Assembly: GCA_973895155.1 (NCBI GenBank)
Contig: OZ316891.1
Location: 7,999,875-8,063,874 of the forward strand
Origin: Marsupella aquatica
Lineage: Eukaryota; Plantae; Marchantiophyta
Direction of reading: 5' to 3'
DNA length: 64,000 nucleotides
Part shown: piece after piece, positions 1 to 64,000 of the stretch
Layout of the letters: each line of letters starts with the position of its first letter
How positions within the stretch are numbered: the stretch's first letter is position 1
Notes under the pieces: generated by a model
What the model saw: only the letters and a program-made list of their open reading frames with translations
Told to the model about the DNA's origin: nothing
The model's database searches: none
Made by a program: the position numbers and the translations under genes

Positions 1-184
1 TATTTGTCGACAAAATAGGGAGGTCAGATATATTCATACTTCGCCTTAATTTCACTCGAACTTGTTATTGTGTACAGTATGTCACTAGCATAAGCCATCA
101 TTAGCTGACTTGTGTGCTTATGGACTTGGTCATTCACTTATTACAGTAGTTGTGTTCTAATCATAAATTTGTAAAATCATGCAG

Positions 185-450
185 GATTTACAGTCATGGG
201 ATGCAAAGTGGACAAGCAAATTGAGTACATTGTGTCACCTGACGACCTGCCATGTCATTTTAGCTTGACTTCAAAATGGGATCCGGTGGCCAGTATCCCA
301 CATAGCAACTTTTCTTCTACAGATGCCCTTGGGAGACCACTTGTCAAGTCGGTTCCTGATGATCTCATGATATACGATTATTGCAAAGATTCCAAACGAT
401 ACCCAAAGCAACCTCCTGAGTGCAATAGAAATGAGCAACTTCTCAATTAG
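185..450 (+). CDS. Terminal exon of a xyloglucan endotransglucosylase/hydrolase (XTH, GH16)-like gene; upstream exons not identified in the window
   Basis: Acceptor catgcAG at 183-184, then GFTVMGC...DLMIYDYCKDSKRYPKQPPEC...*. The MIYDYCxDxKRxP..PPEC motif matches the XET C-terminal domain of plant XTHs. The donor at 23 does not join in frame, so the gene is partial or possibly a pseudogene. Confidence 0.6.
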
Positions 451-1410
451 TGATGAGGATTGAAAATAAGATTATGGGCTTGGATTTGGTGGATCCAAAT
501 CATTTGTGAGTCCCAACTTACACGATTGAAATTTCCCTCTGATACCTGTTGCATTCGTATATTTCATGTAAGCTTCACTTGTACGAAATTAGTCGGACTT
601 GGTAGGTTAAAATTATTGGCAGTCCCAACTTACACGATTAAACTTAGAATGGTTATCTAATGCATTCATTCATTCATTCTATGCAAGCTTCAATTGTGAC
701 GAATCTAATCAATAAATCATAGCTAATGGCCAAATCAAGCTCCTGTCTTCTTCATCTTGTGGTTGCAATAGAATTTACATCTCAAAGACTGAGTGATTGT
801 CCAAAAGTCCAGAATAACATCACTGGGGTTTTATTGCAATGCTAGACTAAAATTCTAGCTATTAGATAGAAGATATTAACAGTTTTTAAGTACTTTGCCA
901 CTATTTAAGAATATTTGTTTGTATTACAAAAATGTCAGGTTTCTTATATGAATGACAAGTTCACCAAGGTAACCAAAGAAACTATATACAAAAAAGTGTG
1001 GCATGTTTGTAAATAGAAATAAAACAGCGGGAGTGTAATAAATTCAGACATTTGTAGTGGAAAATGAAGTAGTCAAAGCTGAAGATATTAATACTTGAAT
1101 TTAAATCTTATGTTTTGATTACTTTCTGTTGATGAGGGGTAATAACTGGATTGCTTTCTCAGGGCACAAAGTCTTTACTGAGACACAACTGAGCTCTTAT
1201 AATTCCATAAGTTTCAACTTCAGACCAGAAATATAGAAAGAAACAATAGCACTAGCTTACTCAAAGGCACAGAGCAGCTCCAAAGCGGTTCACCAATGAC
1301 GTCATTGAAAGCTTACTGATATCTCCTTGAAGTAACTTGCCTCTTTCAATTTGATACTTCAAAAAAATGACTCCATCCAAAGCATTTTACTTCTTTTTAA
1401 ACCAGTCTTT

Positions 1411-1582
1411 TTATTTAGAATTTTTATGAATACATCCATCTAGCATTTTGAAGACAATCAATTTAAATAAAGGTGAATGTTATTTAGTCCCTAGCTTATT
1501 TAGAATTTTTATGAATACATCCATCTAGCATTTTGAAGACAATCAATTTAAATAAAGGTGAGTGTTATTTAGTCCCTAGCTT
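1411..1582. repeat. Tandem duplication, 2 x 85 bp
   Basis: ttatttagaatttttatg...tccctagc starts at 1411 and again at 1496, with one substitution (gaat/gagt). Confidence 0.95.
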
Positions 1583-1729
1583 GCTTCTCCGGCCAAGCAC
1601 TGAATTTTTTATCAAATGTGCATATGTGCATGAGTTCATCTGATTCGGATGCTGGAATAGGATCCATTGCATAGGTATACATGTGACTGCGCACGAGTGA
1701 TTAGGTGCGGCCAGGATGGCATCTAAGAA

Positions 1730-2085
1730 CCCGGTTTAACCTGACGGGCACCTTGACGTCTTGCCGGGCACGTCAAATCATCAAATGACGGCCCGAAAAC
1801 AACCAATTTGACGGATATTCAATAAGAGTCTCCCGAACTCACCCGAACTTGAACCCCCCCCCCCCCCCGGACCGCCTCTCCCCGGCCAGACCCCGAACCC
1901 GAACTTCCCCCCCCCCCCCCCTGGGCCGCCCCCAAACCCAAACCCGAACCCGGACAGCCCCCCCTGGACCCACCCACCCCCCCCCCCGAACCCCAACCCC
2001 CCCCCCAACTACTCCCGAGCCCGGGTGCCAGGTTGCCAATTTGCCGGCCATTTTCGCCCAGTTTGACGGGCAAGGTCAAACCGGG
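1730..2085. mobile_element. Non-autonomous DNA transposon (MITE) with 8-bp TSD, hAT-like by TSD length, with a poly-C-rich core
   Basis: TIRs cccggtttaacct / aggtcaaaccggg (12/13 match). Exact 8-bp direct repeat tctaagaa at 1722-1729 and 2086-2093. Subterminal tgacgg motifs; internal C-runs alternate with cccgaac units. Confidence 0.8.
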
Positions 2086-2810
2086 TCTAAGAATGATAGA
2101 ACTGTTGGACATTATGGCTATACTAATAAATGTTTTATGTAAATTGAATTTATACTATGTCAGACAGGTCACCTCGCAGAAAGCTTGACTATGTGCTCTG
2201 CTGGAGGTGCCTTGCCTGAGATTGTGAAAGTGCTGGATGGTCCACGGTCCAGCAAACATTGTCGCCTGTGGCACTCCTGGCAGGGATGTCAATGAGAGAC
2301 CCTCCTTGCTGTTTTTCTTAAGCATCTTCACAGAAAAATAGCCTTGAGCCATTTGAGGCCAACATGGGGGTCTTATTATATGGATGTCTCTCCCATCACC
2401 TGCGACGTTTTTAGGCCTCGGACCCCCTAAATGTAAGAAAAAAATATTATTTTTGATCCTTTATGAAGTTGGAATATTCTTGGAATATTTCAAAAATTGG
2501 GTTAAAAAGGCCTCAATGTTCTTATAAGTTTCAAAATTGGATTTAAAAGACTCTATTGCATGTTCGTTTGAGAATATTCTTCAGTCTTCATTTCGAACCA
2601 ATAAAATGACCATATCTTTTGTCACACGTGATATGCCATTTTTGTGGAAGTGAAACCCCCGAGAGGCCAACCATTGTCAATGGGGCTCTTGAATAGATGC
2701 CGGAGTACATGCCCTGATGTGTTCAAGGCCCCGCTCGCACCCCAACCCCATTCCTCCCATCCCTTTTGAAACCTGCTTAAGTATATCCATTCATTCTTTC
2801 AGCCTGTCAC

Positions 2811-2870
2811 ATTGCTAGGTTGTTGTCAAAGGCGACATTTAAATTGCTAGGTCGTTGTCAAAGGCGACAT
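2811..2870. repeat. Tandem duplication, 2 x ~32 bp
   Basis: attgctaggt(t/c)gttgtcaaaggcgacat occurs twice in tandem. Confidence 0.85.
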
Positions 2871-5800
2871 CCCTGTACTGAAGAACTTCCTTCATCATAC
2901 CTGCATTATTGAAGCATTGCATTAAGTAGTTGGGTTACTAGATTAGCAAATCCCCCGGGGCAAATCCATAGGAACAACAAAGACCTTCATTAAGTGGTGC
3001 TCACCAGTAGTGAGCTTCTTTCCAGAGTGGCCTTGGAAGTCTACGCAGAACATCCTGGCTTCTCTACAACTCTCTTGCCCTGATGCGCTTTCCAATGCAA
3101 AGTCAATGTACACCCATCAGCAGGATGAAATATTCAGGTTGTGTCATCTTTGTGTGTCGTCATTCTATGAGACAATGCGGAAGTTTCATCTCTTGACCAT
3201 GTTCAGGCAAAGCACCGTGCACAGGAATTCATCCTTTTTCTAGTGCCAAATTATTTCATTCATGGGTTACTTTCATGCACTTTGGCCGCCTAACCATAAC
3301 CATTTTTAGTGGATTACCATATGTCTAACCATTTTGGAGAAATAGGCATATGACACTTGATAGGTACCAAATGTAGGTGTTAGGTATTCAACAAGATATA
3401 TCCCTGATGGGACCTTTAGAGCATCCGCATCAGCGCCCTGCATTGGGCTCGGTGCTTGTAAAATGTAGGTTTGGGGGACTGGCCAGAAAAAAAGCGTTTT
3501 GCACTGATCAGTATCCCTAAAAAGTTTCCAGGCCTCGGAAAAATTGAAATGCAGGCCGCCAATCTTGTCAGTTTTGGGGGAAGCCAAAATCATTTTGGGG
3601 GGCTGGCAAAATGCATCCACGGCTAGGGTGCTGCCAGATGTTGGCATCTGAACGCCAGAAAAGGTACCTTGTGTCTTCCACATGTTGTCATCTGCCATAT
3701 TTGTTAATGGACATTGCTTCTCATGTGAGTATAGTTGCACAAGAAGCTCATGCCCATTGATCTTTTGAATTTTCTGCACTCTACCACTTCAACTGCCCAT
3801 TGTACTGCCCCATTGCCCATTGATTTGAATTCTCTGCCCTTTGCCTTCTTCATGAAATTGTATTTGTCCTCCAAATCAGCCAAATTTGTCCTCCAGCCTC
3901 CATGCCTCCAAAGCCTCCTGGTCCATCGGTGATATCATTGTGAGACTACACATACTGTGCCCTCTCAATTGTGCTCTGCTACAAGTGTGGCTGAATTGAT
4001 CAATGTGCTTCAGGTGAGGCTTTGTGTTCAATGTCAATGAGCTTTGGGTTTAGTGTCGACAAGCTTTGTGTTTGACGGATCCCATAGAAATTTTTGCAAC
4101 AAAACAAGTTTGAACTAGTGCTAAGCAAGTTTGAACTCAAGTTGTTGGTATTTGGCAGCCCATATGGTGGGCACTGGTGTGGACGTACATTAGTTTGGGT
4201 CAGGGAGGCTTATTCAGGCCTGCATTTTGGCCCTTTAATTTTCTGTAAGCCATCCCCACTCCCTCAATCTGTGGAGATGCTCTTAGTTGGCAGAGTTTTT
4301 ACCTCAAAGGACAATATGAAACTTTTCTTACCAAATAGGACCCATATGACACTTTTCTGTCATAGGTTCTTGTAGTACTTCCTAAAACCAGTGTTTGCTT
4401 GATACATTGACCAACAACAGCTAGTGTGATGTTTATAGCCCAACCTTGGACAGTTGAGTGACACAGTTGGGGAGAAACACAGATTGAATAGTGACTGCCG
4501 CCACCCAAACTGCAATTTGACTTAAGTGACGACAATATTGTTAATGTCTTCTAGTTTGAATTTTTAGTGTATTATCATTTTCATTAGATTCATTTTCAAG
4601 CAAGCTTCTGCATGGGGTTTTCACGATGTTTCCAACATTTTTTGATGTGCAAGTGTCAATGCGTGCGTACCGTAAGGGAGGAGGAGATGTGCGTATGCAA
4701 TTGCAAAGGGTCAGAGTCCTGGGATTTACCACACTTGGGAGGAGGCAGAGGCTAAGGTGACTGATTTCAGTGGAGAAAATCATAAGTCCTTCAGGTCCTA
4801 CTTGGAAGTTGAGATATGGCTATACTGTCGGTTCAATGCAATGGGTGCACAGTGGAGCGCTCCTAATAGAATCAATGAGCATAGGGTGAATGTTAAATTG
4901 GTTGGATTAGATGAGTTTGATCATCAAGTATTCAAGTACATGGCACTTGTGACATTTTCTGCAGCAATGAACACTTGACGTAGGTGATGATGGGTACATT
5001 CAAGTTAGGATTTGCCACATTGTCACTCGTTGCAGACTAGGTAGAGGCTACGAGGAGGCTTGCAAGAAGTGCAAAATAATGTAGTTTTGCAAATTTTATG
5101 GTGTACAATTTTGGTGTACTCCACAATTTTGAATTTAAGAATTTTGGAAATTTGCAATCGTCACATTTATGGAGGACTGTCCGTGTATAGTGTGTACTCA
5201 GTACTTTTACTTTGGCAAATCTCTGCATGCATGGAATTGCATTCATTTCCTAAGTGTTTGCTTAACATCAATTGTATTCCATTTCAATTGCCAGGGGTCG
5301 CTCATGGTTTAGCAACAAATTGTGCTAAGTTCTGCCCCGGGATCGTTGGCCCTACTCGGGGCCCTACTTCAACGGGGTCTGCTACCCCATGGCTGCTTCC
5401 AACCATCCAAGTGTTGAGCAAAGACTTCCGCGCGCTAGCCAAGCCTGAATTGCATAAGGATAAAGAAAACTAAATCAACTACTTTCAGTATGCCCCTGCC
5501 CCACATTTTAAGTCTTTCCAAGCAACTAAGGTGAACTAAGGTGTATCACGCACATGGTCCTCAACCATCAAAGCCCCCACATTAGGGACTAACTGTGAAA
5601 TGGGATTTGGTGCGCGTGCATTGTTGTATGAGGTGCCTTTTGTGGTGGATTACATAGTTAGGCTCCATACAAGAACATGCTGTATGGCTCAACAAGACAG
5701 GTCTTAGTTGGTAATAAAAGTTTTATAGGCTCTCATGAGGTAAAAAGGGTTCTGCCAAGGGTCTCATCAGGCATATACCTCAGTATTCAACTCAAATGAT

Positions 5801-7172
5801 CACCCTAACTTTGAGTTTGTAGCCCAATAATTATCAAATTAATGGTGATTTCTATGTATGGTTATGAGACTGGAGTATTCTTGCAATGATTATATAAGCG
5901 TGAATATTTAAGACACTTGAGTTTTCTGAAGTGGCTGTAAATATTCACATAAATAATTACATTTTTCAAACTCAGCCTGAGAAAATAGGTAAGGAAATGG
6001 CATGAACTCACACAATTTTTTACTCTAGATAGACTCTTTATTCAATGTGACTTATGACCTGTTGAAGGATAGAATGGTCCTATTGGAAGCTAAGTGTCCT
6101 TTAAATTAAAAATAGAATAGAATTTAGAATGATCCATAAGGTCTCTTGGCTCCTTTGACTTCAGATTTTAGAGTGGGATAGGAGGTAATAGCTTGGAGTT
6201 TAATGTGTGATGTGCCTTTGATGTGAAAACATTGATTAGAGATCCGCATTTTGGGCACAACCAGTCATGCAATAGCTTCATTTTCTCTAGGAGATTTAGT
6301 AGTGCCTTATGGACACCCTTGTTAATTGGAAGCCCAAATTAATGGTACATGCATGTGAAGCATCAATGTGATTAGGATTATATTTTCAAACATTCTCATT
6401 GTCAAAGTGTTGTGTAGAAGGTCTCTGACTATACAAACTTGAGGTGACCATTCACTGTTGAGAGAGATGTTTTCCTAAAGTCTCCATTATCATCCATATC
6501 TACCAGTCAATGATTTTTTCTTCCTTCACCCACCCTCCTCCTAGCTTTCTTTAGTCTTCTTTCCATTATTTACCACAACTGTAGAGAATGCCCTTGTTTA
6601 GTTCAACTGAAAATAAAATCATCAACTTGTGATGATTGTGAGAGAGGGTTATGAGCTCTCCGGGTGAAATTTTTAAGATCATTTCAACAATTCCTGTGCA
6701 TGAATGTTATTGATGCAAACTTCAAATTAAACGTTGTAGCACATAAGGTGTTATCACAAGATATAATTTATAAGGTAATTGTGAGGGGTGGACTAAGACT
6801 AGCAGCAGCAATGGAGTTAGTAAGCAAATTCTGTAATTTTGATGAAACTAGGGAATGTGAAAATAGATGGCCCCAGGAAATGATGCTCCCAGCTTATTAG
6901 GTTTCCCAAAGTCAAATTCTCATCCTTTGATTGCCATCACTTGATTCATCTGTTTTATGAGAATTGAGATAGAATCTATAAAGCTATATAGTACTAGGCA
7001 TAGCGACACAGAACTGAGAACTGATGAAAGTAACCTTCACTCAAACATAATGGTAGCCCTATCCGCTGGCTAACCTGGACATATCAAATTGCACAACTCT
7101 GCAACTGACTGAAGGAGAACAGGACCAAGTTACATTGACTTATATATATCATTGGCAACAAGTGAAATAAGA

Positions 7173-10100
7173 ATGGAGTATCAGGTATCAAATCATTGAG
7201 CTGCCTGTGACCTCTCTAGCTCCACACAAAACCTTTTAATTGCTGAATATTTGTCACCTAAAAAATCTTTCATATTGTGTTTTGCTTCTTGAATTCAAAA
7301 CTGAGAATTGAATGGTGTTCTACTAAAGTTTGTTTTTATTGGTTGGGAGCTTGGGTAGGAGTTACTATGGATGGCGCCCGATAAAGTAGGAGTGTTGAAG
7401 AGGATGCACATTGGAGAACAAACCAACTCATGGCAAACACGCCAATTTGTGGTCAAGGACAATTTTCTCTTCTACTTCAAAATACCTTCAGAAGAATATT
7501 CTGAGGTATGTTCAATTTGGAACTGACTTAGAGTTTTTTTCTGTTGCTTGCTAACCTTATCTAATTACATATCACAAAGTTGGTTCATGCACTATACTCC
7601 ACGACGTTCTGGTAACATGTTGGAAAGCTCTTCTTCAAGTATCTATAATTCTTAGTACAAATTTGATATAGAGGTTACATACATCAATTTTAGAATATCT
7701 GTCAAATTGACAAAAAATTAAGTTGATGTTATTTTAGTAACTTTTAACATAGATCTCATGGTTGAAGAGAGATTGTGAAGATCCAGAGGCAGTTCTACCT
7801 CTAAAGGCATGCAAAGTGGAAATCTCACCAATAACAGTTCAGTGCTATGCGGGAGACACACCACCTGCTGTCGTCTTTGTGATTTTTCTTCCGGACAGTT
7901 TGGTCAAAAGGGGTGTTATTGAACGTAACACATATTTTCTGGGCTGTGAAAGCTTTGGCGAATGCAGATCTTGGATGAGTAATACCTCATCTCCTTTGCT
8001 CCCAAATTTTAAGCTAGTAAACATTGTTCTCTCTCATCCAAATCTTTATGGATTTCTCCATAATTGAAGAAAACAGAATTAATGAAGCATTTTGCGCTAT
8101 AATTCTCATAATTCAGTGAAGAATTCAAATTGCAGAAGCTATAAAGTGTGCAGCAAGATCAAAACGAGCCACAAAGGCACAACTACAACATGCAAAAATG
8201 GAGGTAACAACTCAAGAACGTCCCTAGTACTGATACTGTTCAGAATGTGTTATAGTACCTTAACCCAGTTCTTAACAACGTAAGACCCATTGCAATGAAA
8301 ACAAAGACCTATTTTCTTTTTGGATCATATTTTAGTATTGAAGTATGCTTACATCTCTGAGCAACACTAAGTAATTGAAAACTTGAGAGTGTTTGTCAAA
8401 TGACAAACTTGACAATTTTCAATAACAGTTTAAGATAACAGGAAAACATTTATGAGTTTTCTCATAAAAGGGAAAGATAGATGTTACTCTCCGAGTTCTT
8501 CACAAAGTCAAAGGTGGCAGGAAAGCTAAAGAGTTCTATTATTGAATGTTGATACTGACGCTTGGATGATGTTTCACATAAATTTGGCAAGAACTCTTAA
8601 GTGAGATGGAACTTGATACCGTTAAAAGATTTATCATCTTAACCACTCTATAAATGATAAGTGGGTGGTGTTATCTTCGTTACATCAGCTGTTGTCTTAG
8701 ATGTCCCTAGAATATATATTGTAAAATTTACGTATACAACTTTCTTATGAATGATAGCGGTCAGAGTAGCAATAATCGCACAGAACTTTTGAGTTCTAGA
8801 GAATTATATTGGCAAGATTCAATTAAATTGCTAGTGACTGTTGCTAACTGTGCCGTCCTTCTTATTGATGGACTGTAAATATATGGAGTTTTAGCTCTTG
8901 GATTTGAGGAAACAAATGAGTATGTGTGGTGCACCCAAACCCAGGGATTACCCTACACTTCAAAAACAGGTGGATTATCCTCTTTGTATTTAAAGTTTGA
9001 ATGGATGCCCTTTTTTAACTAGAAGATGTCTTGATTGGAAACTTATGTGCATATGCATAATTTTGTATCTAAGTACTCTCAAGACTGTCACATTTTTCCA
9101 TCATAAAATTTCCATAATTAAGTGAGCTCAGATATTCAGGATATTAAGAAAGCTCAAGGACATATTGAGTAGTAAAACAACCAATTACAAATTTGGCTCG
9201 TGAATCATTAATGAGCTCCTGGGTCTTCTATTCTTCCTTTTCTATTATTTTAAAAGACATTTCTTATTTTTTCTGCCATGCTAAATCACAACTTTCCAGG
9301 CAGATTTTCCAAAAAATTGAGGGGCAACTTAGGATAAAAGTACTGTAAGTTCTGTATTGCAGAGTGCTGCTGCCATAGCAACCTACGAGGATTCAGTGTT
9401 GTTACAAGCATTATCAGATGATCTTATGATCCACTATTCTCTTCTCCAATTTGAAAAAGAGGCATGGATCATTTGTGATTTAGAGTGGGGTACTATTTCT
9501 ACTTCCATCAATTACATTGGTATGGAATATATCACCAGTTACATTTAAGAACCACAAGAACCCAAATTCGATGTGTTCATTCATTATTGGGAAGCATATC
9601 CTTTGATGTGTAAAATTGTTTACTTGGCAGAATCTTGATATTTCTACCAAAAGGAGACAACTAGCAATGGACCAAACACATAAACTAAATATGTTGAATA
9701 CAATGTAAGACTCACCTGAATTCCTTGAAACTTGCCTAATTCTGCCTTCTATGACTGAATGGCACCCTTGGTCATGGCTGGGTAGCTTTCTTTCATGACT
9801 TGCAAAAATCCTCAACATATTCTTAGATTGTCATAAGCCAAAGTTCCATGCTTCTCAAATCTCATCTCAAATTATAGCTGAATATCTTGACCTGACAATA
9901 ATTGAGATAGATCCAAGAACTGAATACATGCTTGCTTCCCACTTTGTACATCATTCTTTCTTACTAACAGCCAGAACCTAGATTACGTAAAGCATGCAGT
10001 ATTAATTTTCAAGGAAAGTCTATTGATAGTGAATCTCATCGGCTCAAATAAGATTGGGTATGATCCTAATCAGATTGACTCAAGAGATGGCGGGACACAA

Positions 10101-13087
10101 ACGAATGAAATCTCTCAAAGATGGTTAACATATTCCCAACGTCTTTTCCCTGTTTATACTCAATATGTTGGATGGAATGGTTGAGTGGAAAGTAACATGG
10201 CATATCCCTCCCGCCAAGTTGTCAAACGTATCAAAAAATAATTATGTTAGAAAGATGAAACGAAGATGTTGAGAAAATACTCAAAAATATTGTTGACTCC
10301 TTTTCCATATTCCTAGGACCTTCCTTGCTTTAGTTCATGCAATTGAAAAGTGTCTTTCTTTGGCATCATACTGTTGGTTCTGAAATAACCTATCTAACAA
10401 CCAGTCTAACAGTAGTTGAAAAACATATAACACTTTTGATCTGTGTAGCTTTGAGTGCTTGTGGAACCAAAATGGACCAACTCATTCCTAAACGGCTGCT
10501 GTTGCAATCACTACATGACCTGGTTAACTGTTTTACAACTTATTTTACACCTATTGGCTTACAAACGCACAATGACTCTTCTTAATGTTGTATCCTTCCC
10601 TTTTTTTGGTAATAAGCAAAAAACTGAGTTTGGAATTATTGGTGGTAACAGAGTGATAATAATGTGGTCACAGATTCGTCATGGGAAAAGCGTCATGCTT
10701 ATACTAAATGGATGAAATAATGTATGTTGTACCTTGTGTTAATTAAAATTAATAATACTCTTAATCTTGAAAACTAATGCAAACGACTGTGTTCATGGCT
10801 TGTTCTCTTGTACGTAGGTAGAGGTTCTTCAAGGTCACCACGAAGGAGGAGGTACACTACCATCATTGTTACAGGTAGAAGTCATGTTATTGAAGATCAT
10901 GGATGACCTCACCGAATTGGAGGTCAAGTTAACCATTGCCTTACTTTCGTGTAACTTAATTCATCCTTGTGCAATCGATGCAATTAATCAAGCCCTCTTA
11001 AGTCAAGAGGGATGTACAATGCTCATGGTCATTGACTCATTGGAGTGACCCTATTTTTGTAAATTTAAGTTTTGCTAATTACTATACTGATCATTCCAAG
11101 GGTCTCACTTTCACCAAATTGGCAGCTCGTCCCAGGGTTAAACTACCATTGGCCATATAAAAGGAGAAGTATCCAAAATTTCTCTCTTTTCCACATTCTT
11201 CTCCTCTAGTGTGAAACTTTGCTCCACATTTCAGAAAAAATATACTAAAAATGGTGAAACCTGGTGGATCCAGGTTTTGTGATGGACTGTGATGTTTAAG
11301 GTCAAATTGGAATGACCCTATTTTGTAAATTTGAGATTTGCTAATTACTATCTTGAACCAAAAACCAAAATGGCACTACAAAACGTAGTGTCATTTTATT
11401 CTTTTCAAGGGAAGACCTCACATTTTCTGTTTAAGATCATTACCGTATTTCAATCCAATACTTTTACATTTATTACAAAAGACAGCATTTTTAAACCATT
11501 TTAAAAAAGTATTCCAGCATTATACTATACTAGTACTCTGAGTAAAATAATAATAAAATCTTAAGTTTGAGGGTGCACTTAACTTAAAAAGTTGCAGCTG
11601 GTGTGGGGGGCTCCATATAGTGAGACCCCAAGCTTACTATAAATTAATGCAAAACACATTTTGATGTGGCGCCCTAATTAGGTGGTGATGTGTCTCCACC
11701 TTCTTCAACATTCCCCGAACATTTCTTCCTCTACATTGAACTAGTTTCTGGACCCTTGCTTTAATGTTTGCGAGGAAACTAATACATATTCTCTCAAAAG
11801 GTTGTTGGAGCTTGTTTTCCATGCCTCGTTCCACGTCTGCCTTAAGCACCATGGATGTAAATCAAGTAGAACTATGTTGTACCTTATTATGTAGGCCTTG
11901 ATGTCATCTGGTGGCACTTCAAGCCAAACATTTCCAATAACAGCAAGACGAGGTCACAGTCAAGCTCATGAATTGGCTCAACAAATAAAAGGCTTGATCT
12001 AAAATAACGACGTTGATCATGTTTTTGTGTTGGGCCATTGTTAGCAGTTGAATGAGAGAATTATAGAATGAAAGAACAGCTGACTAACTTAAGATACCAT
12101 CTGTTTAAAGTGCATACTGTTAATTATCACAATTTTATCTCATTTGTTAATCTAAGAAATCCAACGACAAAATCTCTCCTTGTGATTGTTGTGCACTGTC
12201 ATTCACTGTCCTCTTTGTTAGCAAATGATTGATTGAATGTATTGTTCAATCAGATTGAATGGCTAGATTTAGTCATTGTTGTATGTTTGTTAGGTAAATC
12301 AGTGTTATATATATAGAGAGAGAAATAATTTATGAGAATTAAAAAACTTGTAAATAACATGGTGACAAGCAATTACATTTTTGCCTTCACTCTTTGTTAT
12401 TTGGCGTGTTACTTTTTAATTTTCTTAAGTTTTTACCGTCCTAACCTTGGGTCTAACCATTTTTACTGGAGTGGGGACAACACTATTGGTTGGATTGTCA
12501 TTTGTATTTGTGGTGGAAAGTGTCCGGGGAAAGTGCTGAAATAGTGCCACCACGAGCCAGGAACTTTTCAAGAGACTTGTCATGTGGGTTCATAACAATT
12601 TATGATTGATAACAAAGTCTAATGTTTGTCCGAAGAAAGTCTATATTTTGTATGTATTTTGGATTGATAATAAGTTTCTAGATAATGCCTAAACTTGTAA
12701 TATAACCTATGATATGTTCCACAGGATGATGATGCAAAAGAGAATGGTGACAAAGAGCTTGTAGATGAAGAAAGTGTAAACGAGTTATTTGACCAAATAA
12801 TTCCTTTCCAAGATGCTGACAGGCACTTGATGGCTACTATTATACCTTTTGATGAAATCAAAGATGTACCTGGTGAAAACAAAACAAAACGCCTTGACAT
12901 AATTGCAAAAACCGGTCTATCTCCTCTCGGTGAAATTGAAGACACACTTGGAGAAGAGGAAAAGGATGAAAATACAGAAATAAATGAGGATACAGGACAG
13001 ATGTTAAAAATGAGGATAAGCTTCTTTGAACAAACACCAGGGAAATTAGATCATTCCTTTTATATCAGCCAAAGTATGGAGAAGTAG
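7173..13087 (+). CDS. Pleckstrin-homology (PH) domain protein, 11 exons, ~458 aa: N-terminal PH domain, helical middle region, acidic C-terminus
   Basis: Exons assembled by hand with consistent phases: 7173-7184, 7359-7505, 7753-7978, 8136-8203, 9363-9461 (GC donor), 9631-9704, 9971-10123, 10317-10372, 10449-10522, 10818-10922, 12725-13087. PH signature: DKVGVLKR..NSWQTRQFVVKDNFLFYFK..PEAVLPLKACKV..FVIF..RNTYFLGCESFGECRSWMKAIKCAA. Confidence 0.8.
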
Positions 13088-14985
13088 AATAAGCCAAGGA
13101 GAAATCATGGGGGCCCTAAATCTATATCAGCCTAGGCTTAAATGTTTGAAATAAGAGTTTGTGGATAGCTTAGTTTTGTCCCTAAACTTCTCAATTAGGC
13201 CCATACTTAAGATGTCCCTAGGTGTTTCCCTAAGCTCAACCTGAAATTGGATCTAGCTTTTGCAATAATTATTAGCCTTGCCATTTGTTAACATTGCATT
13301 ATTGTGGCCTTAACATTAAGGACCCTGTAATTGTACCACCACAGTTTGGAATGCTTGGCACACAAAGACCACCCAAAGTTACCATGCCTTGCACACAACA
13401 TTGCTGGAGGGTTTCACATGTTAATTTTACGGAGACTCTATATCATGTGTTGTTATAAAATAACAAAGGAAAGATATTTGCTGACAGTATCATAACTATC
13501 TTTGGGATACTTGGTTAGATTAGTTTCTAAGTATGAGCGCACACCCATATGCCATTATCTGGGTCACTTATGTCAAAATGGATAAGGCAACTGAAGGTAT
13601 TCCTCTAAACACAATAACATGGATTTCTTCAGTTCTTGCCTGAACTGATGAATTTTTTAAGTAGTTCCACACACTTATGCTTTTATTTGGGAAAATTTCC
13701 TTGATTTGGAACTTGAATCCAGACATTTTGCCTCTATGAATGTGTGCCCAAACCACCTGTATAACACAAAACTCACTAACATCCTTCATTTTTGTTTTTC
13801 TTTACGCCTAGCTGTGGCATCACATCTGGCTATGTTGACCTTAGTTGGAGGTGGGTTGGAGGATAGTTTTGTAGAGGGAGGTAAATTATTTGTGCAGAGA
13901 AGCGTCAAGTAAGGTGGGATTGTTTGTGCAGATAAGATTGCAAAATTTTAGAGAAAAAATGAGCTGACAGCTTGGGGTAACTTTTTGGGCTCGTTTTAGG
14001 GTTCAGGCATATCAGGTCCATTTTAGCATTTCAGAAAGTGTTAGGTTTATCAAGACAGGAGGGAGGATAAACCATTAGCCTGTCTGTCAGTTCCCTCCTA
14101 TGGGAACTTGAAGCCTGCCATGAAAGTTTGTGAGAGTGGACAAACAAATTGTGATGGCAACTGTTTTTTGACCCTCTTTTGCCTAAAAGAATTGTTTCTC
14201 CATGGGAGGGATGTGGAGCTCAAGTTTGGCAGAATCTTTGACATGTGTTTCAATGTCCAGTGGAACTTCATCACAGGTTGCAACTTGGGTTTAGTGTTAC
14301 AGAGAAATTACATTGGTTCAATTTAAATACGTTGGCAGCTTTACTCCAGTTGTGGCTTCAGGTCTATGGATCCTGTTAGTCCAAACTCCTGCCTGGGAAC
14401 AAGTATGTTTTGGGTTCTACACCTCAGTGAGAACTTTCAGTTTTGGGGAAACAAAAAACAATTATTTATTCATTTTGAGTGTATGAAGTGGTGAGACCTG
14501 GCCGGGTTCTTGCTGAAAGGTTCAGTTGGTGATGGTGGACCATCAAGCACAATAGAGTTGTGAAGAAACATTTCAAAAAGTTTTGTGGAAGAACAATAGG
14601 GTCCAAGAAATTTTTGGATGTGCTTTAAAGAACAATAGGCCCTCATTAAATAGGTCATATTCCATGAATTTCTCTAAGAAAGTTAGGGTTTTTACGTCAT
14701 GTACATGCATCCTAGGACATGTTGCATGTTCTAATTGGTACACTTGTCACAATGCAATTGGTACTGTGTACTCCCAAATAATAGGAAATTTTGTTTAACC
14801 TAAGTTCCCAAGAAAATAGTTAAAAGTATGCATGGGTGTCACTAGGGTTTGGGCCTTTATATTTAGGGGCTAAGCAATTTCATGGGGCCTCAATTGTTGC
14901 TGCTGTTATTGGAGGGCTATAGAATGGCTATGGAAGCCACGGCGTACCCCAAGGATGCCATTGTGAGTTTGGTAGGAATTGAGGG

Positions 14986-15050
14986 TTAGGTTAGGTTAGG
15001 TTAGATTAGGTTAGGTTAGGTTAGGTTAGGTTAGGTTAGGTTAGGTTAGA
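14986..15050 (+). repeat. (TTAGG)13 microsatellite, telomere-like pentamer
   Basis: 13 consecutive units, two of them TTAGA variants. Confidence 0.95.
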
Positions 15051-16671
15051 CTAGGGATTTTTGGTATTCAGGTTTGAGGCTCAAGTCAGGGAGTTATGGG
15101 GCAGCCGACGTACTGCCCAATTCCAATGTTCAGCTTAAACACTTTGGAGCTTTAGGCAAAGGCCAAAAGTTAGAGCTTGATGCCATAACAAGATTATGGA
15201 AGGACAATCTTGGCTAGGAAGACTGCCGTTGGACCTTGAAGTGCATTGTGGAGGTCTTAGAGCAGACTCTTTGTTTGTCACGTATGTCTGTTTCTCTCTG
15301 TTTTGCTAGCGTTTGTGTAGACGCCCTTTCTGTCTAGCTCAAGATGATGACGTACTGTTTCTAATGTGGATGCGTGAGAAGAGAAGAAAGACAATAAAAT
15401 TAAACCAGTAAGGGAGGCTTGGTGAAGAAGGAAGTGCAAAACTTGACTTTTTATATCCAAGAGGTTTGTGTGTCTTGTATTGCCTTGTGTTATTGTCAGT
15501 TTTGTTTATAATTGCAAGGAAGAGTATTGCAGTTGTTTTGAAGAACAACCATGATGTAATTTATATTTATTTTACTCCATCATTATCATAGAACTGTGAA
15601 AATCCTGTGATATGCCCAATGCTGAGGTGTTCAATCATGTCTCACTTGTATTGGAAGTACCTTTCTTTTGCATTCAAATAACCTGTCATGACGGTCACCT
15701 CTGCTTCTTCTCCAAGGCCATGAGCTCAAGCAAATGAGTTTGTAAGTTCTCATTGGCTCAATTTCCCTCCATTTTATGAAAATAATCCCAGAGATTTGTG
15801 TAGCAAGGTAGAGAACTGATGCCTTGAATAGGGAACCAAAAGTGTCTACTATTTCCTATTCACAGAGTATGGTTCCCACCATGCTACATTATTTGAGAGT
15901 GTACAGAGCAACATAGACAAGTTGATGGTTCAATAACCTTAGAATAATATGTATAATTATTTAGTTTCATGGTCTATATATATGGACTATATAGGATATG
16001 TAAGATGGAATGTCAAGTGGAAAGGCAGAGTAAATTGCATTGAGTGTAAAGACAAAGCAAATTAAATGATTGCAAAATTTTAGGCTCCAACTTATGAGAT
16101 ACTTATCTTTCCTTTATAGGTATTGTTTAAGTCAAAACAAGACAATACTTAAAGTTCTTTAGGGGTAAACATAGTAAAAAATGATGGCTTTACATAAGGG
16201 TGAGAAAAAAATCACTTATAAGTTAGGGGTCTAGAAATGTTGCACGTGATGTAGGACCCTTCATATAGTGACCCCCCTGATCGAGTACGGTGCTTTTTAG
16301 CCACGCTTGAATTGTTTGGTCATCATGTTGAGTTTGTAACACTTGTGGGCAAAACCTAGTGTGGACTTATTAATAGTGCAGGTCCAGGTGTCATCTCAAT
16401 TGCAGAGTATGCGGCTATGGATGTCACCATCTCAAACAGAGCCTTAACACACTGAAGCTCTGTTTCTGTAGGAACTTCCCTTTTTGGCTCAAAAAGATTA
16501 TTAGTCTTCCATCTTGGATGTCTGTTGCGCTACAAAAGGCATAGACATTCACTGAGGCTATTGGTTTTAGGGTCTCTAAATAATTACTCTTTGTGACCTT
16601 CCTAAGTGATTTACTTAGAGCTTTACTAGGTTTCTCCGTTTACTGCTCAAGGGGGCTCGAGTTCCTTTTGC

Positions 16672-16935
16672 CTTTAGTGGGGGACTGGCACGCTTTTTGG
16701 CTCTTTGGTCTTGATAAGGTTTTTAAGGGTTTGCCCTTCTTAATTGGTTCTTCTGCCTCTTTAGTGGGGGAGTGGCAGGCTTTTTGGCTCTTTGGTCTTG
16801 ATAAGGTTTTTAAGGGTTTGCCCTTCTTAATTGGTTCTTCTGCCTCTTTAGTGGGGGAGTGGCAGGCTTTTTGGCTCTTTGGTCTTGATAGGGTTTTTAA
16901 GGGTTTGCCCTTCTTAATTGGTTCTTCTGCCTCTT
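16672..16935 (-). repeat. 3 x 87-bp tandem repeat inside a degraded repeat element; the minus strand reads as a 29-aa Lys/Pro-rich repeat
   Basis: ctttagtggggg starts at 16672, 16759 and 16846. The ORF 16640-17464 (-) contains KEAEEPIKKGKPLKTLSRPKSQKAC(H/Q)SPT three times. Confidence 0.9.
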
Positions 16936-18199
16936 TCATCCTGTCTCCACCACTCAGAGCTCTACCAGGCTCTTCAATTCGCTGATCGGTAGGTTTTGGG
17001 ACCCTGGTTCTTGGGTTTACGATAGTTCCTTGTTTCTTGGCCTTTCTTGGCCCCTTGGTTGTTCCCCCCTTGATCGGGTCTTTTTGACTAAGGGCCATGA
17101 CTAGAGTGGGTTGGCTCGTCATGGTGAATGAATGAATAATTATTACTATGACGGAATTTGAAGAATAAATTTGAAAAGTGCCGAGAGTGTCTTTTACCAG
17201 CACGCGGTGAAATAAGTGACCACGGGTACCACGTACGGACTGAAATGATGAGATGTTGGTAAGTGTCCCCTCGGAGTCTGGGGTCCCCGAGAAACGTACT
17301 TTCAAAGTTCGGTGACCGTAATACGCGAAGCGGACTCGTACAGTCCGTTCTTGAAACCTGGAGTGCTGTTTGCTGTAGTGCTTGGTTGCTTGGTGGACTG
17401 ATGACTCGTGAACGACAGTCCCGCTCTTGGGAAAGGTGGGGCACTGAGAGATGGGGCGGGGCACGACGTGGAAGTGGGACTGTTTCTCGAGTACTAATAA
17501 GTTGTCCGGGATTGATTCAGATGGTCGTCACTCGTCAGGCTCGTGTCCCGTCGTGTGTACATCTGTGGTTATGGAGTTCAGCTCCTGACTCGGCAATAAT
17601 CATCAGGCGTGTTGGATTCTTTTTATGTGCACGGCATAAAGTCAATGGTACACAACGGTACAGCGGCCGATGTGAGAGCGAGAAAGAGAGGGAGTCGAGG
17701 GGCGAGGGGAACAGCTTGATTCGTGGATGGAGCACTGTTTTGGCCTGGGAAGGGAACGCAAAAAAGATGTAGGGAATGCATAAAAAAAAGGTCGAGGCAA
17801 AAAGAAGTCTTGGATGACAAATCTGGTCGTCTGGCTTCCTCGGTCTACGAGGCAGAGATTTTCGAGGCAGAGATTTTCTGCGTTGCGCCCTGCAGCGTTC
17901 GCGGTACGACGTTGCAGCTGAGCAGAGTCGCGCTTTGCATGCAGGGACAAGCGGCAGGAATTGCTAGAGTACTGGTTGATGACAGTACTGTTGTGAATTC
18001 AGACGAATCCAGATCTCGACGAGGCCCGCGTCCAGCGCGCCTGCAGGCCTTTATGGCAGCACCTGAGGAGACGGCAATCAGAACAAAGAATGGGGCCCGA
18101 GTTGAGAGGAGGGGCGAGGCAGGGCGGGGAGGGGCGGCGGATACCGTAGAGCGAAATCAATATGGTGCACTCAACTTTGAAAAGTCTTGGAAAAGCAGG

Positions 18200-21100
18200 G
18201 TATAAGGGGGAACGAACTTTGGATCTATTCCTTGCTTCGTCGCTAAATACGGTATACTTGGCTTTCGTAGATTCCAGACCCCGGCAGTTCATGCGGAAGA
18301 TGATGAGCTTTGCTTGGCGTAGAGGTCGACTAGGTGGAAGAATTGCATGGATGGAATGAGAGAACTCTGAGAGAAGAAGCAACGGTCCTGCTAATGAATA
18401 AAACAAACTCGAAAACAATTTATCAAGTGAACGGGACGCAGAAAATGTTTATTAATGACAAATCAGTCAGGACTACCTGGTAGTACTGCTTCCTGACGAG
18501 TGAGTGTTTGCTCATAGAATTACATGACCAAACAGCAATCTGCCATACTTTCTAACAGTTAACCGACCATTCTGTAGCCAGGGAGCATACAGTAGCTGGT
18601 GGGGCCGTTTAGTTCAGAGCTCTCCCTAGATATACGTGCCATGGCAATCAGGTTTGAGAAGGCACCGAATGCTCCCTTCCTACCTCATTGCAATTCCGTC
18701 TATGGCTCCATGCTTGCCGCCCCCTTCCCGTGATGGTTGGCTGGTCGCCACCATTTTGGTGGTTACAGTCGTGTCCGTGCATGGATGCAATACATGAGAA
18801 CTGCGAGGTAGGGATACCAGCCACTTTAGAGTTTTTCTTGTTCATACAATTGTGAGACCTAGGAGGCTCACCTAGGAGGCTCACAGCACCAGACTATCGC
18901 TGAAGTCCGTCCGTCCCGACGAGTGATAGGACTCTATCCTTCCAGTTCTGGTCGAGAGTAGAATGCTGAAGAGCCGAGGTGTAAGGGTTCGACTAGCATC
19001 AGTCGTCTTCTTCGTGATTCATTATTATCAGCTTGCATTCACAAACAGCCAAGGTCGTCATCTTCTGGCCAGTGCTGGCCAGTGAAGAACGTTACATCTA
19101 CAGGGAAAACTTTCGAAAAATTCACCAATCTGTCTACTCTTCAATTGAATGGCCTGTCTAACATTCCTTCCTCTGCTTCTCCACCTATCAACGCGCCGTA
19201 TCTCTCCTCAAGAGCCATCGTAACTCTTGTGCACTGCCTCGCTTTCTAACGCGTGCTTGTTGCCGATCGCTCTTTCCAACGGAAACCCGTTTGCAGCGGT
19301 TTTCTACGGCCAAGCCAGAGAGTCTGGCATAGCGCTTGAAAGATCTTGTGCACATTCGCAGAAAGAGAGAGAGAGAGAGTGAGTGCATGCATACCTGGAA
19401 GCAGGCATGTAGGTAGTACTCAGAAGAGAAACCGTGGGATGATAGGTGGAGGAACGGAAAAACGGATGTCAGATGAGCCATTAAATTGATAAGTAGAATA
19501 CTCTCTAAGACACGAATTCTGTGTGAGTAGTAAGCCTAGAACTGAGTAGGTTATCGTCAAGATCTTAATTGCGGTCGGCAGCTTGAAAAATCTGTTTCTT
19601 GGACTTGATTCAAATGGAATCATTTCAAAAAAATTCTGTCATCGCTGATCTTGAGATGTTTTGGCCTATAGATCTGTGATCAATCCGATGCCCTCGCTTC
19701 CCCGTATCATGCAGGAGCCGCGCCTTGATCCTAGGTCGCGCATAACGTAAATCTCCAAGGTTTATTTTCGGATATTAGCAAGGGGAGAGCGGAGTCGCGA
19801 AGCCTGAGGAAAGAGGATCAGAGCATCTTCCCCACCAATCAAATCTGGGGTAAGATGTCCAAAGACTTTCTAAGTTTGCAGCGTTTGTTAATTGGCTACA
19901 TGGAACTAGTCACCTCCAGTTACTGTGACATGGAACTACATGGTCGATCAATTTGACCCATTCATTGATCGAGCTGCTTCCAAAGGCCTACTCCCTTCCG
20001 CTACCTTCGATTCACTGGAAGGAAGAGAATCTCTGGACCCGTCTTGCCCTAGGAAAAAAACTCGTGGATCCACGAAGCAAACCATATCCTTTATCGATGT
20101 CTAGTTGTCGACACACGATCTTCTTGCCATGGAGCAAAGTGGTAGTGGTTGAATCGTTTGACTAAGCGAGTGTTTGGCTTTGGATTCCTTCCGATGGATA
20201 GTGAACGTTGTTTTGTGACAGTTGCGTAGTTCAACTTTGCGCAGACGGCGTTGTTGAGCTGATGTATCGGGTTCATGTTCGAGATGTGTTTAATTGTTTC
20301 GAACAGTAGAGACGTTGTTCTTGATGACCATCTGCTTCGGCGTACCTGCAAGCACTGATAGCTATTTTTGGCTCTCCGCACTTCGTCCCAAGCAGTGTTA
20401 TACATGACGAAGGTGAGAATCTAGCCTAAAAATCTATGATGTCCACAAAGATATTTCCATGCTGTCGTTTCTATATTCCTGAGGGTTTGCGTCATTCATT
20501 GTTAACATAAACCTCAAGGCAAGGCATTCTTGTGGACAAGGACCGAAATGGATTCTGTCGATCTTGACAACTTGATCCTGGAATTTTAGTGCTCAGTTGT
20601 CCAATAACTAAATTTGGAATTTGCAGCCGATGTTCTCTACTGATAATCCGAAACCAATTGATGCAGACTGTCATCAAGGGAAAGGGGATTTCTATGGTTT
20701 TAGCAAGGTCAGTCCTGGATGCATACTTTGTGTCCCTCGTTCATCCTCGACTTGGGCCTTGGCGATGTGGTCCTTGGATACCTTGCCGTTAATTCGAATA
20801 AGCCAGTTCCATTCAACGCTACATCAGAAAATTTAATGGCCGCAGTCAATGAAGTAGCGAGGTCTGAAGAATAGAATGGACTAAGCTTTGAGTGAACTAC
20901 CGAATATATTGCAGTCATCCAAAGTATGACGTTACGATGGCTCATGTTTTACATACCTCCCGATCTAACTTGGTATCGTTTGCAACGTGCGTTTCCCATT
21001 CCTTCAGATGCTAGGCTCAGATTACGGTCTTTCTTTCGAACTGATGCACTGCATGCATGATTGATGTGAAAATAGCGGCTGCAGAACTTCCTCTCCAGTT

Positions 21101-23850
21101 CCTTTCCGGAATGTTTTACTGCGAGAGTTGAAACTTTGAGGTTATTTTGAATAGTTACTCTGTGGACAGCAGCTCGTGTGTCAGCTTTTTCTCTCGGAGG
21201 ACGGAAACACGCTTGTCAGAAATGCTAGTCAAACCAGCAGAAAGGTCTCTAGGCCGGTCCTGCAGCTGGTCTGTTGGTACATTATGATTGATTGTCAATG
21301 ATTGAACGTAGCTTCGGCAGTAGGAAGGCAACCTCCGACAGATTGATCTTATTCAGCTTACACGTACATGTGTGAAACAGTCTCCGCCTTCCATCCATTC
21401 TAAACCATCAACTTCTACTTCGGAATCAGGTTGTGCTCTCGAGCACTATGCCAGACGTGTGAGGGAGCTAAGTTTTCCTTCAGTACATCCCGTGAAAGCA
21501 CTACGCTAGGTAACCTGTCGAGATAGGATTAGGTCGGTCATAAGCATAGTGACATGGACATAAGAAAGAATCGAACCTACCTTCACTCCAAGACTGGCAT
21601 TGTTCATCTATCGCACGTGGTGCTCGTGCATCCTGACATTGCAGATTCTGGCTGGACGGGAGAAAGTGCGGACCTTGACTGATGACGAATAAAGCACTTC
21701 TCTTCAACATCCCCGGCCCCTACCCAACGCCGCTTATGTACGAAGGCTGGAAATAAGTAAGTGCACTTCCATCCTGTCGACAGTCCCTATTACTTTCCTC
21801 AACCGACATCCAAATGTACTCAGTACCTTCATCAGTTGGTTCTCTAAACTTTCTCCAGATTTATTTGCGGAAATGGCTCGATTATGTGTGAAAAATCTCT
21901 GTTTGCTGACTCTGAGATATCCTGTCCATTGTTATTGTTATGATTGTCTACTCCAACTTTACATTCCGTGTTTTATTGCAGGGTGAATCCGTTTGCTGTT
22001 CAATAAAGATGACTTCAAAACGCTGGACTCCTTAGTGCAACTGATCTTGCAAACGAGCAGTGGGTTTGGACTCCCGCACGGGCTCCTCATCTGAGCACTG
22101 ACGTACAGTTCGGACTTTACAGATTTTTCTATTTACGGACTTCGTGCTGTCAATGAAGCTTAATACTATCCGTCTTGAGCAATATCATCAAGACCAGAAA
22201 ACATCCAGATGACAGGTATGCTGGTTGAGACTTCTAACCCCAAACATATGTACACTTCTGCCGCCACGCATTTTGTCTCGCTCCAGAAGTACAGTGATGC
22301 ATAATCTATCTGGAGGTGTTGCGACGTACCCTTCTTGGACAGCATATATATTCGCGATTTTAATTCACGCAATTGGTTGCTGTGACAACAGGATGGCCAG
22401 TGAGGTAAACTGAAAGAGACTAGATCAGATCAAGCAGATAAGTCCTCAGAGGACTTGAGCAAGAGGGTATTCATCGTTTCCTTCACTTGGAAATATTCGT
22501 CTCAGCCTCCAGGTTGGTTAAGGGCTGAACAACAGCGCTTATTTTTTGGTCCGAACGAGAAGATCTGAATAGGAAAACGGGGCTGCTGAGAGTAAGCGAG
22601 ATACCCTCTATTAGTATGAAGTATCTGAGCCCTAATACCGGGCCTCCTGTGTTGAGGTTGCCCCACACGACTTTCGCTCACAGGTTTCAAATTTGGTGCA
22701 GATTGGATAATGCTGGAAGCTATCACAGTAATATTTATCACGCTGCAACTTTTGATTCACATCCGACTGTCACGATGAATCCAGCCTAGCATATCACAGG
22801 TGCAAAGATTTCGTTTTAAGTTCTCTACCAAGTTGCATTACACCCACCATAGAGAAATGTTTGCACGAACTGAAGACAGTTCAAGAGATAAGTCATGTTG
22901 TCTTCTTAATCAGTTAACCTTGTATCCCATCTTTTGACCAACCGACTGTCCATCTGGTTGCCAAGTGGAGAAATTTCTCTGGAGTTTCTGCACCCAGAGA
23001 TGTTGCCCGTCACGGCCGGGTCAGCAATTGTTTCTAGCCCTCTTTCTTTGGAAACGTTGAAGACCTCATTGCTGGTTGGCGTTGAGCGGTAATTTGGGAC
23101 AATAACTCGTAAAGAAGTTATTCTCCTTTCAGCTCTGAAAGACTACGTCTGCTCGACTTCTTGGCCCTTGGCACCGCAGCTTCCGCATTACTGGCGAAGA
23201 TTGTAGCACGTGCTCTCCATAGAAGTCGAGAACGTTGAACACATCACGTACTTCACCCAACAGAACGGCGCCCATTTCTACTACAAGGAAGAACATACTA
23301 AGACAAACAAGTCGCTTGCTTTCTATGTTATGCGAGAAGAGTTGATCCGACTCCCGGTTTCGCTCGTCGTAAGAAATGGCCAAGATGATGGATGTAAGCT
23401 TCAACCCTTCATGACAGAGTAGGATTTGCGTACTGCGCTTCACCATAGTCTCCAAACTAGTGCTGCTGTCGTCCAAGGGCATATATCAGATATGAAAGCC
23501 TGTGTGTTTGCGAACCGCACTTGTCAGCAAATCAAAGAGTCTAGTAGTTGACCGCTAAACTTGCAATCCCACTCTCTTGCGAGGCACTCTTTAGAACATT
23601 AGGTAAACAGTAGTTCGTAGAAGGATCCTGGTTGCTTGCGCCATTTCTGTTCATTCGTATTCGTTCTACTATCGGCCCGTATTCCCAGCCACTGGATTCA
23701 GAGTCTTCTAGATGCATTTTTTCTCCTCGGTGCACTCGTGGAGTCGGTCGCACCTGATCTGGCCGAGGCGCAGCATGAAGAAATGATAAGACGGGGAAGG
23801 AAAAGATGAACCAAGAAGGAAGCGTACATGGACTCAATTTGTTCTTAAGA
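18200..23850 (+). ncRNA. Candidate multi-exon non-coding transcription unit (pri-miRNA host or lncRNA); boundaries approximate
   Basis: CpG-rich, gene-like composition between CpG-depleted repeats. TATA-like tataag at ~18201. Many canonical + strand donors (gtgagt 18499, gtaagg ~18981, gtaaga 19849, gtgaga 20413, gtaagt 21757, gtatgc 22216) and Y-rich-cag acceptors, but no joinable long ORF was found. Contains a long foldback at 19141-19489. Confidence 0.45.
19141..19489. ncRNA. Long imperfect foldback, candidate pre-miRNA hairpin
   Basis: 19141-19214 aligns with the reverse complement of ~19419-19489 over ~70 nt, including a perfect 12-bp core ctccacctatca/tgataggtggag. Further inner pairing (tgcact..ctcgctttct with agaaagagag..agtgca). 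No exact match to a conserved miRNA that I recognise. Confidence 0.55.
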
Positions 23851-24147
23851 AATGGTCTAATGTGGCATCTACAAAATGGAGCATTTTGGTGGATCAATTC
23901 AAACCTAAAATTTAATATTATTTTAAAATAGAATATATATTTAATTAAAATAATATTTCAAGAGCATGCGACCTTTGATGATCCATCGTATATATATCAA
24001 AACGATAGTAATGTATATATCGATTTTGAGGGCCTTTCAGGATGATTCAAAGTTCCATGGCTTGTAATAGGTCTCAATAAGTCGCGAATGTGTATCTGAA
24101 GAATTAAATATTTACTTTCGCCTAAAGCATCCCATCAAATGCAATGG

Positions 24148-24296
24148 TTAAACCACACCTGTCACTATAAAAGACTCATTCCATGTCTCACTATCACCAT
24201 AAAAGGTGGAACACATGCACCTTTTGTGGAATACTTGTGGAAAAAAAGTTTTGCATTCGGGAACCTGTGCTCTTTATAGGGGCAGGTGTGGTTTAA
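24148..24296. mobile_element. Small MITE with ~26-bp TIRs flanked by TTAA
   Basis: ttaaaccacacctgtcactataaa at the left end, and the right end reverse-complements to ttaaaccacacctgcccctataaa. Confidence 0.7.
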
Positions 24297-26939
24297 GTGA
24301 AATGTAAGTGAGCTTCATTCTTCTGGTAGAATGAATTAATGATGAAGCGTGCTGAGGGAGTGCAAAGAAAAATTAGGAGAAGTTTTTGTGATCTGTGGAA
24401 AGAATACTTGGGTTGGGAGAGCTTTGGAAAATGATGGACTAAACATGATCAATAAGTTGTAATGAGACTCTTTATATTGATGACTCTGGGCTTGTTAACC
24501 ATGGCAACTGAGAATTTAAATCACTACAATATAGCTTTTAGCTCCCACTGCACCCCTTTAGTGTCCTGTGGTCTCTCCAGCCCTCACCGCCCCGCCTTCT
24601 CTCATTGGCCCAGATTGTTGACCTGGTTGGGCTTCCCTGACCCACTCCTCCTCACTCAAGTCATCCCACGTGCAACAGCACTCTTAGAGAGAACACTTTG
24701 CACAACAGCACTTCATGCAATGCACGTGCATTGAGCTACAATAGTGTTTGTGTTATGTACCAATGCAATTGAAAAGACTACGAGTATTATTTGTGTGAGT
24801 TTCTGCCACTTAGAATAATTTGTCCCAACTAGAAGCCTGAGTGGGAAAACCATTTTTCAGCAAACAGCCACCTGGTTTTCTTTTATGTAAACAGACATCC
24901 TCAGAATCACAATAGAGCATAAACAATTGCATTTACAGAAAAAACCTTTAGAATATTGCAAGTCCTCCATATATATCAGGCAACTACCACGGACGTGTGA
25001 AGAAACTTTCTGCACTGTATTAGATTGGAACACACTATTAAGGAAATGTCTCTGGGACCAACCCCATAGCCAGGTGTTTCATCCTACCAGAAAGTCAATG
25101 GGTAGACAACAACAATTGACCTTCAATTCCTTCTTCCTTAACTGGTGGACCCACATCCTCCCCGAATGACTTTTTGTTTTGTTTTGCCTTGAAAACCAGC
25201 AGGCCCATCCAGGAATTTCTGTTTCACACCTAGGGAATCAAGCATCCCTCTGATTGTTTCTTCTACCTTATGTTGTGCTGTCCATTGGGATTTCTCTCTA
25301 ACTGACGAGAAGAACAGCCAGATGGCATGATCCAAGCTTCTAATGTGATGCAAAAGTGCAATACTTTGGGGATTCATTATGGAGACATGATGAAACAAGT
25401 CCTCAAGAGGTTGTGCGTATCCACATTTTTTATGCAAAGGAGGTCATGTTAGAGAAAAGTAAGCCCGAATTCTGAGGACAGTGCTTAGGGAGGACCATAC
25501 AAGTGTCCTCAAAGCATCTCCATCCAGAATGGCCATACAAAGTAAAACTTGGACATTTGGGCTTACCGATCAATGTCTTGTATTAGAGTGCGAAGACATT
25601 ACTAGATTTGACCTCCAAAACCATGCTTGGGTGTGACAAGCTTTGTGCTTTGTACCAGTCCTGTCCCGAGCTCCCACTACATATTTTGCCAATACTGCCT
25701 CCATCCAAGGTAATAGTCTCTAAAACCATACCCGTGGCCCAAGTCGCACATCGGAGCTCGCCCCGGGATGGCTAAAGCATCCAAGTGTGGATTGTGGCCT
25801 TCTGTCCTTGTGGGAAAAAGCACTTCGTGGGCGATCGAGCACAGCACTGGCAAACAAGTGCAACTGGTCCAAAGGCACCATATACCATAAATAAGTTCTC
25901 TGTAGTTTTCAAGTTCTCATCTTCAGCGTCCAGGATGAATGAGATCTTCATCCAAGATGCTCCAGTTCCCGTGACTCTTGCTTTCTTATAACTACAGGAC
26001 AGGACACTAACGAATTAAGTTTAGCCAGGTGAGAGTGTCTTCATCATCATCGTCATGCCCGGATCTTATGTAAAACTTCTCAGTGTCTCGGAGCAATGAA
26101 TGGATGAACCAACTCAAAGTCCGTGAGGTCCTACATGTCCCTGGAATGTACAACGACTCAGAGTGAACTCTCGTACCACGGAAAAGGGGCGGCGAATACA
26201 GGGGGGCAACTAGCAGGCAGGTCTTGTGAACATAGTGATTTGAGGCAAAAACTAAATATTTCTACAACTCTGGTCATTCCCTCTGATCTAGACACGGCGT
26301 TCAAATAAACGCCCTATTCAACCAAAAAAAAGCCCCCATACGCTGTTCGTGGCAAAGTTTACGTATGTTGCTCTGATCTAGGGATGTTCTTCAAATGTCC
26401 AGGCGTGAGAGCGACATCTAAATTAGGCTGAGAGAATTGTTTCTAACAAATCCACGGACCTTAAGAGTATCTCCCCCTCATTGTCTTGTACCCAGAGTTG
26501 GTATTTCATACCTTCCACCGATTTCTTCCACAAATTTGTTCTCATATTGCTTCAAGACCTGAATGGAAACATGCATTATCAGAGATTCTATCTACTTGCA
26601 TGAAGATCAAAGAAACACCACCCCACACTACCCGGAAATTCAAACAAAGCTTTTCGTAGGCAAGCTAAAACAGAAAAGGTTCACCCAGTACTAGAATCTA
26701 TTTCTATGGTAGAAAACACCAAACAGCACAGAACCTGAATCCAATGGTCGTTTGAACTTGCCTCGATGGATAGCCAATGTCAGCAAAAGTACTTGAGGTT
26801 TCTTTAAAGCTCTGCGTCTCCCTTGCTGTCTACTCGGTTTACTTCCGGTCAGCTATCAGAAAGCTGGAGGCAGCGAGATCATTTGTGTTCATTCATCATC
26901 TTTAGATGAATATAAATCTTAGCCGAAATGGTCGGCAAA

Positions 26940-29900
26940 TCAGCTGATGAGAAACAAAGGAGAAAAGTTTGAACTAAAGGCCAATTTCAATTCAGCCCTG
27001 ATTTCTGAACTGCCTAACCGCACCGTCAGCTGGTTTTCATAAGCCTCCAAGACTTGCACCAGGGTATTGGATACAAGAGGATTCAATGGCAGCTGTCTAA
27101 GTAGATCTGAAACCTCAGCCAGACCACGAACAAATTCCTCTTCGTGAGGAGGGTCTGCTCCGGTTTCTGAACAGTTTGTCTCGATCCTAGAACCAACAAA
27201 TGTAAGGAGGCCAAGAAGACTGCGGTACAAACTTCTGAATATTTCTTCATGATTTGTCACCCCACCAACCCAATGCACTCTGTCGTTGATCTGCATGCTT
27301 AATTGAGCACACAACCTGGCCCGCTCCAAATACTTCATCCTCCACTTACACAAAAAGGGACCATACCAAGGAGCTAGTACTGCTGCGTCGCCAGACTGTT
27401 TCACGAACTTTTCAAGATGCAGACAACAAAGCTGCACGAACAACAACTCCTCCCCGTGATGATTGTCGATTTCCTTGTCAAATAGGTGGCGGACCAAGTT
27501 AATATCACCACCGGCAAAATCCGTACTATCCTCAGATCCAAGCACCCACTCGGCAAGAACCTCATAGTATTCTCTCCACTGCCCAAATTGAGAACTTAAA
27601 TACTCAAATGTGACTTGAATAACTTTCTCCACCTGAGCTGCCACAACATCATTTGTTTCGGAGTCTGCCTTTGTAATGACCTTCAGTATTGAAAGAGCAA
27701 GTTTCTGCCTTAGATCTAAATCTTCATCCTCCAAAAGCTTGATGCATATACACCAAGAAGAAAGAATGGCTCTGGCGTACCACTCTACATCTGCCGGTTC
27801 CAATGAATCATTAGAACCTCCAAGTCTGTGTGAATCTTCCATAAACTTATGCCCAATCCAATTTGCGTCTTCGAGCATACCCGAAGCCACAATGGCTTCA
27901 GAAGTGGCTCGTCGAAAGTTTACTGCTTCACTGGCTACAGAATGTACCTTTGCTATGTCTAACCATACATTTACTGAAGCCTTGAAAGTAAACATATTTT
28001 TTGTGAAAATCACATTTGATGGACAATTGAGTCGACGAACATGCGTCTCAGCTCCATCCACAGGCAAATGATTTTGAGATATCCAAAGAGTCCCCTTGCT
28101 TAAGTCACCGGACTTCATACGATCAACAACACCGACTGTTATGTGCCGTAACGAGCCTCCAAGGCAGCGCACTGCGACTTCCTTGGTTTTCATTTCTTTT
28201 GACGTCTTATAGATCTTCAAAAGAGAGACCCACAGTTCTTGAGAAGACATCCCACTGCCCCATACAGAATCATTGTTTAGGCTCGTTTGTATTTGCCCTT
28301 CCTGACTGGTAATCATTCTGTCCCTGCTGTCAATCAGTGTCCAAGAACAGATCACTTGGAGAATGCGACGGATGCAAGGAGAGTGGGTTTCGACACACAA
28401 TCTTTCAATAATGAGAGGTCGTAGGAAGTTCCAGGTGCCTGTGCGCTGATTAATTTGTAAATGTTGTCCCCCTAGTGATTTCTCCTGTTCAGCCCACTGG
28501 AGGCCACAATGCTTCTTTAATACCTTCAAAGTAGCCAAACGGACTTCATAACTAGAGTCCACTAAAGCTTGTTTCAGCCTTCTCACAAACTGCCCACATT
28601 TCTGAGGGCCGCTGCAAGAAGATCCCACTGCACCTCCAGCCTGTACCTCTGATTTGTCAGTTATGTCCCCAGATACATGTATGACCAATCCTGCATCCTT
28701 CTCCTCGTCAGATATCAGATGATAAGATTGGAAGGACCCTTTTGTGAGCATTGTCTGGAAATAGAGCTTTGCTGCTTTCTCACGTAAACTAACTTTTGTT
28801 GAATCGTGCCAATTCAGATCTTCGGTGGAGTCATCCAAACACGCACAGCTCAGCGCACCTAGTAGAACTTGAAGGTGGTTGATAACTCTCTCTGGGTTTG
28901 ATATTTTTTCTTGGCAGAGCTGTGCAAGGCAGAGCAAACCACCAAGCATATCCAAAAATGAACCAGTTACCATGTAACAGCCACAACATCTGATGGATCC
29001 TAGCCATAACCGTTCTTCAACAGCCTGAGATACTTGTGATACAATTTTACATCGCTCATCTATGTCAAGCAAACCAGTGCAATTGGAAGCTAAAAGTGTG
29101 CACATCTGTAAGAGAATGCCATGTATAGCATTGAAGGAACAAGCCTGAAATACTCCAGTCACATGAGATCCATTTGCCCGACTGTTGACGGGGTTGAAAA
29201 CTAGTTTGTGCTCAACGATGCTCAGTTCCCCTCCTGTCGTTGAGGTTGAGAGAGGTAAACTCTGAGCCAATTGCAGTATAACTATGGATAAATCCTTAGC
29301 AGCAACAAGAGGAGCTAAAGCTTGAGAAGCTAAAACTCGCATGTGCAAGTTCCGTTGTGTTGCGCACTGAGACACATAAGGTATAAAAGCTGAAGGATTT
29401 AACCAATCTTCAACATCACTGTTGATGAAGGAAGGTTTTAAGCGAGATAAGATAATCAAAACGGGTCCCAAACTAGGATGAAGTAAACTTCCCATTCCAC
29501 TTCCTGCACTTGCGCCATGTTCCAACTGCCAAGTTGCTTCCTGCAGCTCTTGCAAAAGGAAAGGATGTAGAGTTGGGTATCTGTCAAAGCGTAGCACAAA
29601 GTATAATCCAATCAGCAATAATAAGAAGGAAGGTTTTAAGCGAGATAAGAAGAAATTGGCTTGCCAAAGCAGTGATTCGCGAAGCAGGAACCTCTGATTG
29701 AGCTTGTCTTCATCATCACCACTGATATAAGCGGAGATAATTGCGAACAATGAATTTCTTACAAAGCCAGACTATCGACATTCTGAATTATGAAGTGGAC
29801 TGGTCAAAGAGCACAATGCTAGGAGGGCTGTAAAAATATAAATTTTGTGACATATACAGTACTTTGAAGTCTCCAACTAAATTTTCATGCATGAATCTCA

Positions 29901-32900
29901 ACCATGCTCTTACTACTAGCATCCCACTATGCATGATCAGTTCTAATTAAGATACCCAACAACAGAACAGGACTGAAAAGGAAAAGAGGAAGAGAAAAGC
30001 ATTGACTATATATAAATACCTATGGAAAAACTCAAATCCGGTGATTGCACGTCGAGCGGACTCTCGTTTGAAGACATTCAAGAAACCAATAGTCCTATGT
30101 ACCAGTGCCGTGAAAGCAAGCGTAGCACTATTTCTTACTTCCCAATAAGAGCATGAAAATGCTTGTATGGCAGTAATAAGACCCTCAGCACAAAAGCCTG
30201 ATGTATCAGTTGCCAACATTGTGTCATGGAAGGCCATTCTTAGCACATTAAAAGCATGGACAGTTGGGACCACTCCCTCATCTCGTGACTTCAAAGCTAC
30301 TGGGGTCCCGTCTTTTCTCATCTCAGAAAGATCTTCTCCGGAGATGCCGTGCACTGGCAGGACGTGTTCTGTTTGCCGCACCAGGTCTTGCTTTTGTTCC
30401 ACCTCACTCGTTGTCTTGCCGTGCCGTCTTGACTTACTGAGAAATCCCTTGCAAGTGTCCAACAACCAGCGCATCCCCATTGGAAGAAGTTTTTTGGGTG
30501 ACCCATCTGGTTCTGCGAGAAACAGAGCCAGAAAAGCAGGGGGAATACCAGCACTTCTTCTCAGCAGGTCATCCACAACCTGACCTCTCGCACCAGTATG
30601 ATCCATGAGTTGCTGGAGCCATATTTCGGGCAGCTTATTGAGCCTGGAAACATCGATACCAAACAGTAAGCTGACAAAGCCTCAAACCTGACAAATTATC
30701 TACTGTGACTAGCATTCAGCACGAGCGCAATGATTCTAGCAACAATACTCGGAGTCATCCCACGAAATTCAAAATGAAGAGTGGCCAAAACAATTGACGG
30801 CGAGAGAGAAACCGACAGGTCACAAAGCAAGTTTGTTGTCCGGACTAAGAAAACAGACCAGGGATCACTTGACCGCAACAAACGATCAGAAAGAGCAATG
30901 AAGCCAGTCCGAGTCTTGTCAATGGCACCATTATGTTTCATGCTCAGAAGCACTTGCACAAAATGACTTCCAATGGCCTCAAGCTGTTTACCATCCAACA
31001 TTGGACAAGGCCTGGTTATGTCAGGCGATGATCGACTACTTGGAGTTCCATTTTCTCCTTTGCCCACTTTGGGTATGCTAGGACTCCCCGGCAGAGGCAC
31101 TACTCTTGCAATGGTTCCCAGGAGGAGGCTGACCTGTATTCACCAAACGAATCATTCTGGTCAGGTGAGTCAATTTGGGATAGAAAGCATTCCAGTATTA
31201 GAAGTGCCGATACTAAAACCGCACAGGTTCATACAAATTGCAGATTAATTGTTTCGAAAATAACCGAAAAAAAAAACCTCTGCCAAGATTAGACATTCAG
31301 TTTCCGAACAAGGAGAACCAACAGATTGCTAAACCATTCAATTGAATGAAGAGAATAGAATTGGTAGTGGAGGTGAATACCTCCTTCACTGAGAGCCAGC
31401 AACCAACCATGACCATCTGCTCTGCTGGAGCAAGGCATTCCTCATAGTATCCATCATTTCCTGCTTCACTGTTGGCAGCCATGAAGTCGAATTGAAAGGA
31501 GTCATTCTCCGAGATCACGCCACCGGAAAGTGAAGAGCCATCTCGTTTAACTTGCAGATTTAGCGCATCCGCAGATACTACCCACAGGGCCAGAGATGTT
31601 ACGCGTAATAGGAGACTGAGAAGCCTCTTCAATACATCACAAAGCTTTTCAGAACAGAACTGCATGGCTGAAGATGTCCAATCTATTTCTTCAACTGTGT
31701 AGCGTAATACTAGCAGCACTCCGTGTACAAAGCTGTGAGTACAAGCCTTGAGTAGGTCTTTCTCTCCCTCTTCAATTCCCCATTGAAGCCAATCATTTAG
31801 TGACTGCAGGTATTCGACAGTGACTTCACCCGGCCCCTGATCAGAGTTGCGCTCAGCTTCGGCAATAGATATAATAACCACCTTCGGATCCGGATGAACC
31901 TTCAAAGACCAGCCCAAGTCTACCACGTACTTCCGAAAGACAAGACGAAATGCAAGAGCGCCAGCATCGCTTTCTCTAACACGAGGACTGTTTACCATGT
32001 CCTTCGCCCACTTCAAGAGCCCCTCAACATTACTCTCCGAATCTAAGCCAGGTAAAGGCGTGGGATATTGTATAAGAATTCTATATGCTCCCTCCCGTAA
32101 TCTATCCCAACTATCCACCAATGCACCAACAACAACTGGTGTGAAGTCTACTGAAAGCAAGACAGGATGGTAGGGAGAAAAGTTCACTTTGTCAAGATAT
32201 GGAGACGATGTATAGCGACCAGATCTTTTCTGCCAAAACTGCTTTAGACTCCACACCTCAATAAGAGCGTTGAAGATCTCCATAGCCATAGTTTTCCGTT
32301 CATATGGAGCAGATGGATATAATGAGCAAATTAACATTCGGCTCAACCAGTGCATGAATTTTTCCATCTGTTTAACAGTAACTGCTGACTGGTCTCTACT
32401 CATCAGAGACCCTAAGTCTTCACCTTCTTCTTGGTCGAAAACACCCCCGTTCCCACTGGACAGTAATTGTATTTGCTTCAACTGAGACGACCTCAAATTG
32501 TCTGCTTTTTGTTGTCTCTCAACTGCTGTCCGCACGCGCAGGAAAAACTTTTTAAGGAAGCTAGTCCATCTCATGCGAAAGGCTGTAGAAGCGCAACGCA
32601 TGTTGAGAGGCAAAGAAATTTTCAGTAAACACAATTCAAATGAGGAAGGCATCGACGCTGTTTTGGGACTCAGACACACCAACTCTGCAGCATCGACACG
32701 CAAGCCATCCTCTTTGTGGGTCAAAGCCATCAAAAGCAGGTTAACCGGGAACTCAACAGGTTGATCCTTTATATAGAGTACTGCTTGTGACACCAGTAAA
32801 GACGATCCGACTACACTAGGGTTATCTTCAAATTCTCCTTCATGCTCAGAATCCACTTCATGAGCTGCACTGAGCTTTTGTTCTATTGAACCATCCACTA

Positions 32901-35205
32901 AGCCAAGAGATCGGGCTACCTTGAGAACTGAAATTAGTAATATAACCTGCTGCTCTACTGCGAACAGTCCAGGCAATCCATGAGCTCCTTCAAGCTCCTC
33001 CCAGCTCAAAGAACTTCTCGGAGTGCTACCATCTTTACCATGTCCATCCAGAATATAAGCAAGCAGGACAGGTAGACTGTCACAGTCAATCTGCATTGCG
33101 ACTGGGAGGGCATACGTAGTCAGGTTATTCCGGAGTCTGCCATCGCCTGTTAGCAAGCCTGAAAGTAAAGGCGGTATCCAGGATCGTCTGCCAACCTTAT
33201 TGCCTTCGTTGACCCCTTCGGCACTCCAACAGTCCTCTTTCAGCCGCTCGAGGAACGTCTTGAGAAAAGTGCTTGCAGAAGAACAGACGTCATCATCGGA
33301 AAAGGCATCAATTGTGTGAAAAAGAAGTTCTGGACTCATCAGCAGCATGTTTCTTGCCCCAATCCTCATTGCTAAGGAAGCTAGAGGTACGTATTTTCCC
33401 TTCCTGTACCGGCCAGTAGCTAATAGATCACTCGCAATTTGTCTCAGGAAGATGTCGCTTCCTATCTCATCCACGATCTTGCTCTCTGCGGTGTCGCTGC
33501 AGTTGATCAAATTGTCGTCCACAACTACTGACGCTTCAACATACCTGTCCCGCTTGTGGACCAACTGCACATCTATAAACAAATCGAAAACAACTTGCAC
33601 TTGTTTCACTGTTTGGGTCAAAGGATCTTCCCAATTGTTCCAGATAAGCTGTAGAACTTGGCTGGTCCTTGCTACAGGTAAGGGATCATAGGGGCAAACG
33701 GAGATATTATGCTGAATTAAGGACTGTTCAAAAGCTTTGAAGGCGGAATGAGTAAGATGCCCACAAATTGAGGTTTTGATTTGCTGGAGACATATTTGCA
33801 TTGCTGTGAACGCGTGGAACATAAAATGACTGTCGACAGAACTCTCGCAAAAATTGCACAGAGCTGGCAGAATACCGTCATAAAGCAGAGTCCATACTTC
33901 TTGCCTATGAGCCTCTTTCTGACCAATATCGTCCTGCTGCTGGTGTGATGGGACTCCAGATTCAGAACAGTTCTTAGAACCTTTCTTAATCCGTAAAAGG
34001 TTGACGTTTAGCACATTTCGAGGGATAGCTGTGAGAATGCCCCTAAAAAAGCAAAGCCTGCCGAAGACCGATAATTTCGTCACCTCTTCTCTCAGACTGC
34101 TTTTGCGGTAAGACTTTACGGCTGTTTCCAAAATACCGCGCTTGACAGAGGCATCTGTCAGTCCCTCATCTGGCGAAAGCACTTGATAGGAATGATGAGT
34201 TGAAGGGAAAGCTGCAGTGGTCAGCATTAGAGCCAGGCCCTCTTGAGACGAAGCCAATTGAGCGGCCGCGGCCAGACCAACCCCAGCTGCTACTAAGCAA
34301 TCCCTGGACAGAACGGCTGTTTGAAGGACATCCAGTAAGCAACACACAATTGCTCCATAGAGGCCTGCTCCTCCTCCATTCTGTGTTGGGGAGCTCTGTC
34401 CCTCTTCAGACCCTGGAGACTGGGAATCAGCAGAAACACATGTCTCACAGCTACTTTTATCGTCGTTGAATTGAGCAGTAGGATCATAAAATTTGTCAGG
34501 GAACTGCTGAAGAAGGTAATATATAGACGACAATGAATCCTGGCACTCCTCCATGTCAGTGGGAGTAGGCCGGCCCCCTTCCAGAGCATGCTGCAAAACA
34601 CTCTGGACATCAAGGCGAAGCGAATTGCTCATGCAAGGAGCACAGAAATGAGCAACCTCTTTCAGGACACCCGGCTGTGGCAGTTGTGCCAGAGATGCAG
34701 ACACAGCCACCACGGCAAACCTACGCAGCTTGGCTCCCCCGGGGGACCCGTAGTCTTGGCAGCATTCCATGAAGGCATTCTGCAAGGGCACAATGTGGTG
34801 CGGCGGCACATGGGAGAGTGTGGAGAGCAAACCTCGTTGTAAAGGGCGGGAATGCTCCACAAACAGAAGCTCGACGTACACCCGAAGGGCAACCTTCAGC
34901 AACTCGTCCTCTTCCACCTTTTCCTCTTCCACCTCCTCCTCCTCCTTCTCACGGCTCTGCTTTTGGCCCAATTCTAGTTGTTGTTGTTGCTGTTGTTGTA
35001 TCACCGAAAGAAGGTTGATGCCCAAATTCTTCACCAAGGAGACCTGCGCATGAATGGATGGCTGACGCTCGAAAGTGGCGAGCTGAGAGGCGAAGGAATG
35101 GAGTGCAGGCCAGGCCTCCAAAGATTGCAGCGTGCCCTCGGGCAGAAACACGGCGTGCTCCGCCCAGCGCTTGCGTCGCTGTTGGGATCTCCACCGCCCT
35201 GCCAT
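26940..35205 (-). CDS. THADA: THADA / Trm732 homolog (ARM/HEAT-repeat, DUF2428; tRNA 2'-O-methylation cofactor of Trm7/FTSJ1), 4 exons, ~2454 aa
   Basis: Exons 35205-31381, 31133-30859, 30643-30020 and 29580-26940 with GT-AG introns and consistent phases. Motifs: MVGCWLSVKEVSLLLG, MKHNGAIDK, LRRSAGIP, VHAFNVLR, WEVRNSATL, FEFFHRYPTLHPFL, FDKEIDN. PolyQ/polyE tract near the N-terminus. Confidence 0.95.
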
Positions 35206-35466
35206 CGCTGCGATGCTCTGCTCCTCAGGAGCTGTGTGCAGCAGAGCAGCGTTCTTAAACCCTACTGTTGTGGTCCTCCTCCATAATCCCCCACGACTGA
35301 CTGCCTCGTGCTTTCGCTACATTTGTGAAAAGCGACGTGAATCTATTCTCCTAAAACCTCGAAGGATTCGCACCTGGACCATTTCGCATGTGATGGTGCT
35401 CTCGCTCTCCACCCTCGCTCTAACCAGTTTCTTGGGGTTTATGTGGTTTTTTTTGGTTGAGTAAGG

Positions 35467-35752
35467 TCCGTTTCCCCTTATTTTTGTTCTCACTGCTTTC
35501 TTTTGATAGAGGATGTCGGTGGCACTTGAGAGGGCTCAGGTTTTCATCATTCTTTCTCGAGTCCTTTTCCCCTTACTTTTGTTCTCACGGTAGTCTTTTG
35601 ATAGAGGATGTTAATGGCAATTCAGAGTACTTAGGCTTCCACCATTCTTTCTCAAGTCCTTTTCCCCTTACTTTTGTTCGTGTGGTAGTCTTTTGATAGA
35701 GGATGTTAATGGAAATTCAGAGGACTCAGGCTTTCCCCATTCTTTCTCGAGC
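35467..35752. repeat. 3 x ~95-bp degenerate tandem repeat in the THADA upstream region
   Basis: ttttgatagaggatgt at 35501, 35596 and 35691. Confidence 0.85.
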
Positions 35753-36033
35753 CAAGGCTATTAGTTTTAGGGCCTCTAGACAGATTCCCTTTAGTGACTT
35801 TTTTATGCAATTTACTCCAAAGTTCTATCAGGCTTTCTAGTTTTATGCTCGGCAAAGTCTTAGATCTTAGTTTAGTTCTTTGTGTATTTTTTGGTATTGT
35901 GGGGGACCCACTTGTTTGTTGGGCCTCCTCCAACTTCTCATGATCATCTTTCTTCTTTCCCTCCCTTTATTGGGTACTTTTGCCTATGGGACCATGTCTC
36001 CCAATTTGGCCCTCCGTGTCTTTTGGCAGTTTG

Positions 36034-39000
36034 TGTTAGATATTGCTCTAGTCTTGTGATTCATGAGCTAATTACAGTTAGGCTAACTCGGGTTAGAACT
36101 TAACTATTGTTAGCGGTAGTGCTGTTGTGTATATAGCCAGGGCTGATGCAGACCCTGGTGGAACTTAGGCTCATTGTTACGGAGCTAGTTGAAAGATAGG
36201 GAGAGCTTGTGCTGTGGATGCTTGGTATGGCCGGTCGGCCTATAGTGCAGTAAAGCTCTTGTGTGTTCCCGTGGACGTAGCCTCATGAGAAGGTGAACCA
36301 CGTATCTCTCTGTGTCGACTATTGTGCGTTGGATGGTTCATGGGCTTGCCGTTACGAATGTCGTCTATGCTCAACAAGTGGTATCAGAGCATGCCTGGGA
36401 GGTGACGAGGTTTTTTCGTGACAGGTTTTCCAGCGTTCATTGTCGATGGTACATTCGGAGTTTCGTCGCATGAAACTTGAATGTGTGTGGCTGTGCAGAT
36501 AGGTTAGTGAGAGGGCTTTCTAACGGTGGTTAGAACTTGCTGATCGGTATCCGAGGTGCGGAGGAATCAAAGTTTGCGTTGTTCAGGTTTTATTCATGTT
36601 CGACGGTATTTCGGGGAAGAGACCAGAGATCACATTTTTCAATGGTGTGAGCCATGCGGTGCTGGAGGGATCGCATATTATTGCTCAAGTTGAAGGTTGA
36701 AGCGAGCTGGTCATTTCGGTAGCTGGATTGCTGTCGAGTTGTTACCGAGTGCGACGTGACGAGTGAAGGAGGCGTTCAGGTTTTTTCACAAGCTATGGAG
36801 CTTGTTCTCATCTGAACCGGGTTTCTCTTCGTGACGTCCGACTTGGTGGAAGAAATGTGAAGTGCTAAGGCTCAACGGGTTGATCGCGGTGAGGCGGTCG
36901 TTTTGAGCCTGGGATTGGCACTTGACGCGGAGTGAAGACGACACAACAGAAATTTTTACTCTGCTGGAGCTATAGACTGTGCCGGTGAAATTCAACAACA
37001 TTTTGGGTCGGCGGCATTCATTTTTCTCGTTGGAAACGACAATTTGGCACTGCAGAAAGGCGAGGTGCAACTGTGACTTAGGGCACAGAGAAAACGACAA
37101 ATTAAGAAATAGTACTTTGTCCGTAATTTCCGCCGTATTTAGCGCTTGGCTTGTGTGAGTAGTGAGCTCACGACCCACAGGTGGCGAGGTCTTGGCTTGA
37201 GTGAGTAGTGAGCTCACGACCCACGGTCCATGAGATTTTGATTTGAGTGAGAAGATATTCCACAACCCACGGTTCGTGAGTCATGTGGGTATGCCTAGGT
37301 AGGCATGTACCCACGACCCACGATCTATGAGGGGTCTTGATTATTATTGAGTTTGGGGGCGGATAGCCTACGACCCATGGTCCGTGCGAGATCATCTTGG
37401 AAGCTTGGCTCGCACCCACCACCCACGGCCTGTGGCCTCTCAACGGATTTTGGTTTCGATTTTTTGTTTTTCAGTGTTTGGACTCCTAGCTTCGTGGGCT
37501 ACGCGGCGATGTTGAGTTTTTTTAGTTTTATGAAAAGCTTCAAAAAAAGACGTTTTTTCATGATTGTTTCATATGAGTGACTCGGAGAATACTGGAAGAA
37601 TTGGCGTCGGTGGAGCTTCAGGATCGCGACATTCAAACGGAGAGTCAAAGGAGGAGCTGCTACTGTTTGAGGAGGAACTAGTGACACCGATACGATCACC
37701 CGTGCCGCGTGCAGTGGAGGAAGTTGTTCTACTACCTGAGTTGTCGGTAGTGGGGAAGAAGAGGGAGATGGCTAGATTCGGAAGAGTGAAGTTTGAGGTG
37801 GAAAAGTACGATGGTCGTACTGATTACTTATTGTGGGAGAAGTAAGTGAAGGGTGTTCTTCGTGCAATGGGCTTAGCTCATCTGCTCTCTTCGCGAAAGC
37901 AGTATGATGGAGAAGAGGATATCTCAGAGAAGCAGTGGAGACAGGAGCAGGTGATTGCTGTCAACGCAGTGATGCTATATCTCAAGCCGCACATCATCAA
38001 GCAGCTGGATGATTATGCGGATTGCGCGTCACTATTCAAGGCTCTAAGAGAGAAGTACTACCGGGAAGATGCGTCAGACCGGCTGTACAAGAAGTCTCTC
38101 TTGATGAGCCTCAGGCTCAAGGAAGGGAGCAAGATGCAGGATCACTTGGATGAATTTGACAGTCTTGCGGTGGATCTGTCAAACCTGGGAAAAAGAGTTG
38201 AAGATGAGGATAAGGCCTTGCTTTTGCTAAGCTCCTTACCGCCGTCATATCAGGGCTTGAAATAGGTGCTCTTGTATAGAGATTTGAAGTCCATTTCGTA
38301 TAATGAGGTGGTGAGCTCATTACTGTCTGATGATGCTCAGAAGAAGCTGGGTCAATCACAGAGAGCATCTTCTTCTGGCACTGCGCTCAATGTGAACAGG
38401 GGAAGAGCAGCACAGCGCACGAATGGGCAGAACAGGTTTAGATCTACATCACGGGGGAGATCTAAATCCATAGGGAAATCGCAAGAGAGGAAGCCTCTTG
38501 CATGTTATTGTGGCAAGCCTGACCACATGAAAAGGGATTGTCGAGTAAAGGTCCCTACTGCCTCTGCTAACGCGGCATCGAGCTCGCATGAGGTAGATTT
38601 ACTCGATGATGATGACATATTGTGATGTCAAGGTTATGCTCTCAACGTAGTGTCAAATCCAGGTAGTGATGACTGGATTCTAGATAGTGCATGTACTTTT
38701 CATATTTGCTCTAGGAGAAATTTTTTCAGTTCTTACACGGTTTCCAACGGGTCAGTGTTGATGGGAAATGGAATCCCATGTCAAGTTGTTGGACTTGGAT
38801 CTGTAAGATTTCAGATGTTTGATGGTGTTGTGAGAACGTTGAGGAATGTGAGACATATTCCTAGCATGATGAAAAATCTCATTTCACTTGGAGTTTTAGA
38901 AGCAAATGGCCATCAATGGAGCTCTGCTAATGGTGTCCTTCAGGTTTCAACTGGTACTAAAGTCGTATTGAAGGGAAAGAGACATAGCAATCTATACGTT

Positions 39001-42000
39001 TTGGAGGGCAGTGTAGTATGTGATGAAGCCAATGTAACCTTATCTCATGAGGAGATGGCCCGGCTGTGGCACTTCCGTTTGGGCCACATGAGTGAAAAGG
39101 TTTGGCTATTCTTAAAAAAAAATGATTACTTTCTACTTTGCAGTCTTGTAAGTTAGAATTTTGTGAGCACTGTGTGCTTGGGAAGCAGCACAGGAAACCC
39201 TTCGGAGTTGGAACTCACACCAGCAAGGAGGTACTTGAGTATGTACATAGTGATGTGTGGGGTCCAGTCCCTACTCCCTCACATTCTGGACGGTTATACT
39301 ATGTCACGTTCATTGACGATTACTCAAGGTATGTGTGGATATACTTTCTACACAATAAGTCTGATATTTTTGCCACTTTTAAGGAGTGGAAAGCCCAAGT
39401 TGAGAATCAGACTGGTAATAAGGTGAGATATTTATGATTGGATAACGGCGGTGAATACAGTTCTGGTGAATTTGGAACGTATTGTAAGAAGCAGGGGATT
39501 ACCCCCCCCATCTCACAACTAGTTATACTCCTCAGCAGAATGGTGTTTCTGAGAGACTCAATCGAACACTATTGGACCGCTCGAGGAGTATGTTGAGTCA
39601 ATCATGCTTACCACATGAGTTTTGGATTGAAGCTGTCAACACTGCAGCTTATTTGGTAAATTTTTCTCCATCCAGTTCTATTGGATTCAGACGCCATTTG
39701 AAATGAGGTATGGGCGCCTAGCAGATTACTCACATCTGAGGATTTTTCGATGTGATGCTTATGTGCTTACACCTTCCCAGCTTCGATCCAAGCTGGAGTC
39801 CAAGTCGAAGAAGTGCATTTTCCTTGGCTATCAGAAAGGTGTGAAGGGTTATAGGTTATGGGATCCAGTAACCTGTAAGCTAATTGTCAGTCGAGATGTG
39901 TCCTTTAATGAATCCAGATCATCAAAGGAGGGGGAGAGTTCTCAGGACTCCCATACTGACAAGGAGAAATCTCCCATCCCGGACCAGGTTGAGGGGGAGA
40001 TTAGTCATGATTTTGTTCATGACAGGAGAGATGGAGAAGCTTCGGGTTTGGAGTTGGTTCCTGTGATGGAACAAGAGGAGCAGATTGTTGCTGGGGTACC
40101 TCAAATTCAGCCAGCAGCAGCAGCAGCAGCAGATCAGCCTAAGTCATCTACTAGAAGAACTTCCAGTCGTTCTACTAGAGCTCATACTAGGTATGGTCAA
40201 TGGGCAGACTCATCTAAGCTAGATGATATTGACATTGCACCTGATGATGATGACATGGCTTTGATCTTGGAAGAAGGAGAGCCTTCTTCGTACAGTGAGG
40301 CTTGTGCTTCAGAACAGATGCATGAGTGGAATGCAGCAATGCAGAGGGAGTTGCAATCTTTGAGTGACAACAAGACATGAGAGCTGGTGGAGCTTCCAAG
40401 AGGTCAGCAAGTGATGGACAGCAAGTGGATTTATAAGTTGAAGGACAGTCCTTCAGAGGGTGGAGATAAAATCTACAAGGCAAGGCTTGTTGCCAAGGGG
40501 TTCACTCAGGAGAAAGGAGTGGACTACAATGAGGTCTTTTCACCGGTGGCTAAGTATTCCACAATTCAGATCTTGTGTCAACTTGTTGTGTTTTTGAATC
40601 TGGTGATGGATCAAATGGATGTTGTTATAGTTTTTCTCTATGGCAACTTGGAAGAGTTGATCTTCAAGAGACAGCCACTAGGCTTTATGAAGAAGGGTCA
40701 AGAGAACTTAGTTTGCAAATTGCTCAAGTCTTTGTATGGATTGAAGTAGTCTCCCAGACAGTGGAACAAGCGGTTTGATGATTTCATGCTTGCTCAAGGT
40801 TTTATAATGATGGTTTATGATCCTTGTGTGTATACAAAATCAGTCAAGAATGATGTATTTGGTTTTATCATTCTGGTGATCTATGTGGATGACATGCTGA
40901 TTGTGGCTAAAGATCAATCTGAGGTTGACAGTCTCAAAGCAAAACTGAGTGTTGAATTCGGGATGAAGGATCTTGGTAAGGCCAAGAGGATCTTAGGGAT
41001 GGAGATTTTTAGGAACTCTGAGACTGGACAGTTGTACTTGAGTCAAGGCCAGTATGCGAGGAAAGTACTTGCACAATTCAACATGGAGAACTGTAAGCCA
41101 GTGAATATTCCTTTAGCTTCACATTTCAAGTTATCATCGGCTTTCTCTCCTACAGATGTTGTGGAGAAAGGTCTGATGGCTAAGATTCCTTATGAGAAGA
41201 CAGTAGGCTGTCTGATGTATTTGATGACTTGTACTAGGTCTGACTTGGCCCTAGCGATAGGCAAGGTTAGCAGATTCATGTCAAATCTAGGGGAGGTACA
41301 CTGGGAAGCTGTGAAATGGATTCTCAGGTATGTGAAAGGAACAGAGGACTATAGATTACTATTTGATAACAGATCAGATAGAAAGTTAGTTGGCTATGTA
41401 GATTCTGACTATGGAGGCTGTCTGGACACAAGGAGGTCAACAACTGGATTTGTATACACTCTTGGAGGAGGATGTATCAGTTGGAAATCTACCTTCCATA
41501 AGTGTATATCTCAGTCTACTATAGAAGCAGAGTATGTTGCAGCAGCAGAAGCAACAAAGGAAACAATTTGGTTGGACAAGTTGATCGCGGAGATGGGTTT
41601 AGAGCATGGCAAAATGACTCTAAACTGTGATAGTCAGAGAGCTCTTCACTTGGCTGCTAACCAGGTGATGGATAGCAGGGTGAAGCACATTGATATCAGG
41701 TACCATTTTATCAGGCAAACAGTGTCTGATAAAACTTTTGAGCTAGTCAAGATTGATGGAAAGCTCAATCCCGCTGATGCCTTTACCAAAGTGATTCTTT
41801 TGGAGAGTTTCTCAAGACACCGTGCTACTTTGCAGGTTTTGCAGTTGTAGTGCAAGTAGAGTTATTTAGCAATGTGTGTCTATTTGTGTATGGATTACTC
41901 ATTCCTGTTTGGCTATGGCTTAGTTCTAGTTAACCCTTAGTTAACCCTTGTGGTTTTTAGGGGGAGACCTGGTTTGGTGATTGTCTAGAACTTCCCGCTG

Positions 42001-42400
42001 AGGATCCATATGGTAGCATTTAGTCCAGTCCCCAAGACAAGAGTCAAGGGGGAGTTTGTTAGATATTACTCTAGTCTTGTGACTCATGAGCTAACTACAG
42101 TTAGGCTAACTCGGGTTAGGACTTAGCTATTGTTAGCGGTAGTGCTGTTGTGTATATAGCCAGGGTTGATGCCAGACCCTGGTGGAACTTAGGCTCATTG
42201 TTACGGAGCTAGTTGAGAGATAGAGAGAGCTTGTGCTGTGGATGCTTGGTATGGCCGGCCGGCCTAGAGTGCAGTAAAGCTCTTGTGTGTTCCCGTGGAC
42301 GTAGCCTCATGAGGAGGTGAACCATGTATCTCTCTGTGTCGACTATTGTGCGTTGGATGGTTCATGGGCTTGCCGTTACGAATGTCGTCTATGCTCAACA
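36034..42400 (+). mobile_element. Ty1/copia LTR retrotransposon (element A, Tnt1/Tork-like), full length but degenerate
   Basis: LTRs 36034-36376 and 42057-42400 (TG...CA, ~96% identical by eye). TSD gtttg/ttttg (4/5). PBS tggtatcagagc (tRNA-iMet) at 36379-36390; PPT just before 42057. Order is gag (ATG 37573)-zinc knuckle-PR (WILDSAC)-INT (HSDVWGP)-RT (YVDDML)-RNaseH (KHIDIRYHF), with several stops and frameshifts. Confidence 0.97.
37573..41850 (+). pseudogene. gag-pol of copia element A (disrupted)
   Basis: ORF fragments 37564-37845, 37846-38265, 38266-38625, 38650-39156, 39138-39437, 39703-40380, 40387-40749 and 40786-41850 carry successive gag/PR/INT/RT/RH motifs. Confidence 0.93.
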
Positions 42401-42873
42401 TTTTGTGGCTTTGATTGTATCTCAATTATGGCCCTGTTTTGACACACCTTAGTAAGGCATCTCAAAGCAACCCAGTTAGGGATGATGGCTTTCGGTCATA
42501 GCTTTCTCAAAGAGTTGCGTAAAAGCGTTTTTATATATTTTCTTCACTAGCCTCTAGAGTGACTTAGGGTCATGGCATGTGACCAATCTTTATGGCAAAA
42601 AGTTATGGATCATGAATGAATTTGGCAGTCCATAAATTTTTCTTTCAGAAACATGCAGTGAAGGTCCATAAAATTTTGAGGTTTGAGACCCACTCATTTG
42701 AACCACTACATTACAGACTATTGTGTCTAAGTGCAGGATCCCAGGAAGCCAAACCTGCACTCAAAAAGGGTATCCACTATGTTATGAGTGCAAGGGATAC
42801 GCTTTTATGCACTTCTCCATGTGTGCATGGTGTTGGGTATTTACTCTTACGTCTAGGTTAGGTATGACGTGGT

Positions 42874-42960
42874 TGGTACAACAACGTGGGTTGGTACAAC
42901 TACGTGGTTAGGTACAACTACGTGATTAGGTACAACTATGTGGTTAGGTACAACTAAGTT
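42874..42960 (+). promoter_or_regulatory. 18-bp tandem repeat in the U3 of the element B 5' LTR (5 units; 7 units in the 3' LTR at ~48914-49036)
   Basis: Unit ~taggtacaactacgtggt, containing GTAC and ACGTG cores. The regulatory role is inferred from its U3 position. Confidence 0.7.
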
Positions 42961-44367
42961 GCACACTATATCATAAGAGGCATGTGTGCTTGGAGAGGTA
43001 GAACCAAGGCTCATTGTTATGGAGCCACTTGAGAGATAGGGAGAGCTTACACTGTGGAGACTCGGTATAGCTGACGGGCTTAGAGTTCAGTAAAGCTCTC
43101 TTGTGTGTTCCCGTGGACGTAGCCTCAAGGAGGTGAACCACGTATCTCTTGTGTTGACTATTGTGCGTTGGATGGTTCATGGGCTTGCCGTTGCGATCGT
43201 CGTCTATGCTCAACAATTGGTATCAGAGCATGCTTGGGAGGTGACGTGTGTTCGTGACGGGATTTCATTACGGTTTTTCCAGCGTTGAGTGTCGGTGGAT
43301 TTCCCGGAGTTCCGTCGCATGGAACTTGGAGTTTATGGGCTCAACGGATAGATCGGGGCAAGAGCTTTCTAACGGTGTGAAGAAATCGCTGAACGGAGCT
43401 CGTGGTGCAAAGAGATCTAAGTTTTCGTCGTTCTGGATTTTGTGAAGAAAGTTGGCAATCGACTCGGAGGGAGAAGCGTCAAGTGTTTTGACTCAACGGA
43501 GAGATTGAGGCAAGACGATTGTTTTGAGTCCGGGATTGGCTCTTTGATGCAAAGAGGAAGGCTAAGCAAAATCAATTACCTTGTTGGACTTGGTGACGGC
43601 ACCAAGTGCAATTGATCAACATTCGTTGTTGACAAGGTAACATTTTTTCTCTTTGAAAAACTGATTCGAAATTGGCTATGGCAATTGAGAGAAATCTGTC
43701 ATCTTTACCAATTTTTTTCTCCCTCGTTCTTTCCTCGTTTTGGGTGCTTCTTATATCGATCTTCACCGCCTCGAAGTCTAGTTTCCAAATCTGAAATCAG
43801 ATCTTGATTTCGTCAAAACCCGAGTGAGATATCTTGCGTTTGGTGTCGAGGGATACATTCTGCCGTGTGTATTTTCTGCGCGCGCGACCAGATTTCGACA
43901 ACGAAGGGTGGTAGGGGGTTTTGGGGGTTTGAGGACACGTGTCAGCCCCTCGATTGTTCTTCCAAAATTCCCACAGGGCCTGTACAAGGGTCATAGAATA
44001 TTCCAAAAAACCATAGAGCTATTTTTTGACCGTCCGACAAAGATTTCATCCGCCGAACGGTAACTTTTTTGGTTATTTTTTGGCGAGGTCGTAGCCATTG
44101 AAGTTGGCAACGCGGCGCACCAATCACATCGTAATTCCAATAACGGGTTGTACTTGGTATTTCGGTTATTCCCTGAGGTGGTCAAAACGGGGGAGTTTCC
44201 CAAGGTTTTACCCACCTCGACCGAAATTTGAATAACTTTTCCGTCAAATTTCGATTTTGATTTCGGTTTTCAGTATTGGACTCCTAGCTTTGTGGGCTAC
44301 GCGGCGGTGTTGAGTTTCAAGTTTTTTGAGAAGTTGTGAAAAACAACAATTTTTGTGATTTTCTCAT

Positions 44368-47300
44368 TTGAGTGATTCGGAGGAATTTTTCGAAGACGTG
44401 GAACTTGAAGCACGAGGATCACCGCGGCGGTTTCAGGGGCAGAGAGAGGAGCAGGAGGAAGAGCATGTGATACCGATACCATCACCGGTGCGGCGTGTGG
44501 TGGAGGAAGCAGTACTACTACCGGAGCTCACGGTAGTGCCAAAGAAGAAGATGGGGACTTTCAAGCTTGGGGGACCCAAGTATGAAGTGACAAAGTATGA
44601 TGGGCGCTTTGACTACTTGCTATGGGAGAAGCAAGTGAAGGGAGTGCTCTATGCGTCAAGGATGGGCCAACTGCTGAGCCCTCGTGAAGACGATGTTGAT
44701 GAGAAACAATGAGACCGCATGCAGGAGCAGGGAGTGTGGTGTGTTACACTCTATCTCATGCCTCCCATCATCAAGCAGTTGGGTGCACATAAGGATTGCA
44801 TGTCCTTGTTTGCGGAATTGCAGAGCAAGTATCACCGCAAGGAGTTGTCGAACCGGCTCTACACTTCCTACAAACTCATGAGTTTCAGGATGAAGGAATC
44901 CGGCACAAAGTTGCAAGACCATGTGGATGCTTTCAACGACATGGTCGTTGACTTGGAAAACCTTGGGGAGACTTTGAATGATGAGACGAAGGCTCTGCAG
45001 CTTCTTAGTTCATTGCCTCCATCTTACCAGTCCCTATCACGAGTGTTGTTGCATCGTGATAGGGATACCATTTCATATAATGACGTGGTAAGTTCTCTGC
45101 TTAGTGATGATCTTCAGTAGAAGATGCACATCATATCACAGCCTTCATCATCTGGTGCTGCCCTCAATGTTAACCGTGGGAGGGGTATGCAGCGACCAAC
45201 TGGGGACCGTAGAACCCAGTTTAGATCTAAATCCAGATCTAAGTCCAAGGGTAAATCCCCTCAGAGGAGGCAGGTGACATGTTGGAAGTGCAACCAAGTT
45301 GGACACTTCAAGCGAGACTGTAAGGGAAAGGCAGCGAAAACTTCATCGGCAAATGTGGCTAGGGCTGATGGAGAAGCTGATTTACTCAATGATGAGTATG
45401 TTTTATGAAGTCGGGGGTATGCCCTGTGCACGTCATCTAGGAGAGCAGATGATGTGTGGATTCTTGATTGTGCTTGCTCTTTTCATATTTGTTACATTCG
45501 TGAGTTTTTTAGTTCTTACTCTATTTCAAACGGTTCAGTTCTGATGGGAAATGATCACTCCTGTCAAATTGAGGGAATTGGGTCTGTGAAGATTCAAATG
45601 TTTGATGGCGCTGTGCGCACAGTGTCCGGAGTCAGGTATGTACCTGGCATGCGTAAGAATCTGATTTCACTCGGTGTGTTGGATTCAAATGGTCATCAAT
45701 GGAGCGTTATTGATGGTGAACTTCAAGTCAGGTCGGGAGAGACAGTGATTTTGAAGGGGAGTAGACAAAAGAATTTGTATGTGTTACAGGGCAATACTGT
45801 ATGTGGAGAGGCCAATGTAACCAAGTCTCACGAGGAGATGACTCAACTGTGGCATTCACGGCTAGGCCACATGAGTGAGAAGGGTTTGGCTATCTTACGG
45901 AAGAATGGACTCATTTCTGATTTGCAATCTTGTAAATTAGAGTTTTGTGAGCATTGCATTCTTGGAAAGCAGCATCGTCGTGCTTTTGGTGTTGGAACTC
46001 ATCGTTCCAAAGCGGTTCTTGAGTACATACATAGTGACGTGTGGGGTCCATCCCCGACTCCCTCACACTCTGGAAAGTTGTACTATGTATCATTTATTGA
46101 TGATTACTCAAGATTTGTGTGGATTTATTTCATGACGCATAAGTCTGATGTCTTGTCCATTTTTAAGAAGTGGAAGGCCCAGGTGGAGAATCAGACTGGA
46201 AACACGATCAAGTGTTTGGATACAAGGGTGAAGAGTCTGAGGTCAGACAACGGCGGGGAGTACACTTCAATGGAATTTGAAGAGTACTGTTCAGAACAGG
46301 GGATAACTCGCCATCTCACCACAGTTTATACTCCACAGCAGAATGGTGTCGTTGAGAGGCTCAATCGGACACTGTTGGAGCGGTCACAGAGTATGTTGAG
46401 CCAATCAGGTTTACCACAAGAATTTTGGGCAGAAGCTGTCAATACCGCAGCTTATTTGGTAAATCTTTCTCCTTCTAGTGCTATCAATTTCAAAACGCCG
46501 TTTGAGATGCGCTATCAACGACAAGCAGACTATCATGGCTTGGTAGTTTTTGGAAGTGATGCATATGCTCTCACACCAAAGCAGAATAGGACCAAGTTGG
46601 ATCCTACCTCCAAGAAATGTGTTTTTCTTGGGTACCAGAGTGGTGTGAAAGCCTATAGGCTATGGGATCCTATTGCCTGTAAGCTCGTTGTCAGTAGGGA
46701 TGTTTCCTTCAATGAATCCAGATTATTGAAGGAGGGGGAGAATACTCAGGTCTCCCGTACTGACAAAGGAAAATCTCCTATCCCGGATCTCGTTGAGGGG
46801 GAGATTGGTTATAAGGTGCATGACCGGAGAGAAGGAGTTGCTCCAATTATGGAGCTGGTTCCTGTGCTAGAGGAACCAGAGGAGTTTGTTGATGCTGGTG
46901 AACAGCAAATGGATGCTGTTGAGCTTCAAATTGTACCAGCACACGCAGATCAACCAAAGTCATCGGCTAGAAGAACATCTGGTCGCACTGTACGTGCTCC
47001 ACCAAGGTATGGACAGTGGGTTGATTCATCTCAACTGCAAGAAAATGATTTTGCAGCTGATGATGAGGGTGATGCGTTAATTTTGGAAGAAGGGGAACCT
47101 TCTTCATTTCATGAGGCAAGTGCTTCAAAGGAGAAGCAGAAGTGGACTGCAGCAATGCAAACGGAGATGCAGTCACTAAAGGACAACAAAACTTGGGAGC
47201 TTGTTAAGCTGCCTAAGGGTCAGCAAGTGGTGGACAGCAAGTGGATTTACAAGTTGAAGGATAATTCCATAGGAGATGGATCGAAGGTCTACAAGGCTAG

Positions 47301-48680
47301 GTTGGTAGCAAAGGGATTCACACAAGAAAAAGGTGTGGATTACAATGAGGTCTTCTCACCAGTTGCTAAGTACTCTACAATACGACTATTGTGTGTACTT
47401 GTTATAATGTTTGGTCTGCTGCTAGATCAGATGGATGTTGTCACAGCTTTCCTCTATGGCACATTGGAAGAGGTGATCTTCATGAGACAACCGCTAGGTT
47501 TTGTGAAGAGAGGACAGGAGGAATTGGTTTGCAGATTGCTGAAATCCTTGTATGGGTTGAAGCAGTCACCAAGACAGTGGAACAAGCGGTTTGACGATTG
47601 GATTCGGTCACAAGGTTTTCACAGAAGTGTATTTGACCCTTGTGTGTATTTAAAATCGGTAAAGAATATTGTATTTGGGTTCATTATTTTAGTACTTTAT
47701 GTGGATGATATGCTAATTGCAGCCAAGGATAGGTCTGAGATTGTTAAGCTCAAGGCACTGCTTAGTACAGAGTTTAAGATGAAGGACTTAGGGCCAGCTA
47801 AGAGGATTTTGGGTATGGAGATCACTAGGGACTTGGAGGCTGGCAAGCTATGGTTGACGCAGAGCAGTTATGGGAGGAAGGTAATTGCAAGGTTCAACAT
47901 GGGGAATAGCAAGCCAGTAAGTACCCGTTGGCTCCACACTTCAAGTTATCATCAGCGTTCTGTCCTACGGATGACACAGAGAAGGGGTTGATGTCAAAGG
48001 TTCCGTATGACAAGGCAGTGGGGAGTCTCATGTATTTGATGACTTGCACTAGACCTGATCTTGCCATGGCTATGGGCAAGGTAAGCAGGTACATGTCAAA
48101 TCCAGGGAAGGTACACTGGGAAGCAGTGAAGTGGATTATCAGGTACTTGAAGGGTACCGTGGATCATGGTCTTTTATTTGATGCGAATGCAAAGAATGCT
48201 AAATCATTGATTGGCTATGTTGATTCTGACTATGGACAAGATTTGGACCGAAGGAGATCAACAACAGGATACGTGTTCACACTTGGCGGTGGATGCATAA
48301 GTTGGAGGTCTACTTTGCAGAAGTGTATTGCTCAGTCTACTACAGAAGCGGAGTATGTTGCAGCTGCGGAAGCAGCAAAGGAAGCGATTTGGTTGGATAG
48401 ACTTATCACTGAAATGGGATTGCCACAGGGGAATGTGAAGCTCCATTATGATAGTCAAAGTGCGCTCCACCTTGCTATGAACCAGGTGATGGACAGCAGA
48501 GTGAAGCACATTGATCTCAGGTACCATTTTATCAGGCAGGCTGTGTCTGATAATTTGTTTGAGCTAGTCAAGATTGATGGTAAACTCAACCCGGCTGACG
48601 CATTTACCAAAGTGATTCCTTTGGAGAGTTTCTCTAGACACCGTGACGTATTGGAGGTTTTGCAATTGCATCACAAGTAG
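44368..48680 (+). pseudogene. gag-pol of copia element B (two gag nonsense codons, a gag/pol TGA shared with element A, one RT frameshift)
   Basis: ORFs 44368-44712, 44719-45120, 45124-45408 (CWKCNQVGHFKRDC knuckle), 45454-47991 (PR-INT-RT) and 47928-48680 (RT end-RNaseH). Confidence 0.93.
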
Positions 48681-50138
48681 AGTTTTCTTAACATTCATTG
48701 TAATTACTGATATATGCTCTTCCTCATTCCTATGTATTAAGCTACGGCTTAGTTCTGGTTTGCTCTAGTTAGAGAGGGAAACCAGTTTGGTTTTTGTCCA
48801 GAACTTCCCGCTGAGGGATCATATACATTGGCAGTATTACTCTCCCCTAGACCAGAATCAAGGGGAAGATTGTTGGGTATTTACTCTTACGTCTAGGTTA
48901 GGTATGACGTGGTTGGTACAACAACGTGGGTTGGTACAACTACGTGGTTAGGTACAACTACGTGATTAGGTACAACTATGTGGTTAGGTACAACTACGTG
49001 ATTAGGTACAACTATGTGGTTAGGTACAACTAAGTTGCACACTATATCATAAGAGGCATGTGTGCTTGGAGAGGTAGAACCAAGGCTCATTGTTATGGAG
49101 CCACTTGAGAGATAGGGAGAGCTTACACTGTGGAGACTCGGTATAGCTGACGGGCTTAGAGTTCAGTAAAGCTCTCTTGTGTGTTCCCGTGGACGTAGCC
49201 TCAAGGAGGTGAACCACGTATCTCTTGTGTCGACTATTGTGCGTTGGATGGTTCATGGGCTTGCCGTTGCGATCGTCGTCTATGCTCAACACATGGTTTC
49301 ATTACCCAGTAAGTGCATGGGAAATAGCATCACTTTATCAGGGCACAAATATCAGGTCAAAGATATCAGGGTATCAGGGTATGAGGAGTGCTATCAGGGC
49401 TTTGTGATGTGCTTCTCTCTAGGTCATCAATAGTTGTACTAGAGCAATATGAGACAATGTCAAGCTACACACACTATCCACAATTGCAATTAGGGTTTAA
49501 TGAATCAATTTGTTCTAGTTCAAGAACCCATGGGAGAATTTACAATTACCCATTTTGGGGGCTTAACAGCAATGACGACCTTTCATTTGATCTCGTTTTT
49601 TAAATGTATAACCCTATATGCAGCTGGAAAATTCTACTACATCATTGTTTTGTTTTATTAGACACATTAAAATGAGAGTATTTATCTCCTAGTAGTGAAG
49701 AATATTAAATGTCTCATGACTCATAAAGGAAGAAAAAAGTAAACAGAAATGGGTATGATAAGTGATAAAAATAAAGAAAAAGACAAGGGGCCGGAAGGTA
49801 CTAAGCATCTCCAGCGGTAGACCATCAGGGCCCACAGCCGCTATTCTCTCTCTTGTAACTGTCATTGTTTGGCAAGAATACACCCTGTTGGTGCCTCCAT
49901 CCCGTAATTTTTTGCCCCTACCACAAATACATTGCATGCCGACCTCCAATTTTTGGCAGAATGGTGGCAGAGGAGTAGCGCCCCTTCGCCAGCCTCCATA
50001 TGGATCCACCATTGAGCGTATACCACGCGGCAGCATTGGCGCCTGGGTCCAGCTTGGGGGCGAGAACTGGCACCTAGTTGGGGTCCAGCCTCGTGTTGAA
50101 CAGTGCACCTAGTATGTGAAGTTGGGGAGGTGCATTGC

Positions 50139-50900
50139 TATGGCAGCAAGTCGTGGGAAGAATTATTCAACCAAGGAACTAAAGCAAGTCTGCTACAACA
50201 TCTTACATGTGTCCCAAGACTCTACATGTGTCCCAAGACTCTACATGTGTCTCAAGACCCCTGTGTTGGTTCTGGGCAGAGAGCCAAAAGGTTTTGGGAA
50301 AGGGTGCAAGAGCACTATGAAAAGCACAAGCCACACGGTATAGCTCAGTCTAGGGGCAGAAAATTGCTGGAAGGAAAGTGGAGTGATATAAAACATGACG
50401 TTGCAAGGTTCATTGGAGTCTTTCAGCCGGTAGAGGACCTGCAAATTTCTGGGATGAATGATGATGATACGTTGAACTCTGGAAACAGAACCATACAAAC
50501 AGAACCATCCATAAGGTAAATCGTTCTCAGTGTTGCTTTTGAAATTGAAAGATTGCCCACCGTGGGGCAATCCAGCAGACAAGATGTCATCCAAGAAAGG
50601 GAACAAAGGTACAGCCAAAAGTGTGCCAATTTTAAAGGAGAACTCTCCTTCGAGTTTGATTGTGATTGAAAATAATTTTCAGTCGAGGGTGCTAAACAGG
50701 GCTTATCAGATGAAGCTGAGGATGTTGGGCGATGTGACAACAGGAAGAGACCTCAAGGCAATAAGAGGGTCAACAAGGATTCCAAGAGAATAAAGGTTTG
50801 AACATGAAGCTTTGAAGGCAAGTGTGTCTGCGCATAAGGAAATGGCTGCTGCAAATCGGGACTGAGTTGACGCTGTGGAAAAAATAACACTCTTGAAATT
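50139..50900 (+). pseudogene. PIF/Harbinger ORF1-type Myb/SANT-like (NAM-associated) protein remnant
   Basis: MAASRGKNYSTKELKQVC..LHVSQDPCVGSGQRAKRFWERVQEHY..RKLLEGKWSDIKHDVARFIG..SG fits this family's pattern. Frameshifted by a 19-bp triplication at 50204-50260. The 3' boundary is approximate. Confidence 0.7.
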
Positions 50901-53900
50901 GCTCACGTTGCCTACTGACCACTTGGCACCAGCAGTGCATGATTTTGACCCAGTGGACATTGGAAGAAGCAAATAAAATGAAAGAAAGGATGTAGAAGCC
51001 TGCTCACCACCTCCACGCCCTGTTCAACACCCTCCAGTGACTGTAGATGTAGATGTAGATGTAGAAGTTCCGGTTCCAAAACTTCTACCTCCAAACAGTC
51101 CGTTTTTACTTCCCAGGCACCATCAAAGACCAGCAGGATTTTCAGAATGAGATGGCCCGCCCCTTTTAGAGTATGACAAATTTATTACTTTTCTTTCCAT
51201 AGTTTAGAATGACCTTTACGCATGACAAGACAATTTCATAACTAGGAGAGAATTTTGAATAAATGGAGTTCCATATCCCGTCTATTCTTGGCTTTGTATG
51301 TTGTGCAAATTATGTAGAGACTGTAAAATTGGGAGCTATGAATGTGTTGTTGGCAGTTTCAAAAGAGTGACGGACGGAGGCAATTGTAGATACACTGGAA
51401 ACAAATATTCTGCTTTTCTGACATGATGTTTCCAAAGCAAATCTGAACTCCTTTGTAGATGCAAAAAAATGAATGTTTGTATGAAATCCATTGTCACAAA
51501 CCGCATTGAGTAAGGTCAGTTGTAGAAAGTCCAGTGCTGATCGATGTCACGAGATTCCCCCTCAAGATCGATGCCTCAAAAAGGCAGCTCAATTTCTTCC
51601 TTTCCGTGCTTACTTTCACTTTCCTTTGTGATGAGCCGCGTGCAAAGAAAACATACGTAATAGATTTGACGCACCACCTGTGGCTGACAAAATCCATACA
51701 CTCCAATTCTCCAAAGAGTAATGGGGGGGCGGTCAGACAAAAAAGTCCAAGTTGCATAATAGACATTATGAAACAGCAAACCTTCCATAATTGATTTGTT
51801 CCATTTCTGGTTTGAATCCATCCAATGCTCAAGGGAGTGCTCAAGTCCCACATGATTGAGAAACGCAACATAGATAATGACTATATGGACCGGCGCTCTA
51901 GTAGATATGGTGCTGGCAATGATAGAACTGTACTAGGGAGATTGTAATCTTATGAAAGTGAGTCAGAATTATTCTTCCTTTTCCTATGTGTAACGTCAAC
52001 TGAATCAGTCAACATTTGCATTTTTAAGATGGGCATGTTGTGTTATTCACCATTGATTTGGGACTGCTTGAATAGTGGGCCCAGTTATGAGTATTGAGGC
52101 GAATACAGAGAACTTGGCAATACAAAGACCATTTGGGGATACGTAGATGCACTGGGGTTTTTTTCTACAAATCTGTCCCCCAAATTAAATTACTTACTTT
52201 ACCGCTCATTGCATTTCATATCCCAAGTAAACTCAAAATGAAGCCTGGATAGACCTCTAGGTTTGTCAAAATGCTCCCATGGATTTTTGCAACTCAGCTG
52301 GACCTCATTGTACTCACAATGTGACCGGAAATATTCCCAATTAGTCCATCCCAACTGTGTGGTTTTTGTCTATGGTCCACAGGAACATCATTTTCCAGGT
52401 AAACTTTCACACTAAAAATGGTTCCCTTTTGAATAATTTCAATAATATAAAGTATGAACAAATTTGAGACCACACGATAGAACAAATCCATTGGAGCAGA
52501 AAGCCCAGGGTCAGATTATTGTTTTGTTTGGAAAAAATCCAAGGGAATTGAATCAATCGGAAGTGTTTTTCTTCTTGTTTCACTCTTCCCTGTAATAAAC
52601 AAAATGTATAATGGTCTTTCCTTAGGACTGCGTCCACTAGGGGCGAGGAGTACCTACGCTCCTTCTCCCAACCCTGGTATTCAGATACACTAAACATTAA
52701 TCCCTCAAAATCTGTAAATACGTTCATCTCTTGACAGTGCTTTGATTACTTGGGGAGAAGAGTCCCTTGATACTCAGATAATATTGATGTTTCCAACCTT
52801 GTCTTGCACAGTAAGAAGTTTTCTAAAGCTAGTCCTCTTTCCGTGGTATAGGCTCCTTACCCATATTGCTCCTCAGGTGCATCTCATTGAGCTTAATCCC
52901 TAATTGATACAGTTGTTACATTTAAATTAATAACAAAGAATCTACCTTTGAATACTATGAGCTGAGGATGGGAGCTTTTAGTTGGGAAGAAATCCAAAAG
53001 TCCAGTACACTTTAGTATGACGTTTCATTTTCATACAATGTGCAATGATATTCCCACTCCTTTCAAAACTGTGGTGCTCTATGCAGCTTCAATCATTATG
53101 GTAATATTCTCAACATAGCTAACCAACAGAACTTTCTGATAATGGCCAAATTGTGTGCAAACCTCGCTTGCGTTTTCTCTTTGCCACGTGATGTGTGTCC
53201 ACTCCTTTTAGCAAAACACTCTACTTAAAGAAGCGTTCTCCACTTATCAAGCTATTCAGAGAAATTTTGGAACAATTCATGTGGAGGCATGAAGACAACA
53301 TCTATGGAAGATTCTCACTTCAAAAGTTAAAGGGCAAATAGAACTACATGCAAAGAGAGAGAATGTCAAGACAAGTCCTTTGAGGGATAGAAGTAGCATC
53401 CACATTGAGATAAGGTTGACCAACCAAACAGTAGAGATAGATGTGCATGCAAGGAAAATTGTTGCATACAGGACTGTTCACAAAAAGAGGTAAAGCAAGA
53501 ATGTGCAAAGAATGAATGCCATGTAAGAGAAGGGAGCAATGATACACTATAAGCTCCACAATGCTTGTTCTCAAAATCTATTAATGTAGCTTTGACACAA
53601 TGTGAAAAAGTGAAGGTCTGTTTGATATTGCACTAGATTTTCCATTAGGTAGGAGATATGACATCATTTAGTGATCCCACTCCTAAGCTGCAGAGAACTT
53701 CACCAACCATACTACAGTAATCTGCCTCTGCGTCAGAACAAGTGGTTCACTACAGCGCCATGGCTTTGGTGTTCAGCTGCCTGTCATGTTTGGCCCCTTC
53801 CTGCTCTAGCCAGTTGCTATAGCAAAGGTCACAAACCATACTATACCAGCTTGCCTCTGCCCTTATTCATGTTGATTCCAACCGGGATTGCACATGGCTT

Positions 53901-55198
53901 TGCTGCCCAGCTGCCTGTCATGATTTCCTCCTCCTCCCCTAACCAACTTGAAAGATCAAAGGTCAGTAAGGGCCCTTCAAATGATTCCATCTAGGTTACC
54001 TTCTGCCTTAAATGTATCCAAATGCACTTTGTCAATTGTCTTTAATAATTGAAAAGTGACAAGTTTCTGGTCAGTCTCAGCAAGCTGGCCAATGCAATTT
54101 TGGAATAAGTGTCGCTGAAAAGCTCGCAATCCTCCCAAAAATGTGACTATGGTACCTTTCGCAAGCTGGTCAATGCGATTTTTGTAATGGCTGTCAGCAG
54201 CTGAAGCTCCGAATTCTCCCAAGAATGAATAGCACATGATATGTGGGAAACTTCCACATTTTCATTGATTATCCTGACTAGTCATAATGCCCATCCAATG
54301 CACGTTGGTCCCTCAATGTTGATCACGTCGCCCTTAGGGGAAGGTCTCACGTATTCCGGTATCTTTCTTTCAGGTTCACCCCTACATGGACCCCCTGGAA
54401 ATGCTGTTAATAGTATAGATAGGCAGTTATCTTAGGCAATTTCTTAGAAGCAAATTTCTGTTGTGGTTTATGGAATGTTGGTAAAAGCAATGTCATGTAT
54501 GCTAGGCAATCAATTGAACGCTGTAACAACAATTGGAAGGGTTGAAGGCTTAAAAAGTTAAGATTCATAAAGTCGAAGTTACTCCATGATAAGATGCCCG
54601 AAAGTCAAAGAGGCTGCGAGATGGTGAAGAGGTGATCCATGCACTTCTAGGAGTCTAACACCCTCTTGCTGGCAGCTTTGGAATAGCAGTGCCCAATGTT
54701 GAAAAAGGGCTACCCTTGAAAATGTGCCTCAAAGCCAAAAAAGATTGCAACAGTGGACTCCAGAACTAAATTGTGGCTGCCATGGCAATATTTCATTACA
54801 GATGAGAAGATATTCATAAAGGACCGACGCTCAGAGAATGGCCTGCTGGGTTCTTACCCAAAGGCCCGAAAGAAGTGCAAGAACTTTCAGAGCCTTCGTT
54901 ATCCATTGTGAAAAAACATATTTTACATTCTCAGGAAGTCACCGGTCTATAATTTCTACCTCACATTTAAGCTCTCTGACATTTTTACAAAACTCTCATC
55001 TGTCTTACTGTGTTTTGGCCTCCTAGCAGAACTGCTGTGGACGGAAATAAAGGTGCATTCAATCCTGTTTTGTAAACTTTTTCTCAGGCAAAACAGAATG
55101 TGTGCAACTTCTGATTGTCATTAAGCCCTGCATGAAATGGCCTTCTAATGAACAAGATTTGAGTTACAAAGATAACCCTTAACTAGATTAGTTGATAC

Positions 55199-61105
<5,907 letters not shown>

Positions 61106-61559
61106 ATCGATCGTTCGTTCTCAAGCTTCCTCGCTCAATGCACCGGATTCGGGATCAGCTCTTCTACCCCAGCAATTCACACAGCCGTAAGCTTCGCCCC
61201 GTAGGAGTCTGTCATCATCAATGTGGCCACTACTTGTAGCAAGAATTGTTGTTGCAGAGAAACCGAAAGGGAGAAAGAAACACAGCGCACATCACTGCAT
61301 TGCACGAGTGCTCGAGCAAGAGAAAGGAAAGTTCAAGAAGGTCCCTGCGAATTTCATTCTGTTTGGAATTTCCCCGGAGTGCACGGAATGGAACGAGCTA
61401 CAGCATGATTGTGTGTGAAATTGTGTATCACACATTCACACTCGTGGCCGAGGAATGTAGGAAAAGAAATAGGCCGCGCACAAACGGTGGACAGGTACGG
61501 TTCGTGGAGTCATAGCAAGATTTCGATGAATGGGACTCTGTTTTTATTTCACTCCTATT

Positions 61560-62270
61560 TGTTTTGGGGGGTTTGCATTTGTCCACTTCCTTGGCGTTCG
61601 GTTTTTTGAAGTTCTGGGGTTTGCATTTGTCCTGTTCTTTTCTTTTCTTTTCTTTTTTAGGAAATCTGTGAAACCCCACACAGAAAGTGAATAGTCAACC
61701 AGTACATTTTAACTCTAGACCTATGAGTCTCAAGTGACCTACCACACATTCATGTCTTTCTGGGCATTTGTCCTGTTCTTTTGAGTTCTATTTTTTTGAG
61801 TTTGCATTTGTCCTTTCTTTTGGGTTTGACCTCGCTACTGTAGACCTCTTTTTGCATTTTACTTGATAATACTTGTCTGGCCCTTTCGTAAGAATTGGTC
61901 CTTTTTTCCTCACTTGCCCTGCCTTCTAAGTTTATTGAAGCCTCTTCTGCTTTTAAAGGATTGTATGTTGTTTGGCACTTTTTTGTAAACTGGTCCTTTT
62001 GCCCCCTTTTGCCCTCTTCTTTTGAAGTTTGGTGTTTGTCCTGTCTAGGCCTCTTTTGCCTTTGCTCCATTGTAGGTTGTTTAGCCCTTGTCAGTAAATT
62101 GGCCCTTTGTAATAAAATGTGTCTCCTAAAAGTAGGTAGCCACAATGGACCACTCTAGAATGCCTGCTTTTTTTGGTATTTACTAGATCGTCACTCTTCT
62201 TTGTCTAAATGTATACTTTGTCGCTCTTTTCAATTTAATCTCTACTTTGTCATCTTTTTTATGTTGGTTA
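61560..62270. repeat. T-rich degraded repeat upstream of ALDH22A1 with a recurring gcatttgtcc motif
   Basis: gcatttgtcc at ~61575, 61623, 61764 and 61804; Lys-rich minus-strand ORF 61750-62145. Confidence 0.5.
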
Positions 62271-64000
62271 TTCAAAGTAACTCTAGGTTAACTTGAAATA
62301 ATCTGACTGTCGCCAGTAGATGGTCATGCATGTAGTCTACCCTAGCCACAGTGCCCCATCCAGCACTTGACATTGGGTTGGGTCTCTTACTTTGCTCTCA
62401 CCCCAACCTGCTCTGCCACGTCCTGATTGCTGGTTGGCTGCCACACTCCCCCATCAAGGATGTTAAAATTAATTTGAAGAAGGTGACAATCATCCAGTGA
62501 TGAAAACTGGCAGGATCTTGACCATTAGATCATTCCCAGCTAACTAACATTACTTTGCTTAAATAACCACTTGTGAAAAAGGTGACATTGTAGTAATCAA
62601 ATTAAAGTGAGTGATAAGTATGCACTTTGAAGAAAAGAAGTTTTCCAGTTCGGGTTTGGGGGGGGGGAGGGAAGCCCAAAATCATCATTCCAATGTCAGC
62701 AAGAGTGAGAGCTCACCAGTATGCAAGCCAGTTGGCAGCTTGCTTGAGAGCAGTTTCCTCTTTACAAAGGAAATAAAACTAAAGAGCAACAGCTCAAGCA
62801 AAACCCCCGGCAAAAAATCTTACTTATATAGCGCCAAGGGGAAGCTAGAGTCAGGGTGTAGGCTTCTAGAGTGAAGCAAGCCTCTAGACCGTGACTCTAG
62901 GGCCCCACCAAAGTATATGTGCATGTAAAGAAGATGTGCATAGACATGAAAGAAAAATTATTTCATTAATATATTTCAAGAATGGGAATAGGGATATTTT
63001 GTTAAGTTTTATTGTACTCTCCTTTACTCATTTTCAAATAACCGGGTAGTCAGGGCTAGTAACTGATAATTCGCAATCAAAAGCTACACTGAAAAGCTAC
63101 ACTCGGGAGCTTGTGGTCTAGTGTGAAGCCTCTAGAAAGTGACTGGGATGGAGACAACTTCTGGGGTAAAGAACCAGGTGGGGAAGGCAAGTGTGGTCCT
63201 AAGCAAAGTTTGGGCAGTCCCTAGTGTACAAAACAAGGCCAACAAGGCAGAATAACTCTGCCCTGAAATTCACATTGTCCATATTAATTAAAGCCCCTTG
63301 GTCACCCCTATGTGACACGGTCAGCCCCTAGATCAGTTATATTCCTGAAGTATATAGGCCCCACACAGTAGCGTAGTTGACTAGTTACAATAACAGTTGA
63401 CATTGCTGTTTGTTGGACCACTCTATCCTTTATGCCCACATTAATTGTCTTTGTTTTTCATTTTTGTTCTTTAAAGGTTTTTAATGAAAATATGACGCTG
63501 CGCCCAATGAAATTCCAAAGCCCAGCAGAGCAAAGATTTGTCTTTGGAATAAATGCTCGTGTTTGGGGGTGTTACTATAGAACTTTATTTTTTGCTTGCA
63601 TAGCTATTTGTTTTTGTATAAATTTGCAGGAATCCATACAACTTAGTCTTTCCTTCATCCAATCACACATTCAGCTAATCATGCCTGGGGTTAACTATCA
63701 CTTCTTGGCAGTGCTGGGTCATCATGTCCACTTTTTATTTGGACAGCTAATCTCAGAAATCAAACCATGAGATCAAACCAATATCACTCTGTTCGTAATA
63801 AGTAGCCTGACTATCCATTCTTTTGAGCATAAACATTAGCAAGCACCATAAAACCTTGCAAAAAAACAAAACTTAAGTATTCACACTCAATTGTTATTTT
63901 TTGCCATGCGCTGCACCCCCAAGATCAAGTGAAGCACATAGAGTTATGGTCTAGAGTGAAGCCTCTAGCCCTAGGTGAGGACCTAGGCCAAAAAAGTAGG

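Follow-up and report, generated by a model that had tools for sequence, protein, structure and literature searches.

An apparently inherited TGA stop separates gag from pol in a distinct lineage of Ty1/copia elements, likely from liverworts: probable UGA readthrough

Two Ty1/copia retrotransposons, denoted A and B, lie in the window (the entire 64,000-nucleotide stretch of Marsupella aquatica contig OZ316891.1 analyzed here), and in both gag ends in an in-frame TGA. Sequence comparison indicates that A and B belong to a distinct Ty1/copia lineage, likely one of liverworts, which inherited this TGA as its gag terminus, and that Pol is probably produced by UGA readthrough. Because a fixed in-frame stop lies just ahead of pol, occasional readthrough is the likely source of the enzymes: most ribosomes would terminate at the UGA and release Gag, and a near-cognate tRNA would occasionally decode it (in a plant reporter, Trp was incorporated at UGA), so that a minority of ribosomes would make a Gag-Pol fusion. 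The outcome would be an excess of Gag, which angiosperm copia elements attain by splicing. To our knowledge, the selenocysteine pathway is absent from land plants, and selenocysteine at the UGA was therefore set aside.

Both elements show the features of Ty1/copia, namely gag followed by PR-IN-RT-RH, TG...CA LTRs, a PBS, a PPT and a 5-bp target-site duplication (GTTTG/TTTTG, with one mismatch, in A; CATGG in B). The primer-binding sites of both are presumably of the tRNA-Met type. The order of Pfam domains in element B is gag_2, zf-CCHC, Pol_BBD, gag_pre-integrs, rve, SH3 and RVT_2; RNase H has no Pfam match and was read by eye from the translation. The elements are 6.4 kb in size; pol and the 3' LTR lie approximately 200 nt apart, and there is no space for an env-like ORF. 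The intact Gag P0004 (347 aa) and element B Gag share 81% identity; the latter begins with TTG, at a position occupied by ATG in A and by Met in P0004. Elements A and B themselves are dead copies.

Table 1. Features of elements A and B in the window
Feature	Position	Strand	Basis or remark
Element A 5' LTR (TG...CA)	36034..36376	+	vs 3' LTR: 331 matches, 13 mismatches
Element A primer-binding site	36379..36390	+	TGGTATCAGAGC, 2 nt past 5' LTR
Element A gag, two private stops, C-terminus ...DLLDDDDIL	37573..38622	+	Pfam Retrotran_gag_2; translation
Element A gag stop TGA, context TTG-TGA-TGT-CAA	38623..38625	+	Lineage-wide stop position
Element A pol (PR-IN-RT-RH), begins in gag frame	38626..41850	+	Private stops and frameshifts break frame
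Element A 3' LTR	42057..42400	+	LTR-LTR comparison
Element B 5' LTR	42831..43215	+	vs 3' LTR: 384 matches, 1 mismatch, one 36-nt repeat indel
Element B primer-binding site	43218..43229	+	
Element B gag, zinc knuckle, two private stops, C-terminus ...DLLNDEYVL	44368..45405	+	Pfam; comparison with P0004
Element B gag stop TGA, context TTA-TGA-AGT-CGG	45406..45408	+	Lineage-wide stop position
16 post-stop codons (SRGYAL...DDV) ahead of protease Trp	B 45409..45456; A 38626-38673	+	
Element B pol (PR-IN-RT-RH)	45409..48680	+	~840 codons open, then one frameshift near 47930
Element B 3' LTR	48871..49291	+	LTR-LTR comparison
Hairpin of the original prediction	B 45429..45456; A 38656-38679	+	Exists in both, not homologous
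7-bp long-range duplex (weak lead)	B 45417-45423 with 45646-45652; A 38634-38640 with 38863-38869	+	Two compensatory changes A vs B

The original prediction of a shared in-frame TGA held in all its positional details: in both elements, the stop comes after DLLxD(D/E)xxL, pol continues in the gag frame, and 16 codons separate the stop from the protease Trp. The GYAL motif past the stop, said to be conserved at the protein level, is indeed kept, with third positions changed in three of its four codons, and the remaining stops, described as private to one element, do fall at differing places in A and B. Two decayed copies by themselves could have a common stop by chance. However, among 32 Gag homologues, 23 extend to the zinc knuckle, and because 22 of these 23 end at the same residue, that is, at the stop column of the window, the sequence comparison rules out a chance double mutation and identifies the common TGA as inherited. 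These 22 Gags are 51-82% identical, have their C-terminus 27-33 residues past the knuckle and, where named, come from Calypogeia and Marchantia; none extends into the protease. Among 25 additional cluster members, which are near-copies, 17 end at the stop column and 8 end earlier. The 22 homologues are known as protein ends, evidence that bears on the position of the stop and not on the identity of the codon or the frame of pol; the codon itself could be read as TGA in just four sources, namely A, B, run X1 and one X8 contig (see below).

The same data bear on the possibility that an inactivating lesion created the stop. Two dead copies could have acquired it by convergent mutation, or it could mark a non-autonomous, Gag-only lineage that borrows Pol from other elements while its own pol decays. 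Further stops and frameshifts in both elements are compatible with such a lesion, as is the broken state of B despite its near-identical LTRs, a combination to be expected of a defective copy mobilized in trans; long Pol homologues are few among the matches listed, P0110 (61%) being the only long Pol protein of the stop-ending clade among 120 of them. Nevertheless, this reading is largely refuted, and we consider it very improbable: open Gag ORFs of 51-82% identity share this terminal residue, Pol has stayed conserved, A and B having 68-73% amino-acid identity (with four-fold sites at 18/39 and 28/64), and 11 of the 19 listed protease variants are synonymous.

A check for relatives with an uninterrupted junction found no close fused gag-pol; the fused relatives are all distant. 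Matches of 631-2009 aa are at most 41% identical across the gag/protease junction, none of the 50 fetched proteins with at least 45% identity to the window Gag contains the protease motif (the best carrier of the motif is 36% identical), and the two closest protease matches (86% and 84%) start downstream of the stop. In a quick Gag tree, a single branch (SH-aLRT 99) splits 24 stop-ending from 45 fused Gags; the former stand apart as a group on a long stem, amid fused relatives without labels, and A and B fall on opposite sides of the first fork within it. The RT is up to 63% identical to those of fetched relatives, and several fused relatives are labelled 'TNT 1-94'. From knuckle to Trp there are 44 and 45 residues in the two elements; across 124 fused relatives the median is 43, and their hydrophobic patch at -14 to -11 matches the position of GYAL. 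Linker length gives no support to an origin by duplication of the echo between (D/E)Y(A/V)L-stop and (G/E)YAL.

Sequencing run X1, which may be the window's own sample, lists among 264 contigs no variants of at least 2% at the TGA and no indels. That TGA-to-TAA variants are absent carries little weight: of the four G-to-A variant sites in the X1 list, three fall in CG or CHG context, and the G of TGA does not. The codon after the element B TGA is AGT in the window and AGC in ~95% of the depth. One X8 contig covers the junction, with a single difference elsewhere; two X14 contigs (14 and 11 differences, of which three are listed) and an X18 contig that does not reach the stop stand outside the TGA reading. 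The 16 post-stop codons look translated, judging from their variants, because 7 of the 9 listed are synonymous, where chance would give 26% (P 0.002 when counted by allele and 0.045 when counted by site). These codons show signs of protein-level selection; when transitions only are counted, the excess of synonymous changes loses significance (P 0.27). AlphaFold models the 140 post-stop residues with confidence from about residue 11, residues 1-8, GYAL included, having pLDDT below 50; the Foldseek matches to retroviral proteases reach E 0.008 at best, and no PDB sequence match was found for the region.

Counting toward readthrough, both elements keep pol in the gag frame and lack an AUG ahead of the catalytic Asp, whereas the stop context is not of a known leaky type and no conserved structure was found near the stop in the A/B comparison. 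The elements have the single in-frame gag/pol stop of readthrough retroelements but not their leaky 3' context or conserved 3' structure. The context is UGA-A or UGA-U (TTR-TGA-(A/T)G) rather than the leaky UGA-CUA/CGG or CAR-YYA (types as given in part of PMC3159437). The inverted repeats proposed as shared stem-loop stimulators do exist in both elements, but they occupy different codons and their folding is not significant, so the proposed role finds no support. Over the 100 nt from the stop, folding energy is no better than that of shuffled sequences (z +0.62 and -0.63), one 80-nt segment over the B stop has z -3.9 against +1.9 in the equivalent A segment, and there is no Rfam match. The long-range duplex (Table 1), which begins 8 nt past the stop, is the sole helix of its class in the 4.1-kb A/B alignment by criteria chosen after seeing it; it stays only a lead because its arms overlap conserved protein motifs and two close relatives, P0227 (PDM) and P0228 (PTM), break a pair. 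A broader proposal, which we regard as unlikely, is that a liverwort-wide copia clade swapped the splice-based Gag/Pol switch of land-plant copia for UGA readthrough, with a signal unlike the three known classes, either the conserved nascent peptide DLLxDDY(A/V)L or this duplex. If so, the Marchantia polymorpha relatives would make both this proposal and the Tca2-type bypass testable in a model plant.

Alternatively, the unspliced RNA could encode Gag, while splicing of a minor fraction takes out an intron that contains the stop and yields the RNA for Gag-Pol; Ogre follows this logic and EVADE the opposite. Near-protease splicing is described as a conserved ratio control in Arabidopsis copia (PMC5580714, in the part consulted), Ogre splices out an intron between its two ORFs, and A and B have in common a donor-like GTRAG 105 codons upstream of the stop and one AG at +36. 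These two sites are in different phases (0 and 1), however, and the AG is preceded by C in A and G in B and lies past GYAL, whose codons look selected; ahead of GYAL, A and B have no AG in common, and the 60 nt upstream of the stop are only 28-32% U. Two Marchantia gene models, P0027 and P0033, fuse this Gag to pol, but we read them as predictor artefacts because both are missing the protease active-site motif. With the junction spacing, moreover, the same as in fused relatives, we hold splicing to be rather improbable.

We judge improbable, too, that Pol arises by another non-standard route: ribosomes could initiate at a non-AUG codon or reinitiate just past the stop, or could bypass it, an internal promoter could be used, or the UGA could be edited in the RNA. 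The absence of a known leaky context leaves room for such routes, an IRES or bypass was proposed for Sireviruses, and Tca2 has a cryptic junction promoter and a bypass whose mechanism is unsettled (excerpt of PMC2194720). Against them, the first in-frame post-stop AUG is codon 46, downstream of the catalytic Asp at codon 20, and A and B have in common neither a near-cognate start in the first post-stop codons nor a matched pair of take-off and landing codons. Free Pol would also need a separate route into the particle, and we know of no nuclear UGA-editing enzyme in plants.

The gag-stop-pol arrangement itself is known from murine leukaemia virus, Tca2, Tj1 and some catalogued plant lineages. 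Tca2 (pCal), a Ty1/copia element of Candida albicans, has the same single-frame gag-UGA-pol arrangement as A and B and needs bypass of the stop for Pol, by a mechanism left unsettled in the consulted part of that work; in S. cerevisiae, the local sequence failed to direct readthrough (PMC2194720). In contrast to A and B, where neither was found, this fungal element has a junction AUG and a predicted pseudoknot that is conserved and follows an 8-nt spacer (same excerpt). Tj1, Tcry1 and Tosmo1-3 of fission yeasts have a fixed in-frame gag/pol TGA, proposed to have arisen in a single-ORF ancestor, but are Ty3/gypsy elements with a leaky GAA-TGA-CT (bioRxiv 2022.12.06.519325, in part). In murine leukaemia virus, an in-frame stop at the gag/protease border sets Gag excess, with ~5% readthrough (cited in the excerpt of PMC2194720); this retrovirus differs from A and B in its UAG, purine-rich spacer and pseudoknot.

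In domain order, 5-bp target-site duplication and tRNA-Met-type PBS, A and B resemble Tork/Tnt1-type and EVADE plant copia. Arabidopsis copia produces its Gag excess by splicing, in contrast to the readthrough preferred here (PMC5580714, same part). That plant copia normally have one gag-pol ORF is right as far as prevalence goes, REXdb giving a single ORF for most lineages (69% in Tork, from which A and B depart by their fixed stop), but a single stop between GAG and PROT (GAG:s:PROT) is already catalogued for SIRE (10%), Chlamyvir (80%), Athila (12%) and Tekay (10%), so the arrangement is less unprecedented than the original prediction implied (PMC6317226). Among copia, REXdb lists it only for a minority of SIRE, and 'Marchantia' is absent from the main text (PMC6317226). 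SIRE/Sirevirus elements have a long gag with a coiled coil past the knuckle, ~10 kb and usually an extra 3' ORF; here, Gag ends 27-33 aa past the knuckle in a 6.4-kb element with ~200 nt from pol to LTR. A recent review, in the part consulted, gives frameshifting and splicing as the only Gag/Pol strategies (PMC12786077), and we found no report in the literature of stop-separated gag and pol in a liverwort copia clade. If an entire clade has its gag stop fixed, readthrough would become part of the biology of land-plant copia, and the clade would provide a natural plant UGA-recoding cassette without a known leaky motif; in practice, its intact members will be scored as pseudogenes by annotation pipelines.

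More distant relatives were found at no fewer than 79 metagenome loci (up to 36% identity) and 3 prokaryote-assembly loci, and at no viral loci. Among the 82 distant loci listed, 42 showed both motifs, all in one frame; 40 of these are open, and the other two contain a stop, at differing places.

Elements A and B, two Ty1/copia elements lying in tandem, encode gag, knuckle, protease, integrase and RT in this order, according to Pfam. As originally predicted, both contain an in-frame TGA after which the pol frame is kept, 16 codons ahead of the protease Trp, and all further stops are private to one element. Because A and B each carry such private stops, the single common one could, judged on these two copies alone, be due to chance. 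The Gag sequences are 56% identical and the Pol sequences 68-73%; 14/58, 18/39 and 28/64 four-fold sites are identical.

Features of the two copia elements and of the adjacent gene
Feature	Position	Strand	Remarks
Element A, complete but decayed Ty1/copia	36034-42400		LTRs, PBS, polypurine tract, 5-bp target-site duplication
Element B, complete but decayed Ty1/copia	42831-49291		LTRs, PBS, polypurine tract, 5-bp target-site duplication
Stop TGA, element A	38623-38625		
Stop TGA, element B	45406-45408		
Common LTR 3' part, A	36157-36376		
Common LTR 3' part, B	42997-43215		
PBS-to-gag leader, A	36391-37572		17 AUGs
PBS-to-gag leader, B	43230-44367		4 AUGs
46-nt tandem repeat in leader, A	37145-37251		
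Motif repeat across the stop, B	45391-45429		
Protease motif DCAC, B	45466-45477		
THADA/TRM732 gene	26940-35316	minus	several long exons; Pfam DUF2428, TPR_Trm732

The search with the Gag of B yielded 32 proteins of 157-503 aa, 23 of which contain a zinc knuckle recognizable by pattern. None of these 23 runs on into the protease, and 22 terminate at the same column as A and B, 27-33 residues past the knuckle; P0020, the remaining one, ends about seven residues earlier. The 22 stop-ending Gags are 51-82% identical to B, and in 21 the last residue is Leu within a DLLxDD(Y)xL-like motif. The other nine matches comprise truncated proteins and Marchantia gene models without an intact knuckle. The gag stop is thus a real, lineage-wide feature, and it is very improbable that it represents a mere lesion. 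Given that the only named matches come from Calypogeia fissa and Marchantia polymorpha, we infer that liverworts host this lineage.

Searches for longer forms retrieved only distant fused polyproteins, at most 41% identical across the whole junction in the first search (60 matches) and no more than 53% along the full region among the best 120 of 846 matches in the second; P0110, among these 120, is 61% identical and begins inside the protease. Likewise, the two closest protease matches in a HMMER search of all lengths (86% and 84%) begin past the stop, and the protease motif was found in none of the 50 fetched proteins at least 45% identical to this Gag. In a quick IQ-TREE tree, one branch (SH-aLRT 99) separates 24 stop-ending Gags (the 22 matches, A and B) from 45 fused ones (the first 45 of 101), with P0020 and the nine partial matches left out and the choice of rows partly building in the grouping. 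Two distant loci of the single-ORF type, L031:4495-5178 and L048:130-936, have a stop at differing places in the knuckle-protease linker; these stops look private, with sense codons there in close relatives.

The protein ends of homologs reveal neither the codon used nor the pol frame, so that of the predicted fixation of TGA in relatives, the stop position holds (22/23 Gags), and TGA itself and frame 0 are demonstrated only for A, B and the sequencing runs X1 and X8. Among 264 contigs of X1, possibly the sample of the window itself, there was no indel at the junction of B and no TGA variant at 2% of depth or more, the TGA being near the margin of the stretch where differences are listed. The one X8 contig across this stretch has a single difference, located elsewhere, and a wider alignment of contigs from four runs gave no difference at the stop among the 40 rows listed of 106.

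The codons following the stop look translated. Of the nine listed variants in post-stop codons 1-16, seven are synonymous (P 0.002 by allele, 0.045 by site), all three alternatives being seen at one four-fold site; this agrees with the conservation at the protein level noted originally for GYAL, but the excess is not significant for transitions alone (P 0.27). The knuckle-to-Trp distance, 44 and 45 in the two elements, compares with a median of 43 in 124 fused relatives, in which the positions of the conserved GYAL (-14 to -11) are 60-83% hydrophobic. Post-stop residues 1-8 are not resolved in the AlphaFold model. Ordinary internal initiation would yield no protease, because no in-frame AUG follows the stop until codon 46, by which point the catalytic Asp (codon 20) has been passed. 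Splicing around the stop appears unlikely: the only AG common to A and B between stop and Trp lies at +36, downstream of GYAL, in phase 1, and the best common donor-like site in gag is in phase 0. The pre-stop (D/E)Y(A/V)L recurs seven codons on as (G/E)YAL-C, where TGC takes the place of the TGA, and this may be a protease cleavage motif.

Judging from the sequences, Pol is probably made by UGA readthrough. Most ribosomes would halt at the UGA, releasing Gag, and a few would insert a residue, producing Gag-Pol. Retroelement proteases process Gag-Pol, and the product would then be cut in this way. The analysis revealed no stimulator of readthrough. The contexts, TTG-TGA-TGT-CAA and TTA-TGA-AG(C/T)-CGG, fit none of the leaky classes UGA-CUA/CGG, UAG-CAR-YYA, and UAG-G plus pseudoknot (PMC3159437). 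The stem-loops of the original prediction had to be abandoned as a shared stimulator, the hairpins being located on different codons in A and B; folding of the 100 nt from the stop was no better than that of shuffles in either element. A 7-bp duplex (+9 to +15 with +238 to +244), possible in both with two compensatory changes, is the sole such helix among 251 common helices of at least 7 bp and occurs in 1 of 124 windows, by criteria set after it had been seen. Its arms overlie conserved protein motifs, one of its base pairs is broken in two close relatives, and we treat it only as a lead to a candidate stimulator. Another form of recoding is rather improbable; the example of Tca2 warns that a fixed UGA is not necessarily read through via local signals (PMC2194720).

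The gag-stop-pol strategy is known from MuLV and Tca2 (PMC2194720) and from fission-yeast Tj1/Tosmo (bioRxiv 2022.12.06.519325), and the present copia lineage, probably of liverworts, with its fixed stop, probably read through, is a variant on it. Arabidopsis copia elements rely on splicing instead (PMC5580714). In REXdb (Additional file 5, PMC6317226), a single GAG/PROT stop is recorded for 10% of SIRE, 80% of Chlamyvir, 12% of Athila and 10% of Tekay, and in Tork a single ORF prevails. In the literature searched, largely open-access papers, no liverwort copia clade is described as having a fixed gag stop.

The LTRs of B differ at one of 385 aligned bases; this element has two private gag stops, TTG as start codon and a pol frameshift, and was likely already defective when inserted. 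The 3' 220 nt of the LTR are common to A and B (86-87% identity), the 5' halves are dissimilar, that of B containing an 18-nt tandem array, and the N-terminal Gag extensions share a PVxRxVEExVLLPEL block, with the Gag cores on different branches. The common LTR part and Gag block despite differing cores suggest that subfamilies recombined. The leaders, 1.1-1.2 kb long, may contain an intron or a translation signal. The B-type protease motif DCAC, also found in P0227 and P0228, is usually DSGC/DSAC. The THADA/TRM732 gene is preceded, at a distance of about 700 nt on its upstream side, by element A. Plant-type copia fragments on short contigs (L080-L082) of two bacterial assemblies, Corynebacterium pilbarense and Vibrio ouci, are likely contamination.
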